Part shown: positions 1 through 64,000 of the stretch, piece after piece
Layout of the letters: every line of letters starts with the position of its first letter
Position numbering within the stretch: the stretch's first letter is position 1
NCBI GenBank assembly: GCA_041906785.1
Contig: JAYRIM010000021.1
Span: 17,881 to 81,880 of the forward strand
Direction of reading: 5' to 3'
Origin: Candidatus Levyibacteriota bacterium
GTDB taxonomy: Bacteria; Patescibacteriota; Microgenomatia; Levybacterales; UBA12049
DNA: 64,000 bases
Notes under the pieces: model-generated
What the model was told of the DNA's origin: nothing
Seen by the model: the letters and a program-made list of their open reading frames with translations, nothing else
Database searches by the model: none
Position numbers and translations under genes: made by a program

Positions 1-439
1 CCCAGCTCATTGGGATGAAATAGGGAAAGTTGTCGCATTAAGAGATTCGCTTAAAAAAGATACTGTTGTAATTGGTAATGGCGATATTAAATCTATTTCT
101 GAAGGAAAAAAGAAAGCAGAAGAATACGGTGTAGATGGCATTATGATAGGAAGAGGAATATTCGAGAATATCTGGGTGTTTAAAGAAGATTATGATCCTG
201 CACTTTACACACTGAAAGACAGATTAGAAGTTTTACAGAAACATCTTTCCCTCTATGAAAAAGAAACGCACAATAGATTGCCTTACCAAACATTGAAAAA
301 ATATTTTAAGATTTATATTCGAGATTTTGATGGGGCAAGTGAGTTGCGAGTAAAACTTATGGAAACGAATTCATTAGAAGAGGTATTTCCATTACTTCAT
401 CCACAGTTGGGAAGTTTATCTATGTTGAATGGGGAATGA
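1..439 (+). CDS. dus: tRNA-dihydrouridine synthase, C-terminal fragment (5' end outside window)
   Basis: In-frame translation from window start ...GNGDIKSISEGKKKAEEYGVDGIMIGRGIFENIW... matches the conserved Dus C-terminal GxMIGRG region and helical tail; stop at 437-439. Confidence 0.55.
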   Translation, partial: PAHWDEIGKVVALRDSLKKDTVVIGNGDIKSISEGKKKAEEYGVDGIMIGRGIFENIWVFKEDYDPALYTLKDRLEVLQKHLSLYEKETHNRLPYQTLKKYFKIYIRDFDGASELRVKLMETNSLEEVFPLLHPQLGSLSMLNGE

Positions 440-655
440 AGGTGTGTTTTGTTGGTCTTTCTCTTCGTCTATTGTATAGGAATATTCGAGGTCATTTTCT
501 TTTGAGTGGAGGCGAATTGTGGAGGGTTTTATATGAGGAATATTCTTTTCATGGAACCACAACGCTTCACAAGCTTCACATAGGTAAGCTTTTTTCCCGG
601 TATCTAAAAACCGGATTTTCTTAATTTGTCCTTCACCACATTTTGGACATACCAT
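416..655 (-). CDS. small zinc-ribbon protein (CPKCG...CEAC), hypothetical
   Basis: 79-aa ORF with two CxxC pairs; overlaps dus stop by 24 nt; no recognisable family. Confidence 0.3.
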   Translation of the reverse strand: MVCPKCGEGQIKKIRFLDTGKKAYLCEACEALWFHEKNIPHIKPSTIRLHSKENDLEYSYTIDEEKDQQNTPSFPIQHR

Positions 656-708
656 CTTTATTAGCTTATAGCGGAGAAGATTTGATTTCAGTGATATGTA
701 TCACATAT

Positions 709-1563
709 TTATTTTATACTTTTTTTAAACATTATGAAGCTTGTGAGAATGATAAGTAGTAAGAGTATTATTCCTGCATAAAAACCGGCATTTTGTTGAG
801 ATGTTTTATTTCTAACTATATTAGAAGCATTTTCATCATTTCTCAGCGGGACTGCAGCATAAGAGTAATATCCTTTCGTATCTTTCACACGTAAGACGAC
901 GGTTGCAAAAAATTGATCCTTAAAAGTGTGGTTTACTACGGAGCCTTTTTCTGTTTTACCATCCCCAAAACTCCAAAGATATTCAGTAATAGAAGCATTT
1001 GGTGTTGATTTCGTTCCGTCAAGTGTGACTGGATAAGTAAATGATACATTCTGAATATCTGTCGTCTTCTTTACAACTTTTCCGTTAACAGAAATAAGCG
1101 CTTTCGGAAACGCTTCGTCTGTTTTCTGAGGAACAATAGTTATAAATACAGATTCTTCAACTTTAATTGTTTCCTGATTCTCATCTTTATACACAACAGT
1201 AGCGTATGTAATATACGAACCACTGTTCTTAAACTTGTGAATCGGTGCGGATTCTTTCGAATCTGTTCCATCTCCAAAATTCCAAAGTACTGATATATCG
1301 TCGAGTTTATCTTCTGGCACTAATGATTCCAGACTTTCAGTATTAATTTCAAATTGTATTGGAGTATTCACAAGTATTGGTGTTTTTACTTCTTCTGAAG
1401 GAAGAGGGAAGCCTACTGTGGAATCATCTTCAATCTCTATGGGAAAAGCTGAAGCAGGCTGTTTATTAATAAAAAAGAAAGGTTCATGAGCAGTTCCATG
1501 AGCGAGGCTTAAGCTTGGAAAAAATAGAATTACACTTATGATAAAAAAGATAATTTTTGCCAT
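709..1563 (-). CDS. secreted/membrane-anchored PKD-repeat protein
   Basis: N-terminal signal peptide, two WxFGDG(T/K) PKD-like motifs, C-terminal hydrophobic anchor. Confidence 0.55.
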   Translation of the reverse strand: MAKIIFFIISVILFFPSLSLAHGTAHEPFFFINKQPASAFPIEIEDDSTVGFPLPSEEVKTPILVNTPIQFEINTESLESLVPEDKLDDISVLWNFGDGTDSKESAPIHKFKNSGSYITYATVVYKDENQETIKVEESVFITIVPQKTDEAFPKALISVNGKVVKKTTDIQNVSFTYPVTLDGTKSTPNASITEYLWSFGDGKTEKGSVVNHTFKDQFFATVVLRVKDTKGYYSYAAVPLRNDENASNIVRNKTSQQNAGFYAGIILLLLIILTSFIMFKKSIK

Positions 1564-1669
1564 TATTGTATATAATATGCAATTTTATCATATCTCCTTT
1601 ATTAAAAAACTGGTGATTTATCAGTTCTGAATCAAGAAGTTTAGAAAATAAATGACCATTTTCCTATGG

Positions 1670-1684
1670 GACTTGACAAGTCCT
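1670..1684. promoter_or_regulatory. perfect 7-1-7 inverted repeat GGACTTGaCAAGTCC containing TTGACA; candidate operator/-35 in divergent intergenic region
   Basis: Palindrome read directly; lies ~480 nt upstream of GC-rich ORF start 2162 and ~110 nt upstream of minus-strand PKD gene start. Confidence 0.25.
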
Positions 1685-1825
1685 GTAGTATATGATAAAC
1701 AGAGATTAGTTTCTAATTTCGCTAGACTAATTCGCTGTCTTTCCCGAATAGGAAACATGTTGCTCTTTAACAATAGAGTGGCATGAGAGGAGCGTTTGGA
1801 TCTAGTACCGCTGTGGCTTTTTTCT

Positions 1826-2075
1826 GGGAAGCGGGTTGAAGCATTTATTGAAGTTGCATAGTTCAGGAGTAATCTGAACAGGTGCAACTTTTTTTTAAGA
1901 ACTTCAATTCGCTTCCCAGAATCCGGAGAGATCTCTGGTGAAGCACAAAGTCCTTCCTCGCGATTGAGCGAGGAAAGGTCCGGTATCGATCCGGTCTTAC
2001 TGCTAGTCAACCTTCCTGGAGAAGGGCCGTCAAGGCCGCCAGAAAGAGGCAGTATGGCTTCCTACGCTCCCTGAC
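1826..2075 (+). ncRNA. highly structured non-coding region (93-nt nested hairpin 1826-1918 GGGAAGCG..CGCTTCCC, followed by several 4-12 bp hairpins); candidate sRNA or structured 5' leader
   Basis: Multiple perfect/near-perfect stems seen; the only ORF here (1621..2010 minus) is low-complexity and implausible. Confidence 0.25.
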
Positions 2076-2161
2076 GTTTGGGAGAGGATCGAAATCGGTC
2101 TATCGAAACGTCTTTTTTCTTCATCGGGGGTACTGCCCCCACCCGCCCCAAGGAGGCACCC

Positions 2162-2971
2162 ATGTTCGCGCGACGCATAATGTTCGCCTTGCCGGTCATT
2201 CTGGCCGGCTTACTTGTTGCAGCCAGTATGGTTGCGACCGGAGCGCCGCCCGCCTCGGCGCAGGAACCGTCTACGGACGAACTCGTCCTCAGCTTGTCAG
2301 CCGACGAGGTTCTCGGCTACATGAGCCAGCCCGGGTGGGTTGGCGACGTCGAGGCTGTCAAGACCTCGCTTAGGCAGTCGAAGGCTGAGTCTACGGCCGT
2401 AAGCTGTTCGGAGCGTCCCAGTTTCTCTTACATCGCATTGGCTGTTGGCCCTGGTCCTGTCGTTGGAGGTCGCAAGTCCGTCATGACTGTGCGGACGTTC
2501 CGCAACCCGGATCCCAGCCTGGAGCACAGGTGGGGACCAGGTTTTGGTGGAGACTATTCGCTGACCACCAACTGCATGCAGGCGGACAATCTGGTTTCGG
2601 CTCGCTTCGTCACTGACGAAAACATGCGTGGGTCGTTCACGGCTACGTATGGGCTATATGTTCACACCACCAACCAAGCGGCGGTCGGACCGGTTACTGT
2701 TAACTACACGTATCCGTTCCAGCCTGCCGCGACGGCGACGAGCTTGCCCTACCCCGCGCCGTCACGCACGCCCGAGGCGTATCCCACCCCAACCGCCACG
2801 GTCACCCGTGGCTTCAGCGGTCAGGTGAGCACCCAGCACACCTGCCGGCAAGGTAACCCTGTACTTCGCGAAGGCATCGCGCATCCCGCGCCGTTACCCA
2901 CAGGCTTCCGGCTCTTGTGCGTCGGGCTTAACGACGCCTACCCGGTTTTCCAGCCGGTTCAGCCGCACTAA
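2162..2971 (+). CDS. GC-rich (about 62% GC) secreted protein of unknown function with Pro/Thr-rich C-terminal region; probable horizontally acquired gene
   Basis: AAGGAGG Shine-Dalgarno 7 nt upstream of ATG 2162; signal peptide MFARRIMFALPVILAGLLVAASMVATGAPPASA; strong GC3 codon bias in this frame; alternative-frame ORFs are Arg-rich as expected for off-frame GC-rich coding. Confidence 0.5.
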   Translation: MFARRIMFALPVILAGLLVAASMVATGAPPASAQEPSTDELVLSLSADEVLGYMSQPGWVGDVEAVKTSLRQSKAESTAVSCSERPSFSYIALAVGPGPVVGGRKSVMTVRTFRNPDPSLEHRWGPGFGGDYSLTTNCMQADNLVSARFVTDENMRGSFTATYGLYVHTTNQAAVGPVTVNYTYPFQPAATATSLPYPAPSRTPEAYPTPTATVTRGFSGQVSTQHTCRQGNPVLREGIAHPAPLPTGFRLLCVGLNDAYPVFQPVQPH

Positions 2972-3025
2972 CCGTGGTGGCATTCCCGGACTGTGATTGT
3001 CCAAAAACCGGGACCATGAGGTTCC

Positions 3026-3084
3026 CTGCCCCCGGCCGCGCAAAACGCGGCGAGACAAGCCCGCGCCAGGTGGCCGGGGGGCAG
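3026..3084 (+). terminator. long GC-rich hairpin (CTGCCCCCGGCC...GGCCGGGGGGCAG) without U-tract, downstream of GC-rich ORF
   Basis: 12-bp outer stem seen in sequence; resembles high-GC-organism intrinsic terminators lacking a T run. Confidence 0.35.
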
Positions 3085-3456
3085 GCCCTTGGGTCTGAGA
3101 AAGAAAGAAACACATGAAGGCGTTTCAAAAAACAAAAAGAACATGCTCCAAGCGACGGAAAACCCGTACTCTTGGAGGTGCCCAAATAAACTCATGCCAC
3201 TCTCTGATTCTGTATTCTTGAATTACCTATTATTGTCATGCTGAACTTGTTTCAGCATCTCAATTGTTAGTGGTGGGATCTTGAAACCTACCTATGTCAA
3301 GCAGGCGAGCTCCTTTGCAACGCTGAGTCCGCAAGTTCGGGATGACAAATATTCGAGGATAGAGAGTTGGAGATTGACTATTATATATTGTACTTATTTC
3401 TTGTTCAGTGATTGTAATCATTTTCTACTTAGTTTACTATATTTATATACTTAAAC

Positions 3457-4863
3457 ATGCCATTAAAACCTCTACAAGTAAATACGCTTCCTGATTCCCC
3501 TTCACTAAAAAAAATAATTGGTCCCAGTTTTATCATCTTAGCTTTAGGTTTAGGTAGCGGAGAAGTTATCCTTTGGCCGTACCTGAGTTCAAATTATGGG
3601 TTAGGTATTATTTGGGGAGCGCTTCTAGGGTTAACATTTCAGTTCTTTATGAACATGGAAATAGAGCGCTATGCACTCGCGCATGGAGAAAGTGTATTCG
3701 TAGGTTTAGCAAGAAAAATACGTTTGGTTTCTTTCTGGTTTCTTTTTTCTACATTTATCCCCTGGATGTGGCCAGGCATCATAGCGTCATCTGCTAAATT
3801 CTTCGGTACGGTATTCGGATTGACGGATACAAACATACTCACTATTTTTTTATTAATATTTATTGGTACCATTCTATCGCTTGGGCCTGTCCTGTATAAG
3901 ACTGTCGAACGATTACAAAAAACAATTATTTCAATCGGCGTCCCCTCAATATTTTTATTAAGTATTTTTCTGGCTAAACCTGAAGATTGGACTACATTAG
4001 CAAAAGGTTCAATCGGTATAGGTAAAGATTTTCTATTTTTACCTGAAGGCATCGCAATTGCCTCATTTCTGGGAGCCTTAGCATATGCAGGAGCAGGAGG
4101 GAATTTAAATCTCGCACAGTCTTTCTACATTAAGGAAAAAGGATATGGAATGGGAAAATATGCAGGTAGAATCACGAGTTTATTAACAGGTAAAAACGAA
4201 GATGTTTCTTTAACTGGTAGTAGATTTGAACCCACTGAAGACAATCTTAAAAAATTTAAAATGTGGTGGAAAAATATTAATATTGAACACTTTGTCGTTT
4301 TTTGGGTAACAGGATCAATAACCATTCTTTTACTAGCATTACTCGCATATGCAACTGTCTTTGGGGATCCTGGAAATACTCAAGGAGTCAGCTTCGTCAT
4401 TCGTGAAGCACAAACAATTGGCGAACGAACCCTACCATTTGTAGGAACATTTTTCCTTCTCGTAGTTGGGACAACACTTTTCGGCACACAACTTGGTGTC
4501 TTTGATGCGACAAGCCGTATATTATCTGAAAATCTTATATTAGCGTCCTTCCACAGATTGAGCGAAAAACATTTAAGGAAGCTTTATTATATAGTTTTAT
4601 GGGCACAAATAGCAGCTGGAATAACAATCATGTTATTAGGATTTACGGAACCACTTCAGCTAGTCATTACTGCGGCTGTATTAAATGCATTTGCCATGTT
4701 TGTGCACACCGGCTTAACACTCTGGTTAAATTTTACATCTTTGCAAAAACCGATTAGGCCTTCACTGTTTCGTGTAACTTTCATGGTTTTAGCATTTCTA
4801 TTTTACGGAGGTTTTAGTATCTACACATTCTACGATCGTTTCTTAGCTACTTTTTTGAAATAA
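3457..4863 (+). CDS. Nramp-related divalent cation transporter-like membrane protein
   Basis: 11-12 predicted TM segments; N-terminal GPSFIILALGLGSGEV and LLGLTFQFFMNMEIERYALAHG resemble the Nramp/MntH first two TM consensus (GPGFL..DPGN / LLLQRLAARLG) with DPGN replaced. Confidence 0.4.
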   Translation: MPLKPLQVNTLPDSPSLKKIIGPSFIILALGLGSGEVILWPYLSSNYGLGIIWGALLGLTFQFFMNMEIERYALAHGESVFVGLARKIRLVSFWFLFSTFIPWMWPGIIASSAKFFGTVFGLTDTNILTIFLLIFIGTILSLGPVLYKTVERLQKTIISIGVPSIFLLSIFLAKPEDWTTLAKGSIGIGKDFLFLPEGIAIASFLGALAYAGAGGNLNLAQSFYIKEKGYGMGKYAGRITSLLTGKNEDVSLTGSRFEPTEDNLKKFKMWWKNINIEHFVVFWVTGSITILLLALLAYATVFGDPGNTQGVSFVIREAQTIGERTLPFVGTFFLLVVGTTLFGTQLGVFDATSRILSENLILASFHRLSEKHLRKLYYIVLWAQIAAGITIMLLGFTEPLQLVITAAVLNAFAMFVHTGLTLWLNFTSLQKPIRPSLFRVTFMVLAFLFYGGFSIYTFYDRFLATFLK

Positions 4864-4945
4864 GGTCTTCGATTGGGAGTAATTTACTTTTGTTGTATTC
4901 AAATCTGCGATTCGATATAATATCAACGTCCTTTTTCGCATACTC

Positions 4946-5020
4946 GGCCCCATCGTCTAGTGGCCTAGGACGCAGGGCTTTCATCCCTGAAATCGCGGGT
5001 TCGACTCCCGCTGGGGTCAC
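4946..5020 (+). tRNA. tRNA-Glu (anticodon UUC)
   Basis: Cloverleaf: acceptor GGCCCCA/TGGGGTC, D arm GTCTAGTGGCCTAGGAC, anticodon loop CTTTCAT, T arm CGGGTTCGACTCCCG; close to canonical bacterial tRNA-Glu. Confidence 0.85.
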
Positions 5021-5046
5021 TTCGGTAAGTGTAACATTCCACAGTA

Positions 5047-6108
5047 TTATTTCCTTCTGGTGTAAATATTTACAGCTCGAGATTTATCTTGTACATGGAC
5101 ATCCATTTCTCTCCAAATTCTCGGTGAGACCAATTCAGAATCTACAGCATGAACAGTAGGACGTCGAAAATCTCTATTCACTATTGTTAGAGTATCCTCA
5201 GGATGTAACTGTTTAGTTACCAATGTTCCTGTAGCACTCCGGTACGGTAAATGAGCTTTTTGTAAAGCTACCCCCCATGCTACATCGACCGTAAGTCCAG
5301 CAGCTAAACCTCGTGCAGAAATGTCTGGATTACCTGGTGCAATCATAAGCATTGTATCCTGAGACTGATCAGGTGATAATAATAACTTCGTCCATTGAGT
5401 AAATGGTGCTTTGTTGAGCGAAACCTCCGCCGCGATTATTTCCTCATCTCTATAGAATATTTCTACTGGATGAATCTTATCTCGTAAATCCGCTGCAGCG
5501 TATCCTACTGCGAGAGGACTTCGTAATATAGGATGAATCTTTCCTCGTAACATTTCAACCTTTCTTAAGGCCTCGGTAGACATTCCTCTTGATGGGGTTA
5601 AAAGCCATGAAAATAAACCTACTTTCCCCATGCTTTCGGTTTGAAATGTTCCTGGATGGATTGTTTTAATGTGGAGAGCACCTCTGACAGCGTCCTGAAG
5701 TGTTCTCGTGACGTAGGCCTTTCCTGTTTCATAGGGTAGGTTTGATTTCCCTTGAGCCCAGTGAGAAAGTGCTTGGGTATGATCTCGATCGCCAATTGTC
5801 ATTCTTCCACCTACACCTTCACCACCAAAATGTAAAAAACCCAGGACAGGCGTTTTCCCATTTATCTGTGCCAATAAATTCGCAGTATGAAATTTAGATC
5901 CATCACCAGCAAGAACGAAAAGATCATCTATTCCTGCAAGAACACCTTCATGGCCATCTTTTAATGCTTCCCATAATGTCCGAATGTCCATTGTTTCAAT
6001 ATGTGTTCCTTCTACTCCTTGTTTCTTAACTTGTTCTGCAGTTTTTTTCGCGAGGCCGTTTCCAGAGTGAACATTATGAGCTAGTAGAATCTCTCTTTCT
6101 GAAGACAT
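5047..6108 (-). CDS. hypothetical enzyme-like protein (soluble, Gly-rich motifs FGGEGVGGR and MIAPGNPDISARGLAAGL); family not recognised
   Basis: 353-aa ORF; weak by-eye resemblance to CobT-like phosphoribosyltransferase motifs, not conclusive. Confidence 0.35.
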   Translation of the reverse strand: MSSEREILLAHNVHSGNGLAKKTAEQVKKQGVEGTHIETMDIRTLWEALKDGHEGVLAGIDDLFVLAGDGSKFHTANLLAQINGKTPVLGFLHFGGEGVGGRMTIGDRDHTQALSHWAQGKSNLPYETGKAYVTRTLQDAVRGALHIKTIHPGTFQTESMGKVGLFSWLLTPSRGMSTEALRKVEMLRGKIHPILRSPLAVGYAAADLRDKIHPVEIFYRDEEIIAAEVSLNKAPFTQWTKLLLSPDQSQDTMLMIAPGNPDISARGLAAGLTVDVAWGVALQKAHLPYRSATGTLVTKQLHPEDTLTIVNRDFRRPTVHAVDSELVSPRIWREMDVHVQDKSRAVNIYTRRK

Positions 6109-6135
6109 GAAATGTTATTTTCTATTATACTAGAT

Positions 6136-6840
6136 TTACTCTCTTTTCTTCGGGGGATTGAGTTGTTTGGGGTGGTTTTGCTGCAATCCTTTTCGTAACG
6201 ATTCGAGAATAATCCGAGCAGTTTCTTGGCCACCGAGACCGAATGCGATGCCTCCGGCAAGCGCAATCATAGCGACAAATCCAGTAAATAGTATTCGGAT
6301 AAGATCCTGGGCTACGCCGAGCTGGTTTAATACTGCTAGCAGCACGAAAATAGTAATAGCACCTCTCGTAAGAGAAGCAATTGTTTGAGAGGCATCAGGT
6401 ACAAGATCTTTTGATGAAGCTAAAATCAAATCATATGCTATTTTTCCAGCGCCTAATCCCACGAAACCGACGAGGGCTGCAACAAAGACATTTGGTAAAT
6501 AAAGAAGAAAAGAATTAAGAATAACTGTTACTTGGCGTAATCCCCAGACATCTGCAGCTGGTATCAGGAAAAGGACGATCACAAATAACCGTGCCATTTC
6601 TGAGAGAATATTCGTCCATGAATATTCTCTTCTGGCTTCTGGTATACCATACCGGCGTAGATACCCTTCTACGTTTAAAGAAGCAAAAACTCGTAAAAAA
6701 ACTCTTTTTACGATTGATCCCAGAATAATACCGATAAGGAGAATAACGATTCCTGCTAAAAGAGTAGGGAGAAAAGCTGCGATAGCCAGTAAGGTACGGT
6801 TAAAAAAGTTTATTAAAATATCACTCAAATTCCCGCTCAT
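6136..6840 (-). CDS. membrane protein with two conserved-TM-helix repeats (MscS N-terminal-type TM_helix-like)
   Basis: Two similar hydrophobic repeats LAGIVILLIGIILGSIVKRVF / ITIFVLLAVLNQLGVAQDLIRILF. Confidence 0.4.
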   Translation of the reverse strand: MSGNLSDILINFFNRTLLAIAAFLPTLLAGIVILLIGIILGSIVKRVFLRVFASLNVEGYLRRYGIPEARREYSWTNILSEMARLFVIVLFLIPAADVWGLRQVTVILNSFLLYLPNVFVAALVGFVGLGAGKIAYDLILASSKDLVPDASQTIASLTRGAITIFVLLAVLNQLGVAQDLIRILFTGFVAMIALAGGIAFGLGGQETARIILESLRKGLQQNHPKQLNPPKKRE

Positions 6841-7032
6841 AAACTATTATTATAAGGAAGAATTATAAGAAATATGTAAAAGAAGAGATTAGTGAGCTCG
6901 ATGTTGAAGAGTTCGAACTCTCCTGAAGAACTTGTTTCGGAATACCGAAAGCTTCACGTTCTTCTACATCTGATAGTTTGTCCCAAATCAGGACTTAAAT
7001 GCAAATTTTTCTTCAGATATCTTAATTCAGTA

Positions 7033-7728
7033 TTAAACGCTACGTTTTTTTATGACCCTGAGTAACTCGCGATAATCGTCACTCATAACTACCTCAATGT
7101 ATTCTCTTTGTTGAACGACGGTTTGAATATCAACTTTTTTTAGCATTCCAAAATCTCTTATGTCATGTTTCTCTCTTTCCTCCGGAGTTAACTGTTGATT
7201 TCTATATATTTCAATTCCTGGACTGACTATTCGGTTTTTTTCCAGCGTTGAAAAAATCCTCTCAGCCTCACTATCTTTGTCAGACAAGTACTGATATCTT
7301 GCTTTTGTTTGAGAGACAAGATAGGAGAAAATAAAAATGATTGTAGAAAAAAATAAAATGTAAATTATCGCTTGAGCCAGCGAATTCTCAGCTGTAAAGA
7401 ACAAGTAGAATAGTAAGACTGTTGACGATAGTAGAATCCAAATGATTTTTGTGGCACCAATTATAAATCGCGGTGCTGTATAATTATCAACTTTTTTCGA
7501 ACCAATCCGCCATTCTAAATATGGGTAAAAGGCAAACACAGTCCAGCTAATTGCAAAACCAAGTGTAACGGCAACAACTGAAGCTGGTACTGCTATTTTA
7601 CTGTCAATAAAGTACGAGTCAATTTCCCCCAACGGGAACAATGGAGTCAGTACAGCGATAAAAGATACTATCAACCCTAATGTTGATAATACTGGCTTAA
7701 AAAATGAGTCCTCCTTAATACTCGACAT
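7033..7728 (-). CDS. hypothetical integral membrane protein
   Basis: 4-5 TM segments N-terminal, charged C-terminal domain. Confidence 0.4.
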   Translation of the reverse strand: MSSIKEDSFFKPVLSTLGLIVSFIAVLTPLFPLGEIDSYFIDSKIAVPASVVAVTLGFAISWTVFAFYPYLEWRIGSKKVDNYTAPRFIIGATKIIWILLSSTVLLFYLFFTAENSLAQAIIYILFFSTIIFIFSYLVSQTKARYQYLSDKDSEAERIFSTLEKNRIVSPGIEIYRNQQLTPEEREKHDIRDFGMLKKVDIQTVVQQREYIEVVMSDDYRELLRVIKKRSV

Positions 7729-7786
7729 GATTAGTAAATCATTGGGGTAGGAGATGTGTTAACTGATATTCATTCACTTAACTTTG

Positions 7787-7858
7787 TGAGCCGGACAGGA
7801 TTCGAACCTGTGACCAAGAGCTTAAAAGGCTCCTGCTCTACCGCTGAGCTACCGGCCC
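7787..7858 (-). tRNA. tRNA-Lys (anticodon UUU)
   Basis: Reverse complement GGGCCGGTAGCTCAGCGGTAGAGCAGGAGCCTTTTAAGCTCTTGGTCACAGGTTCGAATCCTGTCCGGCTCA folds as canonical cloverleaf; loop CTTTTAA. Confidence 0.85.
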
Positions 7859-7922
7859 AATGAACAAAGGTATTATAACAATTCCGAACCAACGTTGACA
7901 ACAATGGTATACAATTACTTAG

Positions 7923-8694
7923 TTGTACACATCCGGTGTGTACTAGATAGACACCTCAGGAAATGATATTGTAGAGTTATGCCCTATCGTCAAATGCCTT
8001 TTGTTTCTGGAGAAATATATCATGTTTATAATAGGAGTATAGCTCGTCTACCAATTTTTAATAGAAAAAATGATTATATTCGTATACTCGACTTATTAAT
8101 GTACTATCGTTATTTAGAACTTCCTCTTAGATTTTCACATTTTAATAGATTATCTGAAGAAAGAAAAAGGCAGTACGAAGAGATTTATTTTACAAATAAA
8201 AAAAAATCGATTGATATACTTGCTTATGCTATTATGCCGAACCATCTTCATTTTCTTTTAAAGCCATATACTTTTAGTGCGATTTCAAATTTTATGCGAA
8301 ATATACAAAACGGATATGCTAAATATTACAATATAAAAAATGATAGAACAGGATCTCTTTTTCAATTCATGTTTAAGGCAAAAAGAATAGAAACAGAAGA
8401 ACAACTTATTCACGTTTCAAGATATATACATTTGAATCCCGTGACTGCATTCATTATAAATATTGATCAACTAGGTGACTATATGTGGAACTCATTTAAA
8501 GACTACCTTGAAGAATCTTCATCACTTGTGACTACTCAACAGATTCTAAATTTATTCTCTTCAAAGGAACAATATAAGAATTTTGTATATGATCAAGTTG
8601 ATTACCAACGAGAATTAGATAAGATAAAGCATTTGCTATATGAATAATCCTTATGTGTCTATGTTGTACAAACCCGATGTGGGTTTTAGTGGGT
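7923..8694 (+). mobile_element. IS200/RAYT-like unit: HUH-Y1 transposase gene flanked by inverted copies of a ~40-nt hairpin (REP-like) element
   Basis: 5' flank 7923-7957 TTGTACACATCCGGTGTGTACTAGATAGACACCTC is the reverse-complement orientation of 3' flank 8653-8694 ATGTGTCTATGTTGTACAAACCCGATGTGGGTTTTAGTGGGT. Confidence 0.55.
7979..8647 (+). CDS. IS200-like / REP-associated tyrosine transposase (HUH-Y1 family)
   Basis: Motifs EIYHVYNRSIARLPIF (YHVxxR), AYAIMPNHLHFLL (HUH), SRYIHLNPV (catalytic Tyr); 222 aa. Confidence 0.7.
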   Translation: MPYRQMPFVSGEIYHVYNRSIARLPIFNRKNDYIRILDLLMYYRYLELPLRFSHFNRLSEERKRQYEEIYFTNKKKSIDILAYAIMPNHLHFLLKPYTFSAISNFMRNIQNGYAKYYNIKNDRTGSLFQFMFKAKRIETEEQLIHVSRYIHLNPVTAFIINIDQLGDYMWNSFKDYLEESSSLVTTQQILNLFSSKEQYKNFVYDQVDYQRELDKIKHLLYE

Positions 8695-8702
8695 ATTATG
8701 AT

Positions 8703-9572
8703 TTAGAGCGAGGAAACGTGGTAATTGTCAAACTCAACATCCATAAAATCAGTTCGGATGCCGGCGTGGCCTTCGTCGAGAATCGCTGGTCCACCAAACT
8801 TCGTACCATCATCTACACCTTCAGCAGCGAGTTGCCAATTTCCAGAATTATCTTTATCAATATATACAGAAATGTGAACAGTATTATCACCATTAGTCCG
8901 TATTTGTGATCGCAAGCCTATCCATGTACCAGAAGGTATAAGATTTGAATGGGAAGAACTATCATATGAGCCGTCGAGGATTTTTTTACTTGCAATAGTA
9001 TAGTACGATCCATTCAATTTCTTTTTTATAACAGCTAATCCGTCTACACGGATCCCTGCATAGTAAAGCGTATCACCATTTCGGTATCTATTAAAAAAAA
9101 GAACGCCGTTTGATTGATTAAAGTTCTCACTTGAGCTGGGGTTATAAGCATTTACTTTAAAATTGATTTGTTGTTGGACATTTTTCCATGTGCCTTTCGT
9201 AACTAAGCGGAAAATATTTTGAGGTTGGAATCCTTCGTTTGTATCTTTAGGATTCGTCTGTTTATAAATCTTCTGCCATAATGATCCTTCTGGAAGTTTT
9301 CCTTGGATGGTTTTTCCAATACCATTCTCTACATAAAAAATCCCTCCTGAGTTTAGCCACCAAAAACTATTTGGGCTAATTAATAAATTTGGTGATTCTT
9401 GGAGTATCTCAGACGTATCAAAAGAGAAGGATGTTTGAGATACTTCATGTAGAACAGATTTCGTTGGCTGTATAAAACTAGTGGGAATAATTTTTTTAAT
9501 ATCCTGAGAAAAAGGAATAAAGAGAATAACAGCAAGCGAAATAAAAATGAAAGGAATCTTTGGCCACATCAT
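8703..9572 (-). CDS. secreted beta-sandwich (concanavalin/LamG-like?) protein, last gene of exopolysaccharide operon
   Basis: Signal-anchor N-terminus, beta-rich; co-directional and tightly spaced (17 nt) after the deacetylase gene. Confidence 0.4.
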   Translation of the reverse strand: MMWPKIPFIFISLAVILFIPFSQDIKKIIPTSFIQPTKSVLHEVSQTSFSFDTSEILQESPNLLISPNSFWWLNSGGIFYVENGIGKTIQGKLPEGSLWQKIYKQTNPKDTNEGFQPQNIFRLVTKGTWKNVQQQINFKVNAYNPSSSENFNQSNGVLFFNRYRNGDTLYYAGIRVDGLAVIKKKLNGSYYTIASKKILDGSYDSSSHSNLIPSGTWIGLRSQIRTNGDNTVHISVYIDKDNSGNWQLAAEGVDDGTKFGGPAILDEGHAGIRTDFMDVEFDNYHVSSL

Positions 9573-9588
9573 CGCTGCATTATAGCAA

Positions 9589-11172
9589 TTAATTTACATC
9601 AAAAGAAGCTTTTTTAATAATTATCTCGCTATTATTTTTATCAAAATCCCAGGTTTTCATAATGACTCCTCCGTGTGATAGAGAAGAGTTAACCTTATCT
9701 GTAGATATAGCTACTTTACCATTTATAGAACAATTCGCTGTCTGACCCTTAACTGACATACTTAACTGCAATTGTGCTGAGGGAATGATAAACTGTTTCC
9801 CTTGTTTTTTTATAGCTAACTGCTTCGTTTTCCCATTTACTTTTTGTTCAATTGTTACATAATCATTAATAAAATTACATTCTAAATAATTGTCTATATC
9901 TTGAAAACGAGAGGTAATTGTAAATGTTGACCCTTTTTTTATTTCGACATTTGTACTTATTTTATAATCTCCCCAAGCATATGTTCCGTCCAGGTATGTA
10001 GAACTACCATTTTCATTCTTTATGGGTTCCATAATAAGTTCGTTATTTTCTTTCTTTATGTTACCCCAAATAGAAACCCAGCCATTATTTTTCTTGAAGT
10101 CATCAGTATACGGAAGCGATTTTTGCCGACCTCTTTCCAACGTCTGTATGAGATCTTCTCCTGTCCAATCGTGCTTTACATCAATACGCTTTACGAGAAA
10201 TGCATGTTTATCAGGATAGTTATATGAATATGGAGTTTTTGCAGTCATCCAATACTGGTGAAAACCAAGGGAATACACCTTTTTACTTGCATCAAGAATA
10301 TATGTATCTGTATTATTATTAATCCCATAATCTCCAAAAGGATACGCAAAACCAATACTTTTAACATGAAAAGTTTTTTCAAGTTCAGTTTTCGCATCAT
10401 TCATATCTTTAAAAATGCGCTGTTTATATTCTTCTTCAGTTTCTAACCGATTTTTATCTGCAAGCCATAATCTACTACTATAGTAATGTCCCTCTCCATT
10501 TGGGTCAGGTGTCTGGTAGACATCATGTCCGTCTTTCGTATGAGCCTGAACATCCCATCTTCCCGTCTGTATCACTCTTCTTATTTCGTTAGCTGATAGG
10601 TAATAGGTAGAACCTTTTCCAGCCGAATATTTAAGAATAATAAACGTGACTCCTCGAAAATCTAAAGCATTAAAAATAGGATCAACAGGGTAGTAGCTTG
10701 CTTTCGAACCATCATCAAACGTAATAAGAATTGATTTGTCAGGAAGTGATCTTTTTTCTTGCATGAAATCATAAAAATCCTGCATGCTGACTGGTGTATA
10801 TCCATTTGCTTTTAAGGCAAACATTTGTTCTTTAAATGTACTCATAGGAATATTCTCTCCTGTATTTCGGTCTTGAATAGTATGATAAACAAGAACAGGA
10901 ATGGCTGTTGCTTTTGAAGTATTTTCCTTCTTCTTTTCTTCACCATATAAAGACCCGATAATATCAGTGAAGGATTTATGAGCGTATATTCCATATTCAA
11001 TTTTTATTTTCATCACATCTATCGAAGATGACACAGCGTGAAGCAAAGAAGAATTAATTGGAAGGTGTGTACTGCCATATAATAAACTACCTAATAGGAA
11101 TACTAATAATAAACTGAAAATAATCTGTAAAAAAGATGTATGTCTTCGTAACTTTTTTTCTTGTTTTTTCAT
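9589..11172 (-). CDS. polysaccharide deacetylase (NodB homology domain) with N-terminal TM anchor and C-terminal beta-rich domain
   Basis: TFDDGSKASYYPVDPIF (NodB motif 1 TFDDG), HTKDGHD His motif; 2-nt gap to upstream GT2. Confidence 0.7.
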   Translation of the reverse strand: MKKQEKKLRRHTSFLQIIFSLLLVFLLGSLLYGSTHLPINSSLLHAVSSSIDVMKIKIEYGIYAHKSFTDIIGSLYGEEKKKENTSKATAIPVLVYHTIQDRNTGENIPMSTFKEQMFALKANGYTPVSMQDFYDFMQEKRSLPDKSILITFDDGSKASYYPVDPIFNALDFRGVTFIILKYSAGKGSTYYLSANEIRRVIQTGRWDVQAHTKDGHDVYQTPDPNGEGHYYSSRLWLADKNRLETEEEYKQRIFKDMNDAKTELEKTFHVKSIGFAYPFGDYGINNNTDTYILDASKKVYSLGFHQYWMTAKTPYSYNYPDKHAFLVKRIDVKHDWTGEDLIQTLERGRQKSLPYTDDFKKNNGWVSIWGNIKKENNELIMEPIKNENGSSTYLDGTYAWGDYKISTNVEIKKGSTFTITSRFQDIDNYLECNFINDYVTIEQKVNGKTKQLAIKKQGKQFIIPSAQLQLSMSVKGQTANCSINGKVAISTDKVNSSLSHGGVIMKTWDFDKNNSEIIIKKASFDVN

Positions 11173-11173
11173 A

Positions 11174-12505
11174 TTATCTCGTACTCCATTTTCTATCTTG
11201 GATTCTTATAAGGGAGTAGTAAAGAATGAATGATAAGAAAAACATATTGATGGATGACCAGACAAAAATATACTTCCAATACTTGCTTTTACGGTCTACT
11301 GATAAGTAATAGAGAGTCACGATACATGCGATAAGAAAAATACCAAGAACATATGTAACTGGAAAAATGTGATTAATAAAAGGATTATAAATAAGAGCAA
11401 GCGTAGCCATAATCGGTGTCATAAGTGTTAATAAGAATAATGGTAGAAAATATGTTACTGCTACGAATGGCTGGTTTTTATAAATAAATTTCATTGCAAA
11501 AATAGAATTTATAAACCAACTTTTCTTCCAGCGAATTTGTTGTTTAAGAAACTGTTTAAATGTCTCAGGGACGATAGTATACGCTTGGACTTCATCTGCA
11601 TATACGGTAAGATAGTTACTTCGAAGAACCCAATTCGTTAAGGATCTATCATCTCCCCACATGACCGGTTTTCCGAGGAATGTTTCGTTTTGCCATTTAT
11701 TAATAATCGGTAAAATCACACTTTTTCTATATGCGGATGCGCAACCACTGCAGCAAAACACAGTTAAGAAGGTCGATTCAGCAGCTTTCAAAATACGAAA
11801 TGACATGAAATAGTAAGCTGCTTGCATTTTTGTTAACCAGTTTTTATCTGCGTTTACTGGGGAAGCATGAGCACAGACTGCGCCTATTTCACTATGTAAA
11901 AACGGCTGGATAATTTTTCTAATAGCATTTGGTTGTAAATAGCTGTCACTATCTAGCTGGATTACAATTTCCCCTTTCGTTAATCGAAAACCTTCAGCCA
12001 TGGCGTGTCGTTTCCCTCGGTTTTCTTCCCAATGAACTACTGTTAAACGGGAAAATTCTTTTTTCAGATTATCTAAAATTTCTTTAGTCTTATCTGTACT
12101 TCCATCGTTAATGACAATTACTTCGAATTTATCAGCTGGATATTCTGCTTGAAAACATTTTCGAATATTCTTTTCTATCGATTTCTCCTCATTTTTACAT
12201 GGAATAACAAATGAAACAGAGGGTGTAAAGTGTTCAATGTCTTCAGTTTCAAGATGGGATGTGATTTTTCTATAAGATTTTTTATACAGCATTGCACCTA
12301 GGATACGTGATAACTGGAAAACAGTGACGAAGACAGTGTAAGAGAAGATATAAGGATGTTGCCAAATCTCTACAACATCATCTGATTTCATATAAATAAT
12401 AGAGAGTAATACGATAAATCCAAGAAATGCTAAAAACATCTGGAAAAGTATTTCCTTCGCGGATGGAAAAGAGAAAAATTGTTTTGCTGAAATTAATGTT
12501 TTCAT
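11174..12505 (-). CDS. processive family-2 glycosyltransferase, HasA/NodC-like polysaccharide synthase
   Basis: DGSTD, DSDS (DxD), CCSGCASAYRKSV, GDDRSLTNW and QQIRWKKSW (QxxRW) motifs closely parallel class I hyaluronan synthase CSGPLSIYRREV / GDDRCLTNYA / QQNRWNKS; N- and C-terminal TM helices. Confidence 0.75.
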   Translation of the reverse strand: MKTLISAKQFFSFPSAKEILFQMFLAFLGFIVLLSIIYMKSDDVVEIWQHPYIFSYTVFVTVFQLSRILGAMLYKKSYRKITSHLETEDIEHFTPSVSFVIPCKNEEKSIEKNIRKCFQAEYPADKFEVIVINDGSTDKTKEILDNLKKEFSRLTVVHWEENRGKRHAMAEGFRLTKGEIVIQLDSDSYLQPNAIRKIIQPFLHSEIGAVCAHASPVNADKNWLTKMQAAYYFMSFRILKAAESTFLTVFCCSGCASAYRKSVILPIINKWQNETFLGKPVMWGDDRSLTNWVLRSNYLTVYADEVQAYTIVPETFKQFLKQQIRWKKSWFINSIFAMKFIYKNQPFVAVTYFLPLFLLTLMTPIMATLALIYNPFINHIFPVTYVLGIFLIACIVTLYYLSVDRKSKYWKYIFVWSSINMFFLSFILYYSLIRIQDRKWSTR

Positions 12506-12506
12506 A

Positions 12507-13841
12507 TTATCTGCCTATACCTTTATAAGTAATTCCTGCTTTTTGAAAATCTTCTTTCGGAAGACAGTTTCGTCCGTCAACGATAACTTTTATACCAAGT
12601 CTCTTAAGTTTTGCAGGAGTTAAGTTAACAAACTCGGTATGTGCAGTAGCTATAAGGATAGCTTTCGTATTCTTTAATGCTGCGGATAGTGTTTCTTCGG
12701 TAGATTTATTTATAAGATATGGATCAAAAATAGCCACATCTGCACCACGTTCTTTTAATAATTTAATAATTTCATATGATGGACTTTCTCGATCATCATC
12801 GATATTTGCTTTATATGACAATCCTAAAACTGCAATTCTTGTTCCATTTATGGCTAGTTTATGTTCATTAAGTCCTTGTTCGAGTTGCTCAATAGTAAAA
12901 TGAGGCATTTTATTATTAATTCTTCTCGCTAAAGAAAGAAATTCATGGTAAAAACCATTTTTCTTCGCATATTCAATCAGGTAATATGGATCGACAGGAA
13001 TACAGTGGCCTCCAACACCGGCTCCTGGAAAGTGCGGCATAAAAGAGAAAGGTTTCGTTGCAGCGCCTTCGATAACATGTACGACGTCAATGCCTAAATG
13101 AGAAAAGGACATGGCAAGTTCGTTCACAAATGCAATATTTATATCTCGAAATGCATTTTCTACCACTTTTACCGCTTCTGCTTCCTTTAAGGAATGCATT
13201 TGTTTTACTTCGCCTTTAATGATCGATTTGTAAAAAGCAGTGGCTTTTTTTAATGAAATTTGGTTAAATGCTCCGACGACACGATTAATGTTTTCAACAT
13301 TCCATTTTGTATCTCCCGGGTTAATACGTTCAGGGCAATGTGCGAGATAAAAGTCCTTTCCAGCGATTAGGCCAGATTTTTCTTCTAAGATTGGCAGTAC
13401 AACATCATCAGATACACCAGGATTTACAGTGGATTCGAGGATAACTAATTGTCCTTTTTGTAGATATTTTGCAATATTCTCGGTTGCGGAAATTACAGGT
13501 TCTAAATCAGGAGTATAATCAAGATGAACTGGTGTGGGAACACAAATAATAATCGTTGATGCATTTTTTAGATCAGAATAGTCAGTAGAAGCAATAAGAG
13601 AAGATTTTCTGAGTAATTTCGCTAGTGTTTCATCATAGAATGGGACAACTTTATTATTAATCTGGGCTGCTTTTTTCGGATTTCGTACGACCCCCACAAC
13701 CTCGTACCCTTTTCTATTAGCAAGAAGGGCAAGTGGTAATCCAACATATCCTAAACCTATAATAGCCATTTTCTTTGTATTAAGCGTTTGCGTTGATGCC
13801 ATAAAAAAACCAGTTTTAATAAAACTGGACAGTTTTGGCAT
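12507..13841 (-). CDS. nucleotide-sugar dehydrogenase, UDP-N-acetyl-hexosamine 6-dehydrogenase type (WbpA/TviB/WecC-like)
   Basis: N-terminal Rossmann KKMAIIGLGYVGLPLA; catalytic GGHCIPVDPYYL matches the UDP-GlcNAc/ManNAc dehydrogenase signature GGHCIxVDPYY rather than UgdH GGSCFPKD. Confidence 0.7.
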   Translation of the reverse strand: MPKLSSFIKTGFFMASTQTLNTKKMAIIGLGYVGLPLALLANRKGYEVVGVVRNPKKAAQINNKVVPFYDETLAKLLRKSSLIASTDYSDLKNASTIIICVPTPVHLDYTPDLEPVISATENIAKYLQKGQLVILESTVNPGVSDDVVLPILEEKSGLIAGKDFYLAHCPERINPGDTKWNVENINRVVGAFNQISLKKATAFYKSIIKGEVKQMHSLKEAEAVKVVENAFRDINIAFVNELAMSFSHLGIDVVHVIEGAATKPFSFMPHFPGAGVGGHCIPVDPYYLIEYAKKNGFYHEFLSLARRINNKMPHFTIEQLEQGLNEHKLAINGTRIAVLGLSYKANIDDDRESPSYEIIKLLKERGADVAIFDPYLINKSTEETLSAALKNTKAILIATAHTEFVNLTPAKLKRLGIKVIVDGRNCLPKEDFQKAGITYKGIGR

Positions 13842-13913
13842 TATACTATAGTTTTTCCTATAAGTCTAGTAGTAATAGGAAACCAGCCTTGGTGGATTAA
13901 TTATTTGGACGAT

Positions 13914-14183
13914 TTAAGTTTGGTCGAGAGGTGAATTTTCGAGGTCTGGGTCATTTACTGTGCTTGGCTTTTCAGGTTTTACCACATCGGATGCTGGAAT
14001 AGGGATAACTATTTCAGCCTGATTTGTAGGTTCGAAAACAGGCTCTCGGATAAACTGTAAATCCATGTTTCGTAAATCTGACTGAAGTATTCCACGGGAA
14101 GACCACCCAAGAATAAAAAATAAAGGGAGAATAAGAAGAATCATCCAGAAAGAGAGAGATTGTCTATCGTCAATTTGATACAT
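13914..14183 (-). CDS. small membrane protein, hypothetical
   Basis: 89-aa ORF with one TM segment upstream of EPS operon. Confidence 0.3.
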   Translation of the reverse strand: MYQIDDRQSLSFWMILLILPLFFILGWSSRGILQSDLRNMDLQFIREPVFEPTNQAEIVIPIPASDVVKPEKPSTVNDPDLENSPLDQT

Positions 14184-14296
14184 ATATTGATACCTGTAGT
14201 CTAACTTTAGAGACGAAAAGGTATAACAGATCTATTTATAATCTTCAGGCGTTAAGAATAAAAAAGAAGAGGGTAAGAAATAAGTTACAATTACTA

Positions 14297-14328
14297 GTTA
14301 TGAGTTATGAGTTATGAGTTATGAGTTA
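14297..14328. repeat. tandem heptamer repeat (GTTATGA) x4.5
   Basis: gttatgagttatgagttatgagttatgagtta read directly. Confidence 0.9.
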
Positions 14329-14730
14329 GGGGTGGGTAGAATCGTGCCGCAAGGGGAGGCATGGTATTTCAGCTCTAAGTGAGCTGGTCTTAGAGAGCTG
14401 GGCGCTCTCTTTAGACAACCATACCGCCCCTGCGGCTAAGAACCTTGTGAGTCACTACGTTGACCACCTTTCCCCGTAAGGGGAAAATACCTACAAGAGG
14501 TGGTAGTTCAGCGGAGCGCTGACAAGGGCTCCCTTACGGGAGCAAATTTTCAAATCTTGACCGTGGAACCGGTTATGTTTTCTCCCGAGGGAGAAGCCAA
14601 TTTCCGTTCCTAAAGAGGAACGAAAACATCCATCCCGAAAGATGGTGGCTGCCTCTTGCGAGGCAAAACCGGTTCGTCGTTCCCCAAACGATCAAGTATA
14701 GGGGGAGAATACCATGATCCTCCCGCCTGT
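14329..14730 (+). ncRNA. candidate large structured ncRNA (about 400 nt, GC-rich, no ORF) with long-range closing helix and numerous tetraloop hairpins; class not identified
   Basis: 5' GGGGAGGCATGGTAT (14351-14365) pairs with 3' ATACCATGATCCTCCC (14710-14725). Internal hairpins: CCCCgtaaGGGG, GGGCTCCCttacGGGAGC, CGTTCCTaaagAGGAACG, CATCccgaaaGATG, GCCTCttgcGAGGC. No ORF over 60 aa on either strand across 14184-15170. Confidence 0.35.
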
Positions 14731-14852
14731 ACCCGATCGTTTATTAATTTCAATGTAAAAGTTCACTAAAAGAAATCGCTTTCTTTCAAGAAGAATCCTT
14801 TTATATCATGTTTTGCATTCTTTGTCAAGACTATAGGGCCTATTTGGTTGTG

Positions 14853-14880
14853 GGTTATGAGTTGAGAGTTGTCTGTTATA
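14853..14880. repeat. degenerate heptamer-type repeat GGTTATGAGTTGAGAGTTGTCTGTTATA
   Basis: Same GTTATGA/GTTGTC word family as 14297, 24105, 25877. Confidence 0.6.
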
Positions 14881-14883
14881 AAC

Positions 14884-14958
14884 AAAGAGACAAAAGAGCC
14901 CAGAAGGAAGTAATTATCCTTTGGCTCCTCTGGCTCATTTGACTCATCTCTCTCTTTG
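14884..14958. repeat. composite palindromic intergenic repeat, copy 1 (degenerate)
   Basis: Words GAGACAAAAGAGCCCAGAAGG ... CCTTTGGCTCCTCTGGCTC shared with copies at 22352, 33161, 40699, 47231, 49151. Confidence 0.5.
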
Positions 14959-15228
14959 ATTATTGCTTATGGTGGTGATTGCTATACCTCTAAAATTGAA
15001 CTATAATTATTGATTGACTTAAGCTAAAAATTCATACGAATGAGTTGAAATTGTCCTATTTATACATACAAATTATTACGAACATACATTGACAATTACT
15101 TACTATGGAAACAATCCGCATAAAAGGTGCCCGAGAGCACCCCAGTATAACGTTTACCTTCTCCCGAGGTCTACGTCCTCGCGTCGAAGGAGCTCGTATA
15201 CGGGGCAAGCAACTTAAATATAATTAAT

Positions 15229-18135
15229 ATGGAAAAAATTATAATTCGTGGAGCTAGAGAACATAATCTTAAAAACGTTAATTTGGAAATTCCGAAAAAT
15301 AAACTAGTGGTTTTTACTGGTTTATCAGGAAGTGGAAAATCATCTCTCGCCTTTGACACGATTTATGCCGAAGGACAACGCCGGTATGTAGAGAGTTTAT
15401 CTTCATATGCTCGTCAGTTTTTAGGAACGATGAAAAAACCCGATGTGGACCTTATCGAAGGGTTATCTCCGGCAATTTCTATTGACCAGAAATCTACTTC
15501 ACATAATCCACGTTCGACAGTCGGGACAGTTACTGAAATTTATGATTATCTTCGTTTATTATTCGCCCGAGTAGGGCATCCTCATTGTCCAAAATGTGGA
15601 AGAGAAATAGCCCGACAGTCTAAAGAGCAGATTACAAATGCTATTGCGGATCTAACACAGCAGTATCCGCAACTTGGTAAAAAACCGCTACGCACATTAA
15701 TCATGGCACCACTTGTGAAAGATAGAAAAGGTGAATATACAGAGATGTTTACTAGTCTGCGGAAACGGGGATATTCAAAAGTCCGTATTGATGGGAGAGT
15801 ATATGGACTTGATGAAAAAATTGTACTGATTAAGACAAATAAACATAGTATTGATCTTATTATTGATAGCATTGTTATCAATAAAGAAACAGATCGGACT
15901 CGTTTAGCAACTGACGTAGAACAGGCACTGCAATTCGGTAATGGAGAAATGATCGTCGGCGTTATCCATGATGCTTCATTCGACATTCCTGATAAGCCTG
16001 AACAGATCGAAGACCATTTATATTCTGAAAAATTTGCATGTCCAGTAGATAATATTTCTATTTCCGAAGTTGAGCCACGTATTTTTTCTTTTAATACACC
16101 CCATGGAGCATGTCCTGAATGTTCTGGTCTTGGCCGTGTTTTAGATGTAGATAAGGATTTAGTTTTTAATAAAGATTTATCTATTAATGAAGGAGGAATC
16201 TTGCCTTTCTTCAATATGATGATGAATGATACATGGATGTCACGGACGTTTAAGACATTTTGTAAAGAAAATGGACTTCCTATGGATAAACGACTTGGAG
16301 CATTATCAGAAGAACAAATCAATTTATTGTTGTACGGAACAGGAGACCGACAATATTATGTAAAAGGAGAAAATAGATGGGGAATGTCTACAGCGATTCG
16401 TGAATCATTTAAAGGAATTTCTTATGAATTAAAACGCCGCTATTCAGAATCAGATTCAGAATATGTTAAAGCGCAGATCGAAAAGTTCATGCGATATGAA
16501 GTTTGCCATGTTTGTGAAGGTGCACGGTTAAAACCAGAAGCTCTTTCAGTTACGATAGAAAAAGAGTCTATTGTCGCAGTTTCAGAGATGTCTATCCGGG
16601 ATGCCTTAGCATTTATCGAATCACTACCGAGTAAAATGTCTGATAGAGAAAATGAAATAGGCCGCTTAATTCTCCGTGAAATTCGACAACGTCTCTCTTT
16701 CTTGGTAGATGTAGGACTCGATTATTTAACACTTGCAAGAAGTGCAGCAACTTTAGCAGGCGGAGAAGCACAACGTATTCGCTTGGCATCACAAATAGGG
16801 AGTGGTTTAACCGGTGTGCTGTATGTTCTCGATGAACCATCTATTGGTTTACACCAGCGTGATAATACGAAATTAATAGAAACGCTTAAAAAACTCCGTG
16901 GGTTAGGAAATACTGTACTTGTGGTCGAGCATGATGAAGATACTATGAAAGCAGCGGATTATATTTATGATTTCGGTCCTGGAGCTGGGGTACATGGAGG
17001 AAATATAGTCGCCAAGGGAACATATGAAGAACTTGGGAAAAATCCCGCATCTATCACTGGCGAGTATCTTTCTGGAAAGAAAAAAATACAGATCAGGAAA
17101 ACAGAAAAAGGTGTCGGAGTGGACATGGATGGAAAGGAAAGCTCAATTACTATTCTCGGAGCAACTGAACATAATTTAAAAAATATTGACGTAACTTTTC
17201 CGCTTCACAAACTAGTAGTTGTGACAGGCGTTTCTGGATCGGGTAAGTCAACATTAGTGAATGACATTTTTTATCATGCACTGATGCAAGCGAAAAATCC
17301 ATATCATCGTCAGAAACCAGGAGCACATAAAGCTATTGCAGGCCATGAGGAAATTAAGAATATTTTTCTTATAGACCAATCGCCGATTGGGAGAACTCCC
17401 CGAAGTAATCCTATTACGTATACTGGAGCATTTAACTATATTAGAGATTTGTTTGCGAGTACCAAGGAAGCGAAATTGCGTGGATATGGTCCCGGACGAT
17501 TTTCATTTAACGTTAAAGGTGGTCGATGTGAAGCATGTGAAGGTGAAGGGCAAATAAAAATCGAAATGCAGTTTCTACCGGATGTCTATGTTACATGTGA
17601 AGTTTGTGGCGGAAAACAATATAATAATGAAGCATTAGAAATATTGTTTAATAGTAAGAATATCGCAGATGTTCTTCAGATGACTGTAGCAGAAGCAACA
17701 GCGTTTTTTTCATTCGTTCCTGGTCTAGCTCATAAACTTCAAACACTGAATGATGTAGGTTTATCATATATTCGTCTCGGTCAACCCGCACCGACATTAT
17801 CTGGAGGAGAAGCCCAACGCGTGAAACTAGCTTCAGAGCTTTCAAAGAAAGGCAAAGGAGCTATTTATCTTCTCGATGAACCAACTACAGGTTTGCATTT
17901 CGCTGATTTAGAAAAATTACTACTGGTTTTCAGAAAGTTAGTTGATTTAGGAAATACAATTATCGTGATAGAACATAACTTGGATGTGATCAAAAATGCT
18001 GACTATATTATTGATTTAGGTCCAGAAGGTGGAGATAAAGGTGGAGAAATTGTCGCTCTAGGTACACCTGAAGAAGTCGCTAAGATTGACAGATCATACA
18101 CAGGACAATTCCTCAAGAAAGTCCTCAAATCCTGA
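15229..18135 (+). CDS. uvrA: excinuclease ABC subunit A
   Basis: 968 aa; N-terminal [13 protein letters not shown]...[23 protein letters not shown]; two ABC modules with Walker [11 protein letters not shown], signature LSGGEAQR twice; zinc-finger CxxC pairs. Confidence 0.95.
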
Positions 18136-18182
18136 TGTGTCTACGATGTACACACCCGATGTGGGTTTTAATGTGGGTTTTA
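18136..18182 (+). repeat. REP-like hairpin element (same family as RAYT flanks) immediately after uvrA stop
   Basis: ATGTGTCTACGATGTACACACCCGATGTGGGTTTTAATGTGGGTTTT, about 80% identical to 8653-8694. Confidence 0.65.
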
Positions 18183-18334
18183 TTTTTTTTACTTATTTCT
18201 ATTATAGGGAGAGGTGGTTGGGTTACCCCAATCTCACAAATGCTCAATAAAGCGCAAAATTGCTTCAAAAAGTTTTTATGGATTATATCCACCTCCCCCC
18301 GATGTTAAATAGGGGGGAACGCAACGCAATAAGT

Positions 18335-18995
18335 TTATCTGATAGGAACTACTTCAACTGAGCCACTGTTACCTACTTTGACCTGCCAACGCTGAGTCAT
18401 CGTAGGTCCACAGACGAACTTAACGACCAAGCGTACGTTAAACACACCAGGATCTACATACACATGAGTCGCAGTTGGCATGGAACTTGTTATCGGAGAA
18501 GAAGCACCTCCATCTGTCCATATTACATAGCTGCCAGTTATTTCCCCAATCGTAGGTCTCCAGCACGTATCCACTCAATATCTCCGTGAAACACGACTGA
18601 AAAACCGTTCGGATTGATACATGTTTAAAGAAAATGAATGATGGGAAAAAGATAAATTTGTACAGTTAATTGAATATTTTACAGGTAAAATGAGCGTGAA
18701 GTATGAAGAAGAAATGATGGGAGAACGTATTTGAAAATCTATTGTTTCGCTAAACAAGCAACAAAAGATTTTGAAATATTTTCTCCGACATTACGCCACT
18801 ATTGAGTGCGTACTCCAGCACGACTTGTGACGGGATACCCGAATACTTCAACTGGGAACGAAGTTTCTCGTTTCCGGTACATGGCTGTTGATTGCAGGCT
18901 ACCAGAAATAACCCTACTATCAACAAGGTTGCTGAAATTACTAGTCTGTGCACTGGGAAGTCCTTTCTAAGCTTTTGCGTTTGCGTTCCCCTCAA
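18335..18995 (-). pseudogene. possible disrupted gene: lipoprotein-like N-terminus (LLIVGLFLVAC lipobox) followed by two further ORFs in shifted frames
   Basis: Three consecutive minus-strand ORFs (18750..18995, 18575..18757, 18335..18574) in different frames; composition more GC-rich than neighbours. Confidence 0.25.
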
Positions 18996-19198
18996 TGCTT
19001 AATAATTCCATTAGATGAATAAGATTCTTCGCTCTACCCCTGTCTCTCCCGACTTACGTCGGGATCGCAGGCGCGAACTCCTTCGCTTTGCTCAGTCCGT
19101 TTGCTCAGAATGACATTCGGAAATTTACAAAGCAATGAGGGAACACAAATTGTGAAAGAGCGATATTTAATCAAGATAATACTGCCTTTCTATGCAGC

Positions 19199-21085
19199 TT
19201 GCAAGTTTTTCACTATAATGAATATATGAATTTATTTTTTAAGTTCTCTACTAAGTTGTCGAAATATATTTTATTTTTGAGTTTTATTTTTTATTTCTTC
19301 TCTTTTATTTTTTATATACCCAACGTTTACGCTGAAGACAACTTTATAACTGATTATCATATTATTTACACAGTTGCCGAGAATGGTATGACAAATGTCG
19401 TGATGGATGTAACGCTTACAAATGCCGCTGATGATTATTCATATGCTTCTTCATATTCTATTCAGCTTGGTTTTGAGAATATCTCGAATGTTAAAGCATC
19501 TGATCTAGGTGGATTCATAGATCCGAAGGTTGAGAAAAATGAAGATGGAAATAATATATCGATAAAGTTCAACCAAAAAGCTGTAGGTATTGGCAGTAAA
19601 CAATTTTTTTCAATATCCTTTTTAACGCCTGATATTGCGAAGAAACAAGGTGAAATTTGGGAAATCAATATTCCAGGCATAGCAAATCAGGATACCTTCG
19701 ATTCATTTGATGTCGATCTTCAGGTGCCTAACAATTTCGGAAAACCTGCGTATATTAAACCCAGACAGGAAAGCGACACATTACATTTTACAAAAGAACA
19801 GTTAAGCACGTCAGGTATTTCAGTCGCATTCGGTGAGAAACAAACATATGAATTTTCACTTATTTATCATCTGAATAATAAAAACCTTTTCCCTATTCGA
19901 ACAGAAATTGCCTTGCCTCCCAATACAAACTATCAAGAAATAAATATTGATTCTATGACACCAGAACCAAAAAAAGTTGAAAAAGATACAGATGGAAATT
20001 GGCTGGCAGAATACGAATTGCTTCCTGGGGAAAGTAAAGATGTATGGGTTACAGGAAAGGCACAAATATTTCTCCAACCGAAAAAAGAAATTTTAAGCGA
20101 AGAGGAATTAGCGCACTATTTAAAAACAGATCAATTCTGGGAAATAGAAAATGAAAAAATAAAATCAAAAGCTCAATCTCTGCGTACACCTGAAGCTATT
20201 TACTCATATGTAGTAGATACTTTAACATATGATTTCTCCCGCGTAACAAGTAATAAAAATAGATTAGGAGCACAAAAAGTCATATCTGATCCAAAATCTG
20301 CTGTTTGTCTAGAATTTACAGATTTATTTATCGCTTTAGCTCGTGCTGCCGGTATTCCTGCAAGAGAAGTAGATGGGTATGCCTATACAGAAAATCAGCG
20401 AGATAGGCCATTATCACTCGTACAGGATATTCTTCATGCTTGGCCAGAATATTATGACCGTGAGAAAGAGATGTGGATTATGGTCGACCCGACCTGGGGA
20501 AATACTACTGGAGGAGTAGATTACTTCCATGTTTTAGATTTCGATCATTTAGCTTTCGTAAAGCGTGGTGTTAGCAGTACATATCCTATTCCTGCGGGAG
20601 GATATAAAAATACAGGTGATGAAAATAAAAAAGATATTGCAATTTCTTTTTCAGAGAAAGATATCTCCCAGAGTTCTACCATAACTCTCGAACCATATAT
20701 CGCATCTTCTTATACAGCAGGGTTTCCGATAGATGGGACAATAACAGTTATTAATAAAGGTCCAGCTGTAAGTACAAGCACTGCCGTATCTATTTTCTCG
20801 AGTACTCTCTTACCGGGAAATCAGAAAAGTTATGTAAAAGATATTCTGCCATTTGGAAGAAAAACTGTACGATTTCAATTCCAAAAATTACCATTTTTGA
20901 CAAATGCTACACACACAATTACAATCAGCGATGGAAAAAATGAATTCAGTAAAACTATTGAGGTCATACCATTCTTAGTTAAAGACTGGAAGCTGAAAGG
21001 AGGAATTATTGGTGCAATACTCGCGTTCATCATATTTATCTTTGCCATCAAAACCCGGCGTTTACCAATTTCTCGACGCAAGTAA
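19199..21085 (+). CDS. transglutaminase-like cysteine protease domain membrane protein
   Basis: N-terminal TM; SAVCLEFTDLFIALARAAGIPAR (Cys), LHAWPEYY (His), MVDPTWG (Asp) triad of the transglutaminase-like superfamily; C-terminal TM. Confidence 0.6.
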   Translation: MQVFHYNEYMNLFFKFSTKLSKYILFLSFIFYFFSFIFYIPNVYAEDNFITDYHIIYTVAENGMTNVVMDVTLTNAADDYSYASSYSIQLGFENISNVKASDLGGFIDPKVEKNEDGNNISIKFNQKAVGIGSKQFFSISFLTPDIAKKQGEIWEINIPGIANQDTFDSFDVDLQVPNNFGKPAYIKPRQESDTLHFTKEQLSTSGISVAFGEKQTYEFSLIYHLNNKNLFPIRTEIALPPNTNYQEINIDSMTPEPKKVEKDTDGNWLAEYELLPGESKDVWVTGKAQIFLQPKKEILSEEELAHYLKTDQFWEIENEKIKSKAQSLRTPEAIYSYVVDTLTYDFSRVTSNKNRLGAQKVISDPKSAVCLEFTDLFIALARAAGIPAREVDGYAYTENQRDRPLSLVQDILHAWPEYYDREKEMWIMVDPTWGNTTGGVDYFHVLDFDHLAFVKRGVSSTYPIPAGGYKNTGDENKKDIAISFSEKDISQSSTITLEPYIASSYTAGFPIDGTITVINKGPAVSTSTAVSIFSSTLLPGNQKSYVKDILPFGRKTVRFQFQKLPFLTNATHTITISDGKNEFSKTIEVIPFLVKDWKLKGGIIGAILAFIIFIFAIKTRRLPISRRK

Positions 21086-22346
21086 CACAGTTATTTATGT
21101 CGGTAAAGCAATTGATCTTAAATCTCGAGTCTCTTCTTACTTCACAAGCTCTTCACAACTAGGAGAGAAAACTCGGTTGTTAGTTTCTAATATAGAAAAA
21201 ATTCGTATTACACTTGTCGAGTCAGAACTCGAAGCATTATTACTTGAAGCGTATTATATTAAAAAACATAATCCTAAATATAATATTCGCTTAACAGATA
21301 ATAAAGCATATATTCTTGTCCGTATAACCATGAAAGACATATACCCGAAAGTGCTGCTGGCGAGAAAAATGGAATATCCAGAAGATATCTATTTCGGTCC
21401 TTTTCCAAATTCAGGCGCAGTGAAATTAGTATTAAAAACAATCCGGAAAGTTTTCCCTTTTCAATCTGTTGAAAATCATGCAAAACGAATTTGTCTTTAC
21501 AATCATTTAGGGTTATGTCCGTGTCCTCCAGTAAACGATTCCCTTGAGTTACGAAAACAATATAGAAGCAATATACGTAATATTATTCGGATTTTTGAAG
21601 GACAGTCACATAAAATACTGTCTGAACTCGAAAGAGAGCGAGAAAAACTAAGCGAGGAAGAACGCTTCGAGGAAGCTGGATTTATGCAGAGAAGAATTAA
21701 CGCTTTAAGCTATATTACACAACCGTTTCATAAACCTCATGAATATGAATTTAATCCAAATTTACGATCTGATTTGCGTGAAGAGGAACTTATGAATTTA
21801 CAACAAATTTTACGAGAGAACGGATGTCTTGTGACTTCTCTGGAGCGTATTGAATGCTATGATATTTCCCATATCCAAGGTACAAATACAACAGCTTCTA
21901 TGGCTGTCTTTATTAACGGAGAAAAAGAGTCATCACAGTATCGAAAGTTTAAAATAAGATTGGAAAAGACACCAGACGACTTTGCGAGTATGAAAGAGGT
22001 TCTCCAAAGAAGAATTCGGCATAGCGAATGGTCAATTCCTGGTTTGATAATTGTCGATGGTGGAAAAGGACAAGTCTCTGCAGCATTTGAAGTTTTACGA
22101 CAGATGAAATTAGATCTTCCTTTAATTGGTTTGGCAAAAAGGGAAGAAACCATTGTAATACCTCAATTAACAATGCCAAATGACAAATATCAAATGTCAA
22201 ATAAAATTGGGAATTTGAAATTCACAGAGGTTTCTTTACCTAAAGATGCGAAAGCGCTTCACCTGATTCAAAGAATAAGAGATGAAGCTCACCGGTTCGC
22301 AATAACATACCATAGAAAACTAAGAAGTAAAGGAGTAACTAAATAA
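21009..22346 (+). CDS. uvrC: excinuclease ABC subunit C, short form lacking C-terminal (HhH)2 domain; TTG/GTG start overlapping upstream gene by about 75 nt
   Basis: GIY-YIG: PGVYQFLDASNTVIYVGKAIDLKSRVSSYF; UVR-like RFEEAGFMQRRINAL; RNase-H-like endonuclease domain YDISHIQG...IIVDGGKGQ; no in-frame ATG upstream of GIY-YIG. Confidence 0.8.
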   Translation: MVQYSRSSYLSLPSKPGVYQFLDASNTVIYVGKAIDLKSRVSSYFTSSSQLGEKTRLLVSNIEKIRITLVESELEALLLEAYYIKKHNPKYNIRLTDNKAYILVRITMKDIYPKVLLARKMEYPEDIYFGPFPNSGAVKLVLKTIRKVFPFQSVENHAKRICLYNHLGLCPCPPVNDSLELRKQYRSNIRNIIRIFEGQSHKILSELEREREKLSEEERFEEAGFMQRRINALSYITQPFHKPHEYEFNPNLRSDLREEELMNLQQILRENGCLVTSLERIECYDISHIQGTNTTASMAVFINGEKESSQYRKFKIRLEKTPDDFASMKEVLQRRIRHSEWSIPGLIIVDGGKGQVSAAFEVLRQMKLDLPLIGLAKREETIVIPQLTMPNDKYQMSNKIGNLKFTEVSLPKDAKALHLIQRIRDEAHRFAITYHRKLRSKGVTK

Positions 22347-22351
22347 AATGG

Positions 22352-22436
22352 ACTAAAGGAGACAAGAGAGCCAAAGGTTCCAAACGGATAAAGTTACCTT
22401 TGTCTCATCTGGCTCTTCGGTCTCTTATGGAACCTG
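22352..22436. repeat. composite palindromic intergenic repeat, copy 2
   Basis: GGAGACAAGAGAGCCAAAGGTTCC...ACCTTTGTCTCATCTGGCTCTTCGGTCTC between convergent uvrC and SBP genes. Confidence 0.6.
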
Positions 22437-22441
22437 GAAGC

Positions 22442-23803
22442 TTACTTTCGAATCAGTTCATATTCTTGGGGGAAATAGAGAAATGAGGCTGGTGCTTCAT
22501 CAAGGAGATATTTTTGAAAGTCTGTATATATTTTTATTCTTTCCTCATCATCTACTGTTTTTCGGCCATCTTCCAATAGCTTATCTATGCGCAAATTTCG
22601 CAACTTTGTAATATTGTTTGCCTGTGCTGAATGCCATAAAGTATATTGATCTGGATCTTTTGGAACATTAAATTCACCCAAGAATACTTGGAATTGGTCC
22701 GGTATCGTATCTGCGTCATTTATTGTGACTATAAAACCAAGCTTCTCCCATGCTTTCGAAATAGTTTCTGCTGTGGTTTTATATTTTTCTAATGAAGTTA
22801 TAGTAATTTTTGGTTTAGCACTGGCACTAGCTTGTTCCAGAGCAGAAGAAACCAGGAGACTTGCATGGTTAAGATCTTGTCGTCTCGCTGCTGTATCTGG
22901 GTTACTGTATTTAGATTTTGGTGGGTAAGGATTGTATGTACGAATTCCTTCTCCAAACGTATCAGGTAGTGCATAGGTAAGACCATTACGAATTTTTTTA
23001 TCAGAAAGCAAAGGATCTTGAGTATTATAAAAAAGTGTAACTAATGTACCGTAGTTTACCTGTTTTTTTATAGAAATATTTTGAAATTTGCTAAAATCTA
23101 CTGTTTGTAATGTAACTGTGTTCACGCGTGCAATTTTAGTAATTTCCCCAAGTGCCATAGCAGTTTTTAATGCATCTATAGTCGGATAAAAGATATATGT
23201 TTCATTCTGTAAGGAATCTTTTCGTGAAACTAATTGAATAGTCTTTAGGAATTCTCCGTTCAGCTCAAGTTTATGTATTTTATAGTCCCCAACACCTATA
23301 AGATTTTTATAAAAAATAGGCCGTGAAACAGTTACAAGGAAGGGCGCATACGGTTCTTTTAAGTTAAATTCGATAGTATAGGGGCTCGGTTTCTTAATAG
23401 TAACTTTTGAGAAAGAATAGCTCACTTTATCTGAAGTAAATGGTTCACCGTCAGAAAACGTTATGTCTTTTTTTAAATAGAAAGTATATCTTTTACCTTT
23501 ATTTGAAATTTTCCAAGAAGATGCTAAATCTGGTGAAATAGTGCCACCCTGTGAGACTTTTGTTAAACCTTTTGCGATTTTATTCACTATGAATGAAGGC
23601 ATGTTTTCCGTTCGGTAAGCACCTGAAATGCCTATAATCGTCTTTCTGTGAGTTGGAATAAGTTGAAGAAGAAGTGGATAAAAATTAACTAATAAAAGAA
23701 AAATTCCTAACCCTATTAAGAAAAAAAGGAAAAATTGCTTTCCCCAGCGTTTAATATATGCCTTAATCAACCAAAACAAGTATCGTCGTCGGATTACAGC
23801 CAT
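22442..23803 (-). CDS. extracellular solute-binding protein family 5 (OppA/DppA-like), membrane-anchored
   Basis: N-terminal TM then SBP_bac_5-like core (ISPDLASSWKISNKGKRYTFYLKKDITFSDGEPFTSDKV). Confidence 0.5.
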   Translation of the reverse strand: MAVIRRRYLFWLIKAYIKRWGKQFFLFFLIGLGIFLLLVNFYPLLLQLIPTHRKTIIGISGAYRTENMPSFIVNKIAKGLTKVSQGGTISPDLASSWKISNKGKRYTFYLKKDITFSDGEPFTSDKVSYSFSKVTIKKPSPYTIEFNLKEPYAPFLVTVSRPIFYKNLIGVGDYKIHKLELNGEFLKTIQLVSRKDSLQNETYIFYPTIDALKTAMALGEITKIARVNTVTLQTVDFSKFQNISIKKQVNYGTLVTLFYNTQDPLLSDKKIRNGLTYALPDTFGEGIRTYNPYPPKSKYSNPDTAARRQDLNHASLLVSSALEQASASAKPKITITSLEKYKTTAETISKAWEKLGFIVTINDADTIPDQFQVFLGEFNVPKDPDQYTLWHSAQANNITKLRNLRIDKLLEDGRKTVDDEERIKIYTDFQKYLLDEAPASFLYFPQEYELIRK

Positions 23804-23814
23804 AATTAAAAATC

Positions 23815-23880
23815 GTATAACGTGTAACTTGTAACGTATTGCAAAAGATTGTACGTTACACGTTATGCGTTACACGCTCC
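23815..23880. repeat. ACGT-rich inverted repeat CGTATAACGTGTAAC...GTTACACGTTATGCG
   Basis: Arms reverse-complementary; between secG stop and SBP gene start. Confidence 0.5.
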
Positions 23881-23887
23881 ATGGGAA

Positions 23888-24100
23888 TCATTGGGGTATT
23901 ATTAGTAGCGCAATTGAAAACACAGCCAGAAGAGCAGCAGAAAGAACAGTGAGGTAAATGAGAAGCTTTTCAATATTTCTTTTACTGCGGTACATTTCTC
24001 CCCCTCCACCGAAGACTGGAGATAATCCTCCGCCCTGTGATTGGAGTAATACACAGACTATTAAAAGTATGGAAACGAGTATTTGAGCAATATATAACAT
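23888..24100 (-). CDS. secG: preprotein translocase subunit SecG
   Basis: 70 aa, two TM, LLQSQGGGLSPVFGGGGEMY glycine-rich SecG signature. Confidence 0.6.
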   Translation of the reverse strand: MLYIAQILVSILLIVCVLLQSQGGGLSPVFGGGGEMYRSKRNIEKLLIYLTVLSAALLAVFSIALLIIPQ

Positions 24101-24104
24101 GATA

Positions 24105-24140
24105 GTTATGAGTTGTCAGTTGTCAGTTGTCTGTCAGTCA
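24105..24140. repeat. heptamer repeat array GTTATGA-GTTGTCA-GTTGTCA-GTTGTCT-GTCAGTCA directly upstream of secG start
   Basis: Read directly; same word family as 14297 and 25877. Confidence 0.8.
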
Positions 24141-24192
24141 TGCGCAAAGGATAAAAAATATTTACTGATCACTAAATACTGAAAGCTGAGTG

Positions 24193-25173
24193 CTATTTAT
24201 TATAGAGATTCATGATTGCAGATGCAAGTTTATTTGACTCATGATAAATCGGAAAGTTTTCATCTACAAGATCTGAAAAAACGAGATGGTATTCCTGCAG
24301 CATGTCTTTATTTTTTATGTGTTCGACATATGTATATGATGTATGCTCATCCTTTAATGGTATTGACTTATTTCCATTAACGAGAACATCATCAAATGGA
24401 AATATGCCAATGTGTTTTTTAATGGCTTCAATAAAATCATATACTGTGTATCCTTCAGTTTCTTGGGGTTTGTTCGCGACGTTTACTATATATGTCTTTC
24501 TGGCTTTTGACTTTAAAAATGCTTCTTTGATCAATGGTACGATCAATACAGGAAGTGTTGTAGTATATAAATCTCCCGGACCTACAATAATGATATCTGC
24601 TGTATGAATCGATTCAATCGCTTTTTGTGATACTGAGGGATTTTCTGGAGTAATAAAGATTTTATCTATTTGTGGTTTACCTTCGTATTTTCCTAAATCT
24701 ATATTCTCTTCACTGTGAACTGTCACACCGTCTTTCGTGACTGCTGAAAGTGTGACAACTTCATTCGTGGCTGGATAAATTTTCCCGCTAGCATGAACTA
24801 AGCGTTGGATAAGTTCTACTGCATCATCGTAATCACCAGTAATCTCTTTTGCTGCAATAAGCATCAAGTTTCCTAATTTCTGTCCGCCAATTTCACTATC
24901 TGCACCATATCTATCTCCTGGAAAGCGGTACGTGAGAAGTTGCGCGATATTAGGATGGTCATCTCCACTTAAAGCTGCAATGCACGAAACCAAATCGCCA
25001 GGAGGTAGTGTATTAAATAATCTCCGTAAGCGTCCACCTGATCCGCCATCATCTGTAGTGGTCGCTACAACTGTAATATTATCAGCGATTTGTCGCAGTC
25101 CACGGATAAGTGTGACAGTTCCAAGCCCTGATCCAAGGCAAACAATACGCTTATTTTTCAAATCCTTTTCCAT
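24193..25173 (-). CDS. YvcK/CofD-family (UPF0052, gluconeogenesis-factor-like) protein
   Basis: RIVCLGSGLGTVTLIRGLRQ N-terminal glycine loop and ATTTDDGGSGGRLRR motif typical of the YvcK/CofD family. Confidence 0.6.
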   Translation of the reverse strand: MEKDLKNKRIVCLGSGLGTVTLIRGLRQIADNITVVATTTDDGGSGGRLRRLFNTLPPGDLVSCIAALSGDDHPNIAQLLTYRFPGDRYGADSEIGGQKLGNLMLIAAKEITGDYDDAVELIQRLVHASGKIYPATNEVVTLSAVTKDGVTVHSEENIDLGKYEGKPQIDKIFITPENPSVSQKAIESIHTADIIIVGPGDLYTTTLPVLIVPLIKEAFLKSKARKTYIVNVANKPQETEGYTVYDFIEAIKKHIGIFPFDDVLVNGNKSIPLKDEHTSYTYVEHIKNKDMLQEYHLVFSDLVDENFPIYHESNKLASAIMNLYNK

Positions 25174-25297
25174 AGATTCTATTTGTTGACTTTAGTTCCT
25201 GTATTTTACTTTAAAGTATCGAAAGTATCAGATTATTACTAATTAGAAAATCCAAAGCCTTCGATACCTTTGGTACTTTTCATACTTTTGATACCTC

Positions 25298-25702
25298 TTA
25301 TTTTATGAGCCAGCGTATTGTACCTGAAATCAGAGATAAAGCAAGAGCAGCGAGAATAAATGCAAATAGTGTATTAACCTTAATCGGATCAATAGAAAAC
25401 CCTGCCAATGACGCTCCAGGAAATTTATACTCCATTATGCTTACATTCGGTACGAAAACTGTTAGAAGATAGAGAATTAAAGCGTTCGTTATGACTGAAA
25501 ATAGCCCCATCGTAATGACATTAAATGGAAAGGTCAGTACTGAAAAAATAGGTTTCACAAAAACAAAAAGTAAAGAAAGTGCTACTCCACCAAGAATAAG
25601 CGTAAATGCTCCTCCGACGATTTTTACACCGCCTACAAAATGAGGTAAAAGAAAAAGGGATAAAGCATAGATAGCTGTATTCCTGAGCAGTGGTTTAAGC
25701 AT
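25298..25702 (-). CDS. DUF360/holin-like 4-TM membrane protein
   Basis: 134 aa, four TM helices, pattern typical of YvlD/phage-holin-4_2 family. Confidence 0.45.
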   Translation of the reverse strand: MLKPLLRNTAIYALSLFLLPHFVGGVKIVGGAFTLILGGVALSLLFVFVKPIFSVLTFPFNVITMGLFSVITNALILYLLTVFVPNVSIMEYKFPGASLAGFSIDPIKVNTLFAFILAALALSLISGTIRWLIK

Positions 25703-25876
25703 GAGCGTTTTACCATTATACTGCAGAGAAATAGAAGAAACAATCTTTTGAGTTTCAAAGAGTCAAGGTTGCAAAGTTACTTGAAAAAATAAAACAGCTC
25801 ATCTATAATATAGGCCTATAGTCGATTTTCGGCTATTTTTATTTGCACATTGAAACAGTGACGGAATCGGGAATAT

Positions 25877-25961
25877 GGTTATCAGTTATGAGTGGTCAGT
25901 TGTCAGTTTTTGAATAAATTATATCTCACAACCCATAACTCATAACTGACAATTGATAACC
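25877..25961. repeat. 85-bp inverted repeat built from heptamer words (GGTTATCAGTTATGAGTGGTCAGTTGTCAG ... CATAACTCATAACTGACAATTGATAACC)
   Basis: Arms reverse-complementary with few mismatches; sits immediately 5' of the second GC-rich islet. Confidence 0.8.
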
Positions 25962-26109
25962 ATTTTTCCGGTTTCGTCCGAAGGAAAGCCTCAGAAAGGA
26001 GGGAAAGGCTTCAGGGACATGGTGGCGCAGCCACCCCGGACATACTCGCTTTTATAGGAGTATGCCTCAAATTCAGTAGACCGCCAGGAAGCGGTCTGGG
26101 AGGGGAAAG

Positions 26110-26532
26110 ATGTCTCGCTTGCGTCTTGAATTCGTTGGTATTCTCGCGGTGCTGCTTGCATTCGCAGCAGGTTCCGCATATGCCAGCGACTCGACAACAG
26201 AATCGGCGACTACGAAAGTCGCCAACCAGTACAGCGTAGATTGTACTGCGTACCCTGTACCGGGATCGAATCCGCCGCAGCACAGTCGGACGCCGAATGG
26301 GCAGACGGGTGTGACTATCCGAGACACAGGTACAATCAATGACCCCAACGGGGTCGTGTACCAGTGTTGGTCAGGAAATTGGAACCCAGTCACCCGGTGG
26401 AAGCAGCCCGAGGTGCAACCACAGCCACAACCCGCTCCGGGCGATCGTTGGTGGTGGACGCCATGCACGCGCTGCCAATGGGTAGCTGCGCCTACGCAGA
26501 AGGCTACCCGGACCACATACCGTCGGCGCTAA
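26110..26532 (+). CDS. GC-rich small secreted Cys/Trp-rich protein (140 aa), hypothetical; could alternatively be non-coding structured RNA
   Basis: GGAGGGG SD before ATG; signal peptide MSRLRLEFVGILAVLLAFAAGSAYA; 6 Cys, W-rich; GC3 bias only moderate and a 147-aa ORF exists on the opposite strand, so coding status uncertain. Confidence 0.35.
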   Translation: MSRLRLEFVGILAVLLAFAAGSAYASDSTTESATTKVANQYSVDCTAYPVPGSNPPQHSRTPNGQTGVTIRDTGTINDPNGVVYQCWSGNWNPVTRWKQPEVQPQPQPAPGDRWWWTPCTRCQWVAAPTQKATRTTYRRR

Positions 26533-26555
26533 CTTCAGGCTTGTTCTGTCAGCGG

Positions 26556-26580
26556 CTTCATGGGGTCGGGCGATCGGCTC
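26556..26580 (+). terminator. hairpin GGGGTCGggcgatcggctCGACCCC followed by TCATGATTTCT
   Basis: 7-bp GC stem with T-rich tail 24 nt after stop of 26110..26532. Confidence 0.4.
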
Positions 26581-26649
26581 GACCCCTCATGATTTCTCGC
26601 TTTCCTCCAAAAACTTGCATTATTTTCTTAATTGGATTTTTCCGATTTT

Positions 26650-26712
26650 TGACGATTTGTAGGTTTCCCTTCCGGCGCAATATAGTATAAGAACAAAAAG
26701 ATTTTATGCTCT
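26650..26712. other. 63-nt near-perfect hairpin CCTTCCGGCGCaatatagtataagaac...ctcttatactaGCGCCGGAAGG
   Basis: 11-bp outer stem plus 11-bp inner stem read directly. Confidence 0.6.
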
Positions 26713-26770
26713 TATACTAGCGCCGGAAGGCATGTGCATAACCAAGTACCGAATAGTACTTGGTAAAGAG

Positions 26771-26812
26771 AAACCCACCTATGAGTATACTCAAACGGTG
26801 GGTTTTTTATGG
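26771..26812 (+). terminator. rho-independent-type terminator AAACCCACC...GGTGGGTTTTTTAT (possibly bidirectional, abuts stop of minus-strand 26807 gene)
   Basis: 9-bp stem followed by T6. Confidence 0.5.
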
Positions 26813-27430
26813 TTTTCTAATATAAGGGTTTGACCCTTTTTGCATGATACTTGGAAAAGAGGATTTAGTCTGTTGTTTATTTTGCTGGTTTTGATTTGTA
26901 TTAGATTTCTGAATTTGACCAGTAGTATTTTTTAAAGGGGATTTATTTTTATTTGATTCATAAAGCTGAAAATAGTCTGGATTCTCTGTAGGACTATATT
27001 GGCGGGCTTCATCAATATCATGGGATCCTGTGTACTTACTAATAATCCATTTTAATGGAATTGAAAATACTATTCCAATAATAACTGCAGCAGTCATCAA
27101 TAATATATTAAAAAATATCACATAACCGATTGTTAGGGTTAGTGTCGGTGTTTGGAATGATATACTTTCTGCAGTCAGACAGGCAGCTTGTAAACCATTT
27201 AAAGAACAATGAAAATCGATTAATGGGTAAAGAGCGGTGAACAGAACCCCAATAGAAAAGATTGGAATAAAAACGATAGAAAGAATAAAAATGGTTTTTT
27301 TGCTTAATTTCAAAGGAAGAATTAAACCAACGACTAATCCGCTCACAATAAGTAACATTGCAGGGTTAGCAAGTAATCGGATATATTCTACAAAAAAATT
27401 GTTCAGGTTCATAGTTGTATGATACAACAA
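26807..27430 (-). CDS. membrane protein with Q/N/K-rich C-terminal tail, hypothetical
   Basis: 4 TM segments then low-complexity QKSNTNQNQQNKQQTK. Confidence 0.35.
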   Translation of the reverse strand: MLYHTTMNLNNFFVEYIRLLANPAMLLIVSGLVVGLILPLKLSKKTIFILSIVFIPIFSIGVLFTALYPLIDFHCSLNGLQAACLTAESISFQTPTLTLTIGYVIFFNILLMTAAVIIGIVFSIPLKWIISKYTGSHDIDEARQYSPTENPDYFQLYESNKNKSPLKNTTGQIQKSNTNQNQQNKQQTKSSFPSIMQKGSNPYIRKP

Positions 27431-27501
27431 TTTAGCAATTTAACAATACAACAATCTAATTTACTCTCTTGCATATTTCATATGATGTTGTATAGTGGTT
27501 A

Positions 27502-28755
27502 ATGCTATCTTCAACCACTATGAATACAATTCTTTGTCCTCATTGTAAAAAAGCTGTAGAAATCTCAGAAGCATTATCCCATCAATTGAAAGATGAGATA
27601 TTAAAGGAAGTAGATGGGAAACATAAAGAAGAACTAGAAAAAATCCGTATTGAAGCAGAAGCAAGAGCAGCAAAACGTGCCGAAGAAGCATTAGCGCTTC
27701 GTTTAAAAACGTCTCAAGAAGAAGTAGAAGAAACGAAGAAACGGAATAACCAACTCCAAGAACAACTATCAGAACTATTAAAAAAACTTCGTGATATGGA
27801 ACAAAAAGACAGCGAACGAGAATTAGAAATGCAAAAACAATTATTAAAAGAACGAGAAATGATGGAAATGGAGATAGCCAAATCCGAGCAAGAAAAAGCA
27901 CGATTAGATAAAATGGAATTACAAAAACAGCTTGATGATACGAAAAAAGCGCTCGAAGACGCTCAGCGAAAAGCGCAACAATCCTCCCAGCAACTTCAAG
28001 GAGAAGTTCTCGAGTTAGATCTTGAGCAACAACTACGAACAGAATTTTTAACCGATGAAATAACACCTGTTCCGAAAGGAGTAGATGGAGCAGACATCAT
28101 TCAGAAAGTGAGAAATAAATTTGGGCAAATCGCCGGATCAATTCTTTGGGAAACAAAAAGAACGAAAGCATGGAGTAACACATGGTCAGCGAAACTTCGC
28201 GAAGATGTTCGAACAATGGGTGCTGAAACTGCTGTATTAGTGAGCGATGTTCTTCCAGCAGGGATAGAAACATTTGGTTTTTATGAGAATATATGGGTTT
28301 CATCTTATCGCTATGCGTTACCGCTTGCTTCAGCATTGCGTATAGGTCTCCTCCAAGTAGCCAGAGCTAAATCTGCTTCAGCGAATAAAGATGAGAAACT
28401 AGAAATGCTTTATCAGTATCTTACAAACACAAGCTTTAAGCACCGATTCGAAGCGCAAGTAGAAGCTATAATAGAATTACGACAGGATTTTGAAGCAGAA
28501 CAGAGAACGATGACAAGATTATGGAAAAAGAAAGAAATGCAATTGCAACGAATGACGAAAAATGTTGCAAGCCTATATGGTGAATTACAAGGTATACTGG
28601 GCTCAGCACTTCCAGCTATTCAAGGATTAGAAGTAGATCATATGCTAGATTCTGGAACTTCTACATTGGATTCAGTAAACGGAAATATAAAAAACGGAGA
28701 CTTATTTAGTGACGGAAAAGAAACGTATGAAAAAGCAGATTCCACCCTCCTTTAA
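27502..28755 (+). CDS. DUF2130-like protein: N-terminal CxxC zinc ribbon, long coiled coil, conserved C-terminal domain
   Basis: CPHCKK motif, about 150-aa E/K/Q-rich coiled coil, C-terminal globular region. Confidence 0.45.
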   Translation: MLSSTTMNTILCPHCKKAVEISEALSHQLKDEILKEVDGKHKEELEKIRIEAEARAAKRAEEALALRLKTSQEEVEETKKRNNQLQEQLSELLKKLRDMEQKDSERELEMQKQLLKEREMMEMEIAKSEQEKARLDKMELQKQLDDTKKALEDAQRKAQQSSQQLQGEVLELDLEQQLRTEFLTDEITPVPKGVDGADIIQKVRNKFGQIAGSILWETKRTKAWSNTWSAKLREDVRTMGAETAVLVSDVLPAGIETFGFYENIWVSSYRYALPLASALRIGLLQVARAKSASANKDEKLEMLYQYLTNTSFKHRFEAQVEAIIELRQDFEAEQRTMTRLWKKKEMQLQRMTKNVASLYGELQGILGSALPAIQGLEVDHMLDSGTSTLDSVNGNIKNGDLFSDGKETYEKADSTLL

Positions 28756-29440
28756 TGAAGAAAAACTTCTCTGGGCGCAAGGAATTTCGCATGTTGTAGG
28801 TATTGATGAAGTAGGTAGAGGTGCATTCGCCGGACCGTTGGTGGCAGCTGGAGTTATTTTTAATCCATGCTTATGCAGTTCGTTAGAACAATGTGAACGA
28901 TGCGTTCAAAAAGAACTAAACGAAATTCATGACTCTAAATTGCTTACACCAACTAAGAGAGAAGAACTTAGTCTATATATTCAAAAAACTGCTTTTGCTT
29001 GGAGCATAGCAGAAGTGTCAATTTCAGTTATTAATCGTATTGGCATAGGAAAAGCTACTCAGATTGCATTTAAGAAGGTAGTATCAAGTATTTCGTATAA
29101 AGTATTATGTATAAATCAAGAAAGAAGTAAACAAAAAATACATAATACACGGAGTTTCTTTCTTATTGATGGTTTTCCAATTGAGAAAATGAAAGGAGAC
29201 TCTCAAAAGGCCATAATTAAGGGTGACCAAATAAGTATTTCCATAGCAGCAGCTTCTATTATTGCAAAAGTGTATAGAGATAAACGTATGAAAGAATATC
29301 CAGAGAAATATGCTATGTATCACTTTGATAAACATAAAGGGTACGGGACAAAAGAACATCAAGAAGCGATCAGAAAATATGGTTTAAGTGATATTCATAG
29401 AAAATCATTCCACTTATCGAAATTTACTACTTCTCTATAA
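28727..29440 (+). CDS. rnhB: ribonuclease HII
   Basis: VVGIDEVGRGAFAGPLVAAGV (DEVGRG), DSKLLTPTKRE, GDQISISIAAASIIAKVYRD motifs; likely ATG 28727 overlapping upstream gene end. Confidence 0.8.
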   Translation: MKKQIPPSFNEEKLLWAQGISHVVGIDEVGRGAFAGPLVAAGVIFNPCLCSSLEQCERCVQKELNEIHDSKLLTPTKREELSLYIQKTAFAWSIAEVSISVINRIGIGKATQIAFKKVVSSISYKVLCINQERSKQKIHNTRSFFLIDGFPIEKMKGDSQKAIIKGDQISISIAAASIIAKVYRDKRMKEYPEKYAMYHFDKHKGYGTKEHQEAIRKYGLSDIHRKSFHLSKFTTSL

Positions 29441-29529
29441 CGCTTCGTAAAATAAGAGAATTAAAAAAGAAAGTAATACTGATCTATTGACAGACTACAT
29501 AAACTGAGAGCATAGTGTATTTAAAGAGG

Positions 29530-29547
29530 TATGTGATCTAGATCACA
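29530..29547. promoter_or_regulatory. perfect 18-bp palindrome ATGTGATCTAGATCACAT, candidate operator about 30 nt upstream of 29579 start
   Basis: Self-complementary sequence read directly. Confidence 0.3.
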
Positions 29548-29578
29548 TGATATTTCCTCTGAAAGGGGGTGATAGTAC

Positions 29579-29974
29579 ATGGATTTTAAAAATGTTCTTA
29601 CTCCTCGAGGTTTTCTTTCACTAGGTGGGGTTGTCCTCGTCCTCGTAGGTGTTTTAGGCTTCTTAGGTGTTATCGGTCCCACAGCTCAACAAAGTCTTTT
29701 TGGTGATGCATGGTGGTTTGATAATGCTGAAAATGTAGCTCACACCGTACTCGGTGTAGTAGCTCTTTTAGCTCCTATGGTCGTAAAACAGGACAATATG
29801 CTGAAATGGTTAGTCACTGTTGTAGGATTAGTTGGACTTCTTGTCGGACTATACAACTTTACCAGTACACAGTTACTAGGTGCGAATTTAGAAAGCCCAG
29901 CAGATCTCGTTTTACATCTCGTAGTAGGTGCTTGGGGGCTCGCAGCCGGCCTCATGCCGAGAAAGACTGCGTAA
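29579..29974 (+). CDS. small 4-TM membrane protein, hypothetical
   Basis: 131 aa, GAGGG/GGGTG RBS-like upstream, strong terminator downstream. Confidence 0.4.
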   Translation: MDFKNVLTPRGFLSLGGVVLVLVGVLGFLGVIGPTAQQSLFGDAWWFDNAENVAHTVLGVVALLAPMVVKQDNMLKWLVTVVGLVGLLVGLYNFTSTQLLGANLESPADLVLHLVVGAWGLAAGLMPRKTA

Positions 29975-29993
29975 TTACATATTGTATTTATCA

Positions 29994-30027
29994 GAACCGC
30001 ATAGATATCTATGCGGTTCTTTTTTTG
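29994..30027 (+). terminator. rho-independent terminator GAACCGCATAGATATCTATGCGGTTC + T7
   Basis: Perfect 11-bp stem and U-tract. Confidence 0.8.
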
Positions 30028-30141
30028 TTTTAATCCACTTCTTTCCGTGCTCACAAATAAAGAGATTGAAAGGTTTTTGTAACATTTATATCAAGTTTGA
30101 TGAATCATAGATGTTTATAGTATAGCCATAAGGAGGAACCT

Positions 30142-31497
30142 ATGACTTTTGAAAGAAATAGCCAATCCTTAAGATTTAAAACTATACCATCCCGAACAAG
30201 TTTTATTCGGGATTATAATGTTACTCCAATTCGCGTGTCTTCTGTACATCCTTTTAGTGCAGAAAGGATGAAACAAACATATTTTCATTCGAAAGCAGGA
30301 CCTCGTTTTTCACCTGAACAGAATGTTTTTCTCAAAAGTTTTAGTAAAAATGTAGAAATATTTAGTAGCACCCCTAGAAAACATCAATCGAGTGAAATAC
30401 CACGAATCCGGAAACCAGATGTAAAGCCCTATAATCCTCTTCCTTCTATAGTTCATGAAGGTCCGGTTTCTCAAAGGGATTTGAATAGAAGCCGAGTTGA
30501 ATGGAAAAACGATAGTAGCGAAAAAAGAATAAAGAAAAGTGAAAATATTACAAGATTGAATGAAAAGCCACATTTATTCAGACGAGGTGATCAAATAGGC
30601 GCAAAACCTGAATCTACAAATGAAAGATTACGGGTGACACGTGAAACATTAAGAAAGGAAAAAAGTGATTATCGCCAAACACATATTGAGCAAACTGTTC
30701 AAGCAGTATCAGCAATTAGAACTGAACTCCGTACAATAAGACAAGAATATTCTCCTTTTAGTGCAAAAACAAACGAGCAAACAAGAAAATCTACTCCAAA
30801 AGATTCATTATATGCATTGATGAAATTAATGCAAAAAGCAAAAGCAGTAGAAATGATGCTTGAAGGAAAAAAATTAAGTAGAAAAGAAGAAAAATTATTT
30901 ATAAAAATGAGAAAAACGTTAAGAAAACAACAAGAAAAGATAATGAGATTCCGAAGAAAACTAAAAGAAAAATACCAACGTCTTCGAGAAAAAGCTCTAA
31001 TACGAAAAGAACAACAAAAAAGACCAAGTGGATTTGCAGTAGATTATTTGATGAATATGAATAGAGTTATGCTAGTGAAACAAGCATATGAGTTTGCGAA
31101 AGGTCACAGAACATTTTTAACTACAATTCTGAAGGGTAATACCATTACAGGAAATGAAATAGCAAAATATATATCTGTTAGATCAAAATCATTAAAAAGT
31201 AGAATACGGGAGCTTAAAGGAAGAGCACGCGATGGGGGACTGGTACTGTTTAAAAACTTTATTAAAAGTATTGGAAAAATTGAATCAGTTCAGCAAGCAG
31301 AAGAACATGCTAAATATGCAGCAAATCAATATCCTGCTGTTGTCCGAAGTAGATATGATGAAGGACTTGATGGATATGTGCGGAATGTCGTATTAATGGA
31401 TAGAAGAGATAAGGAAGAAGAACAAAAAAATCGAAAAGTTACTACGAATCACATCGTATTTCCTGCAAGAAATCATCAAACTGCTTTAGCTGCTTAA
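30142..31497 (+). CDS. highly basic K/R/E-rich 451-aa protein, hypothetical (coiled-coil, possible nucleic-acid binding)
   Basis: Long ORF with GGAGG RBS; composition-biased; no family recognised. Confidence 0.35.
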   Translation: MTFERNSQSLRFKTIPSRTSFIRDYNVTPIRVSSVHPFSAERMKQTYFHSKAGPRFSPEQNVFLKSFSKNVEIFSSTPRKHQSSEIPRIRKPDVKPYNPLPSIVHEGPVSQRDLNRSRVEWKNDSSEKRIKKSENITRLNEKPHLFRRGDQIGAKPESTNERLRVTRETLRKEKSDYRQTHIEQTVQAVSAIRTELRTIRQEYSPFSAKTNEQTRKSTPKDSLYALMKLMQKAKAVEMMLEGKKLSRKEEKLFIKMRKTLRKQQEKIMRFRRKLKEKYQRLREKALIRKEQQKRPSGFAVDYLMNMNRVMLVKQAYEFAKGHRTFLTTILKGNTITGNEIAKYISVRSKSLKSRIRELKGRARDGGLVLFKNFIKSIGKIESVQQAEEHAKYAANQYPAVVRSRYDEGLDGYVRNVVLMDRRDKEEEQKNRKVTTNHIVFPARNHQTALAA

Positions 31498-31498
31498 T

Positions 31499-33160
31499 TT
31501 AAGAAGCCTGTTTCTGATGAGGATTTTCTTCTATCAAATATTGTGCGGCATATGCTTCAGTTACATCGATTTTCTTATGGGGATTAAAAATAGAATCTGG
31601 GTCGAAGATTTCCTTTATTCTTTTAAATATACCATACATTTCTTTTCCAAACATTTTTTCTAAATAAGGGCTTCGTATTAAGCCATCATTATGTTCACCG
31701 GTGAGTGACCCACCGAATTTTAAAGTCAAATCAAAAACTTTTTTTCCCACAGAATATATCTTCGCTCGTTCCTTCGGATCTGATAAATCCATAAGCGGGA
31801 TAATATGGAAATTGCCATTTCCTATGTGTCCTGCAATTGTTGCTTGGATATGAGATTCATCAATTATTTTATATAACTCAGGGAGAAATTCCGGATAGAC
31901 TTCAGGTTTTACACATGTATCATCGATAAACGGCGCAGCGTATTTATTTTTTACGTGATGTCGTAATAAATTAAAACTTTCTCTGCGGATAGCCCAGTAT
32001 TTTTTTCGCTCTGATTCATTATGTGTGATTTTTAATTGTAGATTATCAAATTGAATCAGTTCATCAGATAAGGATTTAAGCTTCTGATGTATAGTATGAA
32101 TACTATCATCTTCAAATTCTACGAGTAGAACTAGTTTAGGCATACCTTTGGCGAGCACATATGCGTATTCAGGTAAAAATTGCTTAATTGTCTGAAAAGG
32201 AGAAGATTTTAAAATGGGTGAAAAGCCGGTAACATATCGAAGTGCTAATCGGAGTGTATAATGGTCAAATGTCTCAAAACTATCAGGATTATAGGAAAGA
32301 ACTTTTTTAACAATTTCAGGAAGATTATCTAAATTATCTAAATATGCGACAAGTAGACCGTGATGCTTCTTTTTCTGTACTACTTTCAATGTTGCTTCTG
32401 TAATCAACCCTAGTGTTCCTTGCGAACCAACAAACAATTTAGTCATATCAAAATGTTCTTTATCCCAAACTCGCCAGATTGTATATCCGGCAGAATTTTT
32501 TGAAACATCAGGTTTATATTTCTGAATCTTTTCATAATTCGATTCAACTAACTTAAATACCTCCCGATATACTTGTCCCTCAAAGGTTTTTAAATCCATT
32601 TTCTTTTCTAGTTCGCTTTTCGTAATTTTAGTGAAAGTATACACATTCCCATCTCTTAAGATAACTTTTAAAGAAGTCACGAAATCTTCAGCCTTACCAA
32701 ACTGTAACGATTTTTCGCCTCCTGCATTATTCGCCACTATTCCACCTACAGCACATAAACGTTTAGAGGACGGATAGGGGGGATATATAAGATCATGTTT
32801 TAGTAATTCATGCTCAAGATCTCTAAAATAAACTCCTGGTTCTACCACGGCTTCGTTGTGAGAAATCTTATGGATTTTATTAAACTTTTCAAATGCGATA
32901 AGAATAGACTCAGTAAGCGAACCCCCACTCATACAAGTACCTGCAGCACGGGCTGCTACTGATAAATGGGGATGTATGTGTTTATGTTCGTTTAAAAAAT
33001 GTATAATTTTTTGCAGATCTGCTACAGATTCCGGAAAAACAACTGCAAGCGGCTTCATTTGGAAAACACTCGCATCTCGTTTATATTTCTCACGAGTTTC
33101 ATCGTCAAGGAAAACCTTGTTAGGTAGTAATTGTTGGAGTTGGGCCAGAACGTTTATCAT
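31499..33160 (-). CDS. FAD-linked oxidase (GlcD / D-lactate dehydrogenase-like)
   Basis: FAD-binding PCMH motifs GTCMSGGS, VVEPGVYFRDL, CAVGGIVANNAGG; C-terminal FAD-oxidase_C. Start trimmed to Met 33160 because the track start lies inside the palindromic repeat. Confidence 0.65.
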   Translation of the reverse strand: MINVLAQLQQLLPNKVFLDDETREKYKRDASVFQMKPLAVVFPESVADLQKIIHFLNEHKHIHPHLSVAARAAGTCMSGGSLTESILIAFEKFNKIHKISHNEAVVEPGVYFRDLEHELLKHDLIYPPYPSSKRLCAVGGIVANNAGGEKSLQFGKAEDFVTSLKVILRDGNVYTFTKITKSELEKKMDLKTFEGQVYREVFKLVESNYEKIQKYKPDVSKNSAGYTIWRVWDKEHFDMTKLFVGSQGTLGLITEATLKVVQKKKHHGLLVAYLDNLDNLPEIVKKVLSYNPDSFETFDHYTLRLALRYVTGFSPILKSSPFQTIKQFLPEYAYVLAKGMPKLVLLVEFEDDSIHTIHQKLKSLSDELIQFDNLQLKITHNESERKKYWAIRRESFNLLRHHVKNKYAAPFIDDTCVKPEVYPEFLPELYKIIDESHIQATIAGHIGNGNFHIIPLMDLSDPKERAKIYSVGKKVFDLTLKFGGSLTGEHNDGLIRSPYLEKMFGKEMYGIFKRIKEIFDPDSIFNPHKKIDVTEAYAAQYLIEENPHQKQAS

Positions 33161-33248
33161 AAGGGACCTAAGAGCCAGAAGAGCCAGAGGTACCAAAGGC
33201 TTAAACATTTGTCTCCTTTGGCCCCTTTGTCTCTTTTGGAACCTCTAA
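33161..33248. repeat. composite palindromic intergenic repeat, copy 3
   Basis: AGAGCCAGAAGAGCCAGAGGTACCAAAGGC...CATTTGTCTCCTTTGGCCCCTTTGTCTCTTTTGGAACC. Confidence 0.65.
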
Positions 33249-34274
33249 CTATTTTTTCATTACACATTTCACTGCTTCTTTTATCGCAGGAATGTCCATA
33301 TGGTATTTAGCAAGTAATTCTGGTGTTTTACCGGATTCTGCAAATGTGTCTTGCAAACCTATAAATGCCATTTTCGTTGGTCGTTTTTTAGCAAGTATCT
33401 CTGCGATCATGCCACCCAATCCTCCAGTTACTTGGTGATCTTCGACAGTGACAACTGCTCCTGATTTATTCACAGCCTGAATAATCTGATCCTCCTTAAT
33501 AGGTTTGATAGTCGGAACGTTAAACACGTCTACAGAGATATGTTCCCCTTCAAGTTCTCTAGCTGCAAGCAACGCATGATAGGTCATGTAGCCCATCGAA
33601 AAAATAGTTGCAATTGGTGCATCTGATTTCCAAAAATGTTGAATACTTCCAAGATCAAAAGGGGTTTCTTCAGTAGTCATCACAGGAGTTTTATCCCGGG
33701 TAAATCGTATATACACAGGACCGTCGGTTTCAGCGGCTAGAATCGTTACCTTTTTACCCTGTAACGCATCAACAGGGACGAAAATACTCATTCCAGGCCA
33801 GGCACGGGTTGAAGAAATATCTTCAGTTGCTTGATGAGTAGCGCCATCAGGACCGGTCATTATTCCCGCATGATGCCCGGCTATTTTAACATTGGTTCGA
33901 TTATAAACAGCAGTAGTACGTATAGTTTCCCAGTTCTTACCTGGCGAAAAGGTAGCATATGAGGATATAAAAGCTGTTTTTCCAGCTGCAGCGAGTCCAG
34001 CGGCAACTGCTGCCATATTTTGTTCAGCAACACCGCATTCGAAGAATCTATCAGGATATTTTTTTTCAAAACCGTTAGCTTTCGTGGATTCTGAAAGATC
34101 AGCAGTTAACACAACAACATTTTGATTTTTTTCACCGAGAATTTCAAGCCCATCACCATACCCTTCACGAGTCGCCCGCTGCTCAACATCTTTATCGAAT
34201 AATTTCGAATTTAATTTAAGGTCAGGATTTAGCATATTATTTTTTACAACATTTTGTTTTTTCAAAAAAAACAT
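33249..34274 (-). CDS. transketolase, C-terminal (pyrimidine-binding + C-terminal domain) subunit
   Basis: ECGVAEQNMAAVAAGLAAAGKTAF, GPDGATHQATEDI motifs. Confidence 0.8.
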   Translation of the reverse strand: MFFLKKQNVVKNNMLNPDLKLNSKLFDKDVEQRATREGYGDGLEILGEKNQNVVVLTADLSESTKANGFEKKYPDRFFECGVAEQNMAAVAAGLAAAGKTAFISSYATFSPGKNWETIRTTAVYNRTNVKIAGHHAGIMTGPDGATHQATEDISSTRAWPGMSIFVPVDALQGKKVTILAAETDGPVYIRFTRDKTPVMTTEETPFDLGSIQHFWKSDAPIATIFSMGYMTYHALLAARELEGEHISVDVFNVPTIKPIKEDQIIQAVNKSGAVVTVEDHQVTGGLGGMIAEILAKKRPTKMAFIGLQDTFAESGKTPELLAKYHMDIPAIKEAVKCVMKK

Positions 34275-34836
34275 TGCAACAAGAAAAATTCCTGTGAATT
34301 CTAAAGTATTGATTAATTATGTTAATTTTATATCGGTTTAATCATTTCTAGTATTCTTTCTAGACAATAATAATTAGTAAGACCAGTTCTCTTTGTTGGT
34401 GAAATTAAATCACTTAAAAAAGATGGACAATCTGGAAAACGAATAGTTCGCACATTTTCATCTATAAATGGTTGAGATGCTAAAACAATAATAAAATCAA
34501 ATAACAGTATTTGTGTGGTTTTATTTTTCATTAAGTTACTTATATTTACTACGAGTTAAAATTTTCTTTTTAAAAATTATTTTTAATATAATAATATAAT
34601 ATAGAACAATCGTCCATGAGATAATAAGTGTGGGAAGAAGTAATGAAATTTTTCTATCAAAATTACAAGATCCTACGACAGCGCCTGATAACGGATAGCA
34701 TAGTGTTGGCCATAGAGTAATTGAAATTCCTAACAATTTGAGTAAGAAATCACTTAGTATAAATGTAAAAATTGCTAATACTATTGCAATACTTAATGCA
34801 ATTATATTATTATTCCTCTCTTTTCTTTTAGTAGAA

Positions 34837-37098
34837 TTATTCATGTTCGCTTTTTATCCTTCCTTGTAATGTACGTAATTCATTCAGTGCTTTTTTTGCT
34901 TCTTCTGGATTTGGCGGTTTTCCATGCCAGAGATAATTTTCTTCCATAAAATCCACACCTCTTCCAGGTATCGTATGGGCGATGATACATGTCGGTTTTT
35001 CAAAGATTGAATTCGCTTCGCGAACTGCATCGACAATAGCTCTATAGTTATGACCATCTATTTCAATTACGGACCAGTTAAATGCTTCATACTTCGCCCG
35101 AAGTGGTTCTAGAGGCATAATTTGTTCGGTAACTCCGTCTATCTGAATATTATTTCTATCAATAATAACAGTCAAATTATTAACTTTGTATTTTCCCGCA
35201 AACATAATTGCCTCCCATGTATTGCCTTCTTGATGTTCACCATCTGAAGTCAGACAATATACTTGGTATCTTTTTTTATCTAACTTTGCAGCTAATGCCA
35301 TACCTATTGCCTGTGATAGCCCTTCACCAAGCGGACCTGATGTATTCTCAACACCTGGCAATGCACCACGATGCGGATGTCCTTGTAATCTTGAATTTAT
35401 TTTTCGAAGCGTCTTTAACTCTTCTACTGGGAAAAAACCAGCTAAAGCCATTGTAACGTATTGGACGGGACAAATATGTCCGTTTGATAAGACTAATCTA
35501 TCTCTGTCTGGATCTGTCGGATTTTTCGGGTCAATATTAAGAATATGGAAATACATACATGCGAAAATATCTGCCATACCAAGTGGCCCAGCTGAATGAC
35601 CAGAACCTGCCTCTAAAAGTGTTTCAATGATCAATTGGCGTATTTGTGTGGCTTTATCTTCTAACTCTGCCACTTTATCATCGTGAAGTTCAGGAATAAC
35701 GAAATTTGAAGTTGTTTTTACTGAAATCTCTCCTGTTTTTATTTCAGTTACTTGAGAAGTTGTTTTTCCTTGCGGTTTCTCAATAGTTAATGAAGCGTCT
35801 TTCTTTCGTAATACTAGAATAATATCTGCGACATTGGAAGGAAGTTTCCCGGTCACTAAAGCATCGTTTGTTTTTTCAAGGAATTTCAGAGAATCATTAT
35901 TCTTTATATATTCTTCAGGGTTTAGTTGAGCTTTTTCAGCTTTCTCGACTGTCGTATTATCGACAATTCCACCTGCATTATGTGAATTATCCCAGCCGTC
36001 TGTACCGACTGAAGCTATTGTAACTGCGTCTCCGACGTAGGGGAGAGCAGCAAGGACGAGTTGTTGGTTTCTGCCTCCCTCTCCATTTCCTGTAACTTTT
36101 ACTGTTGTCTCTCCACCGGCGAGAAGAATCTGGCCAGGTTTTACTTGTTCTATTAAAAATTTACCCGCTTCGTTCGCATCTGCTTGATATTGATCAGAAT
36201 ATATGACAGCTTCATATCCTAATTCTGTAGCTTTATCTTTCATTGCGTTTAATGCAGTTATATTACTTAACATGACAACTGGGGAAACATGTTCAAAATA
36301 TTGGTCTTCTTTCGGGGTTTCCATAAAACATTCATTTAGGGACAACTCTGTAAGCTGAGGATACTTTTCTAAAAGCATTCTTACATCAGCGAGAGTAGAC
36401 GCGTCTTTTACTGTTGGCCCAGAAGCAATTGTCGATAAATCATTTCCTGGCACATCAGAATAAACAAGTGTTACTATCTCTGCGGGGTATAAAATTTTCG
36501 CGAGTCCTCCTCCTTTTACGGCTGACAAATGTTTTCGGATAACGTTCATTTCTTTTATATTTGCACCGCAGTGAAGAAGGGTTTTGTCTACTGCGATTTT
36601 TTGTTCAAATGTAATTCCTTTTGGAAGCTCAAACATAGCAGACCCACCACCACAAATAACTACCAGCACAAGATCCTTCTGGGTTAGTTGATATGACTCC
36701 ATTTTTTCGACTACTTGTTTCGTAAATTCGACATTTTCTGCAGATGGAAGTGGGTGAGTTCCTTTCGTAAAATTAAGCTTTGCAAACTGCTGTTCGATAA
36801 CGTCAATTACATACCCATCAGTTAACCGCTCCATTAATAATTGTTCTAGTAAATATGCGTTTTTAGCAGCTCCTTTACCGAATCCGATGAGGAATATTCT
36901 CTGATAATCAGCGAGATTGTATTGTTTATCTTGTACGATCAGTGTTTCACCCTCTAATGATATTGATTTCTTCAATACAGCTTCTGGCTGTAAAGCGGCA
37001 AATCCTGTATCGATAAGATTAAGAAGGATTGTTCTTTCTGGAGTTGTAGCAAGATCTTGGAAATTTCGTACCATCATAACTACTACCAGCTTACCCAA
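34837..37098 (-). CDS. fusion protein: glycerate 2-kinase (MOFRL family) N-terminal about 440 aa + transketolase N-terminal (thiamine-diphosphate-binding) subunit C-terminal about 290 aa
   Basis: Glycerate kinase GGETTVKVTGNGEGGRNQQ and VICGGGSAMFE motifs. Then HSAGPLGMADIF, LSNGH, GPLGEGLSQAIGMALA and LTSDGEHQEGNTWEA transketolase N-terminal motifs, in one uninterrupted 753-aa ORF. Confidence 0.75.
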   Translation of the reverse strand: MGKLVVVMMVRNFQDLATTPERTILLNLIDTGFAALQPEAVLKKSISLEGETLIVQDKQYNLADYQRIFLIGFGKGAAKNAYLLEQLLMERLTDGYVIDVIEQQFAKLNFTKGTHPLPSAENVEFTKQVVEKMESYQLTQKDLVLVVICGGGSAMFELPKGITFEQKIAVDKTLLHCGANIKEMNVIRKHLSAVKGGGLAKILYPAEIVTLVYSDVPGNDLSTIASGPTVKDASTLADVRMLLEKYPQLTELSLNECFMETPKEDQYFEHVSPVVMLSNITALNAMKDKATELGYEAVIYSDQYQADANEAGKFLIEQVKPGQILLAGGETTVKVTGNGEGGRNQQLVLAALPYVGDAVTIASVGTDGWDNSHNAGGIVDNTTVEKAEKAQLNPEEYIKNNDSLKFLEKTNDALVTGKLPSNVADIILVLRKKDASLTIEKPQGKTTSQVTEIKTGEISVKTTSNFVIPELHDDKVAELEDKATQIRQLIIETLLEAGSGHSAGPLGMADIFACMYFHILNIDPKNPTDPDRDRLVLSNGHICPVQYVTMALAGFFPVEELKTLRKINSRLQGHPHRGALPGVENTSGPLGEGLSQAIGMALAAKLDKKRYQVYCLTSDGEHQEGNTWEAIMFAGKYKVNNLTVIIDRNNIQIDGVTEQIMPLEPLRAKYEAFNWSVIEIDGHNYRAIVDAVREANSIFEKPTCIIAHTIPGRGVDFMEENYLWHGKPPNPEEAKKALNELRTLQGRIKSEHE

Positions 37099-37177
37099 AT
37101 TTTTACTGTTTGTCTAGAATTAAGTTTGAGAGATAGATATTGTATTACCTATATCGACTTGATATCATGAATATGAT

Positions 37178-37795
37178 ATGCGGAAATTTGTTTTCTTATT
37201 TCTGATTTTTTCCTTTTTTGTTACACCATATACATATGCTGCGAAGCCAACACCTCCATCATTTAATCCTAAATCTGTTTGTATTGATGCTGGTCATGGA
37301 GGAAGTGATCCAGGAACTGTAAACAGTGATTTACTAGAAAAAAATGTAAATTTGGATACTGCACTTCGATTAGAATCGAAACTTGTAAATGCTGGATATA
37401 TAGTCTATATGACGAGAACAAATGATGTGTCACTTTCAAATGCTGATCGTTATAGTTATTGTAATGCTCAGAAAGCGAGCATTTTAATTTCTATTCACCA
37501 TAACGGCTCTTCTGACATAGCGATTGATTACACATCTGCTCTATACATGAAAAAAACAGATCAAAAACTTGCGAGTATTGTTTCAAGCGAAATTTCATCA
37601 TTTTTAGGACTTCCTATTTACGGAATATCCCGTTTCGCTTCAGGTGTATTGCTAAAAGCTGAAATGCCAGCGACTATTTCAGAAGGTTTTTTCTTAACAA
37701 ATAGTGAAGAATATTCATTAATAAAAAATAATGAGAGGTTGAATCAAGAGGCAGATGCACTTTTTTCTTCTATCCAGAAGTACTTCAATAATTAA
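37178..37795 (+). CDS. N-acetylmuramoyl-L-alanine amidase (Amidase_3 family)
   Basis: Signal peptide; CIDAGHGGSDPG, ISIHHNG and downstream Glu motifs. Confidence 0.7.
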   Translation: MRKFVFLFLIFSFFVTPYTYAAKPTPPSFNPKSVCIDAGHGGSDPGTVNSDLLEKNVNLDTALRLESKLVNAGYIVYMTRTNDVSLSNADRYSYCNAQKASILISIHHNGSSDIAIDYTSALYMKKTDQKLASIVSSEISSFLGLPIYGISRFASGVLLKAEMPATISEGFFLTNSEEYSLIKNNERLNQEADALFSSIQKYFNN

Positions 37796-37796
37796 G

Positions 37797-37868
37797 TGAG
37801 CCTGGGAGGATTTGAACCTCCAACCAATACCTTAAGAGGGTACTGCTCTACCGTTGAGCTACAGGCCC
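37797..37868 (-). tRNA. tRNA-Lys (anticodon CUU)
   Basis: Reverse complement GGGCCTGTAGCTCAACGGTAGAGCAGTACCCTCTTAAGGTATTGGTTGGAGGTTCAAATCCTCCCAGGCTCA; loop CTCTTAA. Confidence 0.8.
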
Positions 37869-37986
37869 GTTATAAAAATGAAAATTTAAATCTCAAATAG
37901 CTAAAATACAGTTGTTATTGTAGCAAAAAACATATCCCACCACCACTTCTTAGATAGATCATATAGATTGCAACAATTTATTTAGT

Positions 37987-38682
37987 GTGATACCGTCTGC
38001 ACAAAATATGGCTGAGCAAGTGAGACCATCTATATATGAAGACACTACGAATTTAAGGCCTGAGAGTGCGGCAGATGAAAGATTTCGTGCGTTACGAAAT
38101 CGCTTTCGCTATTTAACCACAATGTTCACCACTGGTGAGCCTAATTTTCGACCTCAGGAACGATCACAAGCATTTGATTGGCATCTTTATGTCGATAACA
38201 AACCTACATTTTTACGTATGTATGTTAATACTTTCGGATATGCATTTAAAGAACCTGGTGCAAGTTTCGTAATTAACGAAAGGTCTCGTGTACACATACC
38301 AGCAGGGAAACCTTTTCAGCCCACAGAGAGATCTAGTGATTTAGATGATGAAATGTTAAAAATTTGGGAGGTTTTAGATACTATCGCACAATTGGAGAAT
38401 CAAGTAGGAAGAGGAATAGAACCAGCACACAGAGAAGTTTTTGAAGGCAGAGGAGAATTCTTTTATCCCCATTTTGTGGTTGATGATCATTTATCTAGAG
38501 AGGGAATAGCTCTTTACTCCAATTCAGGTATAACTATTCCTTTACACGAAATAGGTTTCGGATCTGCTAAAGAAACAAATATAGTTGTAGGGTTATTTTT
38601 TAAACCAGTAACCTATGTTGAACATGCAAGAACAAAAGATTCTATACGATCACATGGTCAAGTATATCCTCTTATCGTTTAG
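37987..38682 (+). CDS. hypothetical soluble protein bracketed by two tRNA genes
   Basis: 231-aa ORF; stop codon directly abuts tRNA-Arg. Confidence 0.35.
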   Translation: MIPSAQNMAEQVRPSIYEDTTNLRPESAADERFRALRNRFRYLTTMFTTGEPNFRPQERSQAFDWHLYVDNKPTFLRMYVNTFGYAFKEPGASFVINERSRVHIPAGKPFQPTERSSDLDDEMLKIWEVLDTIAQLENQVGRGIEPAHREVFEGRGEFFYPHFVVDDHLSREGIALYSNSGITIPLHEIGFGSAKETNIVVGLFFKPVTYVEHARTKDSIRSHGQVYPLIV

Positions 38683-38755
38683 TACGCCCGAGAGGAGTCG
38701 AACCTCCAACCCTGTGGTCCGAAGCCACATGCTCTATCCATTAAGCTACGGGCGC
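38683..38755 (-). tRNA. tRNA-Arg (anticodon UCG)
   Basis: Reverse complement GCGCCCGTAGCTTAATGGATAGAGCATGTGGCTTCGGACCACAGGGTTGGAGGTTCGACTCCTCTCGGGCGTA; loop CTTCGGA. Confidence 0.75.
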
Positions 38756-38971
38756 TAATTCAGTTGCTCGCCTCGCTATAGCTTTGGCGAAGCGAGTCGG
38801 TTTTCTGTTGTCAGTTATTAGTTTTAACATCACAAACAGAAGCTAATGGCTATTCTAACAGTAATTATTACCTACTGCAATAAATGTGTGACCAGTGCTA
38901 TTGCAGACTTTATCCTTCAGTGATAGACTAACACATGGCTTTTTTAATCAGAAAAAAGTTATACTACTACT

Positions 38972-40021
38972 ATGAAGCTCATCAGGAATTTCATCTCATA
39001 CGCACTTAAGCATAAAATTCGAAGTGTTCTCGTTATTGCAGTTTTGGGGATTACGGGCTCATTTATGCTTCCCAAGAATACCCCACCCATAGAAACAGTA
39101 AAAGTGAAAAAGCAAAAAATAACGCAGTCCATAACTGCGACAGGGTCAGTGAAATCACTTGCAACTATTAATTTATCATTTCTTACAGGAGGAAAGGTTG
39201 TGTATGTCGGTGCGAAAAAAGGAGATGAGGTTACTGCTGGTCAAACAATAGCGGTTTTAGATCAGCGTACGATACAGGAAAATCTGCAACAAGCTCTCAT
39301 TGACTATTCTAAACAGCGGAACATATACGAAACAAATCAAGATGCAAACCAGGATCGTAAGCCTCAGGATGCACTGAATGAAGCAATGAAACGAATTCTG
39401 GAGACTAATCAATATGATCTCGATAAAGCAGTGAATTCAGTAGAATTGCAGAATCTTGCTCTGCAACAAACAGTTCTTACGACTCCTATAAATGGAATAG
39501 TTACTAGGGCAGACATCGAAGTTGCTGGTTTAAACGCAACTGCAACGACAACCTACACAGTTTCAGATCCGAATAGTCTGATTTTCGATGTTGAAGTTGA
39601 TGAAGCTGATATAGCGAAAATCTCACTTGGTCAGAGAATGAATGTTACATTTGATGCATATCCAGATCATACTATTCCTTTAGAAGTTACAAGAATTGAT
39701 TTTTCAAGCCATAGTTCAGATACAGGTGGTACTGTGTATTCTATTGAAGCATCAATGCCTGAAAATACAGATTTTCGATATAGAATAGGCATGCACGGAG
39801 ATGCTGAGATAATAATCTCAGAAAAAGGGAGGGCTCTCACTATACCTATTTCAAGTATAGTTGATGAAAAATATGTCTACGTAAAGAAAGATAAAAAATT
39901 TGAAAAACGGAGAGTTAGAGCTGGTCTAGAAAGTGACACGGAGATAGAAATAGTATCTGGCCTAAAAGAAGGAGAGGAAATTGCACTACAACCTGAAGAA
40001 GTAGAAAAGATCCAAAAGTAA
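38972..40021 (+). CDS. HlyD-family periplasmic adaptor subunit (MacA-like)
   Basis: N-terminal TM, biotinyl-lipoyl-like and coiled-coil regions, beta-barrel C-terminus; 1-nt gap to downstream ABC ATPase. Confidence 0.6.
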   Translation: MKLIRNFISYALKHKIRSVLVIAVLGITGSFMLPKNTPPIETVKVKKQKITQSITATGSVKSLATINLSFLTGGKVVYVGAKKGDEVTAGQTIAVLDQRTIQENLQQALIDYSKQRNIYETNQDANQDRKPQDALNEAMKRILETNQYDLDKAVNSVELQNLALQQTVLTTPINGIVTRADIEVAGLNATATTTYTVSDPNSLIFDVEVDEADIAKISLGQRMNVTFDAYPDHTIPLEVTRIDFSSHSSDTGGTVYSIEASMPENTDFRYRIGMHGDAEIIISEKGRALTIPISSIVDEKYVYVKKDKKFEKRRVRAGLESDTEIEIVSGLKEGEEIALQPEEVEKIQK

Positions 40022-40022
40022 C

Positions 40023-40697
40023 GTGAAACAATCTTCAATAATTACTCTGACTAATATCATAAAAGATTACGTTACTGACACAGTAACTACAAAAGTCCTC
40101 CACGGTATAACAATCGATGTTAAAAATGGAGATTTTATCGCTATTACCGGACCATCAGGATCTGGAAAATCCACACTATTAAATATTATTGGCTTACTTG
40201 ACACTGCAACTTCAGGAACATATGTCTTAAATAATAATGATGTAACACAATTAACTGAAGATGAACAGTCATACGTAAGAAATAGAGAAATCGGTTTCGT
40301 CTTTCAAGCTTTTAATTTACTAAAACGTATCTCAGTATTAGAAAATGTGATACTTCCTTCAATTTACAGCGGAATGAAGAAAAATGAGCGGGAGCAGCGA
40401 GCTGAAGAATTGTTAGAGAAAGTAGGGCTTGGGGAGCATATGTATAAAAAGCCAAACCAGCTTTCAGGAGGCCAACAGCAGCGAGTAGCTATAGCAAGAG
40501 CCTTAATGAATAAACCATCAATTATTTTAGCTGACGAACCTACGGGAAATCTTGATACTCGCTCAGGAGAAGAGATAATGGGAATTCTAAAAGACTTAAA
40601 TAAACAAGGTAACACGATTATTATGATCACTCATGAACGAGATATAGCAGAACAGGCAAAGAAGATAATACAAATAAAAGATGGAAGAGTTTTATAA
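40023..40697 (+). CDS. ABC transporter ATP-binding protein (MacB/LolD type)
   Basis: Walker [10 protein letters not shown], signature [15 protein letters not shown], Walker [12 protein letters not shown]. Confidence 0.9.
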
Positions 40698-40698
40698 A

Positions 40699-40786
40699 GG
40701 TTCCAGAGGAGACCAATGAACCAAAAGAGACAAATGTGTTTTTACATTTGGTACCTTTGTCTCGTCTGGCTCTTCTGTCTCTTTAA
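40699..40786. repeat. composite palindromic intergenic repeat, copy 4, inserted between ABC ATPase and permease genes
   Basis: GGTTCCAGAGGAGACCAATGAACCAAAAGAGACAAATGTG...ACATTTGGTACCTTTGTCTCGTCTGGCTCTTCTGTCTC. Confidence 0.7.
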
Positions 40787-40791
40787 ACATT

Positions 40792-41982
40792 ATGGATATT
40801 CGGGAATTATTTAAACTTTCTATTGCTTCCTTAAAAGCAAATAAATTACGAAGTGCGTTAACCACGCTTGGGATTATTATCGGTGTTTTCTCTGTGATCC
40901 TGCTTGTCTCATTAGGCACAGGATTACAATCATATATAACAAACCAAATTTCAGGTCTCGGTTCGAATCTTATTTTCGTGATACCTGGACGAATTGGGGG
41001 TGCGCGTACTCCTGGAGGACAGCAAACGAATAAGCTAGTTTTTTCAGACGCGAAAAATCTGTCAAATAAACTTCGGGCTATAGCAGAAGTTGGTCCCGTT
41101 ATCCAAAAATCTACTTCTGTAAAATACATTAATAAAACGAATAAAAACACAAGCATACTCGGTACTTCCGCAAACTATCCGGAAATCGTAAAGACTGAAT
41201 TAGCAGAAGGAAGATTTTTTACTCCAGGACAGGAACGATCTGGCGCTCGAGTAGGATTAATTGGCCAGACGGTGAAGAAAAATCTTTTTTCGAATGCTGA
41301 TCCAATCGGTAAAAAAATTTCAGTTTCAGGTAATAAGTATACTGTTATCGGAATTACGAAAGAACGGGGATCTGTGTTTGGTATTGATCAGGATAATATT
41401 GTTATTGTGCCTATTACCACAGCGCAAAGACAGTTTGGAGTAAATAATCTTAATACAATTTATTTATCAGCGAAAAAACCAGAATATGTTACTCTCGTGA
41501 AAGATCAAGCAACATCTGTGCTGTTAAAGCGTCTTACAGAAGATGATTTTACTTTACAGACTCAGGAGCAAACCCTTTCAACTATTAACAGTATTACTGG
41601 TGTACTCACCGCTGCTCTTGGCGGAATAGCAGCTATCTCGCTTCTCGTCGGTGGTATAGGAGTGATGAATATCATGCTGGTTTCTGTTACAGAACGTACG
41701 AAAGAAATAGGTTTACGAAAAGCTTTAGGAGCTAGAAGAAAAGATATCTTATTACAATTTTTGTTGGAGGCTGTCATGCTTTCACTTCTCGGTGGAGTGG
41801 TGGGTATACTGTTAGGGCTCGGTTTCTCAGCTTTGCTTGCGCGCTTTTTTGTATCTGAAGTAACTCCTTGGTCTGTCATTCTCGCTTTTGTTTTCTCAGT
41901 AGGAGTCGGAATTATTTTTGGTATAGCGCCTGCAATACGAGCTTCTAGACTTTCTCCAATTGAAGCGTTAAGATATGAATAA
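40792..41982 (+). CDS. ABC transporter permease, FtsX/MacB-like
   Basis: N-terminal TM, large periplasmic domain, C-terminal FtsX 3-TM bundle. Confidence 0.8.
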   Translation: MDIRELFKLSIASLKANKLRSALTTLGIIIGVFSVILLVSLGTGLQSYITNQISGLGSNLIFVIPGRIGGARTPGGQQTNKLVFSDAKNLSNKLRAIAEVGPVIQKSTSVKYINKTNKNTSILGTSANYPEIVKTELAEGRFFTPGQERSGARVGLIGQTVKKNLFSNADPIGKKISVSGNKYTVIGITKERGSVFGIDQDNIVIVPITTAQRQFGVNNLNTIYLSAKKPEYVTLVKDQATSVLLKRLTEDDFTLQTQEQTLSTINSITGVLTAALGGIAAISLLVGGIGVMNIMLVSVTERTKEIGLRKALGARRKDILLQFLLEAVMLSLLGGVVGILLGLGFSALLARFFVSEVTPWSVILAFVFSVGVGIIFGIAPAIRASRLSPIEALRYE

Positions 41983-42038
41983 AAGAAATTCTAAACTCAA
42001 ATGTCAAAATTACGTATTTTTATTAGTTTCTTAACTTC

Positions 42039-43232
42039 ATGAAAATAGTAATTGTTTTAATAGTTATTGCGCTATTATTTAGTGGATTAGTACTTGTTAG
42101 AAATAATGTTGGTGATTTAAGACCTTCCTTCATACCCTCGATTAAGACAAAAAAAATTTCTCCTTTACCAGTGAAATTTGGTAAACCTTTAGATGTAGAG
42201 ATGAAAGTACCAGAAGGATTTCAGATAGGCTACTTTGCAGAGAACATCGGCCCTGTCAGAGATCTTGTATTTTCTCCTGGAGGAGTATTACTTGCAATTA
42301 TCCCAAGCGAGGGAAAAGTTGTTATGTTGCCAGACAGAACACATGATGGTATTGCTGATGAAATAACACCTATACTTGGTGGTTTAGATAGACCGCATGG
42401 TATCGCATTTTATAATAATTATTTATACGTTGCAGAAGAAACGAAAGTTTCTCGATATATCTGGAGTGAACAGAAGCTAGTCGGTGGAGTAGCACGGCTT
42501 GATAAAAAACTTTTTGACTTGCCTAAAGGAGGAAGACATTTTACGCGAAGCATTGTTTTCGATAATAAAGGAACAATGTATGTTTCTTTAGGTTCAACAT
42601 GTGATGTTTGTAAGGAGCAAAATGATTTTATAGCCGCTGTTATTGTTTCTGATAATGAAGGAAAGACACCAAAACTATATGCCACAGGCTTACGAAATGC
42701 TGTTTTTCTAACAATGAATCCTGATACAGAGGAACTTTGGGGGACAGAAATGGGACGGGATTTTCTCGGAGATAATTTACCACCTGATGAAATTAATATT
42801 ATTCAGGAAGGAAAAGACTATGGTTGGCCTTTCTGTTATGGAAATAAAATACATGACACTAATTTCGATAAGAATGTTTATAAACAAGATCCTTGTATTA
42901 ATACAATTGCACCTGTATATGAAATTTCAGCCCATTCAGCACCGCTTGGTTTAACATTCATTGATTCTGACCAGTTTCCAAAAGATTGGCAAGGTGATCT
43001 TCTCGTAGCATATCACGGTTCGTGGAACCGTTCCTCTCCAGTAGGGTATAAAATTGTCAGATTAGATGTAGATGGAAATTCAGTGAAAAGTGAAGAAGAT
43101 TTTCTGACTGGTTTTATAGATGGCGGCACAGCTTTTGCAAGACCGGTTGATTTGGAGTTTGATAAAAATGGTTATTTATATGTTTCAGATGATAAAGGAG
43201 GCAATATTTTCGTTATTGGAAAGAAGCAGTAA
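42039..43232 (+). CDS. PQQ-dependent soluble sugar (glucose/sorbosone) dehydrogenase-like beta-propeller
   Basis: HGIAFYNNYLYVAEET, GGRHF, DEINIIQEGKDYGWPFCYG motifs typical of SGDH/YliI family. Confidence 0.6.
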   Translation: MKIVIVLIVIALLFSGLVLVRNNVGDLRPSFIPSIKTKKISPLPVKFGKPLDVEMKVPEGFQIGYFAENIGPVRDLVFSPGGVLLAIIPSEGKVVMLPDRTHDGIADEITPILGGLDRPHGIAFYNNYLYVAEETKVSRYIWSEQKLVGGVARLDKKLFDLPKGGRHFTRSIVFDNKGTMYVSLGSTCDVCKEQNDFIAAVIVSDNEGKTPKLYATGLRNAVFLTMNPDTEELWGTEMGRDFLGDNLPPDEINIIQEGKDYGWPFCYGNKIHDTNFDKNVYKQDPCINTIAPVYEISAHSAPLGLTFIDSDQFPKDWQGDLLVAYHGSWNRSSPVGYKIVRLDVDGNSVKSEEDFLTGFIDGGTAFARPVDLEFDKNGYLYVSDDKGGNIFVIGKKQ

Positions 43233-43253
43233 TCATTTGCATCAAATCGTGAT

Positions 43254-43931
43254 GTGATATACAATAATTTAAAGACCGAAATGGTCTTTTTTTATCGTAT
43301 GAAAGCAAAAATCCAAAATCTTTTTTCAAAAACGAAAAGTTCTTATAAAACACTTCCTGAGAAGAAACAATATGTTGAATTCTTTACAGCAGTTCTTTCA
43401 GTACCAGTGCTATTAACAGTAATTTTATTAAATATTAATAACCTTCAAGCAGTTAAACGTGTTACATCTGCTGAACAAAAGGCTAACCCTACACCTATTA
43501 AAGAAATTATTTATGTGTCTCCTAATGATTCTAAAAAAATAGTACAAAGCTCAAATACTTCACTCGATGATGCAGACAATACTCAGCCCACTCCAACAAT
43601 AGCAGCGTGTAAAAAAGAAGTGGGTCCTGTATCGATCCAAGCGCCACAGGAAAACGAAAAAATTTCTGAAAATCCTGTAAATTTAATTATTCGCTATGAA
43701 GCAGGTGATTATTGTGCTGTAGTATGGTCATACAGGATTAATAACGGTAAATGGTCTGAATATGATGATAAATCAATAGCATTATATGATCTTCCTGAAG
43801 GCATAATTCATATAGCAGTCAAGGTAAAAAGTATTGTGACAGGCGATGAAAAGCTATTAGAAAGAAATTTTAACTATGCACCGGCAGCAAATGTGAATGA
43901 AGATAAAACCAGCTCGACATCTGCGAGATAA
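43254..43931 (+). CDS. hypothetical secreted/membrane-anchored protein
   Basis: Signal-anchor, no family recognised. Confidence 0.35.
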   Translation: MIYNNLKTEMVFFYRMKAKIQNLFSKTKSSYKTLPEKKQYVEFFTAVLSVPVLLTVILLNINNLQAVKRVTSAEQKANPTPIKEIIYVSPNDSKKIVQSSNTSLDDADNTQPTPTIAACKKEVGPVSIQAPQENEKISENPVNLIIRYEAGDYCAVVWSYRINNGKWSEYDDKSIALYDLPEGIIHIAVKVKSIVTGDEKLLERNFNYAPAANVNEDKTSSTSAR

Positions 43932-43941
43932 ACAAGGTTGA

Positions 43942-46386
43942 TTGTATATTCTTCAGCGAATACAGTACAATACAATTGTGAAATCTAGATTAAAACAGCT
44001 TCTAACATTCTTCATTGGCTGGCCTCTCTCGATTATTGCGCTTTACTTTATCCTGAAAACCTTTTTACCTAAGTACGACCAAATAGAGCATTCATTACAA
44101 AATACAAATTATTTCTTGCTAGGTATAGGTATAGTATGTTTTTTCATGTATTACTTGGTGAGAAGTGTCGTTTGGTTGAGGCTATTAAAAAATATGGGAT
44201 ATGAATTCCCCTACCATAAAATTGTTTTTTTATGGGCTTCTTCCGAATTTAAACGATATATTCCAGGAAATATATGGTCATTCGTAGGTAGAACAGTCTT
44301 ATTTACAGAGAAGGGGATGACGAAAAAAGATATAGGAAAAGCACTTGTTTTCGAACAGGAAATTGTCCTTTTAGGGTGTATCTTCGCTTCAGTGATAAGT
44401 TTTCCTTTTATAATTAACGAGATGTTTCCGTATCTTAAGCAGATTCCTTTTATTAATGTATTACCTTTTCTGATCATCATTTTAGGAGCAGCTGCATATA
44501 TCTATATGCCTTTTTTTACTCAGAATCTTCCGACTAAAATTCAACAGATCATCCATCACATTCTGCCAAAATTTGTTCCCATAGAAACGTTTATCATGTT
44601 ATCTCTCAGCAGTCTTGCTTTCCTCTTTTTTGGCTTAGGATATTACTTTTCGATAACAGCAATTTTTCCATTAAACCCTCAGCTTGTGTTCGTTTTAGCA
44701 GGTTTTTTTATATTTTCTTTACTCGTTGGATTATTATCTTTTTTAACTCCAACAGGTCTTGGTGTTCGAGAAGGAGTAATGACCGTTGGATTATCAAAAG
44801 TTATCCCTATAGCTAAAGCTGGGTTTGCTTCAGTAGCTGGAAGAATTGTTCTCGTTTCTTCTGAAGTTGTTTTTCTCTTATTCAGCTATGCGATTCATAA
44901 AATTCCAGAAAAAACGGCTGTTGTGTATGAACAATTTATAAAACACCATATATATCAAATACTATTAATGATTGGTGTTCTGCTTTTTACGATATATTTC
45001 ACAATTATTAGTTTTCTCCGATACGAAAATTTTAATACTGGACGCTTTGATTTAGGTAATATGGATCAGACTGTTTGGAACACACGTCATGGAAGAATTT
45101 TTCAACTCACAAATCCTGATGGTATTGAGATCGTTTCCCGTTTAGCATTCCATGCGGATTTCATCTTAATTCTTTTCGCTCCTCTGTATTTTATTTGGGA
45201 AGATCCTAGAATACTTCTTTTTTCCCAGGCAATAATAGTCGGTAGTGGTGCAATCTTCGTGTTTCTCTTAGCGAATACTGTTTTAAAAAATAAATTATTG
45301 AGCTTAGTGTTCGCTTTTTCCTACCTGCTCAACCCGAGTGTCCAAAGAACAGTTCTTTACGATTTCCATGCTGTTACACTAGCTACAACATTTCTTTTAG
45401 GCAGTTTTTATTTTTTATATAAGAGACGACTTATTTGGTTTATTATTTTTTCACTTCTTGCTGCTATAACGAAAGAACAAATTTGGATAATAGTCGGTTT
45501 CCTCGGTTTCTATCTTTTTAACATAGAATTTTTAAAACAGAAACCTATTACGAATATGTTAAGAAATAAAAGCGCGTTGCTTGGTTTGTTTGTCGCATTT
45601 CTATCATTTCTCGCGTTTTACATTCTCTTCTGGTATGCGATTCCTGCAGCGTCAAATTCCAAACACTTCGCTTTATCGTATTTTAAAGAAGATAATAACA
45701 ATATGAGTGATTTAGTAGTAAACACTATTCTATCGCCAAATAATTTATTTAAGAAACTTAGTGATCATGATAGGCAAGATTATATTAAACAGCTTCTACT
45801 TCCTGTAGGTTTTCTACCTATTGCAGCGCCTATATATGTATTATTTCCTATCGCCGATTTAATATTAAATGTATTAAGCGATAAACCTGAATTACATCAG
45901 ATTTATTATCAATATACAGCTGCTATTACACCTTTTTTATTTATTTCATCTATATTTGCTATTCATTTCATCAATAAATATGTTTCTAAAATCACTTTAC
46001 GCGTGTTTACTCTTTACGTTGCAATTTTTTCACTCTACGGAGCGTTTCTCTATGGTCCTTTACCAAGCGCGAAATCTCCAAATCTTGCAATGATAACTCA
46101 GCCTTTAGAAGACAGGGAATATATTTCAGAAAATCTATTACAGATTCATCCAGCTTTGAAAGTTGCAGCGACTAATTCATTAGGATCTCACCTCGCACAT
46201 CGCGAACATTTGTATACACTGCCGAAAGGTATTAACGAAGCTGATGTCCTTATTTTTCAGTTAACAGATAATCAAAATCAACCTTCAAAATTATGGCATG
46301 AGGAAAAAGTGCGAGAATTACGAAGTAGCGATGATTATGAGATACTTTTTGAGAAAGATCATATTGTCGCTTTTCAAAGAAAATAA
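43942..46386 (+). CDS. large polytopic membrane protein: N-terminal flippase-like (UPF0104/LPG-synthase TM) region fused to DUF2079-like GT-C-type domain
   Basis: About 20 TM helices; GRFDLGNMDQTVWN motif of DUF2079 family. Confidence 0.45.
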   Translation: MYILQRIQYNTIVKSRLKQLLTFFIGWPLSIIALYFILKTFLPKYDQIEHSLQNTNYFLLGIGIVCFFMYYLVRSVVWLRLLKNMGYEFPYHKIVFLWASSEFKRYIPGNIWSFVGRTVLFTEKGMTKKDIGKALVFEQEIVLLGCIFASVISFPFIINEMFPYLKQIPFINVLPFLIIILGAAAYIYMPFFTQNLPTKIQQIIHHILPKFVPIETFIMLSLSSLAFLFFGLGYYFSITAIFPLNPQLVFVLAGFFIFSLLVGLLSFLTPTGLGVREGVMTVGLSKVIPIAKAGFASVAGRIVLVSSEVVFLLFSYAIHKIPEKTAVVYEQFIKHHIYQILLMIGVLLFTIYFTIISFLRYENFNTGRFDLGNMDQTVWNTRHGRIFQLTNPDGIEIVSRLAFHADFILILFAPLYFIWEDPRILLFSQAIIVGSGAIFVFLLANTVLKNKLLSLVFAFSYLLNPSVQRTVLYDFHAVTLATTFLLGSFYFLYKRRLIWFIIFSLLAAITKEQIWIIVGFLGFYLFNIEFLKQKPITNMLRNKSALLGLFVAFLSFLAFYILFWYAIPAASNSKHFALSYFKEDNNNMSDLVVNTILSPNNLFKKLSDHDRQDYIKQLLLPVGFLPIAAPIYVLFPIADLILNVLSDKPELHQIYYQYTAAITPFLFISSIFAIHFINKYVSKITLRVFTLYVAIFSLYGAFLYGPLPSAKSPNLAMITQPLEDREYISENLLQIHPALKVAATNSLGSHLAHREHLYTLPKGINEADVLIFQLTDNQNQPSKLWHEEKVRELRSSDDYEILFEKDHIVAFQRK

Positions 46387-46407
46387 CTTTTTTGCTATCA
46401 TAATCAT

Positions 46408-47229
46408 ATGATTTCAGTTTTAAAAGCTGTAAACCAAAAAGAACCATATAATGAAGAAAAAATCCGTACCTCACTAAGCCGAGCAGGTGTACCTTCAGAT
46501 CTGCAGTCAGAAGTCGTTTCTCATATTAATAAAAGAGTGTATGAAGATATACCAACGCAACATATTTATAATGAGGTTCGTGACTATTTAGGAAAATCTG
46601 CATATCCTTATACGAAATCACTTTATGGATTAAAACAGGCTATTATGGATTTAGGGCCGACGGGATATCCTTTTGAAGATTTCGTTTCTCAAATTCTTAT
46701 AACACTCGGATATACAACTGAAGTTAGACAGATATTACGTGGAAAATGTATTCAGCATGAAATAGATGTTATTGCGAAAAAAGAAAATGCTGTAGCTATG
46801 ATCGAAGCGAAATTCCATAATGCACTAGGCACAAGGTCCGATGTTCATGTGCCAATGTACACAAAAGCACGCTTTGATGATGTGAAAGAACAATATAGAT
46901 TAACAGAAGCATGGGTCATAACAAATACAAAAACTACTTCAGAAGCAATAGCTTATGCGGAATGTGTAGGGATGAAGATAGTAAGCTGGAGCTATCCTAC
47001 TGGTAAAAGTCTCCGTGAACTTATAGAATCTGCCGGCTTACATCCGATTACACTTCTTACAACATTATCAAATAACGATAAAGTACAATTACTTCAAAAT
47101 CATGTCGTCCGATGTAAAACAATCCATGAAAATCCTGCATTGTTAGATGCACTACCACTTTCTGACGCTCAGAAGTTACAAGTCATGAGCGAGATCGATT
47201 TTGTTTGTAAAGGAGAACACCAAAATTAG
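46408..47229 (+). CDS. ATP-cone domain fused to restriction-endonuclease-like (Mrr-type) domain protein
   Basis: N-terminal ATP-cone-like region (VLKAVNQKEPYNEEKIRTSL...); central HEIDVIAKKENAVAMIEAKFH resembles PD-(D/E)xK Mrr catalytic core. Confidence 0.4.
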   Translation: MISVLKAVNQKEPYNEEKIRTSLSRAGVPSDLQSEVVSHINKRVYEDIPTQHIYNEVRDYLGKSAYPYTKSLYGLKQAIMDLGPTGYPFEDFVSQILITLGYTTEVRQILRGKCIQHEIDVIAKKENAVAMIEAKFHNALGTRSDVHVPMYTKARFDDVKEQYRLTEAWVITNTKTTSEAIAYAECVGMKIVSWSYPTGKSLRELIESAGLHPITLLTTLSNNDKVQLLQNHVVRCKTIHENPALLDALPLSDAQKLQVMSEIDFVCKGEHQN

Positions 47230-47230
47230 A

Positions 47231-47316
47231 AGGGGTTAATGGGACAGAAGAGCCATAGGTACCAAAAAAAAACAACTTTTGTCTCTTCTGGCTCTTTGGT
47301 CCCTTTTGAAACCTTT
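47231..47316. repeat. composite palindromic intergenic repeat, copy 5
   Basis: GGGACAGAAGAGCCATAGGTACCAAAAAAAAACAACTTTTGTCTCTTCTGGCTCTTTGGTCCC. Confidence 0.7.
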
Positions 47317-47320
47317 CAAT

Positions 47321-47776
47321 ATGGAGTTCTGGCAGCAACTTATCATAATCATTTATGGATCATTAGCATTTATAGCTTTTATAACAAGCATATACGCCTG
47401 TGCTTTTAAAAAGAAAGCGTATCAAGATACACCTCTCTGGGGTTTACTTTTTACAGGATTTGTCCAAGCTGATAATGTATATATTGGTTTCTTTTGGGTA
47501 TGTGTTTCGCTCGTAACACTTGTTCTTAATGATTGGCTACTATTCCTGCTTATCCTTTCTTATTTCTGGCTGGTACGCAGTGTAGGGGAGACGTTATATT
47601 GGTTTTTACAGCAATTTCACCCCAGAGGAGGCAATCCTCCGGAAAAATTCTGGATACATAAAGTCGTTAAAAATGATTCTGTGTGGTTTATGAACCAAAT
47701 TTACTGGCAACTCATGACAGTTATTACAATTATTGCTTCTCTATATATTACACATATTTGGTTAAAAACTATTTAA
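47321..47776 (+). CDS. small 4-TM membrane protein, hypothetical (start trimmed out of repeat)
   Basis: Track ORF start 47279 lies inside repeat copy 5; first Met after repeat at 47321 (MEFWQQL...). Confidence 0.35.
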   Translation: MEFWQQLIIIIYGSLAFIAFITSIYACAFKKKAYQDTPLWGLLFTGFVQADNVYIGFFWVCVSLVTLVLNDWLLFLLILSYFWLVRSVGETLYWFLQQFHPRGGNPPEKFWIHKVVKNDSVWFMNQIYWQLMTVITIIASLYITHIWLKTI

Positions 47777-47780
47777 TCTT

Positions 47781-47807
47781 ATGTGTCTAGCTGGTACAAA
47801 CCTGACA
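47781..47807 (+). repeat. REP-like element, truncated copy
   Basis: ATGTGTCTAGCTGGTACAAACCTGACA matches 5' half of 8653 and 18136 elements. Confidence 0.55.
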
Positions 47808-47819
47808 ATTTGAAAACTT

Positions 47820-49148
47820 TTATCCCTCTTGTGCTAGCTTCACTCGTTCGTATCTATCAGCCATAAATCCATTCGGAACAGTTGTTAATTTATCTGCATA
47901 CATTAAAAATCCATTTCGTATCGTATGATCCCCGTATTTTTCATTTAAAACATCTATAACGCGTACGACATTCTCATATTTCATATTGTCGTAAAACATG
48001 TGTTGGCTCGTTTGTTCTTTATTAGCTAGATAGCTCACCCAGACACTAATTTGCCTGACATATCCTAAATCTGAAAAAAAATGTTGCCAAACAAATTCCA
48101 CAGATGCTGTATCTTCCTTTCCATAAGGCCACCCATCTTGATTTGCCATAGTAAGAGAGACATAAGTCGTTTGTTGGACTAAAAACAATAACATAGTAAA
48201 TAAATCTTTTCCGTTATCCATATAATGAGAGAATGTTCGTTGTCTTGCAATACTGTTTCGACCACGAAGTGCGAAGCCTACATGGCGCGCTCGCTTTCCC
48301 AGCCGCCGCAATTTAATTCCGAGTTCTTCACAAAGTTCATAGACGTTTTGTAAAACAATTCGTGAATTATATTCATTTTTTGGTAAACAATAATTTCTAC
48401 TTATAGATTTGGCTTCCTGGGTAATCGTAAAGGAGATAACATCACGCATATCTATCCCTTTTCCTACATGAAAAAGAAATGTTCCTTCTACCTGACCAAA
48501 CTCTGCCAATAATGAAGTAAGTGGTGTTTGAGAAAGCTGCGTCAGTGTATAAATCCCCATTTGGTTAAGGCGCTTTTCTATACGCGGACCGATACCGCAT
48601 ATATCTTGGAGTTTAGCCATACTGTAGATATATGGAACTTGTGAAGGTTTTATAGATACAACACCATCAGGTTTTTTTAAGCCAGAACCAAGTTTAGCTA
48701 ACAATTTATTATAGGAAATACCCACTGAAACAGTAATATGTTCACCAATTTCTTTCCGAATGCGATCTTTTAAATGCTTAACGAGGGGAAAAACACCACC
48801 AAATAAATGAGCAGTCATTGTAACATCAAGAAAAAGTTCATCGATAGAGAATACTTCGATAAAAGGTGAGTAATCTTTACATATTGCTATAAACTTTTTA
48901 CTAATTTCCCAATATTTTGGAAAATCTGCAGAGACGAACTGCATTGTAGGACATAACTTAAGCGCATCGAAGCGGCTCATCCCTCCTGTGACACCCAATT
49001 TCTTCGCCTCTTTTGATGCTGCGATAACCGCATTCCTGCCGTTTTGAGCAGTAACACCAAGAGGTTTACCCTGCATCTCTGGGCGATACTGCTGTTCTAC
49101 GCTCGCAAAAAATGAGTCAAAATCAATATGTAAAATTATCTTATTCAT
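47820..49148 (-). CDS. dinB: Y-family DNA polymerase IV
   Basis: ILHIDFDSFFASVEQ catalytic motif, palm/fingers/little-finger layout, 442 aa. Confidence 0.8.
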   Translation of the reverse strand: MNKIILHIDFDSFFASVEQQYRPEMQGKPLGVTAQNGRNAVIAASKEAKKLGVTGGMSRFDALKLCPTMQFVSADFPKYWEISKKFIAICKDYSPFIEVFSIDELFLDVTMTAHLFGGVFPLVKHLKDRIRKEIGEHITVSVGISYNKLLAKLGSGLKKPDGVVSIKPSQVPYIYSMAKLQDICGIGPRIEKRLNQMGIYTLTQLSQTPLTSLLAEFGQVEGTFLFHVGKGIDMRDVISFTITQEAKSISRNYCLPKNEYNSRIVLQNVYELCEELGIKLRRLGKRARHVGFALRGRNSIARQRTFSHYMDNGKDLFTMLLFLVQQTTYVSLTMANQDGWPYGKEDTASVEFVWQHFFSDLGYVRQISVWVSYLANKEQTSQHMFYDNMKYENVVRVIDVLNEKYGDHTIRNGFLMYADKLTTVPNGFMADRYERVKLAQEG

Positions 49149-49150
49149 GA

Positions 49151-49240
49151 AGGGCCATATGAGACAAATGAGCCATAGGGGACAAATGTATTTTCCTTTG
49201 GTACCTTTGTCTCTTAGGTCTCTTTTGGCTCCTTATGCTA
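49151..49240. repeat. composite palindromic intergenic repeat, copy 6
   Basis: GAGACAAATGAGCCATAGGGGACAAATGTATTTTCCTTTGGTACCTTTGTCTCTTAGGTCTCTTTTGGCTCC; track ORF 49147..49344 is just its translation. Confidence 0.7.
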
Positions 49241-49624
49241 GGAACCAATACATATACATTTTTGCCATTTTCTTCGTAAGGGTGTGCAGTTTTTTAATAG
49301 TTAAAAGTAGAAAAGTTAGTATCATAATGAGATTACTTTACTAGAAATTTATACGAACATCAATATGACAAATACTATCCTTCTATAACAAAATTCTTAC
49401 AGGACTATTATTCGTTTTTAACAACCAAACTATATAAGGAAGAGAATGGCACATATAATAACAGATCGGCATATATTATTTGGTGTGATGGGAACAAACG
49501 TACCTAATACTACAGAAAAACAAGTTGAAGATCAGTTATTAGGAGGCTGTTTTCCTATAATTCTGATATTTTTTCTCATGGTTGCAACATGTTCTTATAC
49601 CTTCTTTATATTAATCTAAAAATC

Positions 49625-50536
49625 TTATAATTTAGATTTTATCTTCGATGAAGTTTGAGGAGAAGACTTTTTTGCTGGAAAATTAATCATAATGATGGAA
49701 ACAATGAGAGAAATACTAGCTATTATTTGGTAAAAACTAAGTTGCTCATGGTATAAAAAATAGCCAGCTAGAGAAGCGAAAACAAATTCAAGCGATAATA
49801 CTATAGTTCCGAGATTTAAATCAAAATGCTGAAATCCGTAAATAGTAAGATATGATAAGAGAAAGAAATTAAGAGAAAAAAAGAGTAACATGCCTACAGC
49901 CTCAGGTGTGAATGAATGAAGAAGTGTATATTCACGGTAACCTATAAGGAGGGTGATACCGACAACTATTCCTGCTAACATTTGATAGAAAACCAGTATA
50001 AACCGGTCTACTTTACCACTAAGAGTTTTTTTCATGCTATTTGTAATAACATCTGATATACCTGCAATTGCAGTAAAACTCATCCCTATATCTATCGCTT
50101 GTATGCCTGATGGATATACGAATAAAATAACTCCAAACATAGCAAGAATAAAACTTAATCTCTTTTTTATGCTAAACCCTTCTTTAAATATGAAAATACT
50201 TGCAATTAAAGATGTTATAAGAGTAGTACTATAAAAACTAAACGTAGCTTTAGCTAAAGTCGTTGTTAATACGGCATAGGTAAAAAGAAAGATAGTAGCA
50301 CCGAAAGTAAAAGATAAAAAAAAGATATGCAGCAAAAATTTTCTAGGCACGTTTAATGGTGAAAGTTTTCTATAAAAAAGTATTAAAAGCACAACGAGTG
50401 CCACGATAAAGGACCGTAAGAGAGTGAGTTGACTACCTGTAGCGTAGTAATTTAAATAACGAACAAATATTCCAAATACTCCATAGATAAAAGAAGTACT
50501 CAGTAGTGAGAGGAAACCAAGGTAGCTTTTTTTCAT
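49625..50536 (-). CDS. EamA/DMT-family transporter
   Basis: 10 TM, two EamA-like halves. Confidence 0.6.
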   Translation of the reverse strand: MKKSYLGFLSLLSTSFIYGVFGIFVRYLNYYATGSQLTLLRSFIVALVVLLILFYRKLSPLNVPRKFLLHIFFLSFTFGATIFLFTYAVLTTTLAKATFSFYSTTLITSLIASIFIFKEGFSIKKRLSFILAMFGVILFVYPSGIQAIDIGMSFTAIAGISDVITNSMKKTLSGKVDRFILVFYQMLAGIVVGITLLIGYREYTLLHSFTPEAVGMLLFFSLNFFLLSYLTIYGFQHFDLNLGTIVLSLEFVFASLAGYFLYHEQLSFYQIIASISLIVSIIMINFPAKKSSPQTSSKIKSKL

Positions 50537-50608
50537 TAATCCCTAGTATATTCAGATTATACTCTAGCTTCTTTAAGAATACCAATATTTCTCTTGACAA
50601 TTTAATAA

Positions 50609-50872
50609 TTGGGTATATACTTTATTCAAATTATGTACTATACCTATAACTGTACATATTGCGAGAGAGTATTCTACACGTATCATTCAGATTCTTATCA
50701 AGCAGCAATGATTCTATATAAAGGAATTAAAGCGCACTTGATAGAATACCAAGAAGATCATAAAGAATATGAAATGGATGATAGTCCAGAAATAGATTCT
50801 GAAGAAATTCGAAAAAAAATGCCTGAGTTTAACGAACCACCAGAAGGAGCATATGAACTTCAAGATTGGTAA
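50609..50872 (+). CDS. small acidic hypothetical protein
   Basis: 87-aa ORF. Confidence 0.25.
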   Translation: MGIYFIQIMYYTYNCTYCERVFYTYHSDSYQAAMILYKGIKAHLIEYQEDHKEYEMDDSPEIDSEEIRKKMPEFNEPPEGAYELQDW

Positions 50873-50951
50873 TTTCTTAAAGTCCTCTTTCTTTATTCTT
50901 ACATTCTTCTTATATATTAAAGATCAATTTATATTAAAATTATAGGATATT

Positions 50952-51476
50952 ATGAGACCAGAATCATTACGATCAGTAGCAATAGGTATTATTGGTTTTC
51001 TCGTGATAGTGATTATTATCATAGGATTATATCAGCTTGGGAAACAGCTTTTTCAATTAAGATCACCAAATGTAACAGCAGGTACAACTGCTGTAGCTGG
51101 AGTATCAAACCATCAAATAACAGCTGTATTAGATATCATTAATAATCCCGGAGTATATATCGATGTCGATGTCATAGTCCGTGATGAAGTTAATAGCTGG
51201 GTTGCAAAGAACGGTTTTATCTTTGAAGAGCACCAGGGTTTATTAAATAGAAGAACGTTACTTGTTATGAGAAAGAAAGCATTTTCTCCACCTCAGAAGA
51301 CTCCCGGTACTGAATTATCATTAGGAGAAACGAGACAGGTTGAAGTAAAAGGTAAAGTAAAGATTTTCGATAGACCTACATTAGAAAGAGTATGGCAAAT
51401 AGAGTTATTACCCACTACATATGACGGATGGAATGGACAGCCAGTGATTCTTGCTGATTCAATAACAATATTATAA
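50952..51476 (+). CDS. membrane-anchored hypothetical protein
   Basis: N-terminal TM, 174 aa. Confidence 0.35.
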   Translation: MRPESLRSVAIGIIGFLVIVIIIIGLYQLGKQLFQLRSPNVTAGTTAVAGVSNHQITAVLDIINNPGVYIDVDVIVRDEVNSWVAKNGFIFEEHQGLLNRRTLLVMRKKAFSPPQKTPGTELSLGETRQVEVKGKVKIFDRPTLERVWQIELLPTTYDGWNGQPVILADSITIL

Positions 51477-51490
51477 GATTATAAGGTTTT

Positions 51491-52456
51491 TTATTTTTCT
51501 AATACTTTAAATACTGTCTGTTTCAATTTTTGAATTGATTCAGGATTATAGATAGAATAAGAAAGCACATGCTTGCTTTTTTTTGCAAAAATATTAGTAA
51601 TCTCTTTACGTTTTTTATCATCAATTAAATCAGTTTTCGTTAATAAGATAATTTCAGGTTTCTCAAGAAGCATCGTATTATATGAACCAAATTCATCTCG
51701 AATCGTCTGATACGTAGATTCTATATTTTCTGTTGTGCTATCTATACAGTGTATAAGCATTTTCGTTTTTTCGATATGCTTAAGAAATGTGATACCCAAT
51801 CCTTTTCCTTTTGAAGCACCCTCTATTAATCCTGGAATATCAGCAATAGCATACTTTCCTAACATTCCTATATTCGGCTCTAAGGTAGTAAACGGATAAT
51901 TTCCTATTTTCGGATCAGCGTTTGTGAGTACTGACAGTAAACTACTTTTTCCTGCGTTTGGCTGACCTACAAGCCCTATATCTGCAATTAATTTTAACTC
52001 TAAACGTAATTCTTTCTCCTCTCCTGGTATGCCTTTTTCAGCATAATAGGGGGTTTGGTTTGTCGCTGATTTAAATTCATTATTACCTCTTCCTCCCAAT
52101 CCTCCTTTTGCAATCAGTATTCGTGAGGTTGTATCAGTAATCTCATGTATTTTTCCTGAAGTGGTATCAGTAATAATAGTACCGATTGGTACAGATACAG
52201 TTATGTCTTCACCATTCCGACCGAATTTATTTTGTCGCTTTCCATGAACACCACTCTCTGCAGAGATATTTTTTTTAAATTGGAAATCACGCAGATCATT
52301 AAGATTATGTGATCCCTGAAAAAAAACACTTCCTCCATTTCCACCATTTCCACCATCAGGTCCACCTTTCGTTTGGTGAGGATTACTTAAGAAAGTGACG
52401 ACTCCATCACCACCATTGCCAGCTTTAACTGTTATAACAACGTTATCTATCAGCAT
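51491..52456 (-). CDS. obg: GTPase Obg
   Basis: N-terminal Obg fold with GGDGGNGGNGGSVFF glycine repeats; G1 GQPNAGKSSLL, G3 DIPGLIEGA, G4 TKTD. Confidence 0.9.
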   Translation of the reverse strand: MLIDNVVITVKAGNGGDGVVTFLSNPHQTKGGPDGGNGGNGGSVFFQGSHNLNDLRDFQFKKNISAESGVHGKRQNKFGRNGEDITVSVPIGTIITDTTSGKIHEITDTTSRILIAKGGLGGRGNNEFKSATNQTPYYAEKGIPGEEKELRLELKLIADIGLVGQPNAGKSSLLSVLTNADPKIGNYPFTTLEPNIGMLGKYAIADIPGLIEGASKGKGLGITFLKHIEKTKMLIHCIDSTTENIESTYQTIRDEFGSYNTMLLEKPEIILLTKTDLIDDKKRKEITNIFAKKSKHVLSYSIYNPESIQKLKQTVFKVLEK

Positions 52457-52598
52457 GACTGCATTGTACCATTTTCAAACAATTTTTTGTTTTTTGTCAT
52501 TCTGGAAGCTTGAAGGTTTAATAGAATCTCCGACTTTACCTATTCATCCTATCGCTTCGCTCCAGGATGACTTTATAGAAAATTGGTATAATAAGCTG

Positions 52599-53483
52599 AT
52601 GATTATACTATCGACAAAAGGATGGGAAGAGTATGAACTACTTGATTCCGGAGAAGGATATAGATTAGAACGGTTTGGAAAATATAGATTAATACGGCCT
52701 GATCCTGAAGCATTGTGGAAAAAATATTTACCTCATGAATGGTCGCGTGTTGATGCTTCTTTTATAAGAACTGAAAGGAATAAGGAAGAATGGGTGCTGC
52801 ACACAGCTATTCCTAAACGTTGGATTATGCATTATAAGGATATATCTTTTTGGGCAGAATTATCTCCATTTAAACATACTGGCGTTTTTCCTGAGCAAAC
52901 ACTTCAATGGGAATGGTTGGAACAAAAAATTAAAAGTCAAAAATTAAAAGTCAAAAAAAATGAAGAAATCAATATTTTGAATTTGTTTGCATATACAGGA
53001 ATCGCTAGTTTGGTTGCTGCAAAGGCTGGTGCGAAGGTTACACACATCGATGCATCGCGACCGACAATAGGCTGGGCAAGAGAAAATCAAGCAGTATCAC
53101 ATTTAAATGATAAACCAATTCGCTGGATTCTCGATGATGCTATTAAATTTACCCAAAGAGAAATCCGTCGAGGAGTACGGTACGATGGCATTATAATGGA
53201 CCCGCCAGTATATGGGCACGGTCCAAATGGTGAAACTTGGGATTTTAAAGAATCATTTCCTCTCCTTTTAGATGTTTGCAAACAGGTCTTATCAGAAGAT
53301 CCTCTTTTTATTCTCGTAAATGCATATGCCATTTCATCATCAGCCTTAATGCTAGAAAACATATTAAAAGATGTCGCTAAAAACATGAGTGGGGAAATAG
53401 AAGTTGGAGAGTTAGCTTTACAAGAAAAAGCTACAGATCGTTTACTCTCGACAGGCATTTTCGGTAGATGGTCAAAAAATTAA
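52599..53483 (+). CDS. class I SAM-dependent rRNA methyltransferase, RlmI/YccW-like
   Basis: ELLDSGEGYRLERFG PUA-like N-terminus; SAM motif LNLFAYTGIASLVAAKAGAKVTHIDAS; start chosen at Met after obg overlap. Confidence 0.55.
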   Translation: MIILSTKGWEEYELLDSGEGYRLERFGKYRLIRPDPEALWKKYLPHEWSRVDASFIRTERNKEEWVLHTAIPKRWIMHYKDISFWAELSPFKHTGVFPEQTLQWEWLEQKIKSQKLKVKKNEEINILNLFAYTGIASLVAAKAGAKVTHIDASRPTIGWARENQAVSHLNDKPIRWILDDAIKFTQREIRRGVRYDGIIMDPPVYGHGPNGETWDFKESFPLLLDVCKQVLSEDPLFILVNAYAISSSALMLENILKDVAKNMSGEIEVGELALQEKATDRLLSTGIFGRWSKN

Positions 53484-54628
53484 TTCCCATTGTCTTCTGG
53501 TTCTTTACTCATCCTTACAGAATGATCAACTAGATCAGTAATGATAGCTTTAACTCTTTCTGGATGTGAGAGAAGCTCTTTCGCTTTCTCCATCCCTTCA
53601 GAAATTTTACTTGAATCTTCAGCATTATTTAGAGCAGATATAAGTTCAGTAACAGAAGACTTTATATCTGGATTTATTGAAACGTTAGTGTGAACACTGG
53701 TTGGAGCAGGGGATCTAGGGATTAAACTATCTCCCTGGTATTTTCCCATCCATCGAAGAACCATACTTATCCTATTGTTGAGAGATTGTTGATTTTGCTG
53801 AGCATATAACTGATTCTGTTCTGTTAGTAAACGTCTTACACTAGAAGCACTAAGAGGAGTACCTCTTAACTGTTCGGTTAATAATGCAATATCTTGATAA
53901 AGCGTTCTTAAACCTGCTTTCGTTGGAACTGTTTCAACAAAAAGGTTCATGTTAGGATGTATCGATGCTGATAAATCATAAAAATGCTCTGAAGAAGTAT
54001 CATCTGCAGCCAATATTCCTTGTTCACTAAGCATATTAACATGAGATCCTATTCGCAATTTGTTTGTTCCTGTTGCTACTGTTAATCCCATTACACTTTC
54101 ATCTTCCTTTTGAAGCAAATGAGTATAAATTGCTCTTCTTCTGGATGGTGCACTATTTTCATAGCCTCCACTGGTATTTGAAGAACCAAGCATAATTTGC
54201 AATTGTGACGCACCATGTCGGTCAGCCCACTCAAGGACATGTCCTGCATACCCTGCATATATCTGCCGATACTGTGGAGGAAAATCAACACCTACAGGTA
54301 GAATTACTTTTTCTTTTGCTTTTAACACTCTTTCATTTCTTCTAGGATTTAGAACATTTTTTGAAACATGTATCAATCCATGATCAGCCAACGTTTTTAC
54401 TTTTTCTGAAAAGTCTTGAACTGAATAGGGAAAATCTTCTGGATCTATGCCAGCCCTGTCTGCGATATCTCGATATATCTGGGAATATCCACGAGTTTCT
54501 GGATGGTCCTTCTGATCCGCGAAAACTAATAAGCGGATAGGGGAAGGAGCAACTATGGTAAGAAGTGCTTGTTTATTTGGTTCACGTTTTTCCTCTTCCG
54601 GGGTATATCCTATTTCTCCACCTTCCAT
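53480..54628 (-). CDS. hypothetical soluble protein (382 aa)
   Basis: No recognised motifs; slightly GC-richer than neighbours. Confidence 0.35.
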   Translation of the reverse strand: MEGGEIGYTPEEEKREPNKQALLTIVAPSPIRLLVFADQKDHPETRGYSQIYRDIADRAGIDPEDFPYSVQDFSEKVKTLADHGLIHVSKNVLNPRRNERVLKAKEKVILPVGVDFPPQYRQIYAGYAGHVLEWADRHGASQLQIMLGSSNTSGGYENSAPSRRRAIYTHLLQKEDESVMGLTVATGTNKLRIGSHVNMLSEQGILAADDTSSEHFYDLSASIHPNMNLFVETVPTKAGLRTLYQDIALLTEQLRGTPLSASSVRRLLTEQNQLYAQQNQQSLNNRISMVLRWMGKYQGDSLIPRSPAPTSVHTNVSINPDIKSSVTELISALNNAEDSSKISEGMEKAKELLSHPERVKAIITDLVDHSVRMSKEPEDNGN

Positions 54629-54694
54629 ATAAAGATACTTTACTCTTGTATTAAAGTATAATATAAAACAGTATTATAGCGTATTAACTTTTTC

Positions 54695-54765
54695 GATGCG
54701 GTAGCCAAGTGGTTAGGTATCTTGCCGCAAGCAAGAATACGAAGGTTCGATTCCTTCCCGCATCT
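54695..54765 (+). tRNA. probable tRNA-Cys (anticodon GCA), atypical (3-bp D stem, C at position 33, 4-nt variable loop)
   Basis: Acceptor GATGCGG/CCGCATC perfectly paired, canonical T arm GAAGGTTCGATTCCTTC, anticodon stem TCTTG/CAAGA with loop CCGCAAG. Confidence 0.55.
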
Positions 54766-54771
54766 CATACT

Positions 54772-55800
54772 ATGAATGTACAGCAATATCTATTACACCT
54801 TTTATCAAAAAATTCACGTTATCAATTAACGAGTCCTGATTTGAAATTTAGTAAAAAAGAAGGAGTTGAGAAGTATATTTATACGAAATTGACAAGTAAA
54901 AAATTTCGTAAATTTAAAATGGATCCTGCTTGTATAGAGCGAACAAAACAGGCTATCAATTTTAGAGTTAGAGAAAACAAACCGATACATATAATTTATC
55001 CACAAGGAGGGTATAAGCTTTGGCGTTTTCCAAGTTCGCCAAATGCAGATTGGGCTGAGTTTTTCAATATTTCATATCTACTTGAATACGTTGGCCCAAT
55101 AGCTGCGGTGTATAAACCGGGAGTAGAAATTACCTATTATATGCATACCTTACTTATGGAGTTACATGATAATTTGACTACAGAAGAAATCCAAGCGTAC
55201 GTAGGTTCATTTGAGAAACTTTTAGGAGAGTTCCGTAAATATTTACCTCCTAATATTCAAATAAACATTTTAAGAGATGCTGATCTCTATTCACGGAATG
55301 AATATTTTGCAGCTCTTGAAAAAGGGAAGATTTTAGCAGAAGATGAATATCTGAAATGGGACCAAAAAAGAAAAGATGATTTTAAGAGAATGGCTCTTTT
55401 GAATATTAAATGGAACGGAAAAGAAGACTGGACGGAGTTATCAGAAGAAGAAAAAAATAAAAAAATATATTTTGCTGCATTGTACGAATCTGCTGCGACA
55501 ACACAGTTAGATAAAGTAGTAGACATGGTAAAATCATCAGAGAATATCCTAGTGTTTACGAAAGGTTCATCTGCGTTTATAGGTATAGGCAGCACGAAAG
55601 CTTCAATAGCTAAATATTGGGTAGGATTTGGTGTTCTGCAAAAGAAACAAGATTCTTTTCTGCCTATTATATTGACACCGAGTCAATATCAATACGCCAT
55701 AAAAAAGAAGTATCAAACAGTTAAAGTTGATGTAATTCACCAGAAAAATTTCTCAGAAATACTCGTTTTTGAAAAACCATTTGAATTTTCGAAACAATGA
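54772..55800 (+). CDS. hypothetical protein (343 aa) upstream of UbiA-family prenyltransferase
   Basis: Start moved to ATG 54772 because the track start overlaps the tRNA. Confidence 0.4.
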   Translation: MNVQQYLLHLLSKNSRYQLTSPDLKFSKKEGVEKYIYTKLTSKKFRKFKMDPACIERTKQAINFRVRENKPIHIIYPQGGYKLWRFPSSPNADWAEFFNISYLLEYVGPIAAVYKPGVEITYYMHTLLMELHDNLTTEEIQAYVGSFEKLLGEFRKYLPPNIQINILRDADLYSRNEYFAALEKGKILAEDEYLKWDQKRKDDFKRMALLNIKWNGKEDWTELSEEEKNKKIYFAALYESAATTQLDKVVDMVKSSENILVFTKGSSAFIGIGSTKASIAKYWVGFGVLQKKQDSFLPIILTPSQYQYAIKKKYQTVKVDVIHQKNFSEILVFEKPFEFSKQ

Positions 55801-55803
55801 TAT

Positions 55804-56694
55804 ATGAGTCTAAAAACTGTCCTGCGAATTATAGAGATCTCCCGTCCTGTCTTCTGGCCTTCGACTTTTTTCATTTTCTTATTAGGAATTATATTTTCCA
55901 GACATGAGATAACTTCCATAGGAATATTTTATGCGTTTTTATGGTCATTTCCATATTCACTTTGGCTTTCTACAGTAAATGATTTAGCTGATATGAAAAC
56001 AGATAACATCAATACCTTTAAAGGTGGAATATCTGGAGTAAAAGTTAAAGATAGTGAAATTATCTTTTTAAAACGTTTACAATGCGTCAGTTTCTTGACA
56101 ATTATAGTACCAATTCTCTTTACATTTTCTGCCGGCGGCGGACCAGCCTATGGCTGGAATTACCTATTTTTATTTGCAAGTTTAGCAGCACTTATTATTC
56201 CTTATACCTATTCATCATATCCGATAAGACTGAAAGAAAAGCCACCGTTTGATAGTCTGAGTAATGGTGCATTTGTGGTTTCAGTTTTTATAGCAGGATA
56301 TGTTTTTAATGGCGAGAATATATTTGAGAATATATTTATTCAGGCCTGCATCGCGATTTTTCTAGGAGTTTCAGCCATGCATATTTTCGGAGCTCTCCGA
56401 GATTATACACCAGATAAAAAAAGTAAAGTTAAAACCTCTGCAGTATTCTTTGGTCAGAAAATGAGTGCTTTTTTTGCATCCGTATTTTTTTTCGTAGCCT
56501 ATGGAGCTATATTTCAATTTCCATTTGAATTTAGATTGTTTTGCCTATCAGGAACTATGGCTGGACTATTTCTGATCTTAAAGCCGAGCGAGAGAAGAAG
56601 TTTTCAGCTTGGATTTTTTCTATTATTTCTATTTTTCAGTGTTTGTATATATAGTATTTTTTTCAATACGTGGAAATTAGTTTTACAAAATTGA
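55804..56694 (+). CDS. UbiA-family membrane prenyltransferase
   Basis: 8-9 TM; STVNDLADMKTDNIN matches NDxxDxxxD. Confidence 0.6.
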   Translation: MSLKTVLRIIEISRPVFWPSTFFIFLLGIIFSRHEITSIGIFYAFLWSFPYSLWLSTVNDLADMKTDNINTFKGGISGVKVKDSEIIFLKRLQCVSFLTIIVPILFTFSAGGGPAYGWNYLFLFASLAALIIPYTYSSYPIRLKEKPPFDSLSNGAFVVSVFIAGYVFNGENIFENIFIQACIAIFLGVSAMHIFGALRDYTPDKKSKVKTSAVFFGQKMSAFFASVFFFVAYGAIFQFPFEFRLFCLSGTMAGLFLILKPSERRSFQLGFFLLFLFFSVCIYSIFFNTWKLVLQN

Positions 56695-56753
56695 AATTCT
56701 TTACTGCCATATCCTGTGCTATAATCAAATTCAAATAAACCTCAACCTTATTA

Positions 56754-57341
56754 ATGATTCCAACGATTGAACAAATAACATCTCTTCATCGTAAATATGC
56801 GCCGAATGATACAGTATTTGATTTGGTATTTATTCATTGTCAAATAGTATCTGAAATTGCAGAACAAATAATAGATAATAAAAATCTAAGCGTTGATAGA
56901 ACACTTGTTCAAGCAGGAGCACTACTTCATGATATCGGAGGATATACATTGATAGATCTAAATAAAGAGTTTGATGAAAAGAACTATATTAAACATGGAA
57001 TTATTGGCTATCAATTACTTATGGACGAAGGAATTGATGAAAGACTTTGTGAAATTGCGAGAAGACACACAGGTGTGGGTATTTCTGAAAAGCAAATTAT
57101 CGAGCGAAGTTTACCCCTTCCACCCATGGATTATTTCGCCAGAACAAGAGAAGAAAGATTAGTCATGTACGCTGACAAATTTCACTCAAAAACTCCACGC
57201 TTTAACTCCTATGAAAAATACCAGGAAAATATTAGACGCTTTGGCGATAACCTCGTAATAAAGTTTAGAGAATTAGCTGAAGAATTTGGTATTCCTGACT
57301 TAAGAGAATTATCAAAGAAATATAACCATCCAATTGTATAA
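56754..57341 (+). CDS. HD-domain phosphohydrolase
   Basis: H...LLHDIGG...ARRHTG HD motif pattern. Confidence 0.6.
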   Translation: MIPTIEQITSLHRKYAPNDTVFDLVFIHCQIVSEIAEQIIDNKNLSVDRTLVQAGALLHDIGGYTLIDLNKEFDEKNYIKHGIIGYQLLMDEGIDERLCEIARRHTGVGISEKQIIERSLPLPPMDYFARTREERLVMYADKFHSKTPRFNSYEKYQENIRRFGDNLVIKFRELAEEFGIPDLRELSKKYNHPIV

Positions 57342-57437
57342 AGTTAGTAGAACTACTTACTATAATCTTATTTACTTTTTAATTTATAAAGTAAACCTAC
57401 AGTGGAGCTTATTGCCTTATAAAAATATTCGATTTAC

Positions 57438-57466
57438 TTGACATATAGATCCACAAATGGTAATTT
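57438..57466 (+). promoter_or_regulatory. sigma70-like promoter TTGACA-17nt-TAATTT upstream of HNH gene
   Basis: -35 at 57438-57443, -10 at 57461-57466, ATG at 57473. Confidence 0.4.
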
Positions 57467-57472
57467 GACACC

Positions 57473-57943
57473 ATGAACGTCTGCCTGAAATGTAACAAGA
57501 TATATAAAGCATCAAGTAGGCATAAAGTTTGCCCTAAATGTCGGAAGCAATTAGATAAAACACCATGTGATAATTGTGGAAACTTAAAACAAAGAAAATC
57601 TAAAAATTGTAAAAATTGTTATATTCAAAGCAAACAATATCCCTATTCAAATAAAAAACATTTAAGTAAAGATGGATATTATTATGTATACTATCGAGCT
57701 CATCCGTTTGCAGATAAATCTGGTCGAGTTTACGAGCATAGGTTAGTAATGGAAAAAAAATTAGGAAGGTATCTTCTACCACATGAAAATGTTCACCATA
57801 AAAATGGTAGAAAAGATGACAATAGAATTGAAAATCTAGAATTGTGGATAAGAATCCAACCTACTGGCGCTCGGGTAGAGGATGTAGTAAAATGGGCAAA
57901 GGAAATTATAGAACTATATGGTGGTGTTAGCTCAGTTGGTTAG
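57473..57943 (+). CDS. HNH endonuclease with N-terminal CxxC zinc-ribbon motifs
   Basis: CLKC..CPKC..CDNC..CKNC then YEHRLVMEKKLGRYLLPHENVHHKNGRKDDNRIENLELW HNH core; 3' end overlaps tRNA-His by 24 nt. Confidence 0.7.
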   Translation: MNVCLKCNKIYKASSRHKVCPKCRKQLDKTPCDNCGNLKQRKSKNCKNCYIQSKQYPYSNKKHLSKDGYYYVYYRAHPFADKSGRVYEHRLVMEKKLGRYLLPHENVHHKNGRKDDNRIENLELWIRIQPTGARVEDVVKWAKEIIELYGGVSSVG

Positions 57944-57994
57944 AGCGCTAGGTTGTGGACCTGGAGGTCGCCGGTTCAAATCCGGTACACCACC
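57920..57994 (+). tRNA. tRNA-His (anticodon GUG) with genomically encoded G-1
   Basis: G-1 + GTGGTGT acceptor pairs ACACCAC + discriminator C; D arm GCTCAGTTGGTTAGAGC; anticodon loop TTGTGGA; T arm GCCGGTTCAAATCCGGT. Confidence 0.8.
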
Positions 57995-58015
57995 CACCTT
58001 TTCTCCTCGAAATAT

Positions 58016-58564
58016 ATGTCATTAATACGCTTTGAAGCTAAACTTTCTAAAATCCATAATTGGATTATACTTAGACTACCAGAAGACGCCTCGGCAAAAC
58101 TTCCATCAAGAGGCATGACAATGGTAAAAGGGACTATCAATAAGGTTCCATTCAAAACCTTACTCGAACCAGATGGAAGGTATGGACCAGGGTTAAAACC
58201 GAGCCATTGGTTTAGACCAGGTAAAAAGTTGCTTCTGGACATTAAAGCCAAGCCAGGCGATACAGTACATGTTTCACTTGAACCGACGAAAGAATGGATA
58301 GAACCTGAAGTCCCTGAAGATCTAAAAGAAGCATTAGCAACTTCTCCTAAAGCTGAGGCTTTATGGAATGATATTACTCCGCTTGCCCGTTGGGATTGGA
58401 TTCGCTGGATACGAGCAGTGAAAACCCCTGAAACTCGTCTAAAACATATAGAAGTTGCAATCGACAAACTTAATAAAGGCATGAGGAGACCTTGCTGTTT
58501 CAACCGAAACCTCTGCAGTGAACCATATGTTTCTCATAATTGGGTACTTCTTGACCCAAAATAA
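58016..58564 (+). CDS. DUF1905 + YdeI/OmpD-associated family protein
   Basis: N-terminal MSLIRFEAKLSKI...LRLPE (DUF1905-like), C-terminal PEDLKEALATSPKAEALWNDITPLARWDWIRWIRAVKTPETRLKHIEVAIDKL matches YdeI-type motif; start moved past tRNA. Confidence 0.5.
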   Translation: MSLIRFEAKLSKIHNWIILRLPEDASAKLPSRGMTMVKGTINKVPFKTLLEPDGRYGPGLKPSHWFRPGKKLLLDIKAKPGDTVHVSLEPTKEWIEPEVPEDLKEALATSPKAEALWNDITPLARWDWIRWIRAVKTPETRLKHIEVAIDKLNKGMRRPCCFNRNLCSEPYVSHNWVLLDPK

Positions 58565-58598
58565 GCATCCTCGATGTTTTTACTAAATTAAAAGTTAA

Positions 58599-58814
58599 CT
58601 ATTTTCGTAAGAAGAAATTAATGATTATTGTGAGAATAATACTGATGATTATTGAGGTAACCCAAGGAAAGTAGAATGTAAAATTACCTTTTTTTATAAA
58701 TATGTCACCTGGCATTTTTGGTAAACCAGTTACTTGAGAAAACAATAACGCAACTACGCCTGCAATAACTAAAAAGACTCCTGAAATAATAAGTAACCGT
58801 GCTAATTCATTCAT
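58599..58814 (-). CDS. small 2-TM membrane protein (DUF2905-like)
   Basis: 71 aa, two TM helices. Confidence 0.35.
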   Translation of the reverse strand: MNELARLLIISGVFLVIAGVVALLFSQVTGLPKMPGDIFIKKGNFTFYFPWVTSIIISIILTIIINFFLRK

Positions 58815-58850
58815 AGTTTGTTATTCAAATTAGATATTAGAAATTTATAA

Positions 58851-59528
58851 TTAGATATTTTCTAAAATTTCTCCCTCAATTACCTCCTTTTCTGTTTTAG
58901 CAAATAATCTTCCTATAATTAAACCTGTCAGAAAACCTCCTATATGTGCCCAAAATGCTACCCCTCCATCTTCTCCTGAAAATGGTAAAGAAACAGCACC
59001 AGACAATAACTGTAATACAAACCAATAACCCAGCATAAACGATGCGCTGATGTTTGTGATTGTTAAGAACCCGAAAATGGGTATGATAGTTTTTATTTTA
59101 TGCCCAGGGAAAAAGAGAAAATATGATCCTAATGCACCAGCCACAGCACCTGACGCACCAAGCATTGGTATTGTTGAGGAAGGCATAATCAGGTATTGCG
59201 CTAAACTTCCAATAATACCTGAAAAAAGATAAAGAAATGCATACGAAAAATGACCTATTTCGCCTTCTACATTATCTCCGAAAACCCATAAAAACCACAT
59301 GTTCGATATGATATGCAACCAGCCTCCATGAAGAAAAATTGAAGTTATAAAAGGGTAAAGAGAATATACATTCGAAAAATCGATATTTGCAGGAATGAGT
59401 GTATAACGTAATGTAAACGCATCAAGATGTATTAATTGTAAATAGAAAACATAACATGTTAATGCAATAATCGAAAAATTAATAAAAGGAAATTTTTTTG
59501 ACGGTGTAGAATCACTAATTGGAAACAT
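58851..59528 (-). CDS. rhomboid-family intramembrane serine protease
   Basis: GASGAVAGALGSYF (GxSG) and AHIGGFLTG (His) motifs, 6 TM. Confidence 0.75.
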   Translation of the reverse strand: MFPISDSTPSKKFPFINFSIIALTCYVFYLQLIHLDAFTLRYTLIPANIDFSNVYSLYPFITSIFLHGGWLHIISNMWFLWVFGDNVEGEIGHFSYAFLYLFSGIIGSLAQYLIMPSSTIPMLGASGAVAGALGSYFLFFPGHKIKTIIPIFGFLTITNISASFMLGYWFVLQLLSGAVSLPFSGEDGGVAFWAHIGGFLTGLIIGRLFAKTEKEVIEGEILENI

Positions 59529-59667
59529 AAAAGTAAATCTAGATTCAAGATTTAAGATTCACGATTTAAGAACGTAAGAATATTGTAGCAGAACAATTTC
59601 TTTTGCACTCGTATAAAACTAACATTCTATATTTTTAAAGCAAAAAATGCTACAGTAGTGTTAGAAC

Positions 59668-61287
59668 ATGTTTACTTCTTGGCCTCATAGCGTTATATAT
59701 CAAATTTACCCCCGGAGTTTTAAAGATTCTAATGCTGACGGTATTGGAGATCTAAAAGGTATTATAGAAAAATTACCGTATTTAGCAGAGTTAGGAGTAG
59801 ACGCACTATGGATATCACCTTTTTTTACGTCTCCTATGAAAGATTTTGGCTATGATATTTCCGATTATTATTCTGTTGACCCAATTTTCGGAACGTTAGA
59901 CGATATTGACCTTCTCATAAAAGAAGCACACACACGCAATCTTAAAGTAATGATGGATTTTGTCCCAAACCATACATCAAATCAACATCCATGGTTTCTT
60001 GAATCTGCCTCGTCAAAAGACAATCCAAAAAGAGATTGGTATATTTGGAAAGATCCAAAATCAATCGATAATGAAACAAATAAACCAACTCCTCCTAATA
60101 ACTGGTTAAGTATTTTTGGAGGGTCAGTTTGGGAATGGCACGATCAGACAAAACAATACTATTTACACACATTTTTAAAAGAACAACCTGATCTGAATTG
60201 GCGTAATCCCGAAGTCGTTCAAGCAATGCTGGAGGTAATCCGTTTTTGGTTAAAGCGGGGTATTGATGGGCTCCGTGTTGATGCGTTTATATTCGTGTAT
60301 AAAGATCAAAAATTTTTAGATGAACCGATTAAACCAGAATCCGAATGGGATAGACAACGCATATTTTATAACCTAAACCATATATATACAGTAAATCAGC
60401 CTGAGCTGCTGACACTTCTTGATACATTTTGTGATGTACTCGACGAATTTGGAGGGAAATTCATGATTACAGAGACATCCGGAAGACTACTCACTATGGA
60501 ACAACTGATTCAGCTGTATAGATCACGCAGGGAGCATGTTCATGCTCCTTTTAATTTTTATTTTATTAATTTACCTTGGGACGCCAATGTTTATAAAACA
60601 TTTATTGATGAATATGATGCACGAGTAGGTAATACATCTATTCCAACGTTTGTACTTGGAAACCATGATAAACCGCGAGTGACAAGCAGAATTGGGAAAG
60701 AAGCTGCAAGGACTGCTGCAATGTTATTACTTACGCTTCGTGGTATTCCAACAATTTATTACGGTGAAGAAATAGGTATGGAAGATGGAGATATCCGCGC
60801 AGAAGATGCTAAAGATCCTCATAGAACAGTTGTAGATGGAAAGCTTGTAAGCAGGGATCCAGAACGGACTCCCATGCAATGGAATAGTGAAACTTTTGCT
60901 GGATTTTCTGAAACAAAGCCATGGTTACCATTACAGAAAAATGTAAACATTATTAATGTTCTAACTGAGAGTTCAGATCCAACGTCAATGTTATCGTTAT
61001 ATAAAGCCATATTGCAACTTCGCAAAACACATCTTCCATTAACAAAAGGGACATATTATTCACTACCTGAAAGTAACGATAACGTTTTAGCATACATGAG
61101 AGAAACAGAAAATGAAAAAATACTCGTACTTTTAAACTTTTCTGGCGATATAGTATCTATATCACTTCCAGTGCAGAAATGTGAATTATTGCTTTCAACA
61201 TATCTTGATAAAGATAAGGGTGTTATTACTACACTGACAAGTTTCACTCTCCGGCCATATGAAGGTATTATGTTTAAAATATACTAA
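59668..61287 (+). CDS. GH13 alpha-glucosidase / oligo-1,6-glucosidase-like
   Basis: YQIYPRSF, GVDALWISPFF, DFVPNHTS, GIDGLRVDA, LGNHDKPR conserved GH13 regions. Confidence 0.8.
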   Translation: MFTSWPHSVIYQIYPRSFKDSNADGIGDLKGIIEKLPYLAELGVDALWISPFFTSPMKDFGYDISDYYSVDPIFGTLDDIDLLIKEAHTRNLKVMMDFVPNHTSNQHPWFLESASSKDNPKRDWYIWKDPKSIDNETNKPTPPNNWLSIFGGSVWEWHDQTKQYYLHTFLKEQPDLNWRNPEVVQAMLEVIRFWLKRGIDGLRVDAFIFVYKDQKFLDEPIKPESEWDRQRIFYNLNHIYTVNQPELLTLLDTFCDVLDEFGGKFMITETSGRLLTMEQLIQLYRSRREHVHAPFNFYFINLPWDANVYKTFIDEYDARVGNTSIPTFVLGNHDKPRVTSRIGKEAARTAAMLLLTLRGIPTIYYGEEIGMEDGDIRAEDAKDPHRTVVDGKLVSRDPERTPMQWNSETFAGFSETKPWLPLQKNVNIINVLTESSDPTSMLSLYKAILQLRKTHLPLTKGTYYSLPESNDNVLAYMRETENEKILVLLNFSGDIVSISLPVQKCELLLSTYLDKDKGVITTLTSFTLRPYEGIMFKIY

Positions 61288-61385
61288 TTTGGAATTACAG
61301 AAAATGTAACATACACTTCTCAAGTCTTACATGTTTCATATTATCCCTTTATTACACCTTCACATCAGTAATATATAAATATCTT

Positions 61386-61799
61386 ATGGATCAACGTCTT
61401 TTGAATGAGGCCAAACGGATTAGTAAAATTAGAAGGACTCGTCTTATTTTATTTCAAATACTCACAGTCGTATACGTTATCATTTTATTCTTCCTCATTT
61501 TAGGCTTTATTTTTCGGATATTCGGTGCTGACCCTACTGGGTTCTTTGTCGCTTTCATTTACGCAGGATCAGAATTCTGGAAGATTCCTTTTTATAGCAT
61601 TATTCCCGGAGTAAAGCTCTCTGGAGATGCATTGTTTGATAATGTAAGCCTTATTGCGCTTTTTAGCTATACAGCTACGTATCTCTTTATTCTTACATTA
61701 ATTTACCTTTGGTCTCGAATTCTTATCCAAAAACGCCAAATGGATGTTGAACAAAAAACGAATATAATAGTAGTCGATAGACCTGTCGAAATCTCCTGA
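61386..61799 (+). CDS. hypothetical 3-TM membrane protein
   Basis: 137-aa ORF. Confidence 0.3.
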   Translation: MDQRLLNEAKRISKIRRTRLILFQILTVVYVIILFFLILGFIFRIFGADPTGFFVAFIYAGSEFWKIPFYSIIPGVKLSGDALFDNVSLIALFSYTATYLFILTLIYLWSRILIQKRQMDVEQKTNIIVVDRPVEIS

Positions 61800-61837
61800 T
61801 TACCGCATTTTTTCTAACCTGATGTATAATATGATGT

Positions 61838-62491
61838 ATGGAGTCTGAAATCGCAACAAAATTAGACGAGTTTTTTACACAATTTAAAAAACAAACGTAT
61901 AAAAAAGGGGAAATGTTAGTTAGGGCTGATGATAACCCTTCTGGGATATTCTATTTAACGAAAGGGAGTGTAAAGCAATATGCTATTTCGAAAAAGGGTG
62001 ACGAACTGGTCGTTAACATGTTTAAACCAATTTCTTTTTTCCCTATGTCATGGGCGATGAATGATACGCCTAATCATTATTATTTCGAAACTATTACAGA
62101 AGCAGAAGTATGGAAAGCTCCTGTTGAAAAAGTTCTCGAATTTCTTCGAATGAATTCAGACGTTCTCTATGATCTACTAAAAAGGGTTTATAGAGGAACA
62201 GACGGACTTTTTATGCGAATGACATATCTTATGTCTGGAAATGCGAACTCACGTCTAATAACTGAATTATTAATTCATGCAAAACGATTTGGAAAAAAAA
62301 ACTCAACGCAAGGCTCAATTACACTAGAAATGACAGAGAGCGACTTAGCAACTTCAGCAGGTATGACCCGTGAAACTGTCAGTAGGGAAATGAAGGTGCT
62401 GAAATCAAAAAACCTTGTCTCACTCGAAAATAACGCTATTATAATTCACAGTATTTCCAATCTTGAAGAAGAACTTTCTGGAGACTATTAA
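61838..62491 (+). CDS. Crp/Fnr-family transcriptional regulator
   Basis: cNMP-binding beta-barrel N-terminus, C-terminal HTH LATSAGMTRETVSREMKVLKSKNLV. Confidence 0.7.
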   Translation: MESEIATKLDEFFTQFKKQTYKKGEMLVRADDNPSGIFYLTKGSVKQYAISKKGDELVVNMFKPISFFPMSWAMNDTPNHYYFETITEAEVWKAPVEKVLEFLRMNSDVLYDLLKRVYRGTDGLFMRMTYLMSGNANSRLITELLIHAKRFGKKNSTQGSITLEMTESDLATSAGMTRETVSREMKVLKSKNLVSLENNAIIIHSISNLEEELSGDY

Positions 62492-62859
62492 GTAGTCGAC
62501 CTCGTAATTATTTCATCTGTAGGAATGATTCTATTTCGAATATCCTCACCTTTTGGTAAACCTGTCGGTAATAAATATCCTTGCCATTTACCACCCCCAA
62601 CAAATAATTCTAAGTGAATAAGATCTGTAAAATCAGCTTCGTCCTTGACGTCATATATTCTATATTTACCAATTGCGAGAATATGATCGGTTTTATGTTC
62701 TTTTTGGGAAGCTACGAGTATTTCACCGATATTATTACTATGGATCCAGGCGAATTTCTTTCTTCCATCTAATTGCAGAACTTTTGTTTGTCCCTTGGTT
62801 TCTATTAATTTATATACTCCTTCAGTAGAAACTTTAATCATACATATGATGTACATCAT
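62488..62859 (-). CDS. hypothetical protein (123 aa)
   Basis: ORF convergent with Crp gene; no family recognised. Confidence 0.3.
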   Translation of the reverse strand: MMYIICMIKVSTEGVYKLIETKGQTKVLQLDGRKKFAWIHSNNIGEILVASQKEHKTDHILAIGKYRIYDVKDEADFTDLIHLELFVGGGKWQGYLLPTGLPKGEDIRNRIIPTDEIITRSTT

Positions 62860-62955
62860 TTTCTAATTTTCCACTATGACATTCCTCACTTCTCTATATT
62901 GATTAATATCAATGATCAGTCTGAATAAGTTTGTTATGAATAATACGGAAAGGGG

Positions 62956-63306
62956 GTGATGTATATGGGTCTTACATGGAAAGATATCGCTACAACAATC
63001 TTAGCACTTTGCGTTTTTGGCATATATTATGCAATGTCTAAAGGAGTCTCTCTTCCTCTTATCACCGGGTATAGAGGTGCTATTCTCGTTTTAGCTCTTT
63101 TAGGAATAGCGATGTGTTCATTGTCAGGCGGAACGAATACAAACACGGGTGTCTTTTTTATAGCAGCGAGCTTTTTAGGCGTTGTCGCGCTGGTACTTAT
63201 CATTTATGGACTAATTACAGGTACAAAAATAGCATTCGTATTGCTTGCTGTAAATCTAATAGTCTTGTGGCTTATCGCAACGCTTCGCCACTTACTAAAG
63301 ATATAG
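62956..63306 (+). CDS. small 4-TM membrane protein
   Basis: 116-aa hydrophobic ORF. Confidence 0.3.
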   Translation: MMYMGLTWKDIATTILALCVFGIYYAMSKGVSLPLITGYRGAILVLALLGIAMCSLSGGTNTNTGVFFIAASFLGVVALVLIIYGLITGTKIAFVLLAVNLIVLWLIATLRHLLKI

Positions 63307-63382
63307 CATTGACCTGAATCACATATTTTTTTTGATAAGAATCACTGCAGATCTTCATATATCCTTATAATCTACGAGGAGT

Positions 63383-63805
63383 ATGACTGATTCAGTAATC
63401 GAAATATTGCGAAATAAACCTATTAAACTATGTGTTCTAGGCACGGCGTCTTCTTCTGGACAACCATGGTGCGCAGTCGTGGCGTACGCTATTGAAGATA
63501 ATGAAAAAGTTATTATTTGTACAAAAAAAGAAAGTAGAAAATGGAAAAATATTACTGAGAATTCGAAAGTAGCGCTTGTGTTTGGTTTTGATATGAATGA
63601 AACTAATATCCAATGTGAGGGAACTGCAACAATTATAGAACAGGGGGATCCTTATCGAGAATGCGAAAACGTCTTCTATAATGTGAATCCATATGCAGCA
63701 AAATATAAAAATGAGAAAACAATATTTATAATGGTAAAACTTACAAAAGGAAGAATTTCTGAGTTAAAAACTTTTCCTCCGAGTATGAAAGAATTTAACA
63801 TATGA
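63383..63805 (+). CDS. pyridoxamine 5'-phosphate oxidase-like FMN-binding split-barrel protein
   Basis: 140 aa; pattern ALVFGFD...CEGTATII resembles PNPOx-like family. Confidence 0.4.
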   Translation: MTDSVIEILRNKPIKLCVLGTASSSGQPWCAVVAYAIEDNEKVIICTKKESRKWKNITENSKVALVFGFDMNETNIQCEGTATIIEQGDPYRECENVFYNVNPYAAKYKNEKTIFIMVKLTKGRISELKTFPPSMKEFNI

Positions 63806-64000
63806 AACCTCCAGTTATTCTAAGAAAGACATTCATTTTTCTATTCGCGGTATCATATAAAATTATCATAAAACCCATCTTGTTCCACATTGATCCTGAA
63901 CTCGTGCATAACCATATGACACGATTTGGCGAAAGATTAGCTAGAAATCCCTTGTATAAATCTGCTATCAGTTATACATATCAGTATGAAAATAAAGCAC
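63802..64000 (+). CDS. pyrD: dihydroorotate dehydrogenase (quinone-type), N-terminal fragment (continues beyond window)
   Basis: ATGA overlap with upstream stop; ...FHIDPELVHNHMTRFGERLA parallels PyrD N-terminus FQLDPERAHEFTFQQL. Confidence 0.45.
   Translation, partial: MKPPVILRKTFIFLFAVSYKIIIKPILFHIDPELVHNHMTRFGERLARNPLYKSAISYTYQYENKA

Follow-up and report, generated by a model that had tools for sequence, protein, structure and literature searches.

The window analysed here, a 64,000-nucleotide stretch of a Candidatus Levyibacteriota genome from the candidate phyla radiation (Patescibacteria type), carries a minus-strand gene in which a glycerate 2-kinase, a linker and the N-terminal, diphosphate-binding (PP) half of a split transketolase are encoded as a single chain (Table 1). 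Further along the same strand lie two small ORFs, a separate gene for the remaining transketolase subunit (hereafter TKC), and an FAD-linked oxidase that constitutes the fourth member of a conserved gene cluster. The fusion ORF is open without interruption over 34837..37098, corresponding to 753 aa if counted from a TTG at 37098. This open length, on which an earlier note on this DNA had based a 753-aa ORF, stands, but homologues begin at a pair of ATG codons (37077/37074) and a database protein identical to the window protein (P0001, 745 aa) starts at ATG 37074, giving 745 aa. In the 753-aa numbering, Pfam domains DUF4147 (residues 26-247, E 3.7e-64), MOFRL (residues 324-425, E 8.2e-29) and Transketolase_N (residues 483-737, E 2.7e-59) were all detected far beyond chance. 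Along with matches to PDB structures, these establish as genuine what the earlier note had proposed, namely that a MOFRL-type glycerate 2-kinase and the ThDP/diphosphate-binding transketolase half are fused within one ORF, and the motifs it had listed (GGETTVKVTGNGEGGRNQ, HSAGPLG, GPLGEG, and TSDGEHQEGNTWEA) are all found in the ORF.

Table 1 Features of the fusion locus, in window coordinates.
Feature	Coordinates	Strand	Description	Basis
Fusion gene (glycerate 2-kinase + linker + transketolase N-terminal/PP subunit)	34837..37074	-	745 aa from ATG	
Glycerate 2-kinase module (class II, MOFRL family)	35806..37074	-	Residues 1-423	Pfam, PDB matches, invariant columns, pLDDT
DUF4147	36358..37023	-	Within kinase module	Pfam
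MOFRL	35824..36129	-	Within kinase module	Pfam
Inter-domain linker	35704..35805	-	34 residues (KKDASLTIEKPQGKTTSQVTEIKTGEISVKTTSN)	Alignment, column identity, AlphaFold
Transketolase PP (ThDP diphosphate-binding) subunit	34840..35703	-	Residues 458-745, begins FVIPELHDDK	Pfam, PDB 6YAK
Small ORF	34536..34844	-	102 aa, two hydrophobic segments; ATG overlaps fusion stop (ATGAATAA)	ORF list
Small ORF	34328..34531	-	67 aa, no family	ORF list
Transketolase Pyr + C-terminal subunit (TKC), separate gene	33249..34235	-	328 aa from ATG 34235 (probable start); ORF open to 34274	Pfam, PDB
FAD-linked oxidase	31499..33208	-	FAD_binding_4 + FAD-oxidase_C	Pfam; position conserved in relatives

The kinase module, measured at about 423 residues rather than the approximately 440 first suggested, consists of PF13660 (DUF4147, N-terminal, Rossmann-like) followed by PF05161 (MOFRL, C-terminal), both above the gathering score. 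It matches PDB 2B8N (TM1585 from Thermotoga maritima; E 1.5e-61, residues 35-421) and 1X3L (PH0495 from Pyrococcus horikoshii; E 3.5e-55, residues 14-422), and has in common with these two proteins and with Thermoproteus tenax GarK (PMC2063504) the DUF4147 and MOFRL domains, an end-to-end alignment, and most motifs. Motifs kept in the window include GFGKGA, HPLP, CGGGS, RKHLSAVKGG, SDVPGN, IASGP, GGETTV, GGRNQ, TDGWD, and SNVAD, with GKG, HP.P, GGGS, RKHLS.VKGG, SDV.G, IASGP, GGET, and GGRNQ invariant across 18 fused proteins. The three reference enzymes differ from the window module in being stand-alone proteins of about 400-440 aa, whereas the window module is fused, carries lineage-specific variants of two conserved motifs (TDGWDNS and TGKLPSNV, where TM1585 and PH0495 have TDGTDGP and TGPTGTNV, respectively), and scores far below the NCBIfam glycerate 2-kinase equivalog cut-offs (261.5 vs. 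670 for NF040791, 197.8 vs. 550 for NF041176). Since these low scores were obtained on models of archaeal lineages, we hold the assignment to the family level, with the identity of the substrate extrapolated.

For the transketolase half, the PP subunit matches PDB 6YAK chain A, the N component of a split transketolase, with an E of 3.4e-81, while the ORF at 33249..34274 on the minus strand includes Transket_pyr and Transketolase_C domains and matches the C component of 6YAJ/6YAK (E 1.3e-76). The alignment of TKC to a relative begins at 34235 (tblastn), and the ATG at this position is probably its true start. Pfam detected Transketolase_N only in the fusion, and Transket_pyr and Transketolase_C in 33249..34235. 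Residue roles in split transketolase follow PMC7661550 and common background on the enzyme. The PP subunit displays a ThDP/metal motif (SDGE...DRNN) in which D611, G612, E613, and N641 are invariant across the 18 fused proteins, as are H493, H533, H566, and H717, which align to histidines of ChTK-N. The first glycine of the GDG-X25-30-N signature is a serine in the window and a glycine in four clade members, and TKC retains GVAEQN and DGATHQ.

This arrangement closely resembles the split transketolase of Carboxydothermus hydrogenoformans (6YAK/6YAJ; PMC7661550), in which, as in the window, the PP domain resides on one polypeptide and the Pyr and C-terminal domains on another, and which is active as an alpha2beta2 assembly (PMC7661550). 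Both window halves show strong full-length matches to this enzyme, the ThDP/metal motif and histidine residues are conserved, and neither system has the long linker that joins PP and Pyr in one-piece transketolases. Unlike in C. hydrogenoformans, the N-terminus of the window PP subunit is extended by the 423-residue glycerate kinase plus the 34-residue linker, and the two subunit genes are 601 bp apart with two small ORFs between them. The Pfam and PDB matches thus confirm that the C-terminal half is encoded separately nearby, but it is not "adjacent", and it lies downstream (3') of the fusion on the same strand rather than "upstream" as had been stated. The low-GC spacer is specific to this genome and includes the 67-aa ORF.

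Between the two modules, the linker is polar, unconserved, and variable in length (7-33 aa in homologues), with a mean column identity across fused proteins of 0.30, compared to 0.73 for the kinase and 0.86 for the transketolase part. These last two values, alongside the invariant family motifs, suggest that both modules are under selection. An AlphaFold model of the fusion (pTM 0.60) gave a pLDDT mostly above 90 for the kinase and below 50 for residues 428-457, depicting the protein as two confidently modelled domains with a disordered stretch between them. Positions 35600-35700, where the linker had been placed in the earlier note, are already within the transketolase domain. The physical coupling of glycerate phosphorylation to pentose-phosphate shuffling suggested there is correct only in the trivial sense that both modules share one polypeptide; they are connected by a short linker that lacks conservation and is predicted to be disordered.

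A database search for the same architecture, as had been proposed, recovered 18 fused clusters at 90% identity (36 sequences from NCBI, JGI, ENA, and Logan, with 56-100% identity). Fifteen of these proteins, including the one in the window, form a clade in neighbor-joining trees (bootstrap 100/100 for the kinase part, 92/100 for the transketolase part), three fall outside it, and a single group of all 18 was obtained in 0/100 bootstraps. Because these three proteins, each from a single contig, sit elsewhere in the neighbor-joining trees, the fusion is probably recurrent. It is also uncommon, in line with the initial suggestion: beyond the clade of 15 and the three single cases, the 102 other listed matches were separate kinase genes. 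When searching 50%-identity representatives, no fused protein was found among them and the best match was a 428-aa kinase, which indicates that fusions are hidden within clusters of unfused proteins and that the architecture cannot be counted in this way. A scan of GTDB species genomes yielded one relative only, at 81% identity. Literature searches turned up no account of either the fusion or a kinase-transketolase cluster. The closest seemingly unfused transketolase N-terminal subunit (TKN; P0289, 81%) proved to be a fusion truncated at a contig end, and was thus counted as fused.

Glycerate kinase (GK), TKN, and TKC are encoded by separate genes in the same order in all five unfused Patescibacteria relatives sampled (L005, L009, L010, L012, and L013), with a FAD-linked D-2-hydroxyacid dehydrogenase after TKC in four of them; the clusters of L008 and L012 lack this oxidase. 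The L010 cluster also includes RpiB and a PfkB kinase, and the transketolase is found beside the kinase in every relative sampled. Genes, order, and orientation in this unfused operon, found in Levybacteria, Curtissbacteria, and other related Patescibacteria, are the same as in the window, with kinases 52-57% and TKN 73-80% identical to the corresponding window modules. The unfused operon differs in having a stop codon and a junction between kinase and TKN (+44, -1, +1, and -4 nt in four relatives, about 1.1 kb in L010). In one unfused relative, the TKN start MDLELREERLLKLEE aligns with PELHDDKVAELED of the fusion, and the kinase ends exactly at the start of the linker. The methionine at the old TKN start (FMIPELH) is kept in 8 of the 18 fused proteins, while in the window it has mutated to valine (GTT), and a separate TKN could therefore not be made. 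Since kinase and TKN are separate operon neighbors in unfused relatives, we conclude that the fusion arose by read-through between them, with the merger of two adjacent genes as the simplest account. The ancestral setting was an operon of GK, TKN, TKC, and the FAD-dependent D-2-hydroxyacid dehydrogenase, conserved in related Patescibacteria, in which loss of the kinase stop codon allowed translation to continue in frame through the short intergenic spacer into TKN. Compared with the reference class-II glycerate 2-kinases, the window module has transketolase as its genomic partner instead of genes of serine, tartrate, or Entner-Doudoroff pathways. The constant position of the kinase beside pentose-phosphate genes is left unexplained by a pure "accident of adjacency".

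Fusions of neighboring central-carbon enzymes are known, as in the PGK-TIM protein of Thermotoga maritima, and RPE-TKN, GK-enolase, and GK-enolase-PK fusion proteins were seen among database proteins. Like the window gene, all of these produce central-carbon enzymes from adjacent genes as one chain, and RPE-TKN further shows that the split TKN subunit can accommodate extra sequence at its N-terminus. However, the partners in these proteins perform consecutive or near-consecutive steps, whereas glycerate kinase and transketolase share no intermediate.

Taken together, we consider it likely that the fusion is a bifunctional polypeptide derived from a merger of neighboring genes, with a transketolase half that pairs with TKC as alpha2beta2 and without channelling; the activities, the assembly, and the absence of channelling are what we infer, and the data themselves show the architecture and its conservation, the origin from neighboring genes, the kept family motifs, and the disorder of the linker. 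The N-terminal module (about 423 residues) would act as a class-II (MOFRL) glycerate 2-kinase (ATP + D-glycerate -> 2-phosphoglycerate), and the C-terminal module (about 288 residues) as a PP subunit which must pair with the product of 33249..34235; in the resulting alpha2beta2 enzyme, ThDP would sit where the subunits meet, as it does in the split transketolase of Carboxydothermus. As the 34-residue disordered linker tethers the two modules, the kinase would hang off the N-terminus of each alpha subunit. The expected consequence is a fixed 1:1 synthesis and co-localization of two enzymes feeding lower glycolysis, with no direct channelling. Glycerate and 2-phosphoglycerate are not transketolase substrates, and nothing supports substrate channelling.

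An artefact confined to this assembly, in which two genes only seem to be joined because of an undetected frameshift or missing stop, might be suspected from the fact that separate neighboring genes are the rule in relatives and that each of the three outlying fused proteins is known from one contig only. Yet the identical fusion ORF is present on a second, independently assembled contig, the clade contains 15 distinct fused proteins with 66-83% identity to the window protein, the reading frame is preserved across a linker of varying length and sequence, and the old TKN start codon of the window is now GTT. Based on the independent assembly and the 18 independent fused homologues, a frameshift is excluded; such an artefact would be vanishingly improbable, and for the window is already refuted. 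It is also very unlikely that one module is an inactive relic with a purely scaffolding or regulatory role: although either half of a fusion protein may in general lose its activity, nothing positive points to it here, and both modules show strong conservation with their family motifs preserved, the transketolase half displays the ThDP/metal motif and histidine residues, and no second copy of the kinase or of a transketolase-half gene was seen in the window.

Two other alternatives to the bifunctional glycerate kinase-transketolase concern metabolism. The MOFRL module may phosphorylate a different substrate connected with pentose metabolism. Its regular position next to transketolase (and RpiB/PfkB) would then be accounted for, and the conserved linkage to pentose-phosphate genes, the sub-threshold equivalog scores, and the lineage-specific changes in two conserved stretches would be consistent with such a role. 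This is improbable given that the family motifs are mostly intact, and that fusions with enolase, or with enolase plus pyruvate kinase, were seen for proteins sharing about 40% identity with the kinase part. These partners consume 2-phosphoglycerate, which argues that the wider family makes this compound. In addition, every characterized MOFRL enzyme is a glycerate 2-kinase (PMC2063504). Alternatively, the cluster could be coupled at a glycerate/hydroxypyruvate node, where the FAD dehydrogenase would convert D-glycerate to hydroxypyruvate, the transketolase would use the latter as an irreversible two-carbon donor with release of CO2, and the kinase would send the remaining glycerate to 2-phosphoglycerate. 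The genes for the kinase, the two transketolase subunits, and the FAD oxidase do cluster in most relatives, the oxidase belongs to the GlcD/D-lactate/D-2-hydroxyglutarate dehydrogenase superfamily of D-2-hydroxyacid dehydrogenases (D-glycerate being a D-2-hydroxyacid), and split transketolase takes hydroxypyruvate as a donor in vitro (PMC7661550). This scheme nevertheless appears unlikely, since all NCBIfam scores of the oxidase are far below cut-off, the oxidase is not part of the cluster in L008 and L012, transketolase use of hydroxypyruvate is mainly in vitro or biocatalytic, kinase and oxidase would vie for the same substrate, and no such proposal was found in the literature. If true, the fusion and the four-gene cluster would represent an undescribed glycerate/hydroxypyruvate-transketolase module in Patescibacteria, in which pentose or ketose phosphates are built from trioses while the kinase partitions glycerate with lower glycolysis, i.e., a new route to make or balance sugar phosphates in genome-reduced bacteria without phosphofructokinase.

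With the bifunctional polypeptide as the preferred reading, the fusion is a modest evolutionary curiosity, and does not represent a new enzyme family, mechanism, or kind of enzyme system. It does show that in one genome-reduced, uncultivated lineage the association of glycerate kinase with transketolase is close enough for the two to have merged into one protein, probably more than once, and it provides independent support for a conserved, unexplained operon including glycerate kinase, split transketolase, and FAD-dependent D-2-hydroxyacid dehydrogenase. A further implication is that glycerate may be a source of carbon for organisms with a partly understood central metabolism.

Elsewhere in the window, no RpiB, PfkB, GAPDH, or PGK was found when searching with proteins of related loci, and a Pfam scan of 20 other ORFs identified housekeeping genes only. 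A promoter and terminator scan was uninformative (25 promoter-like sites vs. 25.4 expected). The 102-aa ORF is missing in most relatives; L011 encodes a positional analogue of 96 aa, with no significant sequence similarity to the window ORF. Finally, this locus is a warning for annotation, both because clustering of databases at 50% identity conceals fused proteins behind unfused representatives, and because each transketolase half falls below full-length cut-offs: on NF004559 (cut-off 488), the fusion (305.2) and TKC (284.2) are each below threshold, while their simple sum, to be read as a rough guide, is 589.

Pfam and solved-structure matches for both modules identify the minus-strand gene as a true fusion of a glycerate 2-kinase with the N-terminal half of a transketolase (TKN), as an earlier note had read from its single ORF. 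The frame is stop-free for 753 aa, but the preferred gene limits are 34837..37074, because its homologues, including an identical database protein of 745 aa (P0001), start at the ATG at 37074. DUF4147 and MOFRL together form the class-II glycerate 2-kinase fold, and the first 423 residues can be aligned over their whole length to the glycerate kinases TM1585 of Thermotoga (2B8N, E 1.5e-61) and PH0495 of Pyrococcus (1X3L, E 3.5e-55). Residues 465-736 match the split transketolase of Carboxydothermus in its N-terminal chain (6YAK, E 3.4e-81). Every motif cited in the earlier note was found in the ORF; the linker, which it had put at about 35600-35700, lies ~100 nt away.

Features of the fusion locus and its surroundings (window positions; residues refer to the 753-aa ORF)
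Feature	Position	Strand	Description
451-aa ORF	30142..31497	+	Lys/Arg/Glu-rich
FAD-linked oxidase	31499..33208	-	FAD_binding_4 + FAD-oxidase_C
TKC ORF	33249..34274	-	Transket_pyr + Transketolase_C (Pfam)
67-aa ORF	34328..34531	-	fusion-TKC spacer
102-aa ORF	34536..34844	-	fusion-TKC spacer; two hydrophobic segments
Fusion ORF	34837..37098	-	753 aa from TTG 37098
Linker	35704..35805	-	between kinase and TKN modules
DUF4147	residues 26-247	-	Pfam, E 3.7e-64
MOFRL	residues 324-425	-	Pfam, E 8.2e-29
Transketolase_N	residues 483-737	-	Pfam, E 2.7e-59
tRNA-Lys(CTT)	37796..37868	-	
231-aa ORF	37987..38682	+	GTG start
tRNA-Arg(TCG)	38682..38755	-	

The fusion is real, and an artefact has a practically negligible probability of explaining it. 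The database search for the same architecture that the earlier note had proposed covered 5.8 billion proteins; among the best 120 matches, 18 clusters comprising 36 sequences have all three domains, at 99% query cover and 56-100% identity. These came from NCBI assemblies, JGI, ENA and Logan, with no nr or UniRef source tags on the fused proteins in the homologue table, and a Logan contig independently assembled from run SRR26835457 encodes the identical protein. When the 18 fused proteins are aligned, the junction spans 7-33 residues and differs in sequence in almost every member, yet the frame is kept throughout, so that sequencing error cannot account for the fusion. Moreover, the window codon at the former TKN start position is GTT (Val), and its transketolase half can therefore be made only within the fusion. 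Automated annotation has already seen this architecture, since the JGI pipeline labelled two fused proteins 'glycerate-2-kinase/transketolase N-terminal domain/subunit'; no paper describing it was found in the literature searched. The fusion is also uncommon, as the earlier note had held, with 102 of the best 120 matches being stand-alone kinases of ~425 aa. In a library of 50%-identity representatives, all fused proteins are subsumed in clusters represented by an unfused kinase or TKN and none is itself a representative, so surveys of domain architecture based on such clusters would miss the fusion.

It is very unlikely that one module is an inactive relic. Mean column identity across the 18 fused proteins is 0.73 for the kinase and 0.86 for the transketolase half, vs 0.30 for the linker. 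The kinase retains the conserved stretches GKG, HP.P, GGGS, RKHLS.VKGG, SDV.G, IASGP, GGET and GGRNQ, and differs at two sites from both solved structures, with TDGWDNS in place of TDGTDGP and TGKLPSNV in place of TGPTGTNV; inspected alignments contain the same kind of variants in related Patescibacteria kinases, fused or unfused. The transketolase half carries the ThDP/metal motif SDGE...DRNN, with Asp, Gly, Glu and Asn invariant, and keeps four His aligned with His of the Carboxydothermus enzyme. Residue roles follow PMC7661550 (H66, H100, G114 and H473 in E. coli numbering) and what is common to transketolases. The kinase scores below its NCBIfam equivalog cut-off (261 vs 670), as does each transketolase half alone; as a rough guide, a simple sum of the two halves is 589, against a cut-off of 488. 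In an AlphaFold model built from 106 sequences, pLDDT is mostly >90 in the kinase, the transketolase core is confident, and residues 428-457 fall below 50 (pTM 0.60), which suggests that the two modules are rigid and joined by a flexible tether. Within the transketolase half, the loops of low confidence (558-565, 576-579 and 704-745) would be consistent with ordering upon cofactor binding and subunit contact.

The fusion is best explained by a merger of operon neighbours. Stand-alone kinases among the matches carry the source names Levybacteria, Curtissbacteria, Saccharimonadales and 'Patescibacteria group', as do the nearest stand-alone TKN proteins (73-80% identical). Judged by these best matches, the window belongs to a Patescibacteria (CPR) genome, most likely one of the Microgenomates group. 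In all five unfused relatives examined, the kinase lies upstream of TKN and of the other transketolase half (TKC) on the same strand; the gap between kinase and TKN is +44, -1, +1 and -4 nt in four and ~1.1 kb in the fifth, and an FAD-linked oxidase directly follows TKC in four. RpiB overlaps the kinase start in one of these loci (L010), where a PfkB kinase is also present, and GAPDH and PGK flank another (L005). TKC is likewise the next gene (1-112 nt spacer) in 5/5 other fused loci examined, with the FAD oxidase immediately behind it or one gene beyond in three; one of the others lacks the oxidase (L008), and the contig of the last (L011) ends within TKC. The junction coincides with the old gene boundary, because the L005 kinase ends in SNVSDLIIVYKY and a stop at the exact start point of the window linker, the L005 TKN start MDLELREERLLKLEE aligns with window PELHDDKVAELED, and a Met at the former TKN start (FMIPELH) persists in 8/18 fused proteins. 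Given this position, the fusion arose by reading through the kinase stop codon and the spacer to its operon neighbour. Two unfused kinases from short contigs, P0025 (461 aa) and P0088 (456 aa), bear unconserved C-terminal tails ~30-35 residues past the normal end; these may represent read-through into the spacer ending short of TKN, and thus possible fusion intermediates.

Neighbour-joining trees of 96 taxa (kinase part, 424 columns; transketolase part, 286 columns) placed the window protein in a clade of 15, all fused, with bootstraps of 100/100 and, counting P0289 as fused, 92/100, respectively. P0289 had been considered as an unfused TKN, which was rejected: its frame stays open with linker-like sequence to the start of a 2.1-kb contig, and it is a fused gene cut off by the contig end. 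Three further fused proteins (P0016, P0017 and P0018) join this clade in 0-4/100 bootstraps in either tree, group with one another in 0/100 (kinase tree only) and each sit, in both trees, beside different unfused proteins. The simplest reading, from distance trees and with each outlier from a single contig, is up to four independent fusions, and repeated fusion is plausible because kinase-TKN junctions span few nucleotides.

The C-terminal half is indeed encoded separately; it lies, however, downstream on the same strand and 601 bp away, and not in an adjacent upstream gene as the earlier note had it. TKC matches the C-terminal chain of the Carboxydothermus enzyme (6YAJ/6YAK, E 1.3e-76) and keeps GVAEQN and DGATHQ. 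It probably starts at ATG 34235, where alignment to a relative begins; upstream of the relatives' start (MLNPDLKLN) the frame remains open for a further 13 codons, and a promoter-like TTAACA-16-TAGAAT (34325->34298), a consensus match, lies just upstream. The low-GC spacer is filled by two small ORFs, and the ATG of the 102-aa ORF overlaps the fusion stop (ATGAATAA). A 96-aa ORF in L011 (909..1199) overlaps by 8 nt in the same way and resembles the 102-aa ORF in its hydrophobic ends, but has no significant sequence similarity to it. The spacer is just 112 bp in the 81% relative.

We propose that the fusion would act as a bifunctional chain whose C-terminal module assembles with the TKC product into a transketolase of the alpha2beta2 type demonstrated in Carboxydothermus (PMC7661550), with one kinase tethered per alpha subunit; a glycerate kinase on the alpha subunit distinguishes it from the known split transketolase. 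Fusions of split TKN subunits to ribulose-phosphate 3-epimerase indicate that TKN tolerates N-terminal additions. By analogy, the most likely kinase reaction is phosphorylation of D-glycerate to 2-phosphoglycerate, since no activity other than glycerate 2-kinase has been found among MOFRL enzymes (PMC2063504); action on another substrate seems improbable. Indirect support for this product comes from distant kinase relatives (~40% identity, 50% representatives) fused to enzymes that use 2-phosphoglycerate: enolase (827 aa), enolase plus pyruvate kinase (1092 aa) and a pyruvate kinase barrel (690 aa). The physical coupling of glycerate phosphorylation to carbon shuffling envisaged earlier holds only insofar as both reside on one chain; co-expression and co-localisation would be expected, but not channelling, since glycerate and 2-phosphoglycerate are non-substrates of transketolase and the linker is unconserved and predicted to be disordered. 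In CPR bacteria, which lack phosphofructokinase, the non-oxidative pentose-phosphate route is regarded as a bypass that supplies lower glycolysis (PMC7304191, PMC7143001), and both activities would bring carbon into this one lower-glycolytic trunk. A closer metabolic link, in which the FAD-linked oxidase, an FAD-dependent D-2-hydroxyacid dehydrogenase, oxidises D-glycerate to hydroxypyruvate as transketolase donor, is unlikely. D-glycerate is a D-2-hydroxyacid, and hydroxypyruvate, long known as an irreversible donor for transketolase, serves the split enzyme in vitro (PMC7661550); the oxidase's best partial matches, YdiJ (D-2-hydroxyglutarate DH), GlcD and D-lactate dehydrogenase, are all far under cut-off. 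No explanation for the constant kinase-transketolase-FAD dehydrogenase association was found in the literature searched. The chief value of the fusion is that it directs attention to a conserved yet unexplained operon within CPR central metabolism.

Including those named above, candidate multi-enzyme fusions of the same families occur among the 50% representatives (P0194, P0230, P0237, P0176, P0250, P0167 and P0158), comprising glycerate kinase (GK)-enolase, GK-enolase-pyruvate kinase, GK-pyruvate kinase barrel, ribulose-phosphate 3-epimerase-TKN, NUDIX-GK and ICMT/PEMT-GK types. Near the window fusion, the 451-aa ORF converges on the FAD oxidase gene with a 1-nt gap and has no Pfam or NCBIfam match; a gene of like size and position (436 aa, without Pfam match) is present in the 81% relative. 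The 231-aa ORF between the two tRNA genes, without family match, may be spurious, because its last base is shared with tRNA-Arg. The 81% relative itself (L002/L007; GCA_964512695.1, CAZEJU010000011.1) is labelled 'uncultured Gammaproteobacteria bacterium', probably wrongly, as gene content and every close homologue point to Patescibacteria.
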